Notes: generated by a model from the letters alone, not told the origin. 64,000 nucleotides of DNA from an uncultured Gammaproteobacteria bacterium (GCA_964558005.1 CAZLCO010000001.1:62362-126361); one strand, 5' to 3'. Shown: positions 1-64,000, counted from the first letter of the stretch. Translations and numbers: made by a program.

Positions 1-154
1 TGTTTCATTTTTCATCCTGAACATAAACGAAGATAAAAATTCATTATTAACAGACGCAAAAATCAAAAAACTAGGGTTTGAAAAAGAATCTGAACTGTAT
101 GAATTCGAAATAGAAACAAATCTGCGTAAAACCGAAACAGGGAAAAACCTATGA
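1..154 (+). CDS. 3' end of a gene running off the left edge, possibly PilN-like pilus assembly component
   Basis: The frame is open from base 2 to TGA at 152-154 (...NLRKTETGKNL*). The stop overlaps the next ATG (ATGA). The PilN guess rests only on its position upstream of pilO/pilQ-like genes. Confidence 0.3.
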   Translation, partial: VSFFILNINEDKNSLLTDAKIKKLGFEKESELYEFEIETNLRKTETGKNL

Positions 155-816
155 ACGATTCAAAAAAAATAATAATAATGTGCCTCATCCCGACTGTACT
201 GACGATATTATTCATCGTCCTGTTCACTGTGCCCGCTGTTAAAGAGTATTTTAAACTCAGTAAACAAATTGAACAGAAAAAACTGGCTATAAAAAACACA
301 AAAGTCATTGTGGAAATGCTCAAAGCAAACAAAGGCATTGCAAATGAACTGGAAAAAATAAATACACAGCTCATAGGGTTTGACGTTGAGTTCCCTACGG
401 AATTCAGGGACGAGATACTGCTTATTGACCTGGAAATCTTCGCCAATGAAGCGATAAACCGCATCGTGGGCCTCCAGACATTTGCTGAAAGAGAAGTGGA
501 AATTATTGACCCGAACGAAGACCCAAAAGAAAGAAAAAGAAAAAAACTAAAAAAAGAACAGGAACTACCTCCTGTACAGATAATTCAAAAACCTTTCGAT
601 ATAAACACCGTCGCATATTACAGCGAACTCATAGATTTCGTGGATTTTCTGGAAACTTATCAGAGAAAAGTAAATATCGAAGGCATAACCGCAAAAATTT
701 TCAACGATGATAACCAGAACCCAAACCCCAGGATTGACCTAACAATCAAAGCAAGTACATATAAGTCAATAATAAATAATGCAAGAGAAAATAAAGATGA
801 ACAACCAAAAAAATGA
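151..816 (+). CDS. PilO-like type IV pilus assembly protein
   Basis: 221 aa with an N-terminal TM helix (IIIMCLIPTVLTILFIVLFTV), then a coiled-coil and a C-terminal domain. It lies directly upstream of the secretin. The call rests on architecture and context, not a diagnostic motif. Confidence 0.5.
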   Translation: MNDSKKIIIMCLIPTVLTILFIVLFTVPAVKEYFKLSKQIEQKKLAIKNTKVIVEMLKANKGIANELEKINTQLIGFDVEFPTEFRDEILLIDLEIFANEAINRIVGLQTFAEREVEIIDPNEDPKERKRKKLKKEQELPPVQIIQKPFDINTVAYYSELIDFVDFLETYQRKVNIEGITAKIFNDDNQNPNPRIDLTIKASTYKSIINNARENKDEQPKK

Positions 817-1516
817 AAATTTAAAGAAAATAACCATATCACTGGTAGTTCTGGCCATGTTGGGCGTCAGCCACTATTACTACTCTGATAGCGGCTGCGA
901 GAAAAAACAGGTCAAAAAACCCGCGCAAATCGCTATGAAAAAAGAAGCGAAAGAAATAAAAAAAGAAAAAGATGTAAAAAAAGAAACAAAAACTGACAAA
1001 AAAGAACAAAAACCGGAAAAACCAGAGGAAAAAACTCCTGCAATACAGCCTGAACAACCGAAAAAACCTGAACAAAAACCGGTTCAGTTAAAAGGAATAA
1101 AGCCCACATCCAAAAAAGACATACTGGCAAACGCATCCGGCATAGCAGGAAAAAATGATCCGTTTTCTTATACAGAAAGCAATTTTATACCTCTAAGCCT
1201 CAGCAGTCAGAGTGCAAGCGGCAAACGCACAGGCTCACTGCCTTCGCCGCCACGCTCATCTGATTATTCTCCGGGTACTCCTTCTGAAACAGTCGTAATA
1301 AAAGGATTTATCGGCAACAAAGTTATCGCCCAGATAAAAGGACTGACCGAGTCGCTCGGCGCTAACGAAAGCCTGCAGGGTATAAAAGTAGTGAGCGTAG
1401 ACCCCGCAAATCGCAGCTGTGTGTTTGTTGTGGACGGCAAAAAGGTCACAAAAACAATGAAGCCGATTAACCCTGAAAACAATAAAATTGAACTCAATTA
1501 CATTAATAATCAATAA
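779..1516 (+). CDS. PilP-like lipoprotein with K/E/P-rich linker
   Basis: It has a signal-like N-terminus ending in SGC (possible lipobox), a long KKE/KPE low-complexity linker and a C-terminal beta-rich domain. It sits immediately before pilQ. An alternative ATG is at 797. Confidence 0.4.
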   Translation: MQEKIKMNNQKNENLKKITISLVVLAMLGVSHYYYSDSGCEKKQVKKPAQIAMKKEAKEIKKEKDVKKETKTDKKEQKPEKPEEKTPAIQPEQPKKPEQKPVQLKGIKPTSKKDILANASGIAGKNDPFSYTESNFIPLSLSSQSASGKRTGSLPSPPRSSDYSPGTPSETVVIKGFIGNKVIAQIKGLTESLGANESLQGIKVVSVDPANRSCVFVVDGKKVTKTMKPINPENNKIELNYINNQ

Positions 1517-1526
1517 GAGGTGCTAT

Positions 1527-3236
1527 ATGAAACTAACCAGAATACTTTCCATCATTTGTGCGCTGTATATAGCTTTCATGCTGTGCGTACCGGTATCCGC
1601 CATTAAAGATACCGCTTATCAACCAAAAATAGATACCGTCAAAAGTGTTGAGGAAGGTACTATTTCTGATATGGCAAAAGAAAACATGATAAGAAAACTC
1701 CAGAGCCATATGAATCTGCCGTCACAGACAAGGATAGACCGGGAAATAATCGAGCTCGAAAGCAGCTTTGACGCATTCCCGGAAGAAGCAAGAATTGATT
1801 TGACCCTCAAAGACGTTGATGTGGCTTCGATTTTAAGGATAGTGGCCAAAGAAGGCGGTATGAACATAGTTATTGACGAAAGCGTAATGGGTTTTATCAG
1901 CGCAGAACTCAAGGATATTTCGCTCAACGAGGCGATGCAGACCATTCTGGTTAGTGAAGAACTTGAAGCAAGGGTTTCCAAAAACATTATATTCATAGCA
2001 TCAAGGCCTGTTATGGCTAAAAAAGGCCTTAACAGGAGTTTTATCAAAACATTTAAGCTGAATAACTCAAATGCGGTTTATATAGCTGATATTTTAAGAG
2101 CAAGCATTTTTAATAAAGGATATAAAGTAAAACAGGACGGAACTGTCGATGGCAGCGCGTTCGCCGCAATGTCCGCACCTCCGGGCATTGAGCAAACAGA
2201 ACAGCAGGGCTCTTCAACAGGGCAGAGCGACCTTATAAATTCAAAAACAATTAAAGGCAAGGTTGAAACCCTTCAGGCGAGCGAAGGATTCGGCAATGCG
2301 GGCGAACTGGCCAGCAATATCAAGATACAGCACGCTATTGCAAAAACAGGAGATATTTCTGTTGAAAACAATGACGGCGGAGCTATTGTAATCCCTGACA
2401 CAAGGACGAATTCCATACTTGTGGCCGGACTTAAAAAAGATATCCTACTTGCCGAAGAAGCAATAAAATACCTTGATAAACCTCTTAAACAGGTGGCTAT
2501 AGAAGTATCCCTCCTTGAACTTAAAAAAGACGATTCAAAAGATCTGGGACTGTCAGCAAATATGCAGGGCGGTAAAACAAGCGGCGGCTTTAATACAACC
2601 AGCGGCGCATTTACCGGACTGAGCGAATTCGCTTCCAGCGCAAACCAGTCGGGCATTATGTTAAATACAGTAGGAAGCCTGGCCGATGAAGTGGCGGTAA
2701 GACTAAATGCCATGATATACAACGAAGAAGCAAAATTACTTGCTAATCCTACTATAGTTGCGCTTAACGGCAGCGAGTCCCTGATTAAAATAACCGAACA
2801 AATTGTAAATAAAGTCGACACAACAATCAGCGACGGCGTAACCACCTATTCGGTCAAGCTGGCTGATGTCGGTATTGTCCTGAATATACTGCCCAAAATA
2901 GGGGATGATGGTTCAGTCACAATGAGGATAAGGCCATCAATAACAAACTCCCTGCCAACACAGACAGTAGGCACGGTGGGCAGTACAAATATAGAAATAA
3001 CTCCTATAGCAACAAGAGAAGTTATCCTTCAGGACGTAAGGGTTAAATCAGGTGAAACTCTTTCTATTGCAGGACTCACCAAAGAAAAAGATATTGAAAA
3101 AGTGGGCAGGGTGCCATTACTTGGCTCCATACCGGTACTGGGAAGATTATTCAGCAATACCGAATTTGACCACGAAAAAACCGAACTGATTATTTTAATT
3201 ACACCCACGATTATTGACGATGTAGCAAGCCTCTAA
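1527..3236 (+). CDS. pilQ: type IV pilus / type II secretion family secretin (PilQ-like)
   Basis: The C-terminal secretin signature is present: VPLLGSIPVLGRLFSNTEFDHEKTELIILITPTII. It has a signal peptide (MKLTRILSIICALYIAFMLCVPVSA). ATG at 1527 is preceded by AAGAGG at 1515-1520; the ORF track start at 1488 is less likely. Confidence 0.85.
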   Translation: MKLTRILSIICALYIAFMLCVPVSAIKDTAYQPKIDTVKSVEEGTISDMAKENMIRKLQSHMNLPSQTRIDREIIELESSFDAFPEEARIDLTLKDVDVASILRIVAKEGGMNIVIDESVMGFISAELKDISLNEAMQTILVSEELEARVSKNIIFIASRPVMAKKGLNRSFIKTFKLNNSNAVYIADILRASIFNKGYKVKQDGTVDGSAFAAMSAPPGIEQTEQQGSSTGQSDLINSKTIKGKVETLQASEGFGNAGELASNIKIQHAIAKTGDISVENNDGGAIVIPDTRTNSILVAGLKKDILLAEEAIKYLDKPLKQVAIEVSLLELKKDDSKDLGLSANMQGGKTSGGFNTTSGAFTGLSEFASSANQSGIMLNTVGSLADEVAVRLNAMIYNEEAKLLANPTIVALNGSESLIKITEQIVNKVDTTISDGVTTYSVKLADVGIVLNILPKIGDDGSVTMRIRPSITNSLPTQTVGTVGSTNIEITPIATREVILQDVRVKSGETLSIAGLTKEKDIEKVGRVPLLGSIPVLGRLFSNTEFDHEKTELIILITPTIIDDVASL

Positions 3237-3240
3237 AAAA

Positions 3241-3268
3241 AATCCCCCGGTAAATCCGGGGATTTTTT
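3241..3268 (+). terminator. rho-independent terminator after pilQ
   Basis: The sequence aatcccccgg-taaa-tccggggatttttt forms a GC-rich stem-loop followed by a T-run, 5 nt after the stop. Confidence 0.75.
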
Positions 3269-3421
3269 AATGAATAAAATCAACATTATTATTTTTATTT
3301 AAATTTTTTAGCTTTCTTTCAATTTTTTGTTTCTTTTCCCAAAAAGCCAGCCAGCAGGATGTTTTCCTCAAGCCAGCTGAGTATATTTAGAATTTAGCTT
3401 TTGTTATTTCAGAGCCGGTTA

Positions 3422-3646
3422 TCATTTAACTGTTCTCCCGGTAGCCCGCGATGAACCATCATTAACTCCTTTAACAGCTTTAATGTTTTCATCAATGACT
3501 GAATAATCATAGCTAAAATCTAAAAAGCCAAGGCCACTTCGTGGTTTTTGCGCAGAATCATTTATCATTGCAAGAAAGGCTTCTTCTAATTGTTTTAAAT
3601 TTTTTTTACAAGGGTATTTATCCCGGTCTGTCATATTATGACCCAC
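3422..3646 (-). CDS. hypothetical small protein
   Basis: A 74-aa ORF isolated in a 600-bp AT-rich non-coding stretch. No motif was recognised. Confidence 0.3.
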   Translation of the reverse strand: MGHNMTDRDKYPCKKNLKQLEEAFLAMINDSAQKPRSGLGFLDFSYDYSVIDENIKAVKGVNDGSSRATGRTVK

Positions 3647-3844
3647 GCTTGCTAAATCTCCATTTTTAAGACATTAATTACTACTCCGCTCAAGTTTAAT
3701 TTTTTATTTCAGGTTAATAAACACAACTCATCTCTTTTATATATAAAAAATATATATCAATATAAATTGCCTTTTTTTACAAAAAATCTTAATTTTTTCT
3801 TAATGTTTTGTAATGTTTATAACTTTCTGCTATATTTACACACT

Positions 3845-4645
3845 ATGAAAACCCTGGGAATACTATATATTTGTCCGACCCCAATAGGGAACATGGAAGA
3901 CATTACCCTCAGAGTGTTAAAAACCTTAAGGGAAGTTGACCTGATTGCCTGTGAAGACACGAGGGTGACCCAAAAACTGCTTAACCGGTATGAAATAAGT
4001 ACAAAATTAACCAGCTACCATAAATTCAGCGAAAAAGAAAAAAGTGAGTATCTTGTTAAGCTTTTGCGGGAAGGCAAAAATATTGCGCTTGTGTCTGATG
4101 CGGGCACACCTTTAATAAGTGACCCGGGCGCTGAGCTGCTCAAACATGAGATTAATGTAGCACCCCTGCCCGGGGCTAATTCAATTACTACAGCACTCTG
4201 CGCTGCGCCGACAGAAAAAAACGAGTTTGTTTTTGTGGGGTTTTTGCCTAAAACCAAAAAGGACTTCTTGCTTAAATACTCAGCCGTAAACATTGTGGCT
4301 TTTGAGTCGCCTAACAGGCTGGTTAAAACCCTTAAAGAGCTGTTTGATATTTTTGGCGAAACTAAAATCACTGTAGCAAGGGAGCTGACCAAAATTTATG
4401 AGGAAATAAAAACCGGTTCAATTGATACTTTAATAAGCTATTACACCCAAAGCCCTCCAAAGGGCGAAATAGTACTGGTTATTCATGGCATAGAAGAAAA
4501 AAAGCCCAAAGAGCAGGACATAATCAATAAAATTAATTTGCTTAAAAAAGAAGGGTATTCTGTTAAGGACATAAGCAAAATTATTTCTGTTTTATATAAA
4601 TATCCAAAAAATGAAGTGTATGAACTTGCGATGAATTTAAATTAA
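3845..4645 (+). CDS. rsmI: 16S rRNA (cytidine1402-2'-O)-methyltransferase
   Basis: The N-terminus GILYICPTPIGNMEDITLRVLKTLREVDLIACEDTRVTQKLL is typical of RsmI tetrapyrrole-methylase-fold proteins. The start was moved to ATG 3845 (MKTLGILY). Confidence 0.88.
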   Translation: MKTLGILYICPTPIGNMEDITLRVLKTLREVDLIACEDTRVTQKLLNRYEISTKLTSYHKFSEKEKSEYLVKLLREGKNIALVSDAGTPLISDPGAELLKHEINVAPLPGANSITTALCAAPTEKNEFVFVGFLPKTKKDFLLKYSAVNIVAFESPNRLVKTLKELFDIFGETKITVARELTKIYEEIKTGSIDTLISYYTQSPPKGEIVLVIHGIEEKKPKEQDIINKINLLKKEGYSVKDISKIISVLYKYPKNEVYELAMNLN

Positions 4646-4683
4646 AGTAAAATAAAAAAAGATTTGTGGAGTATAATTTAATT

Positions 4684-6045
4684 ATGAATATAAAAACCAA
4701 ACAGAGCGTAAACTTTCCATACATTGACAGGCCAGTACAGATATATACGCTGGAAAACGGTCATACAATAACTATCGCATATAAACCCGGCCAGCTTGTA
4801 AACGTGAGTACCTGGATAAAAACAGGCTCAATAAACGAGGATGACTCAATAACAGGGCTTTCTCATTTCCTTGAGCATCTTATGTTCAAGGGTACAAAAA
4901 AGTATCCGGCAGGCGAATTTGACAGGATTCTTGAGGCAAAGGGCGCTGTAGTGAACGCTGCTACCTGGAAAGATTACACTTTTTATTATGTAACCATGCC
5001 CAAAGGCGAAAATAACGAAAACCTTAACCAGCTGGTAGAACTGCATGCTGATATGATGATTAACCCATTGTTGCCTGAAGAGGAAATCGGCGCACCGTTT
5101 GACCTTGAAAATCCGGATGTTGAAGAAAAAAGGGAAAGATTTGTTGTTATAGAAGAAATAAGGATGCGGGATGACAACCACTGGACAAAAACCTACGATG
5201 AGGTGAATAACCTCATGTACAAGGTCCACCCCTATAAAAGGGATGTAATCGGCACAGCAGAAGTCATCGCCTCAGTATCGCAGCAGACTATAATGGATTA
5301 TTACAAAAACTGGTACACCCCTGAAAACATGAACACTATCATAGTCGGGGAAGTTGAGCCTGATGAAGCTGTTGAACTGGTAATGAAAAACTTTATTTTC
5401 CCGGAAGAAAGAAAAACAACTCCGGCGGTGTATGAACAGGAACCCGAACAAAACGAAGTAAGGCACGTAGAAAACAAGAAGAAAAATATAAATACAGGTT
5501 TCCTTATCATGGGTTTTCACGGGCCAAAACCAATAGATTTAAAAGATAATATATGCGTTGACATCTTGAGCAATGTCCTAGGCGAAGGCAAAAGCTCAAG
5601 GTTTTATCAAAACCTTATAGAAAAACAGGAAGAACAGGTCTTTAACGTTGTGGGCTCTACACAATACGAATTTAAGGAAGGTAATATCTTCCTTGTGCAG
5701 GGAAACTTTATCCCGGAAAAAAAGGAGCTTGCGCTTGAGCTTATAAAACAGCAAATTAAAAATGTAAGCGAAAATTATATTGATGAAACCGAACTCGTAA
5801 AAGCCAAAAAACGTTTAAAGGCGGGGTTTGCCGAAGAAGCAGAAACTGTTTCTGATATTGGGGAAATGATAGGCCACTGTATGACAGTGTGCGGGGATAT
5901 CTCCTGCCATATCAATTATCTTGACGTACTGGAAACCATTACTCTAAAAGACGTTCAAGAAGCCGCAAAAAAATACCTTGACCTTAACAGAGTTTCTATA
6001 TCGATACTTGTACCAGAAAAGCTTGATAATGAAATAAATGCTTAA
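4684..6045 (+). CDS. M16 family zinc peptidase (catalytic, HxxEH)
   Basis: The inverted zinc motif HFLEHLMFKGT is present and the length is right for an M16 protein. ATG 4684 follows GTGGAG at 4666-4671. Confidence 0.88.
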   Translation: MNIKTKQSVNFPYIDRPVQIYTLENGHTITIAYKPGQLVNVSTWIKTGSINEDDSITGLSHFLEHLMFKGTKKYPAGEFDRILEAKGAVVNAATWKDYTFYYVTMPKGENNENLNQLVELHADMMINPLLPEEEIGAPFDLENPDVEEKRERFVVIEEIRMRDDNHWTKTYDEVNNLMYKVHPYKRDVIGTAEVIASVSQQTIMDYYKNWYTPENMNTIIVGEVEPDEAVELVMKNFIFPEERKTTPAVYEQEPEQNEVRHVENKKKNINTGFLIMGFHGPKPIDLKDNICVDILSNVLGEGKSSRFYQNLIEKQEEQVFNVVGSTQYEFKEGNIFLVQGNFIPEKKELALELIKQQIKNVSENYIDETELVKAKKRLKAGFAEEAETVSDIGEMIGHCMTVCGDISCHINYLDVLETITLKDVQEAAKKYLDLNRVSISILVPEKLDNEINA

Positions 6046-6063
6046 ATATGTTATATTGGCTAT

Positions 6064-6303
6064 ATGAGTGTACCAAAAGATAAATTACACCAGCTTATAG
6101 AACTAATTCCTGACGAAAATAGTGAGGAAATAGTTGAATACCTTGAAAATTATATTCAAAAAAAACAAAAAAAAGATGAATTTGATCCGTCTAGCTATAT
6201 AGGTATTTTAGCCGACCTTGCTATTGATGTTGAAGAAGAATGCAAAAAAATGCGAGACGAGTGGGAAGAGAGGGAAAATAGGGAATGGGATTTGAATATC
6301 TGA
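6064..6303 (+). CDS. putative antitoxin (acidic small protein) of a PIN toxin
   Basis: 79 aa, acidic, and overlapping the downstream PIN gene by 19 nt. The family was not recognised. Confidence 0.5.
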   Translation: MSVPKDKLHQLIELIPDENSEEIVEYLENYIQKKQKKDEFDPSSYIGILADLAIDVEEECKKMRDEWEERENREWDLNI

Positions 6304-6677
6304 TTGACACCAATATATTAATTTATTTTATAGAAAATAAAATCCCCGAAAATGAATTTAAAAAAGTAAATAAAATTGTTAAGTCTTCATTTAATATTTC
6401 CTGTATGACTAAAATTGAACTTTTAAGCTGGAAAAAACTTGAAGAATATCATTTTATTGAGTTAAAAAAATTTTTATCCAATTCAACCGTATTCCTTTTG
6501 AATGAAGACTTAATAGAAAAAACAATTTTACTAAGAAAAAATCATGGGATTAAAACTCCTGATGCTATAATAGGTGCAACAGCATTAAACAATGATTTGA
6601 TTTTGGTAACCAGGAACGTGAAAGATTTTAAAAAAATTAACGGATTAAATATTTATAACCCATTTGACAGAGAATAG
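6285..6677 (+). CDS. vapC: PIN-domain ribonuclease toxin (VapC-like)
   Basis: The N-terminus YLIDTNILIYF carries the conserved Asp. The size is 130 aa. C-terminal TPDAIIGATA and LVTRN motifs are typical of VapC. Confidence 0.8.
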   Translation: MGFEYLIDTNILIYFIENKIPENEFKKVNKIVKSSFNISCMTKIELLSWKKLEEYHFIELKKFLSNSTVFLLNEDLIEKTILLRKNHGIKTPDAIIGATALNNDLILVTRNVKDFKKINGLNIYNPFDRE

Positions 6678-6689
6678 AAAAGGAAAACA

Positions 6690-7937
6690 ATGAATTCTTT
6701 TAATACAGACACTTTAAGCAACGGAATAAAAGTAATAACAAAACAAAGGCCTAATACGCCAAGAACAGCCGTAAACCTTTATATGGGCTCCGGCGCAAAA
6801 TACGAAAACCTCGCAGGCATGTCAAACCTGACAGGAAGGCTTTTACTTCAGGGGACAGAAACAAGAACCGCCGAGCAAATAGCAAATGAGCTTGATTCAA
6901 ATGCCATAGAGCTTGGGGTTGAAGTAAAACAGGACTATTTAAGGACAAGAACCCTCTTTTTAAACGAGGATCTAAACACCGCCCTTAACCTGCTGGAAGA
7001 TGTAACAAAAAATTCCACTTTTGAAAATATTGACAGGGAAATAATGAAATTTTCCGGCGAACTCAGGCTTGAACTGGACTCGCCAAAGACACGGGCCTTT
7101 GACAACCTTATTTGCACTATATTTAAAAACCACCCGTATGGCCATTCCCATACAACAATACTTGAAAGTTTACCTTCTATAAAAAAGCAGGACGTGATTG
7201 ACTATCACCTAAAAACTTCTTTAATCCCTGAAAGAATTATGTTTTCTGTGGTTGGAGATGTAAAAAAACAGCAGATACTTGATATCCTGGAAGAAAAATT
7301 TGGCCCAATGCCCCACCGGCAGGCCCGACAAACAGACGTTGCCCCTGTGACAATATCTGAAACAAAAACATTAACGCTATCCAGCGACGATGCTGCGCAG
7401 GCACAAATAATACAGGGGTGGGTGGGACCTTCAATTTCAAACAGGGACTACCCGGCAGTTATTCTTCTTAACACCATTCTGGGCTCAAGCGGCCTGAGTT
7501 CAAGGCTGTTTGTAGAACTCAGGGACAAAAAAGGCCTTGCTTATCATGTCCGCAGCAGCGTTGAAGCCCTGAAGCATATGGGGGTTATAACCGTTTATAT
7601 CGGCACAGCGCCCGGTAATATTCAAACATGCCTTGAAGGGTTTGATCTTGAAATAAACAAGCTTAAAAACGAAACAATATCAGAAAAAGAATTAAATGAT
7701 GCAAAAACTAATTATCTTGGCAAAAGGGCTTTCATGCACGAAACAAATGCACAGCTGGCCTATTACCTTGGCTATTTTGATATAATGGGACTGGGTGCGG
7801 AATTTGATACCAAAATAGAGGAAGCTATAAAGAAAACTTCTGCCGAAGACATAAAAAGAGTAGCTAATATTTATTTTAACGCTGGTTCAGTCATATCAAT
7901 ACTTGCACAGAAAGAATTCCTTGCCTGTGTTCAGTAA
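6690..7937 (+). CDS. M16 family peptidase-like protein (non-catalytic partner, no HxxEH)
   Basis: It has the M16 fold pattern (GSGAKYE, LTGRLLLQGT, SRLFVELRDKKGLAY) but lacks the HxxEH motif. This matches the usual second subunit of paired M16 genes. Confidence 0.8.
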   Translation: MNSFNTDTLSNGIKVITKQRPNTPRTAVNLYMGSGAKYENLAGMSNLTGRLLLQGTETRTAEQIANELDSNAIELGVEVKQDYLRTRTLFLNEDLNTALNLLEDVTKNSTFENIDREIMKFSGELRLELDSPKTRAFDNLICTIFKNHPYGHSHTTILESLPSIKKQDVIDYHLKTSLIPERIMFSVVGDVKKQQILDILEEKFGPMPHRQARQTDVAPVTISETKTLTLSSDDAAQAQIIQGWVGPSISNRDYPAVILLNTILGSSGLSSRLFVELRDKKGLAYHVRSSVEALKHMGVITVYIGTAPGNIQTCLEGFDLEINKLKNETISEKELNDAKTNYLGKRAFMHETNAQLAYYLGYFDIMGLGAEFDTKIEEAIKKTSAEDIKRVANIYFNAGSVISILAQKEFLACVQ

Positions 7938-8093
7938 AAAATATGAATAATCGTAAACATTCAGGCTGTGGCTATTTATTAATCCCGAAAAAAATTGTAA
8001 AATTTTATTAATATTCAAACTAAATTCTGTTAACTTTTTATTTCAGGCGTTTTTATCCGGTATGCTTATATTATAGGGGAATTCAGCAGCCAA

Positions 8094-8897
8094 ATGTCTA
8101 TCAACTCTGTAAACACAGCTGGCACTAATAATCTAAACAAGGCAGGTTTAGTAAACTTCGGGCAAACTAAAAATAAAAAAGAGGAAAAAGACCCTTACCG
8201 CTCTTATCCGTTAAGAGGTGCCGCTTATATGAACGAATTGGGAGTAGCCCTCCAGCCCAAAATTGGGCCGGGACCGGCACTTGCGCTATGGGCTCCTGCG
8301 CTGGCCTATTTTGGCATGGACATAAATGATAAATACCAAAAAGGCACAAACGGAAAAGATAAAGATACCCGAACAGGAGTTCAGGCAGCCGTATTTCACT
8401 CCCTCGCCAGTATAATATTCCCTACCGCAGTTATTCATGCGGCACAAAAATATGCAATGGAAACAAAAATCAAGGGAAAAACTCTTTTTGAAAGGGCTTA
8501 CAGCTTTGTAAAGAAAAATGGACCTAAAGCATATAAAGACGGTTCACCAGTGAATAACAAAGTCCTGAAAGGCTGGACTGAAAATTTACACAGAGTACCT
8601 GTTATCGGGAAAGTGCTTGTGCACGACCCTGTTGAAGAAATCAAGCTTTTAACTAAAATGAATTTAAAGAACAGGGGCGCACAGAAATTTTCTACCGCAT
8701 TCAAGACCGCTGTTGGCCTTGGAGCCCTTGCTGTAGCTGCGGTGCCAATAGATATGCTTACTGAAAAAGTGTTCATGAAGCCAGTTAATTATGCGCTGGG
8801 CCTGAAAGAGGACCACGACCGCCACGAAAAACCAATTGCGGCAAAACAGCTGGATGCGCCTGAAAAACTTTTAACATTACAAAGCAGGTTGAAATAA
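8094..8897 (+). CDS. membrane protein, possible MTP18/MTFP1-like family
   Basis: 267 aa with several hydrophobic segments. The blocks AAYMNELGVAL, YFGMDINDKYQKG, AAVFHSLASIIFPTAVIHA and AVPIDMLTEKV recall my memory of mitochondrial fission process protein 1. See findings. Confidence 0.6.
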   Translation: MSINSVNTAGTNNLNKAGLVNFGQTKNKKEEKDPYRSYPLRGAAYMNELGVALQPKIGPGPALALWAPALAYFGMDINDKYQKGTNGKDKDTRTGVQAAVFHSLASIIFPTAVIHAAQKYAMETKIKGKTLFERAYSFVKKNGPKAYKDGSPVNNKVLKGWTENLHRVPVIGKVLVHDPVEEIKLLTKMNLKNRGAQKFSTAFKTAVGLGALAVAAVPIDMLTEKVFMKPVNYALGLKEDHDRHEKPIAAKQLDAPEKLLTLQSRLK

Positions 8898-8901
8898 ATA
8901 T

Positions 8902-10272
8902 TTAATAAGCAAGTCTTGATACTTCCCTGCTTATGTATTGCCCCCTGCCGGGAAGAGCCTTTAATTCATTATTTTCAATTATTACCTCACCCCTGGACAG
9001 CACAGTTAAAGGCTTTCCGGTAACTACGTTGTTTTCATATGGCGTGTAATCAACGTTTTCATGCAATTTTTTGTTTTTGATTTTCCATATCGTATCCGGG
9101 TTCCAGATAGCAATATCCGCATCCTTGCCGGGTTTGATGTCGCCTTTTTGCTTTAAGCCGAACATTTTTGCCGGCCTTGTACAGTTGAGTTCAACAAACC
9201 TGCTTAAATCCATGCCCATTTTAACTATCATTTCGTTATACATTAGAGGCATGCGGGTTTCAATTCCGGGGATTCCGTTTGGTATTTTGGTAAAGTTGTC
9301 CAGCCCCCTGGTTTTTTGCGTTTCAAAATTAAACGGGCAGTGGTCTGTAGCGATAACATCGATATTGCCGCTAATCAGCGACTTTCTTAAATAATCACAG
9401 TGCCTGATTTTCCTTAAGGGCGGCGACATTACATATTTTGCCCCTTCGAATTTCTTTTCAAAATACCTGTTTTCATGAAGCAGTATATACTGCGGACAGG
9501 TTTCAGCGAATACCTTTTGCCCTGAGTTTTTCGCCCTTTTAATTTCTCTTATTGCCTGTTTTGTGGATAAATGCACGAAATAAACCGGCGTACCCGTCAT
9601 ATCAGCAAATTTTATTACCCTTGAAATCCCTTCGCCCTCAAGCTCAGGCGGTCTTGAATATGCATGATAAATCGGTGCGGTGTTTCCGTCTTTTAAATAT
9701 TTTTTTGTTAGCAGATCAATGATTTCACCGTTTTCAGCGTGTACGCACACAAGCATTTTATGCCTTTTTGCCTCTTCAAGCAGAGCAAAAAGGTCAGCAT
9801 CATTTATCATTAAAGAATTTTTATATGCAAGGAAGCATTTAACGCTTGTTATACCCATTTCTTTTAATACGCCCAGGTCCTTTACAGGCCGGGTAACCGC
9901 AAAATGGAACCCATAATCAATGACAGCTTTGCCTTCAGCTTTTTTATGCCATTTGTTTACTGCTCTTTGCGGGCTGTCCAACCTGCCCGGCATCACATAG
10001 TCAATTATGCTTGTTGTCCCGCCAAAAGCTGCGGCAATTGTGCCTGTCCTAAAATCATCGCTTGACACTGTCCCCATAAAAGGCATTTCAAGATGTGTAT
10101 GCACGTCAACCCCGCCCGGCATAACTAACAAATTCGTCGCATCAATAATTTTAGCGTCAACACTATCCAAATTCTGTTCAACAGCGTGTATTTTGCCTTT
10201 TTTAATAAGTATATCGGCCTGTTTTGTTTCTTTTGATGTAACTACAAAACCGTTTTTAATTATTGTGTCCAT
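8902..10272 (-). CDS. dihydropyrimidinase / D-hydantoinase (cyclic amidohydrolase)
   Basis: Motifs seen are GGVDVHTHLEMPFMGT, the carboxylated-Lys region VKCFLAYK and ATDHCPF. The length is 456 aa. Confidence 0.85.
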   Translation of the reverse strand: MDTIIKNGFVVTSKETKQADILIKKGKIHAVEQNLDSVDAKIIDATNLLVMPGGVDVHTHLEMPFMGTVSSDDFRTGTIAAAFGGTTSIIDYVMPGRLDSPQRAVNKWHKKAEGKAVIDYGFHFAVTRPVKDLGVLKEMGITSVKCFLAYKNSLMINDADLFALLEEAKRHKMLVCVHAENGEIIDLLTKKYLKDGNTAPIYHAYSRPPELEGEGISRVIKFADMTGTPVYFVHLSTKQAIREIKRAKNSGQKVFAETCPQYILLHENRYFEKKFEGAKYVMSPPLRKIRHCDYLRKSLISGNIDVIATDHCPFNFETQKTRGLDNFTKIPNGIPGIETRMPLMYNEMIVKMGMDLSRFVELNCTRPAKMFGLKQKGDIKPGKDADIAIWNPDTIWKIKNKKLHENVDYTPYENNVVTGKPLTVLSRGEVIIENNELKALPGRGQYISREVSRLAY

Positions 10273-10771
10273 AATATAACCTTAAAATTTCATCACAAAC
10301 CTGCTCCAGCGATAAATCTTCGGTATCGACCCTGAAGTCTGCCTGACCGTAAAACGGCTCCCTGGCAATCAATATTCTCCTGAGTATGCTCACCGGGTCA
10401 TCCCCTCTTAATAGCGGGCGTGAGTCGTCGTCTTTTACTCTTTCATAGAGCGTTTCCGGACGTGCCTGCAGGAAAAACAGAACGCCCGTTTTTTTCAGGT
10501 TTTCAATGTTTTCATCCCGCAAAACAGCACCGCCACCGGTAGAGATAATGCAGCCCTGTTTTTGCGAGGCTTCCAGTACAGCTTCTGATTCCATATCACG
10601 AAAAACCGGCTCGCCGTCGTCCTCGAATATTCTGCTTATCGGCTTACCTGCTTTTTCTATAATCAGGTCGTCGGTGTCAAGAAATTCCCTGCCTGTCTTT
10701 TGGGCAATACACCTGCCCACAGAGGATTTCCCCGAACCCATAAGCCCTATTAATACAATGTTTTTATTCAT
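10256..10771 (-). CDS. aroK: shikimate kinase
   Basis: The P-loop is IVLIGLMGSGKSSVG, followed by FLDTDDLI and STGGGAV. The length is 171 aa. Confidence 0.9.
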   Translation of the reverse strand: MNKNIVLIGLMGSGKSSVGRCIAQKTGREFLDTDDLIIEKAGKPISRIFEDDGEPVFRDMESEAVLEASQKQGCIISTGGGAVLRDENIENLKKTGVLFFLQARPETLYERVKDDDSRPLLRGDDPVSILRRILIAREPFYGQADFRVDTEDLSLEQVCDEILRLYYGHNN

Positions 10772-10789
10772 GTTAATATTTTCTCATGA

Positions 10790-11222
10790 ATAAAGTGCCT
10801 GAGGCACATGCTTAAAAAAAGCACCTTAAAATTTTAATATCTGGCTAAGAAGCCCTGTCAATGCAGAATAAGCCCTGGATGTCCCAGAGCTTATTCTAAA
10901 AATTATACTAATTTACATCAAGTAGGGCTTTTAAGTGGTGGAAGGTGCAACTTCCACCCGCCTGTATTAATATTATACCAGCTTTAAGTTGGTTTTCAAG
11001 ATGTGCCCAAGGCACATTCATTATACAATAATTAACTGTAGGGTGGGCTATTGCCCACCAGCAGCAAACAAACAAAAAACGGTCGCAATAGCGCACCCTA
11101 CAACAACCCACCACGCATGTCATTGCGAGGAGCGAGCGCAGCGAGCGACGCGGCAATCTATCCAGTGCGGCTTATAAGCTAATAATGACAAAACCGTCAT
11201 GCTGAACTTGTTTCAGCATCTA
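10790..11222. repeat. mosaic of short hairpin-forming (REP/MITE-like) repeats
   Basis: Hairpins lie at 10795-10807, 10865-10897, 10937-10958 and 11001-11017. An 18-bp inverted repeat has arms at 11038-11055 and 11085-11102. Element X (tgtcattgcgagg...cggcaatc) is at 11118-11158 and element Y (gtcatgctgaacttgtttcagcatc) at 11196-11220. Confidence 0.8.
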
Positions 11223-11242
11223 TCAAAGGAGGAGTAAACGCA

Positions 11243-12091
11243 ATGAGCCTTTCATTTTCCCAAAGAATGGGATTGGAGCCTAAAAAAGCAATTCAAATTG
11301 ATAGTCTTGATGAAAGGACTAGGAATAGAATTTGCAATATTTTTTCTTTATTATCTTATGTTTTTACAGCAAAAAATGATAAATGCAGAGAATTAAGATT
11401 TAATTTTTGGGACGACTTTCTAGGAAAACGTTTTGACGACCCGTTTTACCTTGCTTTTGATGTAATGGATACCACAAGATACAAAATACTAAACAATGAT
11501 TTTAACAAAGTTTTTGATTTAATTGAATTTCTTTTAATAAATTTTCCAGAATGTGATGTTGATAATGAACCTAGTAAAAAAAATTTTGTTCACCAGTTAA
11601 ATAAAGTTTTCAAAGAAGAGCATGTTGGCTATTCAATAATAAACGACCTCATAACCCCCATAACCTCTGATACAGAAATAGAAAATATTGAACAAGCCAT
11701 GCAAACTCCTATATTTTCTGTTAAAGAGCATTTAAAAACCGCCTTAAAACATTTTTCCGACAGGGAAAAACCTGATTATAGAAATTCAATAAAAGAATCA
11801 ATAAGTGCTGTTGAAGGTTTATGTCAGATTATAGCCAATAATAGCAAGGCAAGTCTTGGTGATGCTTTAAATGAAATTAAGAGAAATGGACTTTTACAAA
11901 TTCATCCGGCTTTAGAACAGGGCTTTAACAAAATTTACGGTTATACTTCCGACGCTGACGGAATACGTCACGCTTTAGGTTTTGAAGAAGGGGCTGACCA
12001 GGAAGATGCACTTTATATGCTTGTTTCCTGTAGCGCATTTATTAATTATTTGGTAACAAAATGCAATAAAGCAGGGATTGTTTTAAAATGA
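11243..12091 (+). CDS. AbiJ-NTD4 / HEPN (Abi_C-like) abortive-infection family protein
   Basis: The N-terminus FSQRMGLEPKKAIQIDSLDERTRNRICN matches my recollection of the AbiJ N-terminal domain 4. The C-terminus YGYTSDADGIRHA is a HEPN-type R/H block. The gene is very AT-rich and is preceded by AAGGAGG. Confidence 0.55.
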   Translation: MSLSFSQRMGLEPKKAIQIDSLDERTRNRICNIFSLLSYVFTAKNDKCRELRFNFWDDFLGKRFDDPFYLAFDVMDTTRYKILNNDFNKVFDLIEFLLINFPECDVDNEPSKKNFVHQLNKVFKEEHVGYSIINDLITPITSDTEIENIEQAMQTPIFSVKEHLKTALKHFSDREKPDYRNSIKESISAVEGLCQIIANNSKASLGDALNEIKRNGLLQIHPALEQGFNKIYGYTSDADGIRHALGFEEGADQEDALYMLVSCSAFINYLVTKCNKAGIVLK

Positions 12092-12101
12092 GAATTGGAA
12101 A

Positions 12102-12190
12102 GACCCTGAAACAAGTTCAGGGTGACGGTGAGTTATCCCCGACAAATTAACAGATTGCCACGTCGGGCTAAAGCCCCCCTCGCAATGACA
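12102..12190. repeat. inverted copies of repeat elements Y and X
   Basis: 12102-12126 (gaccctgaaacaagttcagggtgac) is the reverse complement of the Y family. 12153-12190 (gattgccacg...cctcgcaatgaca) is the reverse complement of the termini of X. Confidence 0.75.
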
Positions 12191-12223
12191 ACTACGACAA
12201 ACAAGCAATAAAAAGGAAATCAT

Positions 12224-13258
12224 ATGAAAGAAAAACTCGAACAGCTAAAAACCCAGGCCCTTAAAGAAATAAACATTGCCTCGGACTTGAATGAGTTGAA
12301 CGAAATAAAAATAAAATATTTGAGCAGGAAAGGCGAGCTGAACACCATACGCCGCAGCGTTAAAGACCTTTCTCCCGAGGAAAAACCGCTCATCGGCGAT
12401 ATGGCCAATAAAACCGCAGAGGAAATAGAAAAAAACATTGACAGCAAATATAAAATCCTATACGGAGAAAGCATTTCAAAAAAACTCGAAGCGGAAAAAA
12501 TAGACATAACACTGCCCGGCGACTATGTGCCGTATGGCAAACAGCACCCGCTCACACTTACAATAAATGAAATAGTGTCAATCTTTAACAGGATGGGCTT
12601 TTCTCTGGTTGAAAACGCTGACAGCCCGGAAGTCGAAACCGAATACTATAACTTCGATGCGCTGAACTTCCCGCCCGACCACCCGGCAAAGGACATGCAG
12701 GACACGTTCTATACGCTAAACGCGCCAAATTTACTGCTGAGGAGCCAGACTTCCAACTCTCAGATACGCACAATGGAAAAAGCCTCGCCCCCCCTGCGGG
12801 TAATCAGCCCGGGAAGGGTGTACCGCTCGGAAGCGGTCAGTAGCAGGAAAAATAACCTTTTCCACCAGGTCGAGGGCTTTATGGTCGATAAAAACGTAAC
12901 ATTTGGAGACTTAAAAGGCGTGCTCAACAAGTTTACAGAAGAATTTTTCGGGCAAGCACGCCCAACACGCTTTAGGACGAGCTTTTTCCCGTTCACGGAA
13001 CCAAGCGTTGAAATAGATGTGCAGTGCATAATCTGTGCGGGTGAAGGCTGCAGAACTTGTTCGCAGACCGGCTGGCTGGAAATACTCGGGGCCGGCATGA
13101 TTGACCCTAATGTCCTGCGAACAGTGCACATAAACCCTGATAAATACACCGGATTCGCCTTTGGTATGGGAGTTGAAAGGCTGGCCATGCTCAAATTTGC
13201 GATTAACGATATCAGACTGTTTTTCAACAATGACGTACGATTTCTTGAGCAGTTTTAA
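12224..13258 (+). CDS. pheS: phenylalanine--tRNA ligase alpha subunit
   Basis: Class II aaRS motifs are present: HPLT, FPPDHPAKDMQDTFY, RVISPGRVYR and GFAFGMGVERLAML. Confidence 0.95.
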   Translation: MKEKLEQLKTQALKEINIASDLNELNEIKIKYLSRKGELNTIRRSVKDLSPEEKPLIGDMANKTAEEIEKNIDSKYKILYGESISKKLEAEKIDITLPGDYVPYGKQHPLTLTINEIVSIFNRMGFSLVENADSPEVETEYYNFDALNFPPDHPAKDMQDTFYTLNAPNLLLRSQTSNSQIRTMEKASPPLRVISPGRVYRSEAVSSRKNNLFHQVEGFMVDKNVTFGDLKGVLNKFTEEFFGQARPTRFRTSFFPFTEPSVEIDVQCIICAGEGCRTCSQTGWLEILGAGMIDPNVLRTVHINPDKYTGFAFGMGVERLAMLKFAINDIRLFFNNDVRFLEQF

Positions 13259-13274
13259 TATAAAGGCCTGAATT

Positions 13275-14129
13275 ATGGATAAATTAAACTTTTTAACAGC
13301 CGGTATTCCTAATCGCACAATGCCCCGCAATTATGAAAATGCCTTAAATGACCTCGTGGCAATGAAATTAGATGGGCTGGAAATGGAATTTGTGCGTGGT
13401 GTAACAGTTAACCAGCAGAACAAAGAACTGGTTAAAAAGCTCTCAAAAGAATTTGGGCTGGTTATAACAGCTCATGGACCTTATTACATTAATCTTAATG
13501 CACAGGAAAAAGCCAAATACTATGCCAGTATTAAAAGAATACTGGACACTGCCCGTGCCTGCCACGCCAGCGGCGGGTACAGCATAACGTTTCATGCGGC
13601 GTTTTATATGGGTCAGGACAAAAAACAGGTGTATAAAGTTGTAAAAACCGCCATGGAAGATATAATTTCAACCCTGAAATCAGAAAAAATAGATATATGG
13701 GTACGCCCGGAACTTACAGGCAAGGCAACGCAGTGGGGCGACCTTGACGAGCTGATACAACTATCCAAAGATGTTGAAATGGTAATGCCTTGCATTGATT
13801 TTGCGCACCTGCACGCACGCACCGTCGGCGAATGGAATACATATGATGAGTTTTGCCGGGTGTTTGAAAAAATCGGCAATGAACTGGGAAATAATGCGCT
13901 TGAAAACTTCCACGCACACATAGCCGGCATAGAATACGGCCCAAAGGGCGAAAAACGCCACCTTGACCTTGAGGAATCCGACCTTGAGTACAAAGAACTT
14001 ATGCGAGCGTTCCGGGACTTTAACGTAAAAGGTGCTGTAATCTGCGAAAGCCCGAGTATTGAAGACGATGCGATATTACTTAAAAAGAATTATGAATTAT
14101 TATGTACAGAGACCTCAAAGACTTTATAA
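13275..14129 (+). CDS. xylose-isomerase-like TIM barrel protein, endonuclease IV-like
   Basis: An AP-endonuclease family 2 pattern is present: ITAHGPYYINL, ITFHAAFY, RPELTG, IDFAHLHAR and HAHIAGIEYG. Confidence 0.65.
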   Translation: MDKLNFLTAGIPNRTMPRNYENALNDLVAMKLDGLEMEFVRGVTVNQQNKELVKKLSKEFGLVITAHGPYYINLNAQEKAKYYASIKRILDTARACHASGGYSITFHAAFYMGQDKKQVYKVVKTAMEDIISTLKSEKIDIWVRPELTGKATQWGDLDELIQLSKDVEMVMPCIDFAHLHARTVGEWNTYDEFCRVFEKIGNELGNNALENFHAHIAGIEYGPKGEKRHLDLEESDLEYKELMRAFRDFNVKGAVICESPSIEDDAILLKKNYELLCTETSKTL

Positions 14130-15547
14130 ACAGGCTAAAACAGGAACATGAGCTGCTGGAAATTGATACTCCGGTCAGCTCAGAGCTTGAAATAACCGAA
14201 ATAACAGACAGGACAAGCAAGGAACAGGGTTTCCCCAATAAAGCCCTGTTGTTCAAAAACGTGGAAGGCTATAGTATGCCGGTTTTGACAAACGCTTTTG
14301 GCTCAAACAAGCGTATGGCACTGGCACTCGGGGTCAATGATGTCCGGGACATCGCAAAACGCATAGAAGAACTGCTAAAACCGGAAATCCCCGACTCTCT
14401 GGCAGAAAAAGCCACCCTGCTGCCGAAATTATACGAAGTAAGCCGGTTTTTCCCAAAAATAGTCCGGGATGCCCCCTGTCAGGAGGTTGTTTTTACAGAC
14501 GGGGCACTGCTAGATAAACTGCCCATATTAAAATGCTGGCCCGAAGACGGCGGGCCGTTCGTTACACTGCCGCTTGTTATAACCAAAAACCCGCACACCG
14601 GCAACCGCAATACCGGAATGTACCGCCTGCAAAAATTTGACAATACAACGACCGGGATGCACTGGCACAAACACCATGACGGCGCAAAAAACTTTGAGGA
14701 ATCACGCAAACTTGGCAAAAAATTTGAGGTGGCGGTTGCGCTGGGGTGCGACCCGGCCATAACATATGCGGCGACTGCGCCTGTGCCGCCGGGGATTGAT
14801 GAAATGATATTCGCCGGGTTTTTACGCAAAAAGCCTGTCCAGCTTGTAAAATGCAAGACAGTCAACATAGAAGTGCCGGCTGACGCTGAAATTATACTTG
14901 AAGGCTATGTGGATTTAGAAGAAAAGCGCACTGAAGGGCCGTTTGGCGACCATACAGGTTACTACAGCCTCTCAGACGAGTACCCGGTTTTCCATATAAC
15001 AGCAGTAACCCACGCTAAAAACCCGATTTATCCGGCGACAATAGTCGGCCGTCCGCCGCAGGAAGACTGCTATATGGGCAAGGCAACAGAGCAGATATTT
15101 TTGCCGGTTTTAAGGCAAATTTTGCCTGAAATAGTTGATATGGACCTGCCAATTGAGGGCGTTTTCCATAACTGCGCAATAATCAGCATCAACAAACGCT
15201 TTCCCGGCCACGCAAACAAGATAATAAATGCGGTGTGGGGTTTGGGACAGATGATGTTCACCAAGTTCGTCATAGTAGTGGATGCCGAGGTTGACGTGCA
15301 TAACCTCTCAGAAGTTAGCTGGAAAGTATTCAACAATGTTGACCCCGGCCGGGATTGCTTCATCACAAAAGGGCCGCTTGATATATTAGACCATGCGTGC
15401 GACCTGCCGGGTTTTGGCGGAAAGATGGGAATTGATGCGACCAAAAAGACGGTTAGTGAGGGCTTCACAAGAGAGTGGCCTGGTGAGATAATTATGAGCG
15501 AGGAAGTGAAGCGGAGAGTTGATGAAAAGTTTGGGGAAACACTATGA
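14102..15547 (+). CDS. UbiD family (prenyl-FMN dependent) decarboxylase
   Basis: The N-terminus DLKDFINRLKQEHELLEI, plus GMYRLQ, WHKHHDGA and GPFGDHTGYY, are typical of UbiD and menaquinone-related decarboxylases. Confidence 0.88.
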   Translation: MYRDLKDFINRLKQEHELLEIDTPVSSELEITEITDRTSKEQGFPNKALLFKNVEGYSMPVLTNAFGSNKRMALALGVNDVRDIAKRIEELLKPEIPDSLAEKATLLPKLYEVSRFFPKIVRDAPCQEVVFTDGALLDKLPILKCWPEDGGPFVTLPLVITKNPHTGNRNTGMYRLQKFDNTTTGMHWHKHHDGAKNFEESRKLGKKFEVAVALGCDPAITYAATAPVPPGIDEMIFAGFLRKKPVQLVKCKTVNIEVPADAEIILEGYVDLEEKRTEGPFGDHTGYYSLSDEYPVFHITAVTHAKNPIYPATIVGRPPQEDCYMGKATEQIFLPVLRQILPEIVDMDLPIEGVFHNCAIISINKRFPGHANKIINAVWGLGQMMFTKFVIVVDAEVDVHNLSEVSWKVFNNVDPGRDCFITKGPLDILDHACDLPGFGGKMGIDATKKTVSEGFTREWPGEIIMSEEVKRRVDEKFGETL

Positions 15548-16467
15548 ATAATAATTCCTATATAATTACGGTTCCGGGAATTTTATCCACTTATACAGTA
15601 AAAGATGTGATACAACAGTTTGGGGAATTTTTAAAATCAAACAATAATTCTTTTATAATTGATTTTAGTAGAACCAGAACAGCGACTCCGGGTGGCTTAA
15701 CGCCATTGTTATGTTACTTGCTTGATTTAAAAAATATCTTAAAGAGGCAGTGTACTGGTTATATCAAAGAGAGTGATCACGAAATAGTTGAACAATATAT
15801 TTCCAGAATGGGGTTTTATGAAATTTTAGAAATAGATAAAAAAAACCCCGTTGGCAAAGAGAAAAATACTGCTAAATTTCAGGAGCTTTATTGTTTTTCA
15901 AAAGAAACCCCAGAAAATGAATTATTCAAAAAAAATGAGAATATAATTAAAACATTTACATCAAAAAGTGATAAGCCAAATTATATTAAAGCAATACAAT
16001 GGTGCGTTGTTGAAATGATTGATAATGCAAGAATGCATGCTGAGTCTATGGTAAATGTTCTTTTTGCCCAATATTATCCGGACGCAGATATTACGGAATT
16101 TTGTGTGGCTGATAGGGGCCTTGGAATCAGAGAAACAATGGGTGAATATGATATTAAAATAGCTTTAGAGAGATGCATAAAAAAGGAAAAAGGAATAAAT
16201 TCCACAGGGATGGGAAATGGATTGCACTATATAGCTGAGTTAATAAAAACAGATAACCCTTTACAAAATAATTTTATGAGCATAATATCAGAGAATGCCA
16301 TGTTATATATTAAAAGTGGACAAAAACCTAAAATAGATACGATGAATGCTTTTTGGAAGGGTACAGTTGTTACTTTATCCCTTAACTACTCAATAGAATC
16401 AGATATTGAATCAATAAAAGGATCTGAAGTGTACGGCGCAGAAGATTTACCTGATTTTTATGAATAA
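15544..16467 (+). CDS. GHKL (Bergerat-fold) ATPase / RsbW-like kinase with STAS-like N-terminal region
   Basis: GHKL motifs seen are the N-box EMIDNARMHA, G1 VADRGLGI and G2 GMGNGLHY. No His-kinase DHp/H-box was seen. The N-terminus FIIDFSRTRTATPGGLTPLL looks STAS-like. The ATG overlaps the ubiD stop (ATGA). The gene is AT-rich. Confidence 0.6.
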   Translation: MNNNSYIITVPGILSTYTVKDVIQQFGEFLKSNNNSFIIDFSRTRTATPGGLTPLLCYLLDLKNILKRQCTGYIKESDHEIVEQYISRMGFYEILEIDKKNPVGKEKNTAKFQELYCFSKETPENELFKKNENIIKTFTSKSDKPNYIKAIQWCVVEMIDNARMHAESMVNVLFAQYYPDADITEFCVADRGLGIRETMGEYDIKIALERCIKKEKGINSTGMGNGLHYIAELIKTDNPLQNNFMSIISENAMLYIKSGQKPKIDTMNAFWKGTVVTLSLNYSIESDIESIKGSEVYGAEDLPDFYE

Positions 16468-16484
16468 ATCAAGGATTGCAATTA

Positions 16485-16769
16485 ATGGAACTAAAACTAA
16501 AAGAAACTGGTGAAATATTAGGATTAAGAGAAACAGGTAACAGGTTAAGAAAACTTGTTGAAAGTGCAATTAAACAGGAAGAACCGGTATTAATAGACTT
16601 TGAAGGAGTAGAATCTGTTTCAAGTTCTTTTGCTGATGAATTAATTGCAAAAATGTACGTTGAAATAGGACAGGAAAAATTTATCAGTTTAATAAAAGTT
16701 AAAGACGCTAATAGTTTTGTTAAAACAATAATTAATTCCTGTATAAAAGATAGATTGAAAGCAGTTTAG
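16485..16769 (+). CDS. small STAS-like protein (DUF4325-type)
   Basis: VLIDFEGVESVSSSFADELIAKM matches my memory of the STAS-like DUF4325 core. ATG 16485 follows AAGGA at 16471-16475; the ORF track start at 16476 is a TTG. Confidence 0.55.
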   Translation: MELKLKETGEILGLRETGNRLRKLVESAIKQEEPVLIDFEGVESVSSSFADELIAKMYVEIGQEKFISLIKVKDANSFVKTIINSCIKDRLKAV

Positions 16770-16782
16770 TTGAAGAATTATT

Positions 16783-17592
16783 ATGACAACAAAACCAAAA
16801 ATATTAGGCATACAAACCCAGCCGGAACTCGGCAATAAACAGGCCAACCTTGAAAAAGTAAAAACCCTTATCGAACAGCACGCCTGGTTCGAACCGGACT
16901 TAATCGTGCTGCCCGAGGTATTTAACTCAGGCGTTGACCCCACAGACATATTAAAATACGCAGAACCCATTCCCGGCGGCGAAACTACCGACTTAATGGC
17001 CGAAATGGCGAAAAAACACAACACAAACATCGTTGCCGGCAGCTACGTGGAAAAATTGCCGGACGGCGACTATAAAAACTCGTCGGTCGTGTTCAACAGG
17101 CAGGGCGAAATTATTGGTAAATACCACAAAATCCACCTGTTCAACTACCACGGCAGCGAAGAGGGTAAGTTTGTAACGCCCGGGTGCAGAGCTAATATTG
17201 TGCAAACAGATATAGGAAAAATAGGCCTGACAATTTGTTTTGACATTCGCTTCCCGGAATTATACCGCTGTCTTACTTATGCGGGTGCTGATATCATCAC
17301 AAACGTTGCAGCGTTCCCGTATCCAAAATACGACCACTGGGTAACCCTGCACAAAGCCCGCGCCATAGAGAACCTTGGTTATATCGTAACTGTAAACCAG
17401 TGCGGCAGGGTAAATATAAAACGCCAGAACCTCGGTATGTCAATGGTTATAAACCCGTGGGGCGATATTGTTGCTTCTGCCGGAACGGATGAAGGAGTTA
17501 TGATGGCACAAATTGACCTTGATTACCAGAAAAAGACACGGGAAGCGTTCCCGATACTCAAGGACAGAATGATGGAAGCATATCAAGTGTAA
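16783..17592 (+). CDS. carbon-nitrogen hydrolase (nitrilase superfamily)
   Basis: The catalytic triad context is present: LPEVFNSG (Glu), YHKIHLF (Lys) and LTICFDIRFPE (Cys). Confidence 0.85.
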   Translation: MTTKPKILGIQTQPELGNKQANLEKVKTLIEQHAWFEPDLIVLPEVFNSGVDPTDILKYAEPIPGGETTDLMAEMAKKHNTNIVAGSYVEKLPDGDYKNSSVVFNRQGEIIGKYHKIHLFNYHGSEEGKFVTPGCRANIVQTDIGKIGLTICFDIRFPELYRCLTYAGADIITNVAAFPYPKYDHWVTLHKARAIENLGYIVTVNQCGRVNIKRQNLGMSMVINPWGDIVASAGTDEGVMMAQIDLDYQKKTREAFPILKDRMMEAYQV

Positions 17593-17604
17593 AGGAAAAA
17601 TAGA

Positions 17605-18453
17605 GTGTTAAGCGAGAATAAGGAATACCGGATAACAAGCCTGGCGTTTAAGGATACGCAGTCAAACACAAAAATGGCCAAACTCCAGCTTAAATGCGAC
17701 AATGAAGCCGAGGTCTTAAACTGCGTTATATGGCAGGATATACTTGAAAAATTGCCGAAGCAAACCCTTAAAGTAGGAAATATCATTAAAATAAAAAAAC
17801 ACGACCATAATGAAAGTTATAATAACTATATTTTGCAATCAATAGAACTGGTAAAAGAAGAAAAAATAGGGTTATCCGAACAGGAAAAAGAAGACCTGCT
17901 GGGAAAAATATACGAAGCAATCGAATCACTCAGTGACGCGAAACTTAAAAAAGCCCTTCTGCAGGTAATTGTGGAAAACGAAAAACTCTATATTTCTTCT
18001 CCTGCAGCAGAAAGAATACACCACAACTACATCGGAGGCCTGCTGCAGCATACATGGGAGTGTATAAATATCGCAAATGCACTTTGGGACACATTATATA
18101 AAAATGTTGACCGGGAATTAATAATCGCAGGCTGTATAGCACACGATTTCGGCAAAATGTTTGAATACAGCCTTGATGAAGAAACAGGCGCAATCGGCAG
18201 AAATGAAAAATTTGAAAGAGTCTGGATAAACCACATACACTGGGGGTTCAGCTGGGCAAACCAGAATGAGTTTCCTGCGCTGGCGCACCTTATAGCTTCC
18301 CATCACGGCTTAAAAGAATGGAAGGCGCTGGTTGAACCGCAGACATGCGAGGCTCAATTATTGCACTTAATTGATACAATTTCAGCGAGGGCCGGAGCTA
18401 CTGAAATTAACGACCTTGAAAGGAAACAGCAGGGGCAGCTAAGATTGATTTAA
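17605..18453 (+). CDS. yhaM: OB-fold plus HD-domain 3'-5' exoribonuclease (YhaM-like)
   Basis: An N-terminal OB-like region is followed by HD motifs HHNYIGGLLQHT, AHDFGK and SHHG. The start codon is GTG. Confidence 0.65.
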   Translation: MLSENKEYRITSLAFKDTQSNTKMAKLQLKCDNEAEVLNCVIWQDILEKLPKQTLKVGNIIKIKKHDHNESYNNYILQSIELVKEEKIGLSEQEKEDLLGKIYEAIESLSDAKLKKALLQVIVENEKLYISSPAAERIHHNYIGGLLQHTWECINIANALWDTLYKNVDRELIIAGCIAHDFGKMFEYSLDEETGAIGRNEKFERVWINHIHWGFSWANQNEFPALAHLIASHHGLKEWKALVEPQTCEAQLLHLIDTISARAGATEINDLERKQQGQLRLI

Positions 18454-19697
18454 AGCAGCATTACCTCTACCCTGTCGCCTTCGTAAAGACCGGTACATTC
18501 TGCGCAAATTTTTATTACACCGTGCGACCTTACAAGAGTTGAAAGAAAAGACGACTTGCCCGTATATGGGTATGCGAGTATTTTATCTTCTTCTTCCTGC
18601 AGCCTTACCCTTACATAGTCTTCCTTGCCTTCAGGCGAACTGATTTTCTTTGCCAGGAAGGCGTCCAGTTTAATGGTGTCCTTTCTTTCCTGCCAGAAAG
18701 AGCGTGGTGTACCGGTGAGCTTCCTTAAAACAGGCTTCCCGAATACATTAAAGCAGGTCATGTTTGACACAGGATGCCCCGGCAGGCCAATAACCGGCTT
18801 ATTTCCTACTATGGCCAGCAGTACGTGCCCGCCCGGCCTCATAGATATTTCGTCTGCTATTACTTGTGAATTTTCAAGACTTTCAATGGCTTTAAAAGTA
18901 TAATCTTTTGAGCCTGTTGAGCTGCCGCCGGAGACCATAACCATGTCCGAAACCTCAAGAGCTTTTGATATAGCGCCTTTTACCTGGTTCAATTCATCAT
19001 TTACTATTGCGCTTATCCTGCCAATACCGCCCATCTGGTCTACAAACCCCTTTAACACATAACCGTTTGAGGCTATTATTTCATGATAATCAGGCTCAAC
19101 ATCAAGGGCAACAAGTTCACTGCCGACGGGAATTATAGTTATAACAGGCTTTTTAAATACTTTTACCTGCCTGTAACCTATCCCGATGATTCCTCCGATA
19201 TCCTGCGGGCGAAGTTTCCTGTTTTTTCTTATAAAAACCTCTTCTGCTTTGAGGTCTTCCCCCCTTTTTGTAACGTTACTATCAGGAACTGCGCCTTTAA
19301 TAACCTTAATAGAAGCCGTTTCCGGCTTTACATCATCCGGAGGAACCACAGCGTCAGCATTTTCCGGTAAAAATGCGCCCTTTGATATCTTATAGGTCTG
19401 GTTTTTTAAAATTTTTGTTTTTTCCTTACCGCCAACGTTTATTTCGCCTAATAGCTCAAGAATTGCCGGATTTTTTTCGCTGGCATAGCCTACATCATCC
19501 GCTTTTAATGCATAACCGTCTATAAGTGCCCTGTCAAAAGGCGGGTGGTCAACTTTTACATTAATATCTTCATATAAAATCCTTGATACAGCATCTTCAA
19601 TATTAATGATTTCATATTCAAGGTGAGTATCTGAAATTGCTTCCAGATAATTGTTTAAAGCCGTATCCACTGAATATACGCTGCTTGTTCCTGCCAT
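18450..19697 (-). CDS. moeA: molybdopterin molybdotransferase
   Basis: Motifs PPFDRALIDGYA, RGEDL, GGSSTGSKDY and MRPGG are present. The length is 415 aa. Confidence 0.85.
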   Translation of the reverse strand: MAGTSSVYSVDTALNNYLEAISDTHLEYEIINIEDAVSRILYEDINVKVDHPPFDRALIDGYALKADDVGYASEKNPAILELLGEINVGGKEKTKILKNQTYKISKGAFLPENADAVVPPDDVKPETASIKVIKGAVPDSNVTKRGEDLKAEEVFIRKNRKLRPQDIGGIIGIGYRQVKVFKKPVITIIPVGSELVALDVEPDYHEIIASNGYVLKGFVDQMGGIGRISAIVNDELNQVKGAISKALEVSDMVMVSGGSSTGSKDYTFKAIESLENSQVIADEISMRPGGHVLLAIVGNKPVIGLPGHPVSNMTCFNVFGKPVLRKLTGTPRSFWQERKDTIKLDAFLAKKISSPEGKEDYVRVRLQEEEDKILAYPYTGKSSFLSTLVRSHGVIKICAECTGLYEGDRVEVMLL

Positions 19698-19790
19698 TTA
19701 ATCCTCTCTCTCTGAATAAAATTTTAACTGCTGATATTATCATTATACAAAAAACTAAACAAATCATTTTTTTTGCGATAATCTTTAAGA

Positions 19791-20525
19791 ATGATTAATA
19801 CCATCACAAAAACTGATTCGGTAAAAGAGGCGATAACCCGCACAGACCTTAAACATATAGCCATAATAATGGACGGCAACAGGCGCTGGGCGAAATCAAA
19901 AGGCCTGCCGTCGATGTTTGGCCATAAAGAAGGAGTCCGTGCTCTAAAAAGAACAATAAGGGCATCAAAGGATTTTGGAATAAAATACCTTACTGTTTAT
20001 GCTTTTTCCACTGAAAACTGGGGAAGAAAACAGGATGAAGTGGAATTTTTAATGAAGCTGCTAACTGAAACAGTTAAAAAAGAAATCCATGAAATGCACG
20101 AAAACAAAGTAAGAGTAAAAATAATCGGTGACCTGCAGCCATTAAGCAATGAACTTAAAAAAACTTTAACCTATGCTGAAGAGCTAACATGTCAAAATGA
20201 CGGGCTTTGTCTGCAAATGGCAATCAACTACGGCGCTAGAAATGAAATAACAAATGCTGTAAAGCGCATGTACAATGACATAAACGACCCGGAACTGATA
20301 ACCCCGGAGCTGATAGAAAAATACCTTTATACAAACGATATTCCCGACCCTGACCTTTTAATCAGGACAGGCGGGGAAAACAGGATAAGCAATTATTTAT
20401 TGTGGCAGATAGCATACACGGAATTTTATATAACTGAAACCTACTGGCCGGATTTTTGTAAAGACACACTTGCAGAGGCAATTATTTCCTTTGCCGACAG
20501 AAACAGGCGGTTCGGCAGGGATTAA
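19791..20525 (+). CDS. uppS: isoprenyl transferase (undecaprenyl diphosphate synthase)
   Basis: Motifs HIAIIMDGNRRWA, LTVYAFSTENW and RTGGENRISNYLLWQ are present. Confidence 0.93.
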   Translation: MINTITKTDSVKEAITRTDLKHIAIIMDGNRRWAKSKGLPSMFGHKEGVRALKRTIRASKDFGIKYLTVYAFSTENWGRKQDEVEFLMKLLTETVKKEIHEMHENKVRVKIIGDLQPLSNELKKTLTYAEELTCQNDGLCLQMAINYGARNEITNAVKRMYNDINDPELITPELIEKYLYTNDIPDPDLLIRTGGENRISNYLLWQIAYTEFYITETYWPDFCKDTLAEAIISFADRNRRFGRD

Positions 20526-20544
20526 AGCAAAAATGGAGGTGGAG

Positions 20545-21132
20545 ATGATAAAAAGCATAACAAAACTGGTTTTTGCCACAAAAAATAAAAATAAACTTGA
20601 AGAAGTAAAACACCTGCTCGCAGGCACCGGCATTGAAATTTTAGGAGTTGAAGGCGAATTTGACCCGGAAGAAACTGGCGAAACTTTTAAGGAAAACGCC
20701 CTTATAAAAGCCCGCTCAGCCGCAGAACTAATGCATATGCCGGCTATCGCAGATGACTCAGGCCTGATTGTCGATGCACTGGACGGCAGGCCGGGCTTAT
20801 ATTCTTCACGATACGAAAAAACTGACGAAAAAAGAATAAATAAACTGCTGGGCGAACTTGAAAATGTTAAGCAAGGTGAAAGAGCCGCAAGGTTTATGTG
20901 CGCTGTGGTTATAGTATCTGAAACAGGAGAAGTCTTGTTTTCCACGCAGCAGGCGTGCGAAGGAGAAATAAACTTTTCTCCTTCCGGGGAGCACGGGTTC
21001 GGGTATGACCCGGTATTCTATTTACCGGAAAAAAATGCTACAATGGCAGAGTTGACGATGGAGGAGAAAAACAGGATAAGCCACAGAAGCAAGGCATTTA
21101 AAAAAGCGCTGGAGTGGCTGGCGAGGAGTTAA
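20545..21132 (+). CDS. rdgB: dITP/XTP pyrophosphatase (RdgB/HAM1 family)
   Basis: Motifs FATKNKNKLEE, ADDSGL, PGLYSSRY, GFGYDPVF and SHRSKA are present. ATG 20545 follows GGAGG at 20535-20539. Confidence 0.85.
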   Translation: MIKSITKLVFATKNKNKLEEVKHLLAGTGIEILGVEGEFDPEETGETFKENALIKARSAAELMHMPAIADDSGLIVDALDGRPGLYSSRYEKTDEKRINKLLGELENVKQGERAARFMCAVVIVSETGEVLFSTQQACEGEINFSPSGEHGFGYDPVFYLPEKNATMAELTMEEKNRISHRSKAFKKALEWLARS

Positions 21133-21143
21133 CTGTTTTTATT

Positions 21144-22601
21144 ATGGGTAAGAACCTTTTACTTATTATAATGGCGTGTTTTATACTGTGCGGCACAGCT
21201 TATGCTGACCAGCCCGCACCGGAAAAAATTGTGCCCGAAACAGTAAAAGAGCAGACCGTCCCGTTTAAGCCGGATACAATTAATACCTCAAAACTTTTCT
21301 CTCTCGGCAGGGGCATTGGCGCCTCATATTATTACCTTATTGACCTGTGCGACAAGACCGGGAAAAAGCCTTTTTCTGAAATTCAGCAGGAATACGCCAG
21401 AACTTTCCAGAACATTAATATAATTGACATTATACTCGAAGACCTGGAAATATCAGGCAAATCAAGACAGGACCTGAAAAATTTAAGAATAAATTTTTAT
21501 AATGCCCTTAAAAACCAGGACCTGAGTGAAACACATATTGCCTTTGTCAGGGACTTGTTTGTTGTTTTTTATGAAAACCTGTCACAGGACATAAGCGCAA
21601 AATATTGTTTACAGGGCAACTGGCTATTATCGCTGGGATTTTATTCAGCTTTCCAGCTGGAATCGCTTAAATCTCCGACAAAAGAAAAAGTTTTGCTTTC
21701 AGGTTTTGATAAAATATTTAACGCAAGACCTGTTGCTGTTCCGGAAGAAATTTATACCGGCCTTGTTACTGTTAACCGGCTGGATAAAATGTATGTGACA
21801 ACTTCAGAGCTTGCACTCCTTGAATCAAACCTAATTAAAATAACCGAATATTTCACGAATTATCCCGTATCAGAGCCTGTGTTTGATGAAGCAAAGAACT
21901 TAATCGGCGTATGGCAGGGTATACTTGTTAACCCGGAAAATGAACGACATGACATCAGGCTCATCGTTAATAAAGACCTGTCAGCCACAATGGATGTGGC
22001 TGGAATTGCAGAGGATATAAATATTTCCGAAGTGGAAATGGTGAATAATTATTTTACGTTTATGTTTAAGCCGTTTGGAACAGAAAAACTCTACCTCAGA
22101 TTTGACGCTAAACTGTCAGAAAATATGTTTACAGGCGAAATAACAGATGTTACTGGCTCAAAAGGTTACTGGATACTGGCAAAAACCAATGATGACTCTA
22201 AATTAAGTGAAGATAAACTCGATAAAATGATTTCCTACATAGCCTGGTTTGAAGAAAAGCTCAAAGAACCGACGATAATTAGAGTAAATGAAATAAAAAT
22301 ACAACAAGAGCCGCAACCCGCAGAAACTTCAGAAGATTTAACCGTAGAGGTTGAAGAAGAAAAAACAGAAACAATAGAAGAAATCAAAGAAGAGGACTCA
22401 GAATTAATCGAAGAATTATATCAGGCAGCACTGGCTGAGCAGGAAGAAGAGGCGGAGCAAAACCAGATTGAAGAGAAAAAAAGTAGCTGGTGCAAATTTG
22501 TAAACTTCCTGAAAAAAATATTTATGATAGGTAATGAAGAAACTTCTGCAGATTCACTAAAATCTATCAGTACCTTGAGAACACCTCTTTTTTTAGAGTA
22601 A
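21144..22601 (+). CDS. hypothetical secreted protein with acidic C-terminal region
   Basis: It has a signal peptide (MGKNLLLIIMACFILCGTAYA) and an E-rich tail. No family was recognised. Its 3' end overlaps the convergent dehydrogenase gene. Confidence 0.6.
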   Translation: MGKNLLLIIMACFILCGTAYADQPAPEKIVPETVKEQTVPFKPDTINTSKLFSLGRGIGASYYYLIDLCDKTGKKPFSEIQQEYARTFQNINIIDIILEDLEISGKSRQDLKNLRINFYNALKNQDLSETHIAFVRDLFVVFYENLSQDISAKYCLQGNWLLSLGFYSAFQLESLKSPTKEKVLLSGFDKIFNARPVAVPEEIYTGLVTVNRLDKMYVTTSELALLESNLIKITEYFTNYPVSEPVFDEAKNLIGVWQGILVNPENERHDIRLIVNKDLSATMDVAGIAEDINISEVEMVNNYFTFMFKPFGTEKLYLRFDAKLSENMFTGEITDVTGSKGYWILAKTNDDSKLSEDKLDKMISYIAWFEEKLKEPTIIRVNEIKIQQEPQPAETSEDLTVEVEEEKTETIEEIKEEDSELIEELYQAALAEQEEEAEQNQIEEKKSSWCKFVNFLKKIFMIGNEETSADSLKSISTLRTPLFLE

Positions 22602-23485
22602 GCAAAAGCCTCAAGCGCATCATCAAATTTAAAAACCTTTGATATTAAAGGCTTTACATCTAAAAACCCTTTTTCAAAAGCCACAATCACCGGCTTAAAA
22701 GGTCCGCACCTTGAACCAATAACTGAAACCTCGTCAATGACCAGCCGGCTGAGGTTAATCTCCTTGTCTCCGGCTACTGTACTCTTTAGTATGATTGTAC
22801 CCCGCGGTTTTACCAGCTCCTGCACCATCTCAAAACCGCCTATCGTGCCTGTTACCTCTACTACAAAGTCATAATCCTTTATTTTTAAAAATTCTGCAAG
22901 CAAAACCGTATTAACGCCCTGGTCTCTGGTTATATTGAGCTTTTCGACATGCTTACCGACCAGCGTGAGTTTTGCCCCAGTTAACTTTAAAGCTAAAGAA
23001 ATAAGTAAGCCCAGCTTACCATCGCCTAATATAACTACTTTATCTTCAGGACCTATTTTTACCTGCTCCAAAATTTGAAATGCCGCAGCCAGAGGCTCAA
23101 TAAACACTGCTTCTTCGTTGCTTATACTATCAGGAATAGCGTGCAGGTTTTTTGTAGGCAGGGCTATGTATTCGGCAAAACAGCCGTCCCTGCCTGCGAT
23201 ACCGAGCGTTGTCCTGTTGGGGCAGTGAGTGGTGAGGTCTTTTTTGCAGTATTCGCATTCTCCGCAGGCACAGTTAATTTCACCCACAACCCTTTGATTG
23301 TTATAAAGCCCCACGAATTCATGTCCGGGGATGCCGGAAAAGCCCATATATCCTTTAGTCAGTTCAATGTCGGTATTACAGACTCCCGCCATTAAAATTT
23401 TTACTAATGCCTCACCCTCCTGCGGAACAGGAATGGATAAATTTTCAGCGAATTTTAACTGTTTGTCAAAAACCAAAGCTTTCAT
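22421..23485 (-). CDS. zinc-dependent alcohol/polyol dehydrogenase (MDR family)
   Basis: Motifs GVCNTDIELTKG, GHEFVG, the structural-zinc Cys cluster CACGECEYC and the Rossmann motif ILGDGKLG are present. The last ~45 aa are low-complexity and lie antisense to the neighbouring gene. Confidence 0.8.
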   Translation of the reverse strand: MKALVFDKQLKFAENLSIPVPQEGEALVKILMAGVCNTDIELTKGYMGFSGIPGHEFVGLYNNQRVVGEINCACGECEYCKKDLTTHCPNRTTLGIAGRDGCFAEYIALPTKNLHAIPDSISNEEAVFIEPLAAAFQILEQVKIGPEDKVVILGDGKLGLLISLALKLTGAKLTLVGKHVEKLNITRDQGVNTVLLAEFLKIKDYDFVVEVTGTIGGFEMVQELVKPRGTIILKSTVAGDKEINLSRLVIDEVSVIGSRCGPFKPVIVAFEKGFLDVKPLISKVFKFDDALEAFAYSKKRGVLKVLIDFSESAEVSSLPIINIFFRKFTNLHQLLFFSSIWFCSASSSCSASAA

Positions 23486-23566
23486 AATTTAAAAATCCTA
23501 TATAACTATTTTAGTTAAAATATATTTTCTAGTACAATGTTAAAGTAATAAAAGGAGGAGCAATAA

Positions 23567-24103
23567 ATGTCAGAAATGGTGAAAGCAAAAGTCAGAGACA
23601 TCCCCGACTTCCCAAAACCGGGAATCATCTTTAAAGATATAACAACAGCCATTAAATGCCCTGAAACCTTTAGAAGTATTGTCAACTTCCTCACAGAAGA
23701 GTTTAAAGATATAGGCATAGACTACGTTGCCGGAATCGAATCCAGAGGATTTATATTCGGCGGGCCAATAGCCTATAACCTTAACGCCGGCCTCGTTATA
23801 GTAAGGAAACCCGGAAAACTCCCCGCTGAAGTAGAAAAAATGACCTATGAGCTTGAATATGGTGTTGACTCCGTAGAAATCCACAAAGATGCCATTGAAC
23901 CGGGCAAAAAAGTGCTTGTAATCGACGACCTGCTCGCTACAGGCGGCACAGCTGCAGCCACCGTAAATTTAATCAATAAAATCGGCGGCAAACCGGTCGG
24001 AATGGGCTTTGCTCTTGAATTATCCTTCCTTAACGGTTTACAAAGGTTTGAAAAATATCCCAACCTAAAAATTGTTTCAATGGTTAAATACGAACTGGAA
24101 TAA
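23567..24103 (+). CDS. apt: adenine phosphoribosyltransferase
   Basis: Motifs DFPKPGIIFKDIT, GIESRGF and the PRPP motif VLVIDDLLATGGT are present. Confidence 0.93.
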   Translation: MSEMVKAKVRDIPDFPKPGIIFKDITTAIKCPETFRSIVNFLTEEFKDIGIDYVAGIESRGFIFGGPIAYNLNAGLVIVRKPGKLPAEVEKMTYELEYGVDSVEIHKDAIEPGKKVLVIDDLLATGGTAAATVNLINKIGGKPVGMGFALELSFLNGLQRFEKYPNLKIVSMVKYELE

Positions 24104-24185
24104 ATATAAAATATGAATAATCACTACAGGTTATAGTAAAATATTAGGGAAATGATATCCAAAATATGAGGAAACCGTAAAAACA

Positions 24186-26015
24186 ATGAAAAAATACCAG
24201 ACTACAGGCATATACATAACTTTAATGGTACTAATGCTGGCATTTTTTGCATCAATAATGACTTCAAACACAGATACCATAAGAGAAACCACCTATTCTG
24301 AATTCATGGATATGGTGAAAAATAACAGCGTAAACAAAGTGGTAGTGGCCGAAGACTATTTGATAGCTAAAACCAAAACACCTGACGGGGAAACAATAAA
24401 GCACAGGGTAGCAATCCCCTTGAATAACGCGAACCTGATAGACAAACTTGAAGAAAATAACGTAAATATCGAAATCCAGCACGCCAGGAATTCCGGACAC
24501 TGGATAGGCCTTATCGGATCGCTGATTTTCCCGTTATTCCTGCTGATTGCGCTTGTTCTTATGTTCAGGAGCGCACAGGGTGGCGGCTCACAAGCGATGT
24601 CCTTTGGCAAAAGCAAAGCCAAAATGATGCTCGATAACAAGGTAAAAGTAACTTTCGACGATGTGGCGGGCATAGACGAAGCCAAGCAGGAACTTGAAGA
24701 AATAGTTGACTTCCTTAAAAATAACCAGAAATACCTTTCTCTGGGTGCAAAAATCCCCAGAGGCGTACTTGTTGTGGGTGCGCCGGGAACAGGTAAAACC
24801 CTTATGGCAAAAGCCGTAGCCGGCGAAGCGGGAGTGCCGTTCTTCAGCATAAGCGGTTCTGACTTCGTGGAAATGTTTGTCGGCGTCGGCGCATCAAGAG
24901 TAAGGGACCTTTTTGAACAGGCGAAAAAACACGCCCCGTGTATTGTGTTTATTGACGAGATAGACGCAGTCGGAAGACAGCGTGGCGCAGGACTTGGCGG
25001 CGGACACGACGAAAGGGAACAGACCCTCAACCAGCTCCTGGTGGAAATGGACGGGTTCGACGGCACAACAGGAATAATTATAATAGCGGCCACCAACAGG
25101 CCTGATATCCTGGATAATGCCCTCTTAAGGCCGGGCAGGTTCGACAGGCAGGTCGTTATAGACAGACCGGACATTCTCGGCAGGGAACAAATACTTGAAG
25201 TCCACAGCAAAGGCAAACCCCTTGCGCCGGAAGTTAATATTAAAACCCTTGCAAAAAGGACTCCGGGCTTTACAGGTGCTGATTTAGCGAACCTTATCAA
25301 CGAAGCGGCCCTTCTGGCAGCAAGAAAAGACAAAAAAGAAATAGAGATGGAAGACCTTGAAGAAGCCATTGACAAGATAATCGCAGGCCCGGAAAAGAAA
25401 AGCAGGATAATTGACGAAAAAGAAAAGGAAATCACCGCTTTCCATGAGGTCGGACACGCCCTGCTGGCTAAATTTCTTAGAAATTGCGACCCTCTGCACA
25501 AGGTAACCGTAATCCCCCGGGGAATGGCGCTGGGTGTAACTATGACCCTGCCGGAAAAAGACTATTCGCTATACAAGAAAACCCAGCTTATGGACAGGAT
25601 AGCTATGATGCTGGGCGGAAGAATAGCTGAAGAGCTGACTTTTGGCCCAGAGGAAATAACCACCGGCGCGCAAAACGATATAGAAAAAGCCAGCGAACTC
25701 GCCAGAAGAATGGTTACAAACTACGGGATGAGCGATAAAATAGGCACTATAACTTACGGAAAGCGCAACGATCACGTCTTTTTAGGCAGGGACTTCGGAA
25801 CGGAAAAGAATTACTCCGAAGAAGTGGCCTCAATGATTGATAGGGAAATAAAATCACTGATTCAGGAAAGATACGATTTTGCTAAAAACATACTGATAGA
25901 AAACAGGGATATAATGAATGAAATAGCTAAAGTTCTGCTAGAACGGGAATCGCTGGACGAAAAAGAGGTTGACGAAATCATACAAAGAGTACAGGCAGAA
26001 AGAGCGCACGCATAG
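24186..26015 (+). CDS. ftsH: ATP-dependent zinc metalloprotease FtsH
   Basis: It has two N-terminal TM helices, Walker A GAPGTGKT, Walker [10 protein letters not shown], the SRH region and the zinc motif HEVGHAL. Confidence 0.97.
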
Positions 26016-26039
26016 CAAATAGCATAGCAAATAATTTAA

Positions 26040-26222
26040 GGGGGTCGGCTTATCCGACTCCCTTATACTTATACGCAATTAGTAAGGTGAAATACCATAT
26101 ATAAATGGGTTGGGTGTAGGGCGAAGCCCTACCCAATTATACTTCCCCTCCCTTGAGGGAGGGGGCAGGGGGAGGGTGTAGCTTCCAGCACTATAAAAAT
26201 ACTGAAACAAGTTCAGCATGAT
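26040..26222. repeat. second cluster of short hairpin repeats
   Basis: Hairpins lie at 26040-26062, at 26110-26135 (ttgggtgtagggc/gccctacccaa) and at 26145-26165 (tcccctccc ttga gggaggggg). A Y-family copy (ctgaaacaagttcagcatgat) is at 26202-26222. Confidence 0.75.
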
Positions 26223-26271
26223 GTTTTTGCTATTTTACTTTATTAACTGCAAGTTGATATTAAAACTTCTA

Positions 26272-26511
26272 TTATTTACCGCTGAATAAACTTTTTACAT
26301 AGTCATACAAAATAATAACTTTAGTCCGGCCGGCAAAATAAATATTCCTGTCCGGATTATTATCGGCAGGGTTCCATAACCTCCTGACAGATTTAACTAT
26401 TAGAGAAGGCTGCAACATTTCTTTCTGGGGTTGCACAGGCGCAGCCGAAGCCTCTGAGCGTTTTACAGCGGGTCTTATACTGTTAGAAGCGAATGATGGC
26501 CTGACTTGCAT
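26272..26511 (-). CDS. hypothetical small protein
   Basis: A 79-aa ORF divergent from the gltD-like gene. No motif was recognised. Confidence 0.3.
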   Translation of the reverse strand: MQVRPSFASNSIRPAVKRSEASAAPVQPQKEMLQPSLIVKSVRRLWNPADNNPDRNIYFAGRTKVIILYDYVKSLFSGK

Positions 26512-26649
26512 TTTAACACCTACAATTAATAATTAATAATAATTTGTAATTATAACATGCAAAAAATCAATTTGCACGTAAACCAACTATAAAAAATTAT
26601 GCTTATAGTAAAATATTATTGAGCAAAATCTTTATATCACAGGGAAAAA

Positions 26650-28032
26650 ATGGGGAATAATTTAAAACAACGCCAAAAACCAAAAGAACTCTCGCCTGAC
26701 TACAGGAACACAAATTTTGAGCCCGTAGAAGCTAACCTGAGCGACGAACAGGCACTTCTAGAAGCAGGCAGGTGCCTGCAGTGCAAAAAACCAAAATGCG
26801 TCGAGGGATGTCCGGTAAACGTCCAGATACCGCAGTTTATCCGGGCTGTAAAAGACGGTAAAATAGAGGAAGCCGGACGCTTAATCCGTGAAACTAACTA
26901 CCTGCCTTCTGTTTGCGGCAGGGTATGCCCGCAGGAAAAACAATGCGAAGGCAACTGCATACTCGGCATTAAGGGAGAACCGGTTAATATAGGAGCTCTG
27001 GAAAGATACATAGGCGACTTAACAGCGCCGATAGCAGAAAAAGCCTCGCCCACAGGAAAAAAGATTGCAATAATAGGCTCGGGCTGCGCAGGAATGAGCG
27101 CAGCGGCCGACCTCGCCAAAGAAGGGCATAAAGTAACTGTTTTTGAAGCCCTACATGCACTTGGCGGAGTATTAAGATACGGAATCCCTTCTTTCAGACT
27201 GCCCAGAGAAGTGCTTGACCGGGAAATTGAATTCCTCAAAAAACTCGGCGTGGAATTCGTGACCAACGTCGTTATAGGCAAATCACTTACTATTAATGAC
27301 CTTTTTGAAGACGGGTACAGCGCGGTATTTATCAGCAGCGGGGCGGGCCTGCCAAAATTACTGAATATCGAAGGCGAAAACCTGAACAACGTTTATTCCG
27401 CCAATGAATTCCTCACCCGTGTAAACCTGATGAATGCAGGCAGGGGCAATTCTTCTACCCCTATATACACAGGCAAAAAAGCAGTAGTAATAGGCGGCGG
27501 CAACGTTGCCATGGACGCTGCCAGAGTAGCTAAAAGAATAGGTTTTAATGAAGTAGTCATAGCCTACCGCCGTTCAGAAGCAGAACTTCCCGCCAGAAAA
27601 GCCGAAATAGAACACGCAAAGGAAGAAGGCATAGAGTTTTTAATGCTGCATTCCCCGCTTGAGATACTCGGCGAAGACGGAAAAGTAAGCGGGCTAAAGC
27701 TTCAGGTCATGGAACTTGGCGAGCCTGACGCTACCGGCAGGAGAAGGCCTGTCGCTATAGAAGGCAGGCAAGTTGATATTCCAGCTGATACTGTTATAGT
27801 AGCGCTCGGCACCAACGTAAACCCGATAATCCCCCGCTCTGCGAAAAATTTAAAACTTGACCAAAAAGGTTATATTGAAATTAACCCGGAAACTGGCAAA
27901 ACTTCTATCCCCGGAGTATGGGCGGGAGGAGACATTGCGCCGACCGGCGATTCCACCGCAATTAATGCGATGGGTGCGGGTAAGCGGGCAGCCGCGGCGA
28001 TTAGCGAGTGGTTAGGGAGAAAAGATGGCTAA
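26650..28032 (+). CDS. NADPH-dependent glutamate synthase small-subunit-like oxidoreductase (GltD/NfnB/PreT-like)
   Basis: N-terminal Fe-S Cys motifs are CLQCKKPKCVEGCP and CGRVCP...C. Two dinucleotide folds are present: IAIIGSGCAG and VVIGGGNVAMD. Confidence 0.85.
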   Translation: MGNNLKQRQKPKELSPDYRNTNFEPVEANLSDEQALLEAGRCLQCKKPKCVEGCPVNVQIPQFIRAVKDGKIEEAGRLIRETNYLPSVCGRVCPQEKQCEGNCILGIKGEPVNIGALERYIGDLTAPIAEKASPTGKKIAIIGSGCAGMSAAADLAKEGHKVTVFEALHALGGVLRYGIPSFRLPREVLDREIEFLKKLGVEFVTNVVIGKSLTINDLFEDGYSAVFISSGAGLPKLLNIEGENLNNVYSANEFLTRVNLMNAGRGNSSTPIYTGKKAVVIGGGNVAMDAARVAKRIGFNEVVIAYRRSEAELPARKAEIEHAKEEGIEFLMLHSPLEILGEDGKVSGLKLQVMELGEPDATGRRRPVAIEGRQVDIPADTVIVALGTNVNPIIPRSAKNLKLDQKGYIEINPETGKTSIPGVWAGGDIAPTGDSTAINAMGAGKRAAAAISEWLGRKDG

Positions 28033-28831
28033 ATATGTATTAATCACCGGCGCATCATCCGGCATAGGAAAAACAACCGCTGAAATGCTCAAAGAAAAAG
28101 GCTTTACAGTGTTTGGCGGGGGCAGGGACTTTATGGACGTTAATGACGACAATGCCGTCAAAAAAGTGTGCGCCCAAATATCTGAAGAAACAGGAGAAAA
28201 CGGCCTGTACGGGCTGGTAAATAATTCCGGCATAGCCGTAGCAGGGCCTATGGAATTTTTGCCCATAGAAAAACTAAGGCACCAGCTGGAAACCAACGTC
28301 ATCGGCCAGGTGCGCGTCACCCAGGCATTCCTGCCGCTAATAAGAAAAGGCAGGGGTAGGATAGTAAATATAAGTTCTATTGCGGGATTTACGGCATTTC
28401 CATTTAAAGGGGCGTATGCCGCGTCAAAATTTGCGCTGGAAGCTATTTCTGACAGCCTGAGAAGGGAACTAATGCCCTGGAATATCCCGGTGAGCGTTAT
28501 AGAACCGGGCATAATAAAAACGCCCATATGGGACAGGTCACTGGAGCTATTTAACCAGACTATATGCGAAATGATTGACGATGCCGGTAAATATTACGGT
28601 GATTACTGCGACCCGCTTATTGAACGGACAAGGAAAAAAGTGGAAAAAATGGCAGCCCCGCCTGAAGAAGTAACAGAAGCAATATATAAGGCATTAAGTT
28701 CTAAAAACCCTAAAACACGCTACCTTGTGGGCAAAGATGCTCAAATGTTAAACTTATTAAGAGTTTTACCCGATAAAATACTTGATAAGATTATTTGTTC
28801 ACATTTAAAATTAAAAAATGACCAATCCTGA
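28025..28831 (+). CDS. short-chain dehydrogenase/reductase (SDR)
   Basis: Motifs TGASSGIG, NNSG and YAASK are present. Confidence 0.85.
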   Translation: MAKYVLITGASSGIGKTTAEMLKEKGFTVFGGGRDFMDVNDDNAVKKVCAQISEETGENGLYGLVNNSGIAVAGPMEFLPIEKLRHQLETNVIGQVRVTQAFLPLIRKGRGRIVNISSIAGFTAFPFKGAYAASKFALEAISDSLRRELMPWNIPVSVIEPGIIKTPIWDRSLELFNQTICEMIDDAGKYYGDYCDPLIERTRKKVEKMAAPPEEVTEAIYKALSSKNPKTRYLVGKDAQMLNLLRVLPDKILDKIICSHLKLKNDQS

Positions 28832-29621
28832 ATACATTTCATATCTTGGCTCCTGTTTCAGAAAAGGCAGGCTTATCCGCTGGCCCGACCACACAATGCC
28901 TTTAACGGTATTTGTAGCGCCTTTCCGCTGGTACAGGGCGCAGGATGAAGACTACACATATTATGGAATGGTACAGGAAGCGATAAATATATGGGAAAGA
29001 GCTTCTCAGGGCAAGGTTAAGTTTGAGTTCGTAGATAAGTTGTACGATTCGCAAATTAATATTGAATGGAAAAGAGTTGAAAGAAAATCACTGGGACACT
29101 GTAATTTTAATTTTGATAATGAAAGCAGGCTTTTCTCTGCTGAAGTGAGTATCGGCCTTTCTGACGGGATAATACACCAGCAGTACCAGGACAAAAACGA
29201 GGTTTTCCATACCATTATTCACGAACTGGGCCATGCACTGGGACTTGGACACAGCCCTTACCCTAATGACATAATGTACGTGCCGCACCAGTACGGCGTA
29301 ACCAAAGTGTCGAAAAGGGATATAACCACTTTAAAGTGGCTTTATCAAATGCCCTACGGCATAACAAAAGAAGAAATAATGACGCATTATAAGGCACCTG
29401 GTAGCCAGGACCTTGATAAATTAATTTATCAACTGGAAACCGGCGACAATCCCGAATCGGCAAGCCCAACTGCCCCGGCGAATGACGAACAGCTTAATAA
29501 TGAACAAAATACACTCGCAAAACTTAATAAGTTCAACATTTCAATACAAAACGTCAGCGTGTCCCGCGATGCAGAGGAATATTTCAGAAAATTAAGAATT
29601 AAAAAAGAACTGGGGGAGTAA
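28818..29621 (+). CDS. matrixin-like zinc metalloprotease (M10 family)
   Basis: The HExxHxxGxxH motif is HELGHALGLGHS, with a Met-turn candidate DIMY. The gene overlaps the SDR stop by 14 nt. Confidence 0.75.
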   Translation: MTNPEYISYLGSCFRKGRLIRWPDHTMPLTVFVAPFRWYRAQDEDYTYYGMVQEAINIWERASQGKVKFEFVDKLYDSQINIEWKRVERKSLGHCNFNFDNESRLFSAEVSIGLSDGIIHQQYQDKNEVFHTIIHELGHALGLGHSPYPNDIMYVPHQYGVTKVSKRDITTLKWLYQMPYGITKEEIMTHYKAPGSQDLDKLIYQLETGDNPESASPTAPANDEQLNNEQNTLAKLNKFNISIQNVSVSRDAEEYFRKLRIKKELGE

Positions 29622-29685
29622 ACGACCTTCTATACCCGACTGGATAATATTTTTTGGTTTTAATTTCAAATAAAATCAAAAAATT

Positions 29686-30780
29686 ATGAAAGTTTCCTTT
29701 CCTCATATGGGATATACTTATATAGCGTTTGCCGGGGCATTCAAAGTCCTGGGCGCTGATTTTATAATCCCGCCCTATACAACAAAAAGAACACTTAACC
29801 TCGGCGGCAAACACAGCCCGGAAGTCGTATGCCTTCCTTATAAACTTGTTATCGGCAACTATTTGGAAGCCATAGAAACAGGTGCGGAAGCTGTTTTGAT
29901 GATTGACAGCCCGGGCACGTGCAGACTTGGACAATACAGCGACATAGCAAAAACTGCCATACGAGATATAGGACATGATATCAAATTTATTAACCTGGAC
30001 CTTTATAAAGGCCGGGTTTTTGAGCTGTATCAGGGGTTCAGCGAAGCCACCGGCAACAAAAACCCTGTTGATTTAATAAGGGCGGTACAAATAGCCCTTA
30101 TTAAAGTTAATATGCTTGATGAAATCAACAATATATACAGTTATTACAGAGCCCGGGAAGTAAAAAAAGGAAGCGCAAAAAAAATATTCAAAAAATCCTT
30201 AAAACTGCTTGACGATGCGATGACTCCAAAGGAATGCCGGGAAGCCAGGCAAAAAAGTGTCGAATTGTTTTCCGCGCTGAACATAAATGAAAATAAACCT
30301 GTTTTAAACGTTGATATAACAGGTGAAATTTATGTTGTTATTGACCATTTTTCCAATATGGATATTGAAAACGAACTCGGCGGCATGGGTGTACATGTCC
30401 GCAGGAGAATAAATTTAAGCGATTGGACAAATAATTTTATAAAATTATCATTACTTAAACTAAATGAAAGCCATGGCGATAAAGTAAAAAAACTCGCCAA
30501 AGACTTTATAAAAAGAGATGTCGGAGGCGATGCCCTGGAAGCAATAGGCGATGCTGTTTATGCGGGCAATGCCAGAAACGACGGCGTTATTCACCTTCTG
30601 CCGTTTACCTGTATGCCGGAGATAATTTCGCAAAACATACTCCATAACGTATCAAGAGAAAGGGACATTCCTGTATTATCGCTTGTTTTGGATGAATTTA
30701 CGGGGAAGGCGGGTTTTGTTACAAGGCTGGAAGCTTTTGTGGATTTAATTGCGAAAAGGCGTGAACTTAAAGCGGGATGA
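29686..30780 (+). CDS. acyl-CoA dehydratase activase-related protein (DUF2229-like)
   Basis: The N-terminus FPHMGYTYIAFAGAFKVLGADFIIPP...CLPYKL, and later GEIYVV, resemble the uncharacterised domain found with BadF/BcrA-type activases. This is from memory only. Confidence 0.45.
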   Translation: MKVSFPHMGYTYIAFAGAFKVLGADFIIPPYTTKRTLNLGGKHSPEVVCLPYKLVIGNYLEAIETGAEAVLMIDSPGTCRLGQYSDIAKTAIRDIGHDIKFINLDLYKGRVFELYQGFSEATGNKNPVDLIRAVQIALIKVNMLDEINNIYSYYRAREVKKGSAKKIFKKSLKLLDDAMTPKECREARQKSVELFSALNINENKPVLNVDITGEIYVVIDHFSNMDIENELGGMGVHVRRRINLSDWTNNFIKLSLLKLNESHGDKVKKLAKDFIKRDVGGDALEAIGDAVYAGNARNDGVIHLLPFTCMPEIISQNILHNVSRERDIPVLSLVLDEFTGKAGFVTRLEAFVDLIAKRRELKAG

Positions 30781-30890
30781 AATTATCCTCCAAATAGTGT
30801 AAGCATTTTATTTTTGATAATGGTAATATATTAATACGTGTCGTCAAAATTTCATGGGCACATTTTACAGGTAGATAGGGGAGTCGTAAT

Positions 30891-31778
30891 ATGTCGAAAA
30901 AAGTAAAAGTCGGGGATAGGTTAGTTGGTGCTGGTGAACCCTGTTTTGCCATCGCTGAAATCGGAATTAACCACAACGGAAGCATTCAAAATGCAAAAAA
31001 GCTTATTGATTTAGCGGTATCCGCACACTTTGACGCGGTAAAATTCCAAAAAAGAACTGTGGATATTGTCTATTCACAGGAAGAACTGGCCATGCCAAGA
31101 GAAAATCCTTTCGGCTCAACAAACGGGGACCTGAAAAGAGGACTTGAACTAAAATTTGAAGACTACGAAGAAATTGACGATTACTGTAAGAAAAAAGGCA
31201 TAATGTGGTTTGCTTCCTGTTGGGACAAAGACTCAGTCGATTTTATAAACCTTTTTGATCCACCATGCTATAAAATCGCATCTGCTTCCTTAACTGATGA
31301 TGAACTTATTAAGTACACAGCCTCAAAGGGTAAACCATTATTAATATCAACAGGGATGAGCACGCTGGAAGAGATAGACCACGCCGTTTCATTAACCGGT
31401 ATAGATAATATAATTCTGTATTATTGCACTTCAACATATCCAACTGACCCGGATGAAGCCAACCTTCTGGGCGTAAGGTCCTTTATGGAAAAATATGACT
31501 GTCCAATAGGCTACAGCGGCCACGAAAGAGGAATAACACCTTCAGTACTGGCTGTTGCACTCGGAGCTGTATCTATAGAAAGACACGTTACCCTCGACAG
31601 GACAATGTGGGGCAGCGATCAGGCCGCAAGCCTTGAGCCGGAAGGAATGTTCAGGCTTATGAGAGATGTAAGGGCCGTTCCAAAACTGCTCGGCGACGGC
31701 AAAAAAGTCGTATATGAAAGCGAAAAACCAATCATTAAGAAGCTAAGAAAGGTTTTTAACCCTGCAAGCTCATGTTAA
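30891..31778 (+). CDS. N-acylneuraminate/nonulosonate synthase family protein (NeuB-like, no C-terminal SAF domain)
   Basis: Motifs IAEIGINHNGS, DAVKFQKR, ISTGMST and GYSGHE are present. At 295 aa it ends before the position of the SAF domain in canonical NeuB. Confidence 0.8.
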   Translation: MSKKVKVGDRLVGAGEPCFAIAEIGINHNGSIQNAKKLIDLAVSAHFDAVKFQKRTVDIVYSQEELAMPRENPFGSTNGDLKRGLELKFEDYEEIDDYCKKKGIMWFASCWDKDSVDFINLFDPPCYKIASASLTDDELIKYTASKGKPLLISTGMSTLEEIDHAVSLTGIDNIILYYCTSTYPTDPDEANLLGVRSFMEKYDCPIGYSGHERGITPSVLAVALGAVSIERHVTLDRTMWGSDQAASLEPEGMFRLMRDVRAVPKLLGDGKKVVYESEKPIIKKLRKVFNPASSC

Positions 31779-32272
31779 ATATCGATAAAAACGTAAAAAT
31801 TATTGTAACTGACTTTGACGGAATCATAACAGACGGGTATGTTTATTACTCGTCTGTTAATGATGAAGAAACAAAGCGTATCAGTTTTAAGGACATTATG
31901 GGTATGTCAATAGCGCTTAAAAACGGGTATAAAATAGGAATAGTCTCCGGAGAAAAGAACTCTATCATTGACAAACTCGCCGCAAAATTCAACCTCGAAG
32001 ATGTTCACCAGGGCATAAGGGATAAATTAACAGTATTAAAAGGCATTTCTGAAAAATATAATGTCCCTTTGTCGGAAATTTGCTATATAGGCGATGACAT
32101 AAACGATATCGCCGCCCTCGAAGTCGCCGGGGTCGCTATCACAGTCCCCGGAGCTAATTACAAAGTCAAACAGGTGCCAGGTATATTAATTACACGGGCA
32201 AATTCCGGTGACGGAGTTTTCAGGGAAGTCGTGGATTCTCTAATCGCTTCATATAGTCAGGTTATACAATAG
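31772..32272 (+). CDS. KdsC/YrbI-type HAD phosphatase
   Basis: Motifs VTDFDGIITDG and YIGDDINDI are present. The length is 166 aa. It overlaps the neuB-like stop by 7 nt. Confidence 0.75.
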   Translation: MLNIDKNVKIIVTDFDGIITDGYVYYSSVNDEETKRISFKDIMGMSIALKNGYKIGIVSGEKNSIIDKLAAKFNLEDVHQGIRDKLTVLKGISEKYNVPLSEICYIGDDINDIAALEVAGVAITVPGANYKVKQVPGILITRANSGDGVFREVVDSLIASYSQVIQ

Positions 32273-32308
32273 ACTTTAAGACAAATTTATTTTTAAAATA
32301 CCGGTATT

Positions 32309-33166
32309 ATGAAAATTCTTTATTGTACTGATTTTTCTGATGCCGCACGTTTTTCTATTGAAAAGGCCATACCTTTTCTGAAACCCGACGGCGAAATTGA
32401 TATCATAAGCGTAATAGAAACCGCATATACAAAAATAGAAACTTACAAAATAAATAAAATAGAAAACCTTCAAAAAGCAAAGGATCATCTGGAATCAAAA
32501 GGATTAAAAGTGTCAAAAACTCTGTGTTCTGAAGGAGAGCCTACTGAAATAGTAATAAAACAGTCACAAAAAGAAAATTATGACCTTATAATTATCGGCT
32601 CACGGCGTGAGCTATGGCTGAAATGGCTGGGCAGCACCAGCAGGAAAATAGTTTCGAGGTCGAATATCCCGGTATTTATCGCCAGAAAAACAGCAGATAA
32701 AAATTTTTTAGAAAAAAAAGATATCCTTTTTGCGGTGGATGGCAGCGAAAACTCATACAACTCCGTAAAAAAAGCAGTTAAATTAATCAATTTTGAAAAC
32801 TCGACCATTGAAATACTTTTTGTTAAAGAAGGAAAAGCCGGCCTACCCGTAAAAATACTCGCGGATAAAGAATGGACAGAAAGAATGCTGGCGCACGAAA
32901 ATGAAAACGCAGTGAAAATAATGGAACAAACTCTCTCTATTTTTGAAAAAAACAAATCTGACAGCGTTTCTCAAAAAATATTAGAAGGCAACCCCGCTAC
33001 AAAAATTATGGAATATGCTGAAAAACAGGACAAGGATTTAATAATTATGGGTTCACACGGCAGGGAAGGAGTTTCTTCGCTGCTGCTTGGCAGCATCAGC
33101 AAAATTGTACTGGACAACATTTCCCGTCCGGTAATTATAGTCCCCACTAAAAAACCTCATATGTAG
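32309..33166 (+). CDS. tandem universal stress protein (2x UspA domains)
   Basis: There are two Usp repeats, each ending in a G-x2-G-x9-G-S-type motif (IIIGSRRE...GSTSRKIV and IIMGSHGREG...GSISKIV). Confidence 0.85.
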   Translation: MKILYCTDFSDAARFSIEKAIPFLKPDGEIDIISVIETAYTKIETYKINKIENLQKAKDHLESKGLKVSKTLCSEGEPTEIVIKQSQKENYDLIIIGSRRELWLKWLGSTSRKIVSRSNIPVFIARKTADKNFLEKKDILFAVDGSENSYNSVKKAVKLINFENSTIEILFVKEGKAGLPVKILADKEWTERMLAHENENAVKIMEQTLSIFEKNKSDSVSQKILEGNPATKIMEYAEKQDKDLIIMGSHGREGVSSLLLGSISKIVLDNISRPVIIVPTKKPHM

Positions 33167-33293
33167 CCGTCAAGATAATTTTTCCCGGCTATGTTAATAA
33201 ATATTACATAATGATAAATTTTATATACTTAAAATAGCAATTTTTAATACTTGGTTGTTTTTATATATATACAAGATTTCAAAAAACAAAAAA

Positions 33294-33341
33294 CCCTAAC
33301 CTTACCCTTACCTTACCTTTCCCTTACCTTACCTATCCTAC
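33294..33341. repeat. imperfect tandem CCTTAC(C) repeat tract
   Basis: The tract ccctaa-ccttac-ccttac-cttac-ctttc-ccttac-cttac-ctatc-ctac was read directly from the sequence. It lies inside a 570-bp ORF-free region. Confidence 0.85.
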
Positions 33342-33738
33342 AACAGAGTTTAAAGGAGAACGAGACAGTCTAACAGCTGTCCTTTTTTTTGTGTACGGTT
33401 ATTAACAAATATCACCCCGTACCCCATTACGTCATTTCAATGACATTAACCCTCAGGATCTTGATTTCCCGCCCACCCCAACCATAAAAAAATAAAGGGC
33501 TCCGCCCTTTAAATCCATTCATAGATTGAGTCATCTACCTAACATTAACACCATCAGGAATGCTAACACAAATTCTAATTCCACCAAACCGGCACTAACC
33601 GACTTTTCAACCGGTATATAGCTCCATCTGCATTTCTTATCTTTTAGATTTTAACAAGGTAATTTCTGGCAAATTTTTCTTTACAAATACAAATCTTTTT
33701 TTGTAAAATTATGCAAATAGTAATATGAGTATAAAATA

Positions 33739-34626
33739 ATGTCTAAAACATTATATCTAATCGATAATAATTACGATACCCGATTTAACACTTATAAAAA
33801 AAATTGCAACCAGGATAAAATTAGTTTAGAGCTTCTAAATAAAATACTTACTAATTTATCAAAAACAGCCTGGGCAAATAAAAACACAATAAATTTTCTG
33901 GACCTTGGCTGCGGAGAAGGCGGTTTAACTGTATTAATAACTGAAAATATAAAAAATATTTTCTCCGAAAGTCAGATTAACCTCTGTGCGATTGACAAAA
34001 GCTCTTTTCTGCTGGAAGAATTACGTGTAAAAATATCAGAAATATCTAAAAATAATAATATTTCTATAGAAACCAGGAAAGCAGATATTTTTGAAAGAAT
34101 TCACTATTTAGATATAAAATTTGATATTGTGATGTGCTCACATGTTTTTTACTATTCAAAAGATTTAAAAAATGACCTGATTAATATAAAAAAACTTTTA
34201 AAGCCTGAAGGTATTTTATGCATCGTTCATGAATCTGAAAGATCTGACTTTAAAAAATTACGCAAAAAGTACAATACATCAAAAAAACTAAACAAAGACT
34301 TCACCGAGAATACTATGGAAAATATCCTGAATGGGCCTGAATTTAACACTGTAAAATATCAGGCAAAAGCATGCGTCAAATTTCCGGAAAATGCTCATAA
34401 ATTTCTGCGGGTAAATAATTCAGTTATTTATGACGAAAAAAGCATTGAAACCACAAAAAGTTTGTTAGAATTTGTGTTACACCAACCTATTGACAATTTG
34501 TATGACGAAAATGTCAAAAATAACTTTTTAGATGATGTAATTGAATTACTTTTAAAACAAGAAAATTGCCTTTATACTGATAATGATTTTTTTGTTGTTT
34601 TAGGAAACGAAATAACTCATTTATAA
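33739..34626 (+). CDS. class I SAM-dependent methyltransferase
   Basis: Motif I is FLDLGCGEGG; the post-I/II acidic residue (AIDKS) and motif III-like IVMCSHVFYY are present. The gene is very AT-rich. Confidence 0.7.
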   Translation: MSKTLYLIDNNYDTRFNTYKKNCNQDKISLELLNKILTNLSKTAWANKNTINFLDLGCGEGGLTVLITENIKNIFSESQINLCAIDKSSFLLEELRVKISEISKNNNISIETRKADIFERIHYLDIKFDIVMCSHVFYYSKDLKNDLINIKKLLKPEGILCIVHESERSDFKKLRKKYNTSKKLNKDFTENTMENILNGPEFNTVKYQAKACVKFPENAHKFLRVNNSVIYDEKSIETTKSLLEFVLHQPIDNLYDENVKNNFLDDVIELLLKQENCLYTDNDFFVVLGNEITHL

Positions 34627-34648
34627 AATTTTTTAAAAAAATTTATGA

Positions 34649-35790
<1,142 letters not shown>

Positions 35791-35794
<4 letters not shown>

Positions 35795-36543
35795 TTTTCC
35801 TCACTAATATCGCATTTATTTTCGCGTTTTAATTCCGTCAGGTCAAATTCCTTTTTTACCAGGTATAAATGTTCTGTGTAATCTAAAAATTTTACCGCTA
35901 AATGGTCAGGGCATAATGCCTTGCAGTTATAATGTTGTTCTTTCAACTTTTTCATTGCTTTAAGATTTTTTTCAATATTATTACAATTATCAAGGCTTTT
36001 ATAGGGGTTAATTGCATTATGGTATACCCCAAAAGCTTCTTTAGTACATGCTTTATAAGGCTTAAACTGTTTTTCCTTAGTCTTACTATCTAAAGCCGAA
36101 AAACTATTATTAAAATCAAAAAATGAAATAACAGCTAACAAGGCTACAAAAATAGTGTAAATGATAGTAAATTTTACCTGATAGCCAGGGGAATCTTGTT
36201 GTTGTTTTAAAATACGAGCTATCACATTGGGCGATAAAAAAATTAAAATAAAACAAAAACCTGTGATATATAGGTTTATGTATAAAGAACCAAACCCAAA
36301 AAAAACTATGCCGGTCCAACACAACCAGTTAATTAATAACAATATTCCTGCTAAAAAATAATATACATATTTGGACACACTCCCCAGAAACTTAATCCCT
36401 GATAATCTTTTCTTTAGATATTTCTCTATATCAGCAAATACAGTTTTATCCGCTATGAAAAAATAACTATATGTAGCAATACCCGCTAACACCATAGCTG
36501 ATAAAAGCAATACACCGGTTATAATAATGTAATTATCAAGCAT
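35791..36543 (-). CDS. hypothetical multi-pass membrane protein with Cys-containing C-terminal domain
   Basis: It has about 4 hydrophobic helices followed by a soluble tail. Its stop overlaps the dxr start by 4 nt. Confidence 0.6.
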
Positions 36544-36558
36544 TTTTATCCCTTCCTT

Positions 36559-36852
36559 TTAAAACCCATCCGGCCACTTTTTTGAAGAGTGCAAAACTCT
36601 TAAAACTTCAGGCACATTGGACTTAACCCTGTAAACAGCAATATAAGGAGTATCTGAAATTATAAGCTCCCGCGTCCCAGACACACGGCCAGCCCTCCCA
36701 ATATTTTGAAACCTGCTTAACTGCTCCACTACATTTAAAACTATTTTTTTGGTTACATCAACAGCTGACTTTGGGTTATCCTGCGCTATAAATTCTTTTA
36801 TCAGCAATAAATCTTTGAGAGCCCTGTCCGACCACCTGCATTTATTGCCCAA
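36559..36852 (-). CDS. parE: ParE/RelE-family toxin
   Basis: It is 97 aa. WSDRALKDLLLIKEFIA and the C-terminal YRV...VLRVLH pattern are typical of ParE. It overlaps the upstream RHH gene by 11 nt. Confidence 0.75.
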   Translation of the reverse strand: MGNKCRWSDRALKDLLLIKEFIAQDNPKSAVDVTKKIVLNVVEQLSRFQNIGRAGRVSGTRELIISDTPYIAVYRVKSNVPEVLRVLHSSKKWPDGF

Positions 36853-37099
36853 GACCCTGCTCCAGCCGCTCTAAAACTTCTTCAGTAGAATACAATTCAC
36901 CATTATCCGCCGACTGTATCCCCTCTTGCACCGCTTCAATCTGCCACAAGTTCAAATCAATATACTCCTGCAAGGCCTCTTCAACTAAAAAAGTCTGAGA
37001 ACGCCCGGTTGCTTCTGATAGCCGCGACAGATCATTTTTAATATTTTTGTTAAGCCTGAATGAAACCGGTTCTTTTTCCTGCGGATTTGATGTTGCCAT
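36842..37099 (-). CDS. ribbon-helix-helix (CopG/ParD-like) antitoxin
   Basis: VSFRLNKNIKNDLSRLSEATGRSQTFLVEEALQEY is an RHH pattern. ATG 37099 follows AAGGAA; the ORF track start is 37123. Confidence 0.7.
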   Translation of the reverse strand: MATSNPQEKEPVSFRLNKNIKNDLSRLSEATGRSQTFLVEEALQEYIDLNLWQIEAVQEGIQSADNGELYSTEEVLERLEQGLGQ

Positions 37100-37254
37100 A
37101 CTTGTTCCTTTTTGTAAATACAATGAAATACATATATATCATTATATAGCATTTTTATTCATTATTCAAATTTATGTAGCCCCCTTCTTAACAACACCGC
37201 TTATCCTTGCTATTATTATAGTAGAAAAATATAGTCCATACAGGAGAACCCCTG

Positions 37255-37911
37255 ATGATAATTAAAACCCTTACCCTTGGCGCTTTTGCCTCGAACAATT
37301 ATCTTGTGATTTGCGAGGAAACAGGTGATGCCGCGCTGATTGACGCCGGAGGAGACTACGAAGCAACTATGCAGGAAGTCAGACAAAATAAAGCTGACCT
37401 GAAATATGTTTTCCATACACACGGCCACCTCGACCATATAGCCGGCGACGTTGACCTAAAAGCTAAGGCAGGGGTTCTAATTTATATACATAAAGACGAC
37501 CAATTCCTTGTGGACAGCCTGAAGGACCAGCTGATGATGTTCGGGCTGCCTGACATGGAAATCCCGGTAATTGACAAACACGTAGAAGACGGCCAGGTGC
37601 TGGAAGTCGGTAACCTGAAATTCAGGGTAATCCACACTCCCGGCCATTCACCCGGCGGAGTATGCTATCTTGTTGATAATGTGCTTTTTTCAGGTGATAC
37701 CCTGTTTAACGGCTCTGTTGGGCGCACTGATCTGCCCGGCGGGTCATACGAACAACTCGGCGAATCAATCACTAAAAAGTTGTTTGCCCTGAAAGAAGAT
37801 ATAGCTATCCTCCCCGGCCACGGACCTGCAACAACTATAGAACACGAAAGAGAACACAACCCGTTCTTCGGCAAAAAAGGACTGAAACAATATCAAGAGG
37901 AAATAAAATGA
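37255..37911 (+). CDS. MBL-fold metallo-hydrolase (glyoxalase II-like)
   Basis: The HTHGHLDH motif is present, with a later HTPGHSPG and D/H ligands. Confidence 0.85.
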   Translation: MIIKTLTLGAFASNNYLVICEETGDAALIDAGGDYEATMQEVRQNKADLKYVFHTHGHLDHIAGDVDLKAKAGVLIYIHKDDQFLVDSLKDQLMMFGLPDMEIPVIDKHVEDGQVLEVGNLKFRVIHTPGHSPGGVCYLVDNVLFSGDTLFNGSVGRTDLPGGSYEQLGESITKKLFALKEDIAILPGHGPATTIEHEREHNPFFGKKGLKQYQEEIK

Positions 37912-38552
37912 GAGTCAAAGTCTGCGGAATAACAAGGCTGGAAGACGCCCAAATTGCTGTTGATGCCGGAGTATGGGCTGTTGGATTTATTTTTGTAAGA
38001 AACACACCCAGATGCCTCGAACCCACACAGGCAAAAGACATAATTAAAAATCTTCCTGATAAGGTGGAAAAATTCGGTGTATTTGCAAACAACTCGCCAG
38101 ATGAGGTTATTAACGTTTCAGAAGAAGTGGGTATCACAAAAATTCAGCTCCATGGGGAGGAATCCCCGGAATATTGTTCTAAAATAAAAATGATAACCGA
38201 AATAGATGTTATAAAAGCCATTCGCATAAAGGATATGGACGATTTAAAACCCATTAAAAATTACATGGGACACATTTCCTATGTACTACTGGATACTTTT
38301 TCAGAAAAACAAAGAGGCGGCACGGGCAAAACCTTTGACTGGGCCATAGCAAAACAGGCAAAACGCTACGATATTCCATTAATTGTAGCCGGCGGACTCA
38401 ATCCCGACAATATAATTTCTGCCTATACACGAGTAAGGCCGTTTGCGCTGGATATGGCCAGCGGAGTAGAAAAAGAACCGGGCATTAAAGACCCGAAAAA
38501 AATTAATTCGCTTAAAAATATTATAGAAAATACAAAAACAGAACCCTGGTAG
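37908..38552 (+). CDS. trpF: phosphoribosylanthranilate isomerase
   Basis: Motifs VKVCGIT, QLHG, LLDT and AGGL are present. The length is 214 aa. Confidence 0.85.
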   Translation: MRVKVCGITRLEDAQIAVDAGVWAVGFIFVRNTPRCLEPTQAKDIIKNLPDKVEKFGVFANNSPDEVINVSEEVGITKIQLHGEESPEYCSKIKMITEIDVIKAIRIKDMDDLKPIKNYMGHISYVLLDTFSEKQRGGTGKTFDWAIAKQAKRYDIPLIVAGGLNPDNIISAYTRVRPFALDMASGVEKEPGIKDPKKINSLKNIIENTKTEPW

Positions 38553-38565
38553 GGTTCTGTTTTTA
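38539..38565 (+). terminator. rho-independent terminator overlapping the trpF stop
   Basis: cagaaccct-ggt-agggttctg is a 9-bp stem followed by ttttt. Confidence 0.8.
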
Positions 38566-38706
38566 AACCTCCGACTGATAAAATCAGTTAAATCTTTTGT
38601 TGCCTGCTCTGAGTTATTACTATTTGTAGCTCTATATATATAAAATATATACTCTGCCAAAAATTGCTAGTTTTTAACCTGATTATTAAGAACAGTAAAG
38701 TCTAAT

Positions 38707-39216
38707 TTATTCAGCCGCAGTCGCAACAAATTGACGCTGAGCAAGTTCCCTGTCGAGCATAAACAAAGCACCCGGGGCATCTTTCATCAACTTCATTTTG
38801 TTTATGATTTCTGTTACGGTTGCTTCTTCTTCAACCTGTTCGGTCACGAACCAATGCAGGAATATATGAGTAGCGTAGTCTTTTTCTTCGTTAGAAATGC
38901 TTACAAGGTCATTAATTGACTTTGTTATAAATATTTCATGGCTCAGTACATCTTCAAAAGCAGTCAGCGGACTTTCCCACTCTGTCTGCGGCTTTTCAAT
39001 GGCTTCAAGGGCGACCCTGCCGCCTCTTTCGTTAATGAAATCATAAAATTTCTGAGCATGAGTAAGTTCTTCCTGTGCCTGAATATGCATCCAGTTAGCA
39101 AAACCTTGCAAATCTATAGATTGAAAATAAGCGCCCATTGACATATATAGATAGGCTGAAAAAAGTTCTTTATTAATCTGGCAATTCAGTTCTTTTTCTA
39201 ATCTCTGTTTAATCAT
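38707..39216 (-). CDS. ftn: non-heme ferritin
   Basis: The ferroxidase-centre pattern is present: ELFSAYLYMSM, QAQEELTHA and EQVEEE. ATG 39216 is preceded by AAGGAG embedded in the dfx 3' end. Confidence 0.88.
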   Translation of the reverse strand: MIKQRLEKELNCQINKELFSAYLYMSMGAYFQSIDLQGFANWMHIQAQEELTHAQKFYDFINERGGRVALEAIEKPQTEWESPLTAFEDVLSHEIFITKSINDLVSISNEEKDYATHIFLHWFVTEQVEEEATVTEIINKMKLMKDAPGALFMLDRELAQRQFVATAAE

Positions 39217-39218
39217 TG

Positions 39219-39599
39219 TTATTCTCCTTTCCAAAGCCCGTGTAAATTACAGTATGCCCTGACTGAGAATTTCTCTGGTTTTACCGGGAAAAAGGCCTCA
39301 GGCTTTTGTTCAGGTTGTAATTCTATCCTGCATACTTTGTTTTCTACGAGCAGTTCTATCCATTCAATATAATGTTCTTGTACCATAGGATGTTCCACAC
39401 TGCCAACCACCACTTTAATACCTTCCGGGGTAATTTCCGCTACGGGCACATGTTTTTCCTGTGCAGCGTCAACAGTATTTTCTTCCATATAATTCATATT
39501 TTGTCCACAGCATACAAGGTCACCGGCGCCAGCATTTAATACTTCAACAGTATTTCCGCAAACTTCGCACTTGTATACTCCTAGTTTTTTTGTGGCCAT
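39219..39599 (-). CDS. dfx: desulfoferrodoxin (2Fe superoxide reductase)
   Basis: The N-terminal desulforedoxin motif is YKCEVCGN...VCCG. The neelaredoxin-type domain has EKHVP and YCNLHGLW. Confidence 0.9.
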   Translation of the reverse strand: MATKKLGVYKCEVCGNTVEVLNAGAGDLVCCGQNMNYMEENTVDAAQEKHVPVAEITPEGIKVVVGSVEHPMVQEHYIEWIELLVENKVCRIELQPEQKPEAFFPVKPEKFSVRAYCNLHGLWKGE

Positions 39600-39705
39600 A
39601 GTTATCTCCTAACTTTACTAAAATACTTCAAGCTTTAATTATAGTTTAATTTAAGATTATTAGTTATTTATTTAAGATTTTCTTAAGAGTGCATAATACA
39701 AATTT

Positions 39706-40704
39706 TTAATACACTTTTTCTCTCAACTCCGTCGGCTTATAAATGCCCGTCTCTGTTATTATTCCGGTTATTACCTCCGCCGGGGTAACGTCAAAGCCCG
39801 GGTTGATTACATTTACTCCCACGGGGCAAATCAATTTCCCGTTTATGTAAGTAACTTCTTCATGGTCACGTTCTTCTATTTCAATTTCATCCCCGGTTTT
39901 AATATTCATATCAATCGTTGACCGCGGCGCTGCAACATAAAACGGTATGTTATGCGCCTTTGCCGCCAGTGCAACAGTATAAGTGCCAATTTTGTTGGCC
40001 GCATCGCCATTGGCAGCAATCCTGTCAGCGCCCACCACAACAACATCTATCATGCCTTTTTTCATAAAATACCCGCACATCCCGTCTGTTATAAGGGTAA
40101 CGGGAATGCCTTCGTTGACAAGTTCCCATGCGGTAAGGCGTGCACCCTGCTGGCGGGGCCGGGTCTCATCTGCAAACACTTTTATCGCAGGGTCTTTAGC
40201 ATAAGCTGAACGAATAACGCCCAGCGCTGTACCATACCCTGCAGTCGCCAGCGCCCCGGCGTTGCAATGAGTGAGGATTGTTGCGCCCTGTGGGACTATA
40301 CTTGCCCCGTTGTCGCCGATTTTTTTACAGCGGTCGATGTCGTCGTTCAGTATTTCCAATGCGTTTTCGACTAGTTTATCAAACAAATCATCATTTAATG
40401 TTCTTGCGTATTCAATCTGTTTATCCACCGCCCACATTAAATTCACCGCTGTAGGCCGCTGGGATTTTAGATACTCGCCGATTTTTTCCAGCTCCTTTAT
40501 GTCTTTTGCTTCCCTTGCGCCGAGCGCAACCCCGAAAGCTCCCGCAACCCCGATTGCCGGTGCGCCCCGGACTATCATGTTTTTGATAGCCAGTGCCATT
40601 TCTTTATAGTCATTTATGAGGACAGTTGCATAATCATATGGCAGTCTTGTCTGATCTATCATACGTACGCTTTCGCCCGTCCAGTCTATTGGTTTTATTG
40701 TCAT
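39706..40704 (-). CDS. mtnA: S-methyl-5-thioribose-1-phosphate isomerase
   Basis: Motifs VRGAPAIGV, RPTAVNL, THCNAG and VVVGADRIAANGD are present. Confidence 0.85.
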   Translation of the reverse strand: MTIKPIDWTGESVRMIDQTRLPYDYATVLINDYKEMALAIKNMIVRGAPAIGVAGAFGVALGAREAKDIKELEKIGEYLKSQRPTAVNLMWAVDKQIEYARTLNDDLFDKLVENALEILNDDIDRCKKIGDNGASIVPQGATILTHCNAGALATAGYGTALGVIRSAYAKDPAIKVFADETRPRQQGARLTAWELVNEGIPVTLITDGMCGYFMKKGMIDVVVVGADRIAANGDAANKIGTYTVALAAKAHNIPFYVAAPRSTIDMNIKTGDEIEIEERDHEEVTYINGKLICPVGVNVINPGFDVTPAEVITGIITETGIYKPTELREKVY

Positions 40705-42026
40705 TTCTCCCCTCTTTCTCTTGTTATAATTCTTATCGGTGTGCCGAAGAACCCGAACGCCTGCCGCAGTTTGTTTTCTATGTATCTTTCATATGCCTGG
40801 CTGAACAGCTTTTTATCATTAATGAATAATATAAACGTAGGCGGTGCAACCCCTACCTGCGTAGAATAATATATCTTAAGCGGTCTGCCTTTTTTTGAAG
40901 GGACAGGGTTCAATGAATAAGCCTCGTTAATTACACTGTTTAAAAGGCTGGTAGCGATTTTTTTGTTTGCATAGTCGTGCGCTTCTTCAACATACTGGTA
41001 AATTTTGCTAATCCGCTGGCCGGTCTTTGCGCTTATGAACAGTATAGGCGCAAAATCAAGGTGCGGCGCGTCATTCATGATTTTTTTAGTAAACTCATTG
41101 ATTGTATATGTGGTCTTGTTTTCCACTAAATCCCACTTGTTGACTAGTAAAACAACTGCCCTGCCCTCTTCTATGATACGCTGGCCAATTTTTTTGTCCT
41201 GGTCAGTTACGCCGTCCTCCGCATCAATCAACAATAACGCCACATTACATTCCCTTATTGCTTTGAAAGCACGGGTCACAGAAAACTTTTCCACTCCATA
41301 CTCGACTTTTGCTTTTTTTCTGATTCCCGCTGTATCTATTATTGTGTAGTCCTTGCCGTCCACTTTAAGGTGCACATCAATCGCATCACGTGTTGTACCG
41401 GATACTTCGCTTACTATAACCCTTTCTTCGCCGAGCATTTTATTTACCAGCGAGGATTTCCCGACATTAGGACGTCCGACCACAGCTATTTTAATAGGCT
41501 TTTCGCCCTCTTCTTCCTTGTATTCCGGTAGTTTTAGTACAACATCATCCAGTAAATCGCCAACCCCTCCAGTGCCATGCATTGCAGAAACAGCATAAGG
41601 ATCACCAATTCCGAGGGAATAAAATTCATTAATCAATGGGGCTTTATCAGGCGTGTCTATTTTATTAACAGCCATAAAAATCGGCTTTTTTATTCTCCTG
41701 AGCATATTGGCAATGTCCTCGTCAACAGAAGTAACGCCCTCAGAGCCGTCAACAAGTAAAATAATTACGTCTGCCTGTTCTGAGGCTGTTTCCACCTGGG
41801 ATGCAATAGATAGCATTATCTCGTCTTCCATCCCCGGCACAATGCCGCCCGTGTCTATTACAGTAAAAGATTTGCCCGACCAGTCAACATCAAAATACAG
41901 CCTGTCCCTTGTAACACCCGGCATATCATCGACGATCGATTCACGGGAGCCTATAAGCCTGTTTACAAAGGTCGACTTGCCTACATTTGGCCGGCCTACT
42001 ATAGCTACTACGGGTTTTTTGCTCAT
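40701..42026 (-). CDS. der: ribosome biogenesis GTPase Der (EngA)
   Basis: It has two tandem GTPase domains, each with GRPNVGKS, followed by a KH-like C-terminus. Confidence 0.95.
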   Translation of the reverse strand: MSKKPVVAIVGRPNVGKSTFVNRLIGSRESIVDDMPGVTRDRLYFDVDWSGKSFTVIDTGGIVPGMEDEIMLSIASQVETASEQADVIILLVDGSEGVTSVDEDIANMLRRIKKPIFMAVNKIDTPDKAPLINEFYSLGIGDPYAVSAMHGTGGVGDLLDDVVLKLPEYKEEEGEKPIKIAVVGRPNVGKSSLVNKMLGEERVIVSEVSGTTRDAIDVHLKVDGKDYTIIDTAGIRKKAKVEYGVEKFSVTRAFKAIRECNVALLLIDAEDGVTDQDKKIGQRIIEEGRAVVLLVNKWDLVENKTTYTINEFTKKIMNDAPHLDFAPILFISAKTGQRISKIYQYVEEAHDYANKKIATSLLNSVINEAYSLNPVPSKKGRPLKIYYSTQVGVAPPTFILFINDKKLFSQAYERYIENKLRQAFGFFGTPIRIITRERGEK

Positions 42027-42031
42027 TTTTT

Positions 42032-43426
42032 TTATATATCTCTTATCTCGTGGAAACAGTCCTGAGCAAAATTATCTGTCATTCCCGCAATATAATCAAC
42101 TACCGCCTGTTTATACTGTTCAGGTTTTTTAAGGTTATAAACCGGCTGTATTTCGCTGAATTTTCTTTCTTTTCTTTTTTCAGGGTCTATTTTCGAATAT
42201 TTTATGAGCCAGTCTTCAAAATAACCGCACAGCTGAGGATATTTTTTCTTGTCCTTAAGTTGCCTTATATTCCTGAGAGTCCCCTGCTCGGCGTTATCCT
42301 TATCATATAAGTCTGACAGCGTGTCAAAAAGTGTTTCTATTACCAGCACCTGATAATCTTCCTGGGCTTTTTTACGGTGAGATCCGGTTTTATTTGCTTT
42401 ATAAATATTTTCATAATTAAACTTCATTGCTTTTTTCATCAGTTCAAACTTTTTATCAGAAAGCTTTATTCCTTCTTCAGGCGAACTATTTTCAATTATA
42501 TCCTTAACAAAAGTGCCTATTAGTGTTGTATTGTTAGCTCCCGGCAGTTCACGCTCAAGTTTTTCTCGGGACAATTCACCTATCTTTAGCGCATCTTCTA
42601 TGTCCCTGCCAAGATAAGCAATTTTATCAGCAATTTTTACTACACACCCTTCCCAGGTATATGGCTGGGTTTGCCCCGGATTTTTAATTTCATACAAGTC
42701 TATAGCTTCATCCCGCGGCTTTATCCCGTTCTGGTTAACTTCGCCGCAGTGGGAAATTATGCCGTCTCTTACAGCATAAGTTAAATTAAGAGTCTGGTGT
42801 TCTCCATCCGGGTTTAAAAGTGTTTCAAATTTATCAATAAACCTCAGGCTGTTTTGTTCGTGCCAGAAACGTTCGATGCCATGCTGTTTTGCCAAGTCAT
42901 TCAGCGTATGTTCGCCGTTGTGTCCGAATGGCGCATGTCCCACATCATGTCCAAGAGCTATAGCCCTTGCAAGCTCAGAATTAAGTCCAAGGGCATTACA
43001 TATATCCTCGCTGATTGATGCAACAAGCTGGACATGGTCACTCCTCTTACATACATGGGGGTCTTTGGGTGACATCCATACCTGTGTTTTTCTGCCAAGC
43101 CTATTATAGCCTTCGCTGTTGGTTATTCTATCCCTATCTCTTTTAAATTCTGACCTTATTTCGTTATTATGCTGGTATATATTAAATACTCTTGAAATTG
43201 CCTGTTCCCATTTTTGACTGCCTTCTACTGTTGCTGCATTACTGAACTTTTTCGGGACAATTTCATTTATTCCGGCAAAAGCAATGGCCTTTAAAGCATT
43301 AACAGCATTTAACGAAACAACATTTGAACCGGAATAAGGATGTGCCTCTTGTGAGTTCTTATTTTTATTAATATCTTTTTTGATCGAGGTATTCCCGTAA
43401 TTATTTGTTTGTATATTATTTATCAT
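42032..43426 (-). CDS. dGTPase-like HD-domain triphosphohydrolase with N/S/T-rich N-terminal extension
   Basis: Motifs FKRDRDRI, RSDHVQLV, GHDVGHAPFGHNGE and the C-terminal YIAGMTDNFA are typical of the dgt-like family. About 80 extra N-terminal residues are present. Confidence 0.8.
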   Translation of the reverse strand: MINNIQTNNYGNTSIKKDINKNKNSQEAHPYSGSNVVSLNAVNALKAIAFAGINEIVPKKFSNAATVEGSQKWEQAISRVFNIYQHNNEIRSEFKRDRDRITNSEGYNRLGRKTQVWMSPKDPHVCKRSDHVQLVASISEDICNALGLNSELARAIALGHDVGHAPFGHNGEHTLNDLAKQHGIERFWHEQNSLRFIDKFETLLNPDGEHQTLNLTYAVRDGIISHCGEVNQNGIKPRDEAIDLYEIKNPGQTQPYTWEGCVVKIADKIAYLGRDIEDALKIGELSREKLERELPGANNTTLIGTFVKDIIENSSPEEGIKLSDKKFELMKKAMKFNYENIYKANKTGSHRKKAQEDYQVLVIETLFDTLSDLYDKDNAEQGTLRNIRQLKDKKKYPQLCGYFEDWLIKYSKIDPEKRKERKFSEIQPVYNLKKPEQYKQAVVDYIAGMTDNFAQDCFHEIRDI

Positions 43427-43535
43427 ATATTTTTCTTAACTAAATTTTTCTATATATATACAAAATCCTCTGAAAAAAAAATTTGACACCACATTAAAAA
43501 TTAACTTTTACCGCATTTATGTGTAAAATTTAATT

Positions 43536-44552
43536 ATGCCGGAAATGAGAATGAATCCAATAACGGGTGAATGGACAATAATAGCTACAGAAAGAGCTAA
43601 ACGTCCTCTGGCCCCGACAATGGAAGAAGAAGAAATCGAATACAGCGGGGATGCGCATGACCCTGATTGCTTTTTCTGCTACGGAAACGAGCATACCACA
43701 CCGCCTGAAGTTCTATGCTATAGAGAAAAACCCGGCGCTCCAAATAGTCCGGGCTGGACATTAAGGGTAGTGCCCAATAAGTTTTCCGCCCTTAACATGA
43801 ACGGCGAATTTAGCGTTGAAAACAACGGCTCCCTTCAGTATTCAAGTTATGCAAGGGGAAAGGCAGAAGTAATTATTGAGTCGCCCCACCATTCCATGAA
43901 CCCGGCATTATTCCCGCATGCCCAGATAGAAGTTATATTAAGGGCATATAAAGAAAGATATATAGCTTTAAGTAAAGACCCGCAAATTAAATACATTGCC
44001 ATGTTCAGGAATAACGGCAGTCCTGCCGGAGCGAGCCTTTCCCACCCGCACAGCCAGATTATAGCAACCCCAGTTGTGCCTCCTGTTATAGAGCAGGAAA
44101 TGGACGGGGCAAAAAAATATTTTGAGGAAAACAAACGCTGTGTTTATTGCGATATGGTTGAGACCGAGCTGAAAGAAAAGTCCAGAATTATATATGAAAA
44201 TGATGACTTCATTTCGTTTGCGCCCTACGCTTCCAGGTCACCCTTTGAAACCTGGGTAATGCCGAAGTTTCATGCCTGCTCTTATAACGATTTAAAAGAT
44301 AAACAGCTCAAAAGCCTTGCGGATCTGTGGAGAAAAGTGCTTTACAAGATTTATAAAGGGCTTGATAACCCGCCTTATAACTATTTTATCCATACTGCAC
44401 CTGTTTACGAAAAAGGCGAAGAATTTTACCACTGGCATATGGAATTAATCCCCAAAATGACAATAGCCGCCGGGTTTGAACTCGGCACCGGAATGTCCAT
44501 CAACATTGCCCTGCCCGAACACAGCGCAGAGTTTTTGCGTGGAATTATTTAA
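43536..44552 (+). CDS. galT: galactose-1-phosphate uridylyltransferase-like HIT-family nucleotidyltransferase
   Basis: Motifs CFFC, VVPNKF and the HxHxQ active site SHPHSQI are present. Specificity (UDP-hexose versus ADP-glucose phosphorylase) was not determined. Confidence 0.75.
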   Translation: MPEMRMNPITGEWTIIATERAKRPLAPTMEEEEIEYSGDAHDPDCFFCYGNEHTTPPEVLCYREKPGAPNSPGWTLRVVPNKFSALNMNGEFSVENNGSLQYSSYARGKAEVIIESPHHSMNPALFPHAQIEVILRAYKERYIALSKDPQIKYIAMFRNNGSPAGASLSHPHSQIIATPVVPPVIEQEMDGAKKYFEENKRCVYCDMVETELKEKSRIIYENDDFISFAPYASRSPFETWVMPKFHACSYNDLKDKQLKSLADLWRKVLYKIYKGLDNPPYNYFIHTAPVYEKGEEFYHWHMELIPKMTIAAGFELGTGMSINIALPEHSAEFLRGII

Positions 44553-44561
44553 TTTGGAGTT

Positions 44562-44873
44562 TTAGCCGCCTATCACAGCGTGTTTTAACTTATATTTGCG
44601 CTGTTTTTTCAGGCTTTCCAGCATAGCATCACGAATCAGCATACCAAGTTCATTCATGATCATTGCACAACTTAAATCCTTATCTTTTTCATTTAATGCG
44701 GCAAGAGCCTCCTGATATTGCTCATCAGTGCACCCGCCGCCGGAGTAAATACTTGCCAGCTGACTTGCTGCATTAATTAAAGCAAGTTTATTCATCGAAT
44801 TTCTTTGCCAGCTGTATTCATTTGTACTTAAAGCACGACTTGAAGCTATTATTCCAGCTTGATTTGTTATCAT
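44562..44873 (-). CDS. small helical hypothetical protein, paralog A
   Basis: 103 aa. It aligns by eye with paralog B: NSMNKLALINAASQLA / NAMKKISLLNNSEQLA and LNEKDKDLSCAMIMNELGMLIRDAMLESLKK / LNEADKDLNAGLIMGDLMRNIMNSIEESSKK. Confidence 0.6.
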   Translation of the reverse strand: MITNQAGIIASSRALSTNEYSWQRNSMNKLALINAASQLASIYSGGGCTDEQYQEALAALNEKDKDLSCAMIMNELGMLIRDAMLESLKKQRKYKLKHAVIGG

Positions 44874-44959
44874 ATAAAATTACCTTTTGCTATTACCCTA
44901 TATATATAAAGTATAAAAAAAGGATATTTTTTTAAATTTAAAATTATTTTTTACATTTC

Positions 44960-45286
44960 TTAAAACGTAAAACTCTTCCTTATATTCTCCATCGCCATTT
45001 TTTTGGAAGATTCCTCGATGGAATTCATAATATTGCGCATTAAATCTCCCATAATAAGCCCTGCGTTGAGGTCCTTGTCCGCTTCGTTCAACTGTGCAAG
45101 TCCACTGATGAAAGCTTCCGGGTTGTGTCGGTCTTTCTGGAAAATATTGTCAGCGTAATTGGCGGCGAGCTGCTCGGAATTATTAAGCAGGCTGATTTTT
45201 TTCATTGCATTTGACTGAATGCCAAGCTCGGCGTTGCTGCCGATACGACCGGAAGAAAAATATCCGACCATGGATGGGATGCACAT
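44960..45286 (-). CDS. small helical hypothetical protein, paralog B
   Basis: 108 aa and a clear paralog of 44562-44873. It has its own AT-rich upstream spacer. Confidence 0.6.
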   Translation of the reverse strand: MCIPSMVGYFSSGRIGSNAELGIQSNAMKKISLLNNSEQLAANYADNIFQKDRHNPEAFISGLAQLNEADKDLNAGLIMGDLMRNIMNSIEESSKKMAMENIRKSFTF

Positions 45287-45365
45287 GATTTCACCTGTGA
45301 ATAATTGTTGTTATATATCTATAAACAACCACAGGGGACGGGTTTTGTTATTTAAAATATTAAAT

Positions 45366-45635
45366 TTATGCTAAGAATTCCTTTTTGCCTTCCCGCTCTT
45401 TTCTGGCAAGCCGTTCTTCTTCCCTAGCCATAGCTATGTCATACATCAATTCAGCAATATTTTTTTTGGACATTAAATCATTTTCGCTCTGGTGAGCCGT
45501 GGATACCGGAACATCTCCAGAAACCGCCCCGTTCATGTTTGCCATTATTTGGCTTGGAATATTTGATAAAGCATAAGTACTGTCTGAAAACCTCTGTGCA
45601 TTCTCTAATCTGTTGTAAAAATTTATAAAACCCAT
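45366..45635 (-). CDS. small hypothetical protein, possibly distant member of the same family
   Basis: 89 aa with the same orientation and spacing. It shows only weak similarity (SENDLMSKKNIAELMYDIAMA). Confidence 0.45.
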   Translation of the reverse strand: MGFINFYNRLENAQRFSDSTYALSNIPSQIMANMNGAVSGDVPVSTAHQSENDLMSKKNIAELMYDIAMAREEERLARKEREGKKEFLA

Positions 45636-45800
45636 TTCATTACCATAAAATTCTCTACCCTGTATATTAATAAAAACACCTTTCCCCGATTAATTGCTTG
45701 AAATTTATGTAACTTTGCTTTACATGCTGGTGTTTGTAGTATTATTTGGTTATCCTATTGATGGATTCGTATAAGTATTTTTGTTTATAGGAGATTTTCT

Positions 45801-47951
45801 ATGGTTATGACAGAAGAACCCAGGGTTCAGGAAGAGTCGAAAGATTCTTCAGCTAAACCCAAAGAACGTTGCGGTTGTGCCGGCATGGAATATATCGGTG
45901 TTGGCGTAATCCTTGTTGCTCTTGCGATAGCTGTATCAGTGTTCAAGTTCAACATACTCGCAGCGGAAAACCTTATCTATTCCTCGCTTACAGCAGGAAT
46001 ATTATCACTTGTATTTGCCGGTTTCCTTGTTGGGAAAATCGCAAAAGCAGAGCCGGGCAACGAAAGGATGATGGAAATATCAAAACACATCCAGACCGGC
46101 GCTATGGCGTTTTTAAAGCGTGAATACAGCGTATTGTCAGTATTTGTGCTAGCTGTATTCCTTTCATTAGGCTTTTTTCTTCCTGAAAATAGCTGGCAAA
46201 CCGCCGTCTGCTTTATCACAGGCAGTATCTGCTCCGCAATTGCGGGATTTGTGGGCATGACTGTTTCCACAAGGGCAAATGTTAAAACAGCACAGGCTGC
46301 CACAAAATCACTTAACGGCGCACTGAGAATCGCTTTCTCAGGCGGCACCGTAATGGGTATGGTCGTTGTAGGTCTTGGCCTTACAGGTTTATCAGTACTT
46401 TATATGATATTTGGCGACCCTAATATCGTTAACGGATTTGCATTGGGCGGCAGTTCAATCGCTCTGTTCGCTCGTGTGGGCGGCGGTATCTACACAAAAG
46501 CCGCTGACGTTGGCGCTGACCTTGTGGGTAAAGTTGAATCAGGCATTCCTGAAGATGACCCGAGAAACCCTGCTGTTATCGCTGACAACGTAGGCGACAA
46601 CGTAGGCGACGTAGCTGGTATGGGCGCTGACCTCTTTGAATCATACGTTGGATCAATTATTGCGGCTATGACAATCGGTGCTGTATCCTTCACAGAAGGC
46701 AATGCGGTCCTTTTACCATTGGTTATAGCTTCAATAGGAATACTTTCCTCTATTTTAGGAACAGCTTTTGTTAGGACAGATGAAAAGGCAAACCCAATGA
46801 CAGCCTTAAACTGGGGCACTTTTGCTTCAGGTGCTATTATGATAGCCGGTTCATATTTTGCTGTACAATACTTTATGCCGCAGGACCCAATGGTTTTCGG
46901 TGCACCAAGCCTTTTCTGGGCATTATTATTCGGCCTGGTGGCTGGTATAGCTATCGGTCTGATAACTCAATACTACACAGCAGCAGAATACAACCCTGTT
47001 AAGAATATTGCGCAATCCTCAATAACAGGCGCAGCAACAAACATTATCGCAGGGCTGGGAGTTGGTATGATATCAACATTCTTCCCGATAATCGCAATCT
47101 GTATCGCTGTTGTAATCGCCTATATGGCTGGCGGCACATACGGAGTGGCTCTTTCAGCTATCGGTATGCTGGCAACGGCCGGTATAATTATTGCGGTTGA
47201 CGCATACGGCCCAATCGCCGACAACGCAGGCGGAATCGCCGAAATGTCACACCTCCCGCCGGAAGTAAGGGAAAAAACAGACAAACTCGATTCAGTAGGA
47301 AACACAACAGCCGCTATAGGCAAAGGTTTCGCTATCGGTTCAGCCGCTCTTACAGCTTTAGCCTTATTAACAGCATACTCACAGGTTGTAGGGCTCGAAG
47401 GCATAAATATCCTTAACCCGAACGTGGCTGTAGGACTGCTATTCGGCGCTTCATTACCGTTTGTGTTCTGCGCACTCACAATGGGCGCAGTGGGCAAAGC
47501 GGCCAGCGAAATGGTTGAAGAAGTAAGAAGGCAGTTCAGAGAAATCGCCGGCATTATGGAAGAGCAGGCACAGCCTGACTATGCAAGATGTGTGGACATT
47601 AGCACAACCTCGGCTATCAGGGAAATGATTCTTCCTGGCTTAATCGCAGTTGCTTCCCCTGTGGCTTTTGGTCTTTTCTTAGGCCCTGAGGCACTTGGCG
47701 GAATGTTATTCGGCGCAATCGCATCAGGCGTTTGCCTCGCAATTATGCTCGCAAATAGCGGCGGAGCCTGGGATAACGCTAAAAAATACATCGAAGCCGG
47801 CAACCTTGGCGGTAAAGGCAGTCCTGCGCACGCAGCAGCTGTTACCGGCGACACTGTTGGCGATCCTTGTAAAGACACATCAGGACCGTCATTGAACATC
47901 CTTCTCAAGTTAATGGCGATTGTGTCACTGGTATTTGCTCCTATATTCTAA
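45801..47951 (+). CDS. hppA: membrane-bound K+/Na+/H+-translocating pyrophosphatase
   Basis: Motifs GGGIYTKAADVGADLVGKVE, DNVGDNVGD and GDTVGDPCKDTSGPSLNIL are present. It has about 16 TM helices. Confidence 0.95.
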   Translation: MVMTEEPRVQEESKDSSAKPKERCGCAGMEYIGVGVILVALAIAVSVFKFNILAAENLIYSSLTAGILSLVFAGFLVGKIAKAEPGNERMMEISKHIQTGAMAFLKREYSVLSVFVLAVFLSLGFFLPENSWQTAVCFITGSICSAIAGFVGMTVSTRANVKTAQAATKSLNGALRIAFSGGTVMGMVVVGLGLTGLSVLYMIFGDPNIVNGFALGGSSIALFARVGGGIYTKAADVGADLVGKVESGIPEDDPRNPAVIADNVGDNVGDVAGMGADLFESYVGSIIAAMTIGAVSFTEGNAVLLPLVIASIGILSSILGTAFVRTDEKANPMTALNWGTFASGAIMIAGSYFAVQYFMPQDPMVFGAPSLFWALLFGLVAGIAIGLITQYYTAAEYNPVKNIAQSSITGAATNIIAGLGVGMISTFFPIIAICIAVVIAYMAGGTYGVALSAIGMLATAGIIIAVDAYGPIADNAGGIAEMSHLPPEVREKTDKLDSVGNTTAAIGKGFAIGSAALTALALLTAYSQVVGLEGINILNPNVAVGLLFGASLPFVFCALTMGAVGKAASEMVEEVRRQFREIAGIMEEQAQPDYARCVDISTTSAIREMILPGLIAVASPVAFGLFLGPEALGGMLFGAIASGVCLAIMLANSGGAWDNAKKYIEAGNLGGKGSPAHAAAVTGDTVGDPCKDTSGPSLNILLKLMAIVSLVFAPIF

Positions 47952-47973
47952 GGGCGAAAAAAATAAAAATAAA

Positions 47974-48005
47974 AACCCTATTTCTTAACGGAAATAGGGT
48001 TTTGT
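47974..48005 (+). terminator. rho-independent terminator after hppA
   Basis: aaccctatttc-ttaacg-gaaatagggtt forms a stem-loop followed by tttg. Confidence 0.75.
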
Positions 48006-48123
48006 TATAAGCCAATATCATTTATTTTAATGATAGTACCAATTAAAAAACCTTGTATAATTAAAAAGAGCTATTATTGTCAAATAAAACCCCTTTCTTT
48101 TGCGGGAAAGTTAATACTCGGCT

Positions 48124-50136
48124 ATGTCAAACGAAAAACCAAATTTACCTGATGAAAACTTTGTAAAAAGAACGTTTATCTCAATGTTCTCCGTTGAGGC
48201 TATTTCTGATTACCTGCAAAACAGCGGTATAGAAATATCCCCGGAAACTCCCCTGCACTCTAACCCGCTGATAATTCAAATGTTCGACATAGCGGACATA
48301 AGGCTCAAAAATGGTATAGTCGTTGACGTAAGGGCAATAGTAGGTGAGGAATACCCGCAAATGTGCATCCCGAGGACGCATTTTGAGCGGGGAATAGCCG
48401 CGGATATTTATGTGGGACTGAGAATAGTGCCGGAACGTGAGGAGGCCGAAATTACCGGCTTTATAAAAACCGTCGATATTTCACTGAATAAGGGGAATGA
48501 AAATTATTTTATAATCAGCTCTGAAGAACTAAAACCCATTGATGACATAGCAAAGACAATAAACTCAATCGACAAAAAGGGCAAAACATTCTACGCCCTA
48601 GACCACGACAAGGCATCAAGCCTTTTCATTCCATTTATTGACAATAATATAGCGGAAATTGACCTCAACTACCTGCTCGAGCACATACACAGCTGTACTG
48701 AGTGCCGGGAAAAACTCCATAGGCTAATGCAGCTTGATTCCAGCCTGAAAAAAGAAAAAGAAAATCTTTTGCTGGAAGAAGACTATACACTAAGACTGCT
48801 GGCCAGCGACCCGGTGCTCGCAACGGATGATGAGGTAAGCATACCAATTGAGGAAGAAGCTGACGAGGAAGACGAGGTACTGCCGGAAACCGATATCCAA
48901 AACTTTGAGCTGGAGGAAGCAGAATTAACTGAATTAACCTTTGAGGGCACAGATATTTCTGATGAACCCGAGGTTTTAGCTAAAGAAGAAATAAAACAGG
49001 AAAATTTTGAAGAAGAAGATATCCTGGAAACCCTGGAAGATCTTGAAACTCTTGAGGGAGAAGATATTGAATCGCTGCTTTCCATGTTTAAGTCAGGGGA
49101 GGAGAAGCAGGAAGAGGATATTGAAGCATTACTTGTGCCTGAACCCGGGCCTGAACCCGAAATACAGGAAGAGACCGTAATACCTGAACCTGAGGAAGAA
49201 AAAGAACAAATTACAGAAGAAGTCCCGATATTAGAGGACAAAAAAGATGATGATATAGCTCAAACAATACAGGAAGTAACTGAAAAAGAAGAAACCAACG
49301 ACATTTTCCCTGAAGAGGAAATCCCCGCCGCAGAAGAAATAGAGCAGGAAGACCTGTTGGATCTTTTCGAGGAAACCCCGCCTTCTGAAGGGGTGCCGCC
49401 GGATAGTAGTTACTATGAGCCGCTTACAGATGAAGAGCGTATGCAAAAAGCAGCTCACGAAAGGGTAATGAAAATTTCCACTTTTGTAATGAAAAACAAA
49501 AAAATGGTGGCCGGAAGCCTCGGCATTGCAGTATGCCTCGTAATGCTTTTAAACTCCATAGGTAAATTAGGCGAAGATTTAAAACTTAAAAAAGCCGCCC
49601 GGGAAAACAACCAGGTTGTAAACCAATCAAATAATAACAAAACTGCCTCAATAAAAAGAGAAAGAACTCCGATAAAATCATATACAAGAGAAATAGTTAA
49701 AATTGTAAAACCGGAAAAAAATACCGAAATTCCTGAAGAAATCCTCCCGAAAGAAACTAAAATTGTTCAAAAAAAAGCTGTTCAAAAACCGCGGGAACTA
49801 AAAATAAAGCACATATCCTGGGAACTGCCTGCTAATATTGCCCGGGACCAAAAAATAAAAGAATATTTCCTTGATATAGGACAAAACCTTAAAACTACCC
49901 TTTCAAAAGAGCTCTATACTGCTGAAGTTAATGCTGAAAACTCCAGAATAAACATATATATAGAACTAAACAGAAATGGCAGTATTATAACCAGCAAAAT
50001 AACAGAGGAAAGCGGTATTGAAAAAATGGATAATATCTGCCTCAGTACAATTAATAACCTTATTAATAAATACAAATTTCCTGATTCAGAAATAAAACAG
50101 GATAAAATAAAATTTCTACTCTTAATAAGGACTTAG
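48124..50136 (+). CDS. large anti-sigma-like membrane protein (zf-HC2 motif, acidic repeats, single TM, TonB_C-like end)
   Basis: HIHSCTECREKLHRL fits the H-x3-C-x2-C zinc-finger of anti-sigma factors. There is about 200 aa of E-rich low complexity, a TM helix (MVAGSLGIAVCLVMLLNSI) and a C-terminal ~90-aa domain of TonB-C-like size. The N-terminal domain was not recognised with certainty (DUF1822-like?). Confidence 0.5.
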   Translation: MSNEKPNLPDENFVKRTFISMFSVEAISDYLQNSGIEISPETPLHSNPLIIQMFDIADIRLKNGIVVDVRAIVGEEYPQMCIPRTHFERGIAADIYVGLRIVPEREEAEITGFIKTVDISLNKGNENYFIISSEELKPIDDIAKTINSIDKKGKTFYALDHDKASSLFIPFIDNNIAEIDLNYLLEHIHSCTECREKLHRLMQLDSSLKKEKENLLLEEDYTLRLLASDPVLATDDEVSIPIEEEADEEDEVLPETDIQNFELEEAELTELTFEGTDISDEPEVLAKEEIKQENFEEEDILETLEDLETLEGEDIESLLSMFKSGEEKQEEDIEALLVPEPGPEPEIQEETVIPEPEEEKEQITEEVPILEDKKDDDIAQTIQEVTEKEETNDIFPEEEIPAAEEIEQEDLLDLFEETPPSEGVPPDSSYYEPLTDEERMQKAAHERVMKISTFVMKNKKMVAGSLGIAVCLVMLLNSIGKLGEDLKLKKAARENNQVVNQSNNNKTASIKRERTPIKSYTREIVKIVKPEKNTEIPEEILPKETKIVQKKAVQKPRELKIKHISWELPANIARDQKIKEYFLDIGQNLKTTLSKELYTAEVNAENSRINIYIELNRNGSIITSKITEESGIEKMDNICLSTINNLINKYKFPDSEIKQDKIKFLLLIRT

Positions 50137-50140
50137 GAAA

Positions 50141-50695
50141 ATGGAATACAAAGAAGAACATATAGAACTTATCAAAAATATAATTCAAAAAAGCCCCGGG
50201 TTTTCAGGTAATGAAGACTTATTTGAAATAATGGTCAGCGAAACCCTCAAAAAATCACGCAGTTTTCTGGAAAGTTCAATAGAATTAAACAGCCTTGAAA
50301 TTTACCTGAAAAAAATAGCTGGTAATGTGGTTGTTGAAGTATTAAAAAATGCGCCTGTATTGAGGGCTGAGCTGGAAAAACAAAAAACCGTAGATTTTAT
50401 AAAAACGCCGGTATTATACGATACCGACCCCAAAGGCTTAATAGTCCACAAAATTAACCTGCCCGCAATGCATGAAGTCGAAAGCAGGGGGCTAAGCAAG
50501 GAAAAAGTAGAACTTATAAAACAAAAAGTAATGGAACTCGATAAAAACAGCTCAACAAAAAAATATAAACAAATTTTTGAATTACGTTTTGTTCGGGAGA
50601 TGACCCATAATGAAATAGCCAAAAAACTTGATATGGAAGAAGTTGAAGTTGCAAAGGCTTTACTTGAATTATTAACAGAAATTGACTCAGCGTAA
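50141..50695 (+). CDS. sigma-70 family (ECF-like) RNA polymerase sigma factor
   Basis: A region-4 HTH is present: IFELRFVREMTHNEIAKKLDMEEVEVAKAL. The length is 184 aa. It starts 4 nt after the preceding stop. Confidence 0.55.
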   Translation: MEYKEEHIELIKNIIQKSPGFSGNEDLFEIMVSETLKKSRSFLESSIELNSLEIYLKKIAGNVVVEVLKNAPVLRAELEKQKTVDFIKTPVLYDTDPKGLIVHKINLPAMHEVESRGLSKEKVELIKQKVMELDKNSSTKKYKQIFELRFVREMTHNEIAKKLDMEEVEVAKALLELLTEIDSA

Positions 50696-50743
50696 ATTGT
50701 TATTATTTTAATGTATATGGAAACTGAATTATTAACTAAAATT

Positions 50744-51274
50744 ATGAAAAAATTACTTATCACCTTAAACTTAATAATGTTTTTAGCCGCCTGTCAGGCG
50801 ACTTTAGCTGATGATGACTGGGTAAGCGTTTACGAAGGCTTTGACAACGCTGAATACGGAAAAATGGTTTCTGAAAAAGAATACCTCGATGCTGTAAAAA
50901 CCATGGAAAAATACAGCAAAAAAAATAAAAAAGATAAAAAAAAAGAAGACCTGTCAGAAGAAAAAAAACCTGAAATCAAGTTTGACCGTCCGGCAAAAAC
51001 AGAACCTCTTTTAGCTCTGGTTACTGACGTAGATTATAAAGGCAAACCGATTGAGCGGGGTTTTTACCTCGCCAACGCAATAAATAAGGACAACAGGCAT
51101 TTTATAAGGCTCTCTCTGGGGGAAGGCAAAATAATAGCCGACATAGAAGCAAATGTACTGAATAATAAAAACGAGGAAAAGAAAATTTTTTCTGAAATCA
51201 TGGATAATGGTATATTAAAACTAACTTATACTGACTATGACATTATTTTAGAAGCATATTTATGGATACAATAG
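50744..51274 (+). CDS. hypothetical lipoprotein
   Basis: Signal/lipobox MKKLLITLNLIMFLAAC, followed by a K-rich linker. Start chosen at ATG 50744. Confidence 0.55.
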   Translation: MKKLLITLNLIMFLAACQATLADDDWVSVYEGFDNAEYGKMVSEKEYLDAVKTMEKYSKKNKKDKKKEDLSEEKKPEIKFDRPAKTEPLLALVTDVDYKGKPIERGFYLANAINKDNRHFIRLSLGEGKIIADIEANVLNNKNEEKKIFSEIMDNGILKLTYTDYDIILEAYLWIQ

Positions 51275-52041
51275 ACCACCCCTGTTTTAATTACTCAGCC
51301 TGTAAAACTTCGGCCAGGATACATTTACCGGTAGCGCCTGATTGCAACATACAGTGCTGTTATTGTAACAGGGATTATGACTGCGCAAATGAAATCCGTC
51401 CGGGTGTAACCAGCAAAATTTTAACACCAGAGCAGGCTTTTGAAAAATTCACCGAAGCCTCAAAAAAATTGGGCAACATAACTACTGTAGGTTTTGCCGG
51501 ACCCGGCGACCCGCTGGCTAACTGGAAAGAAGTAAAACAGACCGCTGAGCTGGTAAGGTCTGTCAATAAAACCGTCAACCTGTGCATTTCAACCAATGGA
51601 CTGAACCTCCCTAAATACTCCGACGAACTTGTTGAAGCCGGGTTTGCATTTTTAACCATAACAATTAATGCTGTTAAACCAACAACAGCAGCAAAAATAT
51701 ATCAATGCCCGGATATTGAGGAATTGCTTAAAAACCAGCTTAAAGGTTTAAAATACCTTTCCGGCAGGGGAATAAAAACCAAGATAAACACAATATACCT
51801 GCCGGGCATAAACGATGGGGAGATAGAAGACATTGCCCGCACAGTCAGCGAGAATGGCGCTTTTATAATGAACATAAAAAATGTAATTCCGAGTCCTTCC
51901 CCGCCTGAACTTAACGAAATCCGGCGCAGATGTTCTAAATACATAAAACAAATGGATTATTGCAAGCAGTGCAGGGCAGATTCTGTTGGCTTACTTGGCG
52001 AGGACAGATTTTCGGAATTTTACCAGGTGCCATTCTCCTAA
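51262..52041 (+). CDS. NifB-like radical SAM protein (shortened)
   Basis: HPCF...HLPVAPDCNIQCCYCNRDYDCANEIRPGVTSKILTPEQA, GFAGPGDPLAN, CISTNGL, TITINAV and CKQCRADSVGLLGEDR closely follow the NifB radical-SAM core as I remember it. Confidence 0.75.
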   Translation: MDTIDHPCFNYSACKTSARIHLPVAPDCNIQCCYCNRDYDCANEIRPGVTSKILTPEQAFEKFTEASKKLGNITTVGFAGPGDPLANWKEVKQTAELVRSVNKTVNLCISTNGLNLPKYSDELVEAGFAFLTITINAVKPTTAAKIYQCPDIEELLKNQLKGLKYLSGRGIKTKINTIYLPGINDGEIEDIARTVSENGAFIMNIKNVIPSPSPPELNEIRRRCSKYIKQMDYCKQCRADSVGLLGEDRFSEFYQVPFS

Positions 52042-52166
52042 AATACCCCCCACAACCCCTCGAAAACAAAAGAAAATTCACCCCAAAAACCCAAAAAACC
52101 CCCAAAACCACCCATCCGCACCAATCCCCAAAACCCGCCCCACGCAAACATTTTCCGCCCCGCCAC
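52042..52166. other. C/A-rich, G- and T-poor tract (rut-like on + strand, G-quadruplex-capable on - strand)
   Basis: My hand count gives about 7 G and 10 T in ~125 nt. The minus strand of 52081-52113 reads GGG-N7-GGGGG-T6-GGG-T5-GGGG. Confidence 0.8.
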
Positions 52167-52195
52167 TTGAAAAACCTGCCCATATATGGTACAAT
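52167..52195 (+). promoter_or_regulatory. near-consensus sigma-70 promoter with extended -10, no ORF downstream
   Basis: TTGAAA (52167-52172), a 17-nt spacer ending in TGg, then TACAAT (52190-52195). TGnTAnAAT-type -10 boxes recur upstream of other genes here, for example at 53195-53203 and around 43520. Confidence 0.45.
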
Positions 52196-52312
52196 ATAAT
52201 TGATATAAAAAATAAAAATTAAATTACGAAAGTAAATTTAAAAAAAATAAAAAAATTAGAATAAAAAAATTAAAAAACAAAAGTTTTTAAAACAACTCAA
52301 AAACCGCCAGGC

Positions 52313-53170
52313 TTACTCCTGAAAAGCCTTACCCGCCCTGAGGTAAGACCCCAAAAAACGGTAAAAGTTAATGTATGGAGTGATTTTGCCTATTACCCGC
52401 TGGACATTTTCATCTTGCATATGTCCTTCAAAGTCAATAAAGAAAGTATAATCCCCGAATACCCTGCGGGACGGCCGGGACTCTATATATGAAAGGTTAA
52501 TATTATTGTCCCTGAACACCTGCAACACCTCAACCAGTGCTCCGGGCTGATTTCGGGTAGACAGGGCTATGGATGTCTTGTCCTGTCCTGTTGGCGAGGT
52601 GATGTTTGAGCCCAGCGACACAAACCTTGTGAGGTTATCTTTTTCATCATTTATGCCCATAGCAAGTTTATTAAGGCCATAAAGATTTGCGGCCTGCGAT
52701 GAGCCTATGGCGGCATAGTTTTCAGGCAGCTCAATCAGCTGTTTAACTGCTTCTGATGTGCTTGTTGAGGTGAGCAGCTCTGCCTTGCCCAGGTTTGTCT
52801 CTATAAAGCCGCGGCACTGCGCCAGGGCCTGCGGTATGGAGATTACTTTGTCGATTTCGCTAATGTTTGATGCCTTACTGATGAGGCAGTGCGAGATAGG
52901 GATAAGCACTTCGCCTGTTATCATTACCCGGGAGGTGGTTTTGACGAGGTTATCCAGCGTTTCCCTGACTATGCCTTCGATAGAGTTTTCTATCGGCACA
53001 ACGCCCATATCGCCGTTGGAGTTATCGCTTGCCTGTATTACCTTGATTATTGAGTTTTTGATAACCCTGTTAAAATTGTTAACTTCTTTTTGTTTTATAA
53101 ATTTTTCAGCCGCTATTTCAGTATAGGAGCCTTCCGGGCCGAGGTATATGAGGTTGTTGCTTTTATTCAT
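52313..53170 (-). CDS. pheA: prephenate dehydratase (PDT plus ACT domain)
   Basis: Motifs YLGPEGSYTE, VPIENSIEG, the TRF motif (NLTRFV) and the ACT-domain ESRP motif (IESRPS) are present. Confidence 0.88.
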   Translation of the reverse strand: MNKSNNLIYLGPEGSYTEIAAEKFIKQKEVNNFNRVIKNSIIKVIQASDNSNGDMGVVPIENSIEGIVRETLDNLVKTTSRVMITGEVLIPISHCLISKASNISEIDKVISIPQALAQCRGFIETNLGKAELLTSTSTSEAVKQLIELPENYAAIGSSQAANLYGLNKLAMGINDEKDNLTRFVSLGSNITSPTGQDKTSIALSTRNQPGALVEVLQVFRDNNINLSYIESRPSRRVFGDYTFFIDFEGHMQDENVQRVIGKITPYINFYRFLGSYLRAGKAFQE

Positions 53171-53235
53171 AGTTGTTCCTAAAAATTTTTGTCTTGTTAT
53201 AATAAATTATACTAAATGAACAAATTAATTAATAT

Positions 53236-53817
53236 ATGAGCAAGAAAACATTTTTTTCACTACTGGTTCTGGCTGTTATGGGCATACTCAGCATATGGGC
53301 ATTTGTAATGTCCAAAAATATGATAGGACAGATTGAGATATCAGACAGCGAAAAGCTGGGTGACGAGCAGATTTCCATAAAAGAGCTTGTCATAACAGAA
53401 ACAAAGGATGGGAAAAAATTCTGGGAAGTATATGCGGACTCCGGACAATACAACAATGGCAATAATATCGCACTTTTGTATAATATTGTCGGGAATTTTT
53501 ATCAGGAAGGCAATGTAGTGTTAAGTGTTGTTTCCCCAAAAGCTGAATATAATAATGACACCAAGGAGATAAAACTGTTTGGCGGGGCGGAAGCGGCTAA
53601 TAATAAGAATGTTTTCCTTAATGCCCGTGAAATACGCTGGGCCGGCTCAAAAAATGAAATAACCGCCGCTGGAAATGTAAAAATAATTAAAGAAGATGAG
53701 GGCATTATGACAATAAGCGACAAGTCCATATTTGACACTGATTTCAAGAACATACAGCTCTCAGGTGATGCCAGTACCTATGTTTATCCAACGATTTATG
53801 GTAATCTCAAAAAATGA
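53236..53817 (+). CDS. lptC: LptC-like LPS export protein
   Basis: It has an N-terminal anchor helix followed by an OstA-like beta domain. It is the first gene of the lptC-A-B-F/G string. Confidence 0.55.
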   Translation: MSKKTFFSLLVLAVMGILSIWAFVMSKNMIGQIEISDSEKLGDEQISIKELVITETKDGKKFWEVYADSGQYNNGNNIALLYNIVGNFYQEGNVVLSVVSPKAEYNNDTKEIKLFGGAEAANNKNVFLNAREIRWAGSKNEITAAGNVKIIKEDEGIMTISDKSIFDTDFKNIQLSGDASTYVYPTIYGNLKK

Positions 53818-54791
53818 ACAGAGTAAAGTATATAATAACAATTTGCTTAATAATGTTATTAGTGCCTGCTGGAATTATATTTGCGGAAAATATTCTGATA
53901 CAGGCGGACAGGCAGACTTTTGACGGCGAAAAGACCACTTTTGAGGGTAACGTAAAGGTTGATTACGAGGATGTATCAATAAAAAGTCCCAGAGCAATAG
54001 TAAGAAACAACGAAGAAGGTAAACCCGGTGCCGCAACATTTGTTGACGGAGCGCAGGCAATTAAAGACAGCGGGTACTCCAGGAGCGAAGTAAAAGCTAA
54101 TATAATAAACCTTTCTCTTTTAAAAAGCAGGATAAGGGCGGAAGGCAACGCAGAATCGTCTGTGTTCGAGGACAAGGAGCCTCTGGTGCATATTAATGCG
54201 GGTTCGCAGATATTTGATATTAAAAAAAATATCATAGTTGCCGAAGAAGACGTGAACATAAAATATAAGGAAATCGTTACCAATTCAGATAAAGCAAGGA
54301 TTACCATAAACGAAAACGGCACCCTTGATAGAGTTGAGCTGCTGGGTAATGTAAAAATTGATCAGAAAAAAAATATCATAAGGGCAGATGAAGTTCTGTA
54401 TAACCCAAATACAGATGAAATGGTCGCTTCGGGGAAAGCATCATCAGAAACCATGCTTGATGACGGCACATATGTTGTTATTTACGCTGATTACCAGCAA
54501 TATGACAATATGTCCAAGACCCTTATAACAAGCGGAAAAGTTAAGATTAAATACAAAGATTATATAGCATCAGGGCCAAAGGCCACATTTATTCCTGACA
54601 AAGACAGCAGTGTTCCGAACAGGATAGTATTTCTGGGCAGGTCAAAAATACAGGAAGGCCAAAAATTTGTTGAAGCTGACAGGATTGAACTTACCCTCGA
54701 CCCCAAAAACTTTACGGCAGAAGGCAATGTTATAACAAGATTTTCCCAGGTGGACAGTTACAAGGATATGAACAAGAATAAAAAACTATGA
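53814..54791 (+). CDS. lptA: LptA/OstA-family periplasmic protein (extended, 325 aa)
   Basis: It has a signal peptide and repeated OstA-N-like beta-jellyroll segments ([19 protein letters not shown]...). It lies between lptC and lptB. Confidence 0.6.
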
Positions 54792-55492
54792 CTATAAAAG
54801 CACAGGGACTGGTTAAAATATATAATGACCGTACAGTAGTAAACAATATTACTTTTGATGTAAGGCCTGCTGAGGTGGTGGGGCTGTTAGGGCCAAATGG
54901 CGCAGGGAAAACCACTACTTTTTACATGCTTGTCGGGCTGGTAAAGCCGGACGGCGGCAAAATTTTCCTGGATGGCAATGAACTGTCAAAAAGCCCTATC
55001 TATGAACGGGCAAGGGCAGGTATAGGATACCTTCCGCAGGAAACCTCCATTTTCAGGAAACTCACGGTAGAACAAAACATTTCCCTTATACTTGAAATGA
55101 ACAAAAACCTGGATAAGCAGGGAAGAAAAGATAAATTAGACTCCCTGCTTGAAGAGTTCGGCCTGACCCGGGTAAGGAAAAGTGACAGTATTCTTTTATC
55201 CGGCGGGGAAAGAAGAAGAGTTGAAATAGCCAGGGCGCTGGCCGCTGACCCCAAATTTATACTGCTGGACGAGCCGTTTACCGGTATTGACCCGATAGCA
55301 ATCCTTGATATTCAGCAAAATATCAGGCAACTTGTAAAAAAGGGAATTGGTATTCTTTTAACGGACCATAACCCCAAAGCAACACTGTCCATAACAGACA
55401 GGGCAAATATTATTTTTGACGGGAGCATAAAAGTTAAGGGTACGAGCAGGGAAGTAGCTGAAAACCCTCTTGGAGAGGACTTTGAACTTTAA
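54788..55492 (+). CDS. lptB: LPS export ABC transporter ATP-binding protein
   Basis: Walker [10 protein letters not shown], signature LSGGERRR and Walker B ILLDEP are present. The N-terminus is typical of LptB. Confidence 0.9.
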
Positions 55493-56585
55493 ACTTCTTG
55501 ACAGGTATATTTTCTCGCAGGTGCTTACAGCTACCGTTTTTGGCATTTTTATTTTTATCATAGTCTGGATTTCACCGGAAATTCTTTTCAAAATAATAAA
55601 AAGGCTGATTAACGGGGATATAGGTGTTTTGCTTGCTATAAAGCTGTTTTTCCTTGAAATCCCTGAAATAATAAGCAAAGCGGTGCCGGTTGGATTAATG
55701 ATAGGCAGTCTGTTTGTTTTTGACAGATTAAGCAGGGACTCTGAACTTACAATCATGAGAATGGCGGGCGTAAATACTACCAGGCTTGTTATTCCCATTA
55801 TAGTTCTGGGTATTATCGGCGCTTTTATATGTTTTTTCATATACAAGGATGTCATTCCTTACACAACGACCACCATAAAAGAACTTAAGCACGAAGTTTA
55901 CCAGCAGCATTTTGTTTATATAGACAAAAAAGAAAACAAAAAACCTAAACAAATACTTATAGTCGGCGGGTTTAACGGGATTTTAATTTATGACATTAAG
56001 CTTTTAAAGTTTTCAGAAGAAGAGAGCGAAGGAAATGCCTTAATAGAAAGTATTATAACAGCCCAGACCGCTGATGTTGAAAAAGACTGCTGGAATTTAA
56101 AAAACGTTGTAAAATATGAAATTGCGCCTGACGGGGTTTACCGGAAGATACAACGTCTTGATGAAATTAAAATTTTTGATGCCAAAGCTGCCCAAAATGC
56201 TGAACAGCTTTTAATTTATTCAACAAGAAGGCCCAGAGAGCTCAATAACCCTGATTTAGAAAACTATATAGCACTTTTGGATACTCTGGACATGAAAGAA
56301 GAGCACCGGTTTGTACAGAGCAAGTATTACCAGAGGTATTCCCGTTCAATAGGCTGTATTTTCCTGGGAATTTGCGGTGTTTTGCTGGGCATAAGCCGCC
56401 CGAGGGAAAAACGGTTTATTGGGTTCACAGCAGGCGCTGCGCTAATATTTATGTATTATATTCTGGTGCCGTTTCTTGATATGCTGGCGCAAAGAGGCAC
56501 GCTTCTGCCTGTGGCGTCTGCCTGGTTCCCGGATATTATGGTGTGTGTGCTAATTGGTGTTTTAATAAAATATAAAAACCTGTAA
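55470..56585 (+). CDS. LptF/LptG family permease
   Basis: The N-terminus [10 protein letters not shown] is typical of the YjgP/YjgQ family. It has 6 TM helices and a central periplasmic domain. The start is TTG at 55470 or 55482. Confidence 0.85.
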
Positions 56586-56617
56586 AAAAGACTTCTGAAA
56601 TCAGAAGTCTTTTTTTA
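56584..56617. terminator. bidirectional rho-independent terminator
   Basis: aaaaaa-gacttctg-aaat-cagaagtc-ttttttt has an A-run on one side and a T-run on the other. It lies between convergent genes. Confidence 0.8.
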
Positions 56618-56635
56618 TATATGATAGTTGTTTAT

Positions 56636-57502
56636 TTATTGTGCTGCGTATATTTTTTGTAATTCCATCGCCAATAGCGGGTCTGTTGAGGCTAAATTTG
56701 ACATTGGCGGGTCAGCGAATATATTTGAAGTTGGTGCGTATGCCATTTGCGGCTGTTGCATTGGCATTTGCGGAGGAATGTTTGCGTATTGTGGCATTGA
56801 GGTTAAGCCGAGTTCCCGCATGTCTTTTTGTACCTTTGCAAGCTTATCAGCTTTATTTTCGCCGAATACTGCTGTTCCAACATTTTCACCTATAGAGTGA
56901 CCAACTTTAGTGCCAAGTGCGCTGACTCCTAAAAATGTTGCCGCGCCAGCTAAAAGACCGATTCCACCACCAATTGCGAGGCCAACTGGTCCAGCCCATG
57001 CCAATGCTGCTGCCGCTACACCAGCTGTTTTAAGTCCTACTGTTACACCAAGTGCCGCACCTCCAACAGCACCTGCTGTTGCGCCAGCTGTAGTACCTGC
57101 TACTTCAGTACCTGATTGACCAAGCTGTAAAAATCCTCTACCAGTTCCCTCTTTAAATCCACGGAATATTTCAGGTATTTCACCGATAGCTTCAAAAGCA
57201 CCTGCTATCAGGCCAGCAAAACCTGCATAACCTGGAATTTTACCGAGGAAGTTGCCCACACTACCTAATACCCCTGACTTAGAGGCGAGATTACTTACTT
57301 TTCCGCCAATACCCATAGTTTTTGTCTGGCTTAAAGGTTTGCCCAAGTCACTCCATACACTCGTTTTACCAGCAGCATCCATCGCTTTCATCTTTTGGGC
57401 GAAGGCTGGATCATAGACAGCCATAGCTTTTGTTGTTGACGATGCCGCTTTGGCGACTCCACCTGTAAAAGGTATGTGAACTCCAAGTATGTTCATAAAC
57501 AA
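56636..57502 (-). CDS. Gly/Ala-rich glycine-zipper membrane-associating protein, unknown family
   Basis: 288 aa with a long GxxxG/AxxxG region (GAVGGAALGVTVGLKTAGVAAAALAWAGPVGLAIGGGIGLLAGAATFLGV) and a P/Q/M-rich C-terminus. A strong RBS (GGAAGGAG) precedes the ATG. Confidence 0.7.
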   Translation of the reverse strand: MFMNILGVHIPFTGGVAKAASSTTKAMAVYDPAFAQKMKAMDAAGKTSVWSDLGKPLSQTKTMGIGGKVSNLASKSGVLGSVGNFLGKIPGYAGFAGLIAGAFEAIGEIPEIFRGFKEGTGRGFLQLGQSGTEVAGTTAGATAGAVGGAALGVTVGLKTAGVAAAALAWAGPVGLAIGGGIGLLAGAATFLGVSALGTKVGHSIGENVGTAVFGENKADKLAKVQKDMRELGLTSMPQYANIPPQMPMQQPQMAYAPTSNIFADPPMSNLASTDPLLAMELQKIYAAQ

Positions 57503-57816
57503 CTTCTCCTTCCCAAGGTTATTACTTACTTCCCACTATTAATTTTTTAAACTATTAAATAAACAAACTTTTCCCGAATTTACAATACTTATTTTCTTCC
57601 TAACTTTACTTCCTATAATATAAAAACTTGCTGCCCCGAATAATTGCTATTAGGATTGGATTTTTATTAAAACTTGTAATATTTTGTTACATTCCTTTGC
57701 ACGTTTAAAAAATAATAAAAAATGGAATATAATAATAAATAGTTCCTTTAAAGGATAATAAACGGATTTATCTGCCTTTATAATAAATAAAGGCCTAACT
57801 AGGGAGAGTATGTGCT

Positions 57817-59589
57817 ATGTCGATACAATTCAGCGGTGTTGGATCAGGACTTCCTGTAGATGACTGGATAAATGCAATCATACAGGCGGAAAGCGCCCGG
57901 CTTGGCAATTTGCAAAAACAAAAGTCCGGCCTCCAAACATCAAGAACAGCTTTAAATACAGTAGAATCAAAGTTTTCTTCGTTCAGGTCCTCTATAGAAG
58001 ACCTGACAGACGCTAATTTGTCCTCTGCTTTTGACCTCTTTAAAAGGAAAAAAATAACCGGCTCTGATTCTGATATAGCAAGCGCAACAGTTTCCAGCAA
58101 CGCTGCAATACAAAAAATTGAGCTGGAAGTCTCAAGCCTCGCAACCGCAACTACAGCAAAAAGCTCCTCTACGATAGGTCAGACAATCGATGGGACAGAA
58201 TCCTTTTTAGACCTTTCTAACGGTGATGCGGAAGAAGGCTCGTTCAGCATTTATACAGACGGTGTTAAAAACGAATTTACTATAGAAAAAGGCGATACCG
58301 TCCAGGATATAGTAGATGACATAAATAATTCAGGAATAGTAGGACTTAGCGCCCAGGTAAACAGCGGCAAATTTGAAATAACATACGACACTAATAATAT
58401 AAGCGATGTAAAACTCGGCTCAAGCGCGGATACAAGTAATTTTCTTAATGTAATGAATTTATCTACAGCTGACGCTGCCGCGGGAGCCGGTACAGACATG
58501 ACTTTTTCCAGCACAGACGCGGTCTCTAAAGTCGACACAAACGGAAAAATAGTCGGCAACACAGCTAATCTCTCAGGTTCATTTACTGAATCAAGTTATA
58601 CTTTTAAAATAGGAAACGCTGAATTTGATATAGGTTCAGGAACTACATTCCAGGACTTGATAAACAACATAAACAGTGATGATGATGCGGGTGTTATCGC
58701 CAGATACGATTATAAAGAAAATAAATTAATGCTCACAGCGCGAGAAGCCGGGGAAACCGCCATCAGCCTTGAAGATACATCCGGCGATTTTCTTGAGCAA
58801 ATGGGGCTTATTACCGCGGGAGGCGACTCCCTTTCTTCGCAAACACTGGGAGATAATGCTGTTGTTTATGTTAATGGTTCAACTACAGCCCTCGAAGCTA
58901 ATTCAAACACCCTTACAAGCGATATAACCGGTTTATCAGGCATAACTATAAATCTTAAAGATGTTACAGAAGCTGGAGAAACAATAACATTTAATGTTGA
59001 ACAGGACACAGAACAGCTAACCAATGCGGTCAGTGATTTTATAAGCAAATTCAACACCGTTATTAATGAAATAGATTCTAAAACAAAATACGGAAAAGAT
59101 TTATCCGGTGAATATTCGCTTGTATCGTTAAGAAATTCTCTTCGGATGACAGCGACCGGCTCGGTAGACGGGCTTTCCAATTATGACAGCTTCGGGATGA
59201 TAGGTATTTCAACAGGCGATATTGGAAAAGGGACTGACGAGACTACTAATACCCTTAAGCTTGATAAGGACAAATTTCTTGAAGCACTTCAGGAACGTCC
59301 TGATGAAGTAAAAGCCCTTTTAATAGGGGATTCTGAAACCGGCACAACAGGCGTGCTCCAAAAACTTGAGTCAAAGGTTGAAAGCGCACTTGACCCTGTT
59401 AACGGTTATTTTGCCGCAAGAGAAGGCTCAATGGACAGCCAGATTTCCGATATTGATAAATCAATAATCAGAGAAACAGAACGGCTTGATACTCGAGAAG
59501 AATACCTTGTCAGGCAGTTTAACCAGATGGACCAGTATATAAGCCAGATGCAGCAGCAAAGCCAGGCACTTGCCATGCTTGGAATATAA
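57817..59589 (+). CDS. fliD: flagellar filament capping protein FliD (hook-associated protein 2)
   Basis: The N-terminus is [25 protein letters not shown] and the C-terminus is [23 protein letters not shown]. Confidence 0.85.
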
Positions 59590-59615
59590 TAAAGATAATA
59601 ATCGGGGAGAAAATT

Positions 59616-60461
59616 TTGATAAAGAAGATAAAAGCAGGTTTTAACAAAATTAAATATGGTCTTTTTAAAGACAATAGAGTCGGTATAATCAAACTGGAAA
59701 ATATAATTCTTGATACCGGCCCCTTTCCTGTTGCCACAAAAATTATTGATTCGATAAAAACAGCTAAAAAGCTGGGGATAAAAAATATTGTATTAAGGAT
59801 AAACAGCCCGGGCGGAACAGTTGGCGCATCGCAGGAAATATACACAGAATTGAAAAAAGCCAGGGAAGACGGTACCAGAATAGTTGTCTCTCTTGGTGAT
59901 GTTGCAGCCAGCGGAGGGCTATATGTTGCTGTTGCAGCAGATAAAATAGTTTCCAACCCCGGAACCGTTACCGGCTCTATTGGCGTCATAATTAAAACAA
60001 ACGTTCTCAAGACTCTGTATAAAAAAATTGGTATTGACAGCGAAGTTGTTAAGTCCGGTGAGTATAAAGACATTCTTTCAAGCACAAAATACCTTTCCCG
60101 GGAAGAAAAGCAGATACTTCAGGACTTAATTGATTCGACCTATGAACAGTTTATAGAAGAAATCGCTCTAAACCGCAAAATCGACAAGGAAGAAGTCAGG
60201 AAATTTGCAGACGGACGTATATTTTCCGGCACACAGGCAAAGGAACTTGGACTTGTTGATGAAATAGGCTCAATGTCAGACGCTGTTGACCTTATAGCAG
60301 AGCTGGCCGAAATGGAGGAAGAGCCTGTAACTATTGACCTATCGCCTAAAAAATCTTTTTTACAAAAAGTCGCAGGCGGCAGTATGCTGGAAATACTGGA
60401 GAATGCAGGTTTGAATTCATTTTATAACCGTGTGCCGTTGTGGCTCATGGCTGATTTTTAA
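59616..60461 (+). CDS. sppA: signal peptide peptidase SppA (S49, 36K type)
   Basis: Motifs [14 protein letters not shown] and [11 protein letters not shown] (Ser nucleophile), and the Lys region, are present. TTG start with GGGGAGA upstream. Confidence 0.82.
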
Positions 60462-60465
60462 AATT

Positions 60466-61038
60466 TTACTCTTCCAGCTTAAACAGCATTTTGTAGAGAC
60501 TGCTTTCAATATACAACCACATCTCATAATACTTTCCGTCCTCGGTCACCCGGAAATCCGCCTTTGCCCGGGGTGGCTTGAGCGGTTTTCTGTGTTCCAT
60601 TATTTTGTTAAATGGCCATTTAACTATTCCCCATACAGTTACAAACGGTTGTACATACCACTTGTGTTTTGGCTTTGGAGGGGGCGGGAAAATTACTTCA
60701 GGATCAACCCAAACCTTCTGAAAAACAGGCACTGCTCCCTTTACAACGCCATTTTGCTTAAAAATAACAAACCTGTAGCCGTCTTTTCTCTCAGGTTTTA
60801 TAAGATAGTAGCCCAGATTAAGCACGGTATTTTTGCTCTTTAATTTGACCGGAAGCCTAACAAGAACATAAGGAGAAATAATATAATCTTCATAATCCTC
60901 GGATTCTTCTTCATCGTAGCCTGTCTCATACATATAATCCAGAACAGGCGTATCTTCATAAAGCAAATCATAGTTTAATTTCCCGTATGACGGGGCAATA
61001 AGCAGAAAAACTATCAATATTGCAAAAAACTTTCTCAT
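60466..61038 (-). CDS. hypothetical secreted protein
   Basis: Signal peptide MRKFFAILIVFLLIAPSYG. Its start overlaps the scpB stop by 4 nt. Confidence 0.6.
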   Translation of the reverse strand: MRKFFAILIVFLLIAPSYGKLNYDLLYEDTPVLDYMYETGYDEEESEDYEDYIISPYVLVRLPVKLKSKNTVLNLGYYLIKPERKDGYRFVIFKQNGVVKGAVPVFQKVWVDPEVIFPPPPKPKHKWYVQPFVTVWGIVKWPFNKIMEHRKPLKPPRAKADFRVTEDGKYYEMWLYIESSLYKMLFKLEE

Positions 61039-61571
61039 TCTGAGACCTGTTCTTCAGTTTCCTTTTCTTCAGGCTCTTTTTCTTTGTTTAAATCAAGAAT
61101 TTTAGCCAGCGCCCGGGTGTCTCCCTTTAGCTTAAAATATTCTGCAAATTTTGAAGTGGTTTTTAAAATAAATGACCTGCCGTTTTTATCTTTTTTCCTG
61201 CTAATTAAACCCTTTTCCAACAACTCGCCGATATGATCATATGCCACAGCACCGCGCAGTTCTTTTAAAAGTGTTTGTCTAAGCGGTTCTTTAAGGGCAA
61301 TTATGGTCAATGTCTTTAATACAGGCGGCCTTAACTCTACAGGAACCAGTTTTTCCACAATATCTCTGTATTCTTCCCTTACCTGAATGATATAACCGTT
61401 TTCATCATCTATTTCAAGTGCACTTTCCCGGGTTGAATAGTCCATTATCAGATCAAGAAGCTCTGATTCGACATCAGCCGGGTCTTCTTTAAGGATTTCT
61501 GCTATTTCCTCTGGTGTTGCGGCTTTTCCAATCACGAAAAGCACTGCTTCTATTCTTGATTTTAAGGTCAT
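61035..61571 (-). CDS. scpB: segregation and condensation protein B
   Basis: IEAVLFVIGKAATPEEIAEIL and tandem winged-helix patterns are present. The length is 178 aa. Confidence 0.85.
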   Translation of the reverse strand: MTLKSRIEAVLFVIGKAATPEEIAEILKEDPADVESELLDLIMDYSTRESALEIDDENGYIIQVREEYRDIVEKLVPVELRPPVLKTLTIIALKEPLRQTLLKELRGAVAYDHIGELLEKGLISRKKDKNGRSFILKTTSKFAEYFKLKGDTRALAKILDLNKEKEPEEKETEEQVSE

Positions 61572-62341
61572 TGTTCATTAACCACATAAAGGTCTGAGTA
61601 GAATTCTTCCTGCACAAGGTCAATTCTGCTCCTTGATGCCAGGAACAGCAGGGCAATATAGATTGAAACCTTGTCCATTCCCGTTTGCTGCAGTTCTGTT
61701 ATTTCTATTCTATCATCAGTCCTGAATAATTTGTCCAGTATTTCCTGAAGGTTGTTTATGCTGCGGTCAATATACTCATCATGCGCCATATTTACAATAT
61801 CTTCAGGAGTAAATTTCTCATAAGAGCTTAATCTGCGGGGAGCAGTACGCTGTTTGTTTTTTAAAGCCAGCCTTTTATCAAGCTTTTCATAAAATTCCAG
61901 CTGTTTAATTAAATCTTCGAGAGTTACAACCCTTTCCCTATGAAGCCTGACGCTGGTGCGCCTTTCCAATACTTCGTCAATGGAAATAACATTGCTCAGG
62001 TCAATATCTTCTTCATCTTCCTCTGTATCTTCAAACATTTCAATTTCTTCAAGCTCTTCTTCCTCAAAAGGCTTTATCCCTTCTAGAATATCGGACTTTA
62101 ACCTTAATAAAAGCGCGGCAAAAAATAGCGTCCTGCCGGTTAGTTTAAGATTATTGGCTTTCATTTCAACAAGCTGCTGGAGATATTTATCCGTTACATC
62201 GGCTATGTCGATATTCCACGGGTCAATTTTGCCATTCTGTGCCATTTCGACCAGAATTTCTATACCGTCGACTTCGGGTTCGTTTATTTTGCGAGCTTCT
62301 GCTTCATTTATTTTTTGTATATCAGCCTGTCTTTTAAGCAT
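61568..62341 (-). CDS. scpA: segregation and condensation protein A (kleisin)
   Basis: KIDPWNIDIADVTDKYL, an acidic middle and a C-terminal winged helix are present. Confidence 0.85.
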   Translation of the reverse strand: MLKRQADIQKINEAEARKINEPEVDGIEILVEMAQNGKIDPWNIDIADVTDKYLQQLVEMKANNLKLTGRTLFFAALLLRLKSDILEGIKPFEEEELEEIEMFEDTEEDEEDIDLSNVISIDEVLERRTSVRLHRERVVTLEDLIKQLEFYEKLDKRLALKNKQRTAPRRLSSYEKFTPEDIVNMAHDEYIDRSINNLQEILDKLFRTDDRIEITELQQTGMDKVSIYIALLFLASRSRIDLVQEEFYSDLYVVNEQ

Positions 62342-64000
62342 GGAGCTTTATCCCTGTTACTTTAGTTATTCCGCTGTCTTTCTGTGTTACCCCTATAGTA
62401 CGGTCTGCGGCTTCTATTAACGGCTTACGCAGTGAAACTACTATAAACTGGGTATTTGATGAATACGTTTTTATCATCTGGGCAAGCTTTTCAGCATTTA
62501 TACCGTCAAGATGCATATCCACTTCATCAAAAGCATAAAATGGAGCAGGCAAATACCGCTGTATGGCAAACACAAACGCTAGTGCGGTGAGCGATTTTTC
62601 ACCTCCGCTCATACCCTCAAGCCGCTGCATTTTCTTGCCCCGCGGCTGTGCTTCTATAGTTAGTCCTCCAGCGAGAGGGTTAATGTCATTTTCAAGGATT
62701 ATGCTGCCCTCTCCGCAAGATAACTGGTTAAAGATTTCCTTGAAGTTCCGGTTGATATTATCGAATGTTTCCCTGAATGAACGAATTTTCAATTCTTCAT
62801 AGCCGTTCATCCGGTCAATAATCTGTTTTTTCTCGCTGGTAAGAGTATTTATCCTGTTTTCGAGTTCTTCTTTCCTTGTTTTTACCTCGTCATACTCTGT
62901 GAGCGCTTTCATATTAACCGGTTCCATATCGGTCATTCGCCTGTCGAGGCGTGATATACTCTTTGTGACTTCTTCAACAGAAACATCCGTGGGTTTTAAT
63001 TGCGAAATATCATATCCCTGCCTTACTAAATCCTCGCGAATTTCATCAAGCTCCGGTTCCAACTCTTTTCTGCGGGTTTTGAATGCCTCTACCTGTTCGA
63101 TTAGTCTTTCTATTTTGGTTTCAAATATAGTTTTAGTCTTCTCCAGTCTGAGAATTTCAGCGTTGAGTTCTTCTCTCTGGCCTTGCAGCCCGGTCAATTC
63201 CGTACTTATTTCGCTTATTTTTTCATGCAGCTCTTTTAAGCGTTCTTCTGTTTGTGTTATTTCCTCAAATAGCTTAACTTTGTCAACATTTAACTGCTCG
63301 TTTTCCTGCCCGAGCTGGACTATTTTGTCTTCCTGAATACCTATAGTCCTATCGTTAAAATCAATTTCCATTTTTATGGATTTTATTTCATTCTCGCACC
63401 CTGCTAACTGGGCTTCATATATTTTTATTTCCTGCTCTGCGCCCTGAGTCAGCTCATTTAGCCTGGTCAAATCGTTTTGTGGCAAAGCTTTTTCTATCTT
63501 TTCGATTTCCTGTGACAGGCCGCTTATTTCTTTAGCGATATTTTCAAGTTTTAATTTTATTTCATTATAAGCATTTTGCGCGGTTTCTAATTCAGGGGTT
63601 TTTTCTGTCAGTATTTCCTGGCTTTTTACAACCCGTGCTTCCGTGCTTTCAAGGTTTTTAACAACATTTTCCAGCTCAAACTTCTTTTTATTAAGCTCTG
63701 TCATTGCTAAGGAGTAATCTTTCCTTACCTCATCCAATTTTGCTTCGGTTTCCTGCTTTTGACTGTCGAGCGAAACCGCCTTATCCTGCATTTTTTGCAG
63801 CCTTTGTTTAAAAGTTTCAAGCTCCTCATCCTCGTTTTGAGCAAATTTCAGGCCTGTTTTATGAACAGAACCGCCCGTCATAGCACCGGTCTTTTCGATT
63901 AAACTGCCGTCCAGGGTAACCATGCGATATTTCCCCATCAAACCCCGTGCCGCATTCAAGTCCTCAACCACCAGCGTATCGCCGAGTGCGTAGTTAAAAG
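62334..64000 (-). CDS. smc: chromosome partition protein Smc, C-terminal part (gene continues beyond the right edge)
   Basis: A long coiled coil is followed by the signature motif LSGGEKSLTALAF and Walker B FYAFDEVDMHLD. The frame is still open at base 64000. Confidence 0.93.
   Translation of the reverse strand, partial: FNYALGDTLVVEDLNAARGLMGKYRMVTLDGSLIEKTGAMTGGSVHKTGLKFAQNEDEELETFKQRLQKMQDKAVSLDSQKQETEAKLDEVRKDYSLAMTELNKKKFELENVVKNLESTEARVVKSQEILTEKTPELETAQNAYNEIKLKLENIAKEISGLSQEIEKIEKALPQNDLTRLNELTQGAEQEIKIYEAQLAGCENEIKSIKMEIDFNDRTIGIQEDKIVQLGQENEQLNVDKVKLFEEITQTEERLKELHEKISEISTELTGLQGQREELNAEILRLEKTKTIFETKIERLIEQVEAFKTRRKELEPELDEIREDLVRQGYDISQLKPTDVSVEEVTKSISRLDRRMTDMEPVNMKALTEYDEVKTRKEELENRINTLTSEKKQIIDRMNGYEELKIRSFRETFDNINRNFKEIFNQLSCGEGSIILENDINPLAGGLTIEAQPRGKKMQRLEGMSGGEKSLTALAFVFAIQRYLPAPFYAFDEVDMHLDGINAEKLAQMIKTYSSNTQFIVVSLRKPLIEAADRTIGVTQKDSGITKVTGIKLHA

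Follow-up and report, generated by a model that had tools for sequence, protein, structure and literature searches.

RsiW of Bacillus subtilis (PDB 5WUQ) and RslA of Mycobacterium tuberculosis (PDB 3HUG) are single-pass anti-sigma factors with cytoplasmic HxxxCxxC zf-HC2 helices, encoded next to the genes for the two-domain ECF-type sigma factors SigW and SigL, respectively. The rpoE-rseA-rseB and algU-mucA-mucB systems likewise encode a sigma factor, a membrane anti-sigma factor (RseA and MucA, which are not zf-HC2 proteins) and a secreted periplasmic protein together. In cell-surface signalling of the FecA-FecR-FecI type, an anti-sigma factor that spans the periplasm informs an ECF sigma factor of an event at the outer membrane. 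Cyanobacterial genes for ECF sigma factors and DUF1822 proteins have been found in EACC2-caspase conflict neighbourhoods, and a response to invaders has been proposed (Kaur et al. 2021, PMC8195603). Finally, stand-alone NifB enzymes, consisting of the SAM-radical domain only, have been described from methanogens and Firmicutes (6Y1X, 7JMA; Arragain et al. 2017, PMC5715403). Each of these systems has something in common with the locus described here.

The window (the whole stretch of DNA that was analysed, 64,000 nucleotides) comes from a Melainabacteria/Vampirovibrionia MAG, a non-photosynthetic relative of cyanobacteria. An ORF check yielded four ORFs on the same strand, A to D, between positions 48124 and 52041 (Table 1), which matches the preliminary description exactly; the junctions also agree, with 4 nt between A and B, 15 or 48 nt between B and C depending on the start of C, and a 13-nt overlap of C and D. 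The gene 5′ of the operon encodes a Na+/H+-pyrophosphatase (Pfam and NCBIfam), and the operon's neighbourhood in the window is made up of housekeeping genes. A hairpin terminator of the upstream gene sets the operon apart from upstream transcription, and there is no conspicuous internal promoter or terminator from C to D. We take A-B-C-D to be a separate, self-contained transcription unit. Most of the interpretation in the preliminary description is borne out, with some corrections. It represents sigma/anti-sigma signalling of a new form, with a real but unexplained link to a NifB paralogue. With moderate confidence, we read A, B and C as a trans-envelope sigma/anti-sigma module, to which D is coupled in one subclade.

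Table 1. Features of the A-B-C-D locus (window coordinates).
Feature	Coordinates	Strand	Description or basis
Terminator of upstream gene	47972..48003	+	Hairpin with 13-bp stem, A run and T run on either side
Promoter-like motif AATGATA-N20-TATAAT	48029..48061	+	Conserved; candidate operon promoter or operator, perhaps auto-regulated
Gene A	48124..50136	+	670-aa single-pass membrane anti-sigma-like protein
A, aa 1-146	48124..48561	+	DUF1822-type N-terminal domain (long helix and β-rich domain); Pfam, hhalign, AF2
A, aa ~158-226	48595..48801	+	Class I anti-sigma helices with zf-HC2 motif; profile and fold matches
A, aa 231-450	48814..49473	+	Acidic low-complexity linker, predicted cytoplasmic; composition
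A, aa ~461-481	49504..49566	+	Single TM helix; Kyte-Doolittle 19-residue maximum of 2.15 at aa 461
A, aa ~560-670	49801..50133	+	Periplasmic TonB/TolA-type C-terminal domain; profile matches
Gene B	50141..50695	+	184-aa divergent ECF-type sigma factor; sigma-2 (~aa 5-82), disordered linker, sigma-4 (~aa 110-183)
Gene C	50711..51274	+	187-aa secreted protein of unknown family
Gene D	51262..52041	+	259-aa stand-alone NifB-type radical SAM enzyme; start overlaps end of C by 13 nt

In all lineages examined, A is immediately followed by a B-type gene, at a distance of 4-150 nt, and A-B-C is present in all close lineages. Synteny of the four genes in other genomes had been named as a check in the preliminary description, and A-B-C-D was found in five lineages with unrelated flanking genes. 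The four-gene block is therefore real and recurrent, but its core is A-B(-C): D is absent after C in two close A-B-C lineages (L005 and L025), and every A-B-C-D locus belongs to one bacterial class. Because the block recurs in other genomes, and because the motif AATGATA-N20-TATAAT upstream of A occurs once in the window against an expectation of 0.04, the arrangement is not due to chance. Distant A-B loci are followed by genes for giant DZR/AAA_16/TPR (STAND-like) proteins, and one A-B-C-D locus adjoins terminase genes. No outer-membrane receptor gene is adjacent to the operon.

The family to which A belongs comprises 887 cluster representatives, and we found no published description of it in the literature. 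Its architecture, with a DUF1822-type domain, zf-HC2 helices, an acidic linker, a TM helix and a TonB-like domain, is undescribed. The family profile matches only two entries in the PDB, RsiW (5wuq_C, E 0.0019) and RslA (3hug_B, E 0.11), and a Foldseek comparison of the anti-sigma region gave target-normalised TM-scores of 0.62-0.64 to these two proteins. The putative zinc-binding motif, H187-x3-C191-x2-C194 (nt 48682-48705, within 'FIDNNIAEIDLNYLLEHIHSCTECREKL'), has been retained by 6 of 8 close homologues and, in the wider family, by 75 of 151 members. Pfam zf-HC2 (PF13490) matches 15 of 50 family members, with a best E of 1.7e-7; the window's own copy of A has no such match, and its zf-HC2 assignment is based on the motif together with the profile of the family. 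The anti-sigma assignment of the preliminary description is supported. Compared with RsiW and RslA, A has an additional ~150-aa domain of DUF1822 type before the helices and an additional acidic linker of ~220 aa after them, its extracytoplasmic part is TonB/TolA-like, and the anti-sigma gene precedes the sigma gene. The linker contains 29% Glu and has a net charge of -72; its length differs across the family, in which the median content of Asp and Glu is 31%. It had been described as Glu-rich repeats, but TRF finds no tandem array and the segment is of low complexity. A TM helix is present in 140 of 144 full-length family members.

We propose that A is an inner-membrane anti-sigma factor within a trans-envelope signalling module. 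Its class I zf-HC2 helices, packed onto the DUF1822-type domain, would bind sigma factor B and keep it inactive, while the acidic disordered linker would lead through the single TM helix to a TonB/TolA-type part reaching into the periplasm.

The N-terminal domain of A matches Pfam DUF1822 (PF08852) with 30.1 bits, above the gathering cutoff of 25, over profile positions 25-156 of 370. By hhalign, it is related to cyanobacterial (Nostoc) DUF1822 with a probability of 97% (E 5.8e-11), over the N-domain only. Judged by sequence, A is a partial, domain-level member of DUF1822, a family that the preliminary description had guessed. The cyanobacterial proteins (Kaur et al. 2021, PMC8195603) share the homologous N-domain and an adjoining small sigma-like gene (L021, L022), but they are soluble proteins of ~320 aa whose C-terminal half is unrelated to A, with no zf-HC2, TM or TonB-like part. 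In both Nostoc loci the DUF1822 gene comes after the sigma-like gene and there is no NifB gene; CHASE2 and DUF928 genes come next in L021. An AF2 model of the N-domain of A (pLDDT 81.5) gave weak Foldseek matches to PD-(D/E)XK nucleases (E at least 0.025), the best being the SPARDA nuclease domain and restriction endonucleases. D58, D68, R70, H86, D94 and Y96 are near-invariant in this domain.

A conflict or defence sensor, in place of a system for envelope stress or nutrients, would account for several of these features: the N-domain would derive from a nuclease and act as sensor or effector, with the sigma factor turning on an anti-invader response. This would agree with the conflict neighbourhoods in which cyanobacterial ECF sigma and DUF1822 genes occur, with the fold matches to nucleases and the near-invariant D58, D68-x-R70, H86 and D94, with the STAND-like giants after the distant A-B loci, and with the terminase genes beside one A-B-C-D locus. 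Nevertheless, we consider it very unlikely. The fold matches are weak, the neighbourhood in the window is a housekeeping one, there is no match to a known defence family (the PADLOC library lay outside the search), and the TonB-like periplasmic domain and secreted partner suggest that the input comes from the envelope.

The C-terminal domain of the window's A matches Pfam TonB_2 (PF13103) with an E of 0.011 and 16.3 bits, below the cutoff of 22. Of 50 family members, 42 have a match to TonB_2 and 21 to TonB_C (PF03544) at E 0.01 or better, in agreement with the C-terminal domain of TonB-C-like size noted in the preliminary description. Four of five profile matches of the domain in the PDB are TonB or TolA, although these are weak (E 0.07-0.37). 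From the TM helix to the C-terminus, the ~216 aa of A have the layout of a complete TonB protein, with a charged spacer followed by the TonB-C-like domain. E. coli TonB carries an SxxxH motif in its TM helix for coupling to ExbB/ExbD; there is no His anywhere in the TM segment of A, MVAGSLGIAVCLVMLLNSIG. The concept of a periplasm-spanning anti-sigma factor is that of FecR, but A has no FecR or DUF4880 domain, there is no gene for a TonB-dependent transducer nearby, and it is the anti-sigma factor itself that has the TonB-type domain. We found no published example of such an anti-sigma factor in the literature.

Gene B encodes a protein that is predicted to fold like ECF sigma factors, yet falls below all curated sigma cutoffs. 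It matches TIGR02937 in a full-length alignment with 34.9 bits (E 1e-8), below the cutoff of 42.9, and Sigma70_r4_2 with 22.7 bits, below the cutoff of 25.7. There is no match to Sigma70_r2, and sequence comparison hardly reveals sigma region 2; region 4 matches in all B orthologues, one of which, from a distant lineage (L008), passes the r4_2 cutoff with 29.4 bits. In the AF2 model, B consists of two helical domains and a disordered linker, corresponding to a two-domain sigma-2/sigma-4 fold without sigma-3. The best Foldseek matches are almost all ECF sigma factors (SigH, sigmaE, SigL, AlgU, BldN, SigW), in line with the earlier designation of B as ECF-like, and include the AlgU-MucA and sigmaE-RseA structures as well as the partner sigmas of RsiW and RslA. 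The alignments extend over ~180 columns, including the sigma-2 domain, with probabilities of 0.97-1.0 but E-values of only 2e-3 or weaker; all fold-search E-values in the analysis are similarly weak (at least 2e-3).

Given the TonB layout of its C-terminal part, A could instead be an envelope-spanning protein of TonB/TolA type whose cytoplasmic extension has a regulatory role; B would then be a regulator with a helix-turn-helix and not a true sigma factor. The failure of B to reach any curated sigma cutoff, with only a C-terminal helix-turn-helix detected by sequence, would be in keeping with this. We regard this reading as very unlikely: the predicted fold of B aligns with ECF sigma factors through the sigma-2 domain, the only PDB profile matches of A are anti-sigma factors, and the TM helix of A lacks the His required for a TonB SxxxH motif.

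If A and B form a sigma/anti-sigma pair, as we favour, B may be released by a signal from the periplasm or outer membrane, or by a thiol or zinc signal in the cytoplasm. The secreted protein C is a likely periplasmic partner or modulator of the TonB-like domain of A, by analogy with RseB and MucB. The gene order differs from that of rpoE-rseA-rseB and algU-mucA-mucB, however, and C shows no recognisable resemblance to RseB or MucB; nor does it have relatives in Pfam, NCBIfam or the PDB. Its homologues suggest that the real start is M12, at position 50744. A signal peptide, an AxA signal peptidase I site (cleavage after A33 in the window's C) and a subsequent DDW motif are common to all six C homologues. 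The preliminary description had taken C to be a lipoprotein, a claim that we do not retain: the lipobox, L25-A26-A27-C28, is found only in the window's copy, and the five orthologues lack the Cys.

Gene D encodes a NifB-type enzyme, as previously suggested, with an E of 1e-63 to the NifB structure 6Y1X. The score of 275.1 bits against TIGR01290, over model positions 10-285, is below the equivalog cutoff of 343.65, but this model of 441 positions includes a NifX-like domain, which D does not have. D is in the same length class as the stand-alone NifB proteins and 45-53% identical to them, and retains their radical SAM, K1 and K2 ligands and the equivalent of His43. The cluster ligands are complete (C28/C32/C35, C8/C41/C108, C224/C234/C237 and the nitrogen ligand H21), and their spacing is that of MaNifB (C50/54/57, C30/63/129, C264/274/277 and H43). 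Five of six NifB motifs are kept (HPC, Cx3Cx2C, ExRP, AGPG and TxTxN). The sixth, CKQCRADSVG, has an Ala to Ser substitution (CxxCRxDSxG instead of CxxCRxDAxG) that is typical of the operon-linked NifBs; strict conservation of Cx2CRxDAxG has been reported for the NifBs of diazotrophs. As a group, the operon-linked NifBs are monophyletic and form a clade of their own, with the five members of known context spanning both branches. Unlike other stand-alone NifBs, D is encoded in a sigma/anti-sigma operon and not in a nif cluster, and the 64-kb window contains no nifHDKEN, no nitrogenase-like genes and no NifB client.

The sigma/anti-sigma module could be real and NifB a mere passenger, that is, the organism's ordinary NifB, working for a nitrogenase or a similar enzyme whose genes lie elsewhere, which became lodged 3′ of A-B-C in an ancestor and was inherited without functional coupling. 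The lineages in which D is missing after C (L005 and L025), the confinement of A-B-C-D loci to one bacterial class and the retention of every NifB ligand are compatible with a passenger, and at least one melainabacterium, ACD20, carries nifHDK alongside nifB as well as nifB/X (PMC3787301). On the other hand, the 13-nt overlap of C and D is kept in 4 of 5 A-B-C-D lineages although their flanks differ completely, there is no obvious promoter or terminator between the two genes, and D belongs to a separate clade with its own variant of the diazotroph motif. We therefore think a passenger rather unlikely. In our preferred reading, D would be translationally coupled to C in one subclade, and the synthesis of an oxygen-sensitive enzyme that fuses Fe-S clusters would thereby be tied to the activity of sigma factor B. 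The operon may then be part of a surface-signal-controlled regulon with a metallocluster step, as the preliminary description had proposed. A bolder combination of these ideas strikes us as quite unlikely: the operon-linked NifB clade would not be a nitrogenase maturase, but would supply a client other than a nitrogenase with an Fe-S cluster that contains carbide or is fused in some other way. It would be controlled by anti-sigma factors of a class not recognised before, in which a nuclease-derived cytoplasmic sensor is combined with a built-in periplasmic arm, similar to TonB, for the direct reading of an outer-membrane receptor's state.

Once released, B would be expected to initiate transcription at the conserved motif 5′ of A, and thus of the operon itself (autoregulation). 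The -10-like element, TATAAT, resembles a housekeeping promoter more than an ECF promoter, which counts against the motif being driven by B, and the spacing of 20-21 nt is a clean fit to neither promoter type. In 9 of 10 close lineages, the motif occurs once per locus, always just 5′ of gene A. Distant lineages have TGGAATATTTT in its place, and the upstream motif varies together with the sigma subfamily.

The four open reading frames claimed in the preliminary description are present where it placed them, all on the forward strand: A encodes an anti-sigma-like membrane protein, B an ECF-type sigma-like protein, C a secreted protein and D a NifB-type radical SAM enzyme. A and B are separated by 4 nt and B and C by 15 nt (48 nt with the M12 start of C that its homologues favour), while C and D overlap by 13 nt. 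Since a strong hairpin closes the Na+/H+-pyrophosphatase gene upstream, the block forms a separate transcription unit.

Positions of the operon genes and associated features in the window
Feature	Position	Strand	Length	Remark
Gene A	48124-50136	+	670 aa	anti-sigma-like
Gene B	50141-50695	+	184 aa	sigma-like
Gene C	50711-51274	+	187 aa	secreted
Gene D	51262-52041	+	259 aa	NifB-type
Strong hairpin	47972-48003			3' end of pyrophosphatase gene
AATGATA-N20/21-TATAAT	48029-48061			candidate promoter
C-rich, G-poor tract	52040-52170		~130 nt	directly after D stop codon
Three tandem small ORFs	44562-45635	-	103, 108, 89 aa	mutually weak paralogues

The DNA comes from a member of the Melainabacteria/Vampirovibrionia, and relatives of the operon were found in one Candidatus Gastranaerophilales MAG and in Candidatus Melainabacteria GWF2_37_15. 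The neighbouring genes are housekeeping genes (Lpt, Der, DXR, FtsH, PheS, ScpAB/SMC, FliD). Neither Rfam models nor tRNA scanning gave a match in the window. Three small ORFs on the opposite strand resemble each other weakly (34% and 23% identity), and Pfam matches none of them. A search for an intrinsic terminator downstream of D found none; the C-rich tract there may serve as a Rho-utilisation-like site. Behind it lies the region's best match to a sigma-70-like promoter (up to 52195), TTGAAA-17-TACAAT with an upstream TG, directed into the 3' end of the next gene, a convergent prephenate dehydratase gene. Neither the tract nor the promoter match (window 52040-52195, forward strand) is conserved 3' of D in the related loci L001 and L014.

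A matches the Pfam family DUF1822 above the gathering threshold at residues 15-142 only (profile positions 25-156 of 370) and TonB_2 weakly at residues 600-655; no NCBIfam model matches. The motif H187-x3-C191-x2-C194 stands in a typical zf-HC2 context and is kept in six of the eight close homologues. With a profile built on the first ~250 residues, only two PDB sequences were matched, both zinc-binding class I anti-sigma factors: RsiW (5WUQ chain C), over 63 columns at E=0.0019, and RslA (3HUG chain B), at E=0.11. The AF2 model of residues 1-240 is confident (pLDDT 81.5, pTM 0.77) and predicts a long helix, a beta-rich domain (residues 58-132) and a helical bundle (residues 139-226). In Foldseek comparisons of this predicted structure, the bundle resembles RsiW and RslA, with TM-scores of 0.62-0.64 (normalised to target), and the N-terminal domain weakly resembles PD-(D/E)XK nucleases (E 0.025-0.5), namely the SPARDA nuclease domain, DpnI, EcoRV, Eco15I and PvuII. 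The nuclease likeness could point to a conflict or defence sensor, a reading that we consider improbable. The idea that DUF1822 is a TPR protein is rejected by the model, at least for the N-terminal domain of A. Profile-profile similarity to Nostoc DUF1822 proteins (97% probability, E 5.8e-11) is confined to this domain; A thus appears to be a DUF1822-type N-terminal domain fused to a class I anti-sigma module. Among 50 diverse members, R16, D58, D68, R70, P83, H86, D94 and Y96 are invariant or nearly so, and conservation of D58, D68, R70, H86, D94 and Y96 suggests a binding or active site. The D...DxR pattern of the domain (window 48124-48561, residues 1-146) sits on adjacent beta strands.

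Residues 231-450 of A are acidic (29% Glu, net charge -72); the Glu-rich repeats described earlier are low-complexity sequence, in which we found no tandem repeats. One transmembrane helix (residues ~461-481) is followed by ~190 residues comprising a basic spacer and a TonB/TolA-type domain, for which a profile gave five marginal PDB matches, four of them TonB or TolA proteins.

A word-indexed search yielded just eight relatives of A and six of B, suggesting that the A family is rare. An exhaustive HMM search overturned this, finding at least 887 cluster representatives at E <=1e-3 and 525 at <=1e-30 (clusters defined at 50% identity). We examined 151 proteins, the best matches of this search plus six close homologues found earlier. 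At least 600 residues are present in 144, and 140 of these 144 have a transmembrane helix; the acidic linker precedes the helix, the tail behind it has a median length of 216 residues, and the zinc motif occurs in 75 of the 151. Pfam matches in 50 members were to TonB_2 (42), TonB_C (21), zf-HC2 (15) and DUF1822 (14). In one member of 1086 residues, P0138, the DUF1822-N/zf-HC2 module occupies residues 329-580, so that an N-terminal extension precedes it. A profile scan of genome contigs with five A sequences matched only the Gastranaerophilales MAG, a metagenome scan added one informative locus (L025), and viral contigs gave no match.

Sequence models recognise B weakly; the label that suits it best is that of a strongly divergent ECF-type sigma factor. 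TIGR02937 aligns to its full length with 34.9 bits (cutoff 42.9) and Sigma70_r4_2 scores 22.7 bits (cutoff 25.7); region 4 matches in all orthologues, above the cutoff in one (L008). By eye, 'NEDLFE..ETLKK' and 'YLKKIAGNVVVEVLKN' in the alignment look like the sigma-2 signatures of the ECF consensus. In the AF2 model of B (pLDDT 73.8), a disordered linker connects two helical domains. Foldseek matches of this model are nearly all ECF sigma factors (SigH, sigmaE, SigL, AlgU, BldN, SigW, SigK), with alignments of ~180 columns and probabilities near 1.0, yet E-values of only 2e-3 or weaker. The sub-cutoff scores of B and the TonB-like tail of A could also be read as a TonB-like protein encoded beside a helix-turn-helix regulator; given the ECF folds matched by B and the anti-sigma matches of A, we think this quite unlikely.

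C has no relatives in Pfam, NCBIfam or PDB sequences. It had been taken for a lipoprotein, but the lipobox Cys28 occurs only in the window copy, whereas all six homologues have in common a signal peptide whose AxA cleavage site immediately precedes a conserved DDW motif. C is therefore secreted and probably periplasmic. We rejected the idea that C is a peptide on which D acts, D being NifB-like and not a SPASM/RiPP maturase.

The proposed four-gene block is syntenic in five lineages, with unrelated flanks (the window, L001, L002-4, L014/15 and L018/19), and the 13-nt C/D overlap recurs in four of them, so the preliminary description withstands the refuting condition that it set, absence of synteny from all other genomes; as an invariant core, however, only A-B stands. 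MAGs with A-B-C-D include GCA_001784565.1 and GCA_028278605.1, and GCA_028277195.1 has A-B-C only. A-B-C is followed by a tRNA synthetase gene in L005, a convergent gene in L025 and the contig end in L027 and L029. A-B is followed by a giant DZR/AAA_16/TPR protein in L007 and L008, and by the contig end in L011 (third ORF cut off) and L012 (B itself cut off). Thus, A-B is the invariant core; the close group has C in addition, and one subclade also has D.

D aligns over its whole length to NifB structures (6Y1X, E=1e-63; 7BI7 and 7JMA, ~3e-49) and shows 45-53% identity to proteins annotated as NifB. Every published NifB ligand is present with identical spacing, as numbered here against MaNifB: the radical SAM ligands C28, C32 and C35 (MaNifB C50, C54, C57), the K1 ligands C8, C41 and C108 (C30, C63, C129) with the nitrogen ligand H21 (H43), and the K2 ligands C224, C234 and C237 (C264, C274, C277). 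Of the six NifB motifs that Arragain et al. 2017 (PMC5715403) report to be strictly conserved, D keeps five; the sixth is CKQCRADSVG instead of Cx2CRxDAxG. The sub-threshold TIGR01290 score of D is explained by its lack of a NifX-like domain, and working NifB proteins of this stand-alone type are known from other organisms (PMC5715403). A neighbour-joining tree built from 120 homologues groups the 16 closest short proteins in a single clade, and 14 of them have the Ser variant of the sixth motif. No nitrogenase-like genes were found within the 64-kb window; putative nif genes at 39.7-43.4 kb actually encode an IF-2B-family protein, Der (a GTPase) and a protein with an HD domain. A metagenome scan with D gave no matches. 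Di Rienzi et al. 2013 (PMC3787301) report nifHDK plus both 'nifB' and 'nifB/X' from one melainabacterium of an aquifer, and a lack of nifHDK in gut lineages. All five members of the D clade whose context is known lie in A-B-C-D operons, and both of its branches are represented among them. D could be a passenger gene, a reading that we regard as possible but doubtful.

The AATGATA-N20/21-TATAAT motif occurs only once in the window (0.04 expected by chance), and in nine of ten close lineages it occurs exactly once per locus, just upstream of A. With its TATAAT element and unusual spacing, this candidate promoter fits no one promoter class cleanly. Three distant lineages instead have TGGAATATTTT upstream of A, with a GGAAT core as in ECF -35 elements. 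The motif changes together with the sigma subfamily, as autoregulation would predict. Six lineages preserve a short CGG-N-TTAAAATG element around the A start codon (window 48114-48126 and orthologous positions), with no evident Shine-Dalgarno sequence.

A trans-envelope signalling module is, on balance, the best explanation of the whole, and we favour it with some reserve. A would keep B inactive through its zf-HC2 anti-sigma helices until a periplasmic or outer-membrane signal is received by its TonB-like arm and secreted C; alternatively, a cytoplasmic signal might act on the zinc-thiol site or the DUF1822 domain. Freed B would then transcribe the operon, making NifB synthesis subordinate to the signal.

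The pairing of ECF sigma and DUF1822 genes in cyanobacteria has been noted computationally (PMC8195603). Two Nostoc loci have a small gene immediately upstream of DUF1822, with a very weak Sigma70_r2 match in L022 (E 0.086) and no sigma match in L021. The sigma/anti-sigma pair is of a known kind and is here linked to a NifB paralogue. We found no description in the literature of this large family with its DUF1822-N/zf-HC2/acidic linker/TM helix/TonB-like order, its sigma partner, divergent enough to score under standard sigma-factor models, or any NifB link. The DUF1822 domain gains a concrete, testable role, and the TonB-type domain on the anti-sigma factor itself suggests a cell-surface signalling design. 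The monophyletic NifB paralogue, in a non-photosynthetic sister lineage of cyanobacteria, is tied to a sigma/anti-sigma module and not a nif cluster, and bears on whether NifB-type cluster fusion has a use outside nitrogenase.

Several related loci have features of their own. The protein following A-B in L007 (4599-7577) and L008 (10571-14077), of 992-1168 residues, is STAND-like, with DZR zinc-ribbon, AAA_16 and TPR_MalT matches; these loci resemble the conflict-system neighbourhoods where ECF plus DUF1822 was reported. In L003 (7996-11005), genes for the large and small subunits of a phage terminase stand within a few kb of an A-B-C-D locus, which suggests an adjoining prophage. In L001, a microsatellite-like (GGTAAG)n array (4240-4305) lies downstream of the NifB-like gene. 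A short-chain dehydrogenase/Peptidase_M10/DUF2229 trio is found 17 kb from the operon in the window (28025-30780) and 4 kb from it in L001 (8176-10274), indicating local rearrangement between relatives.
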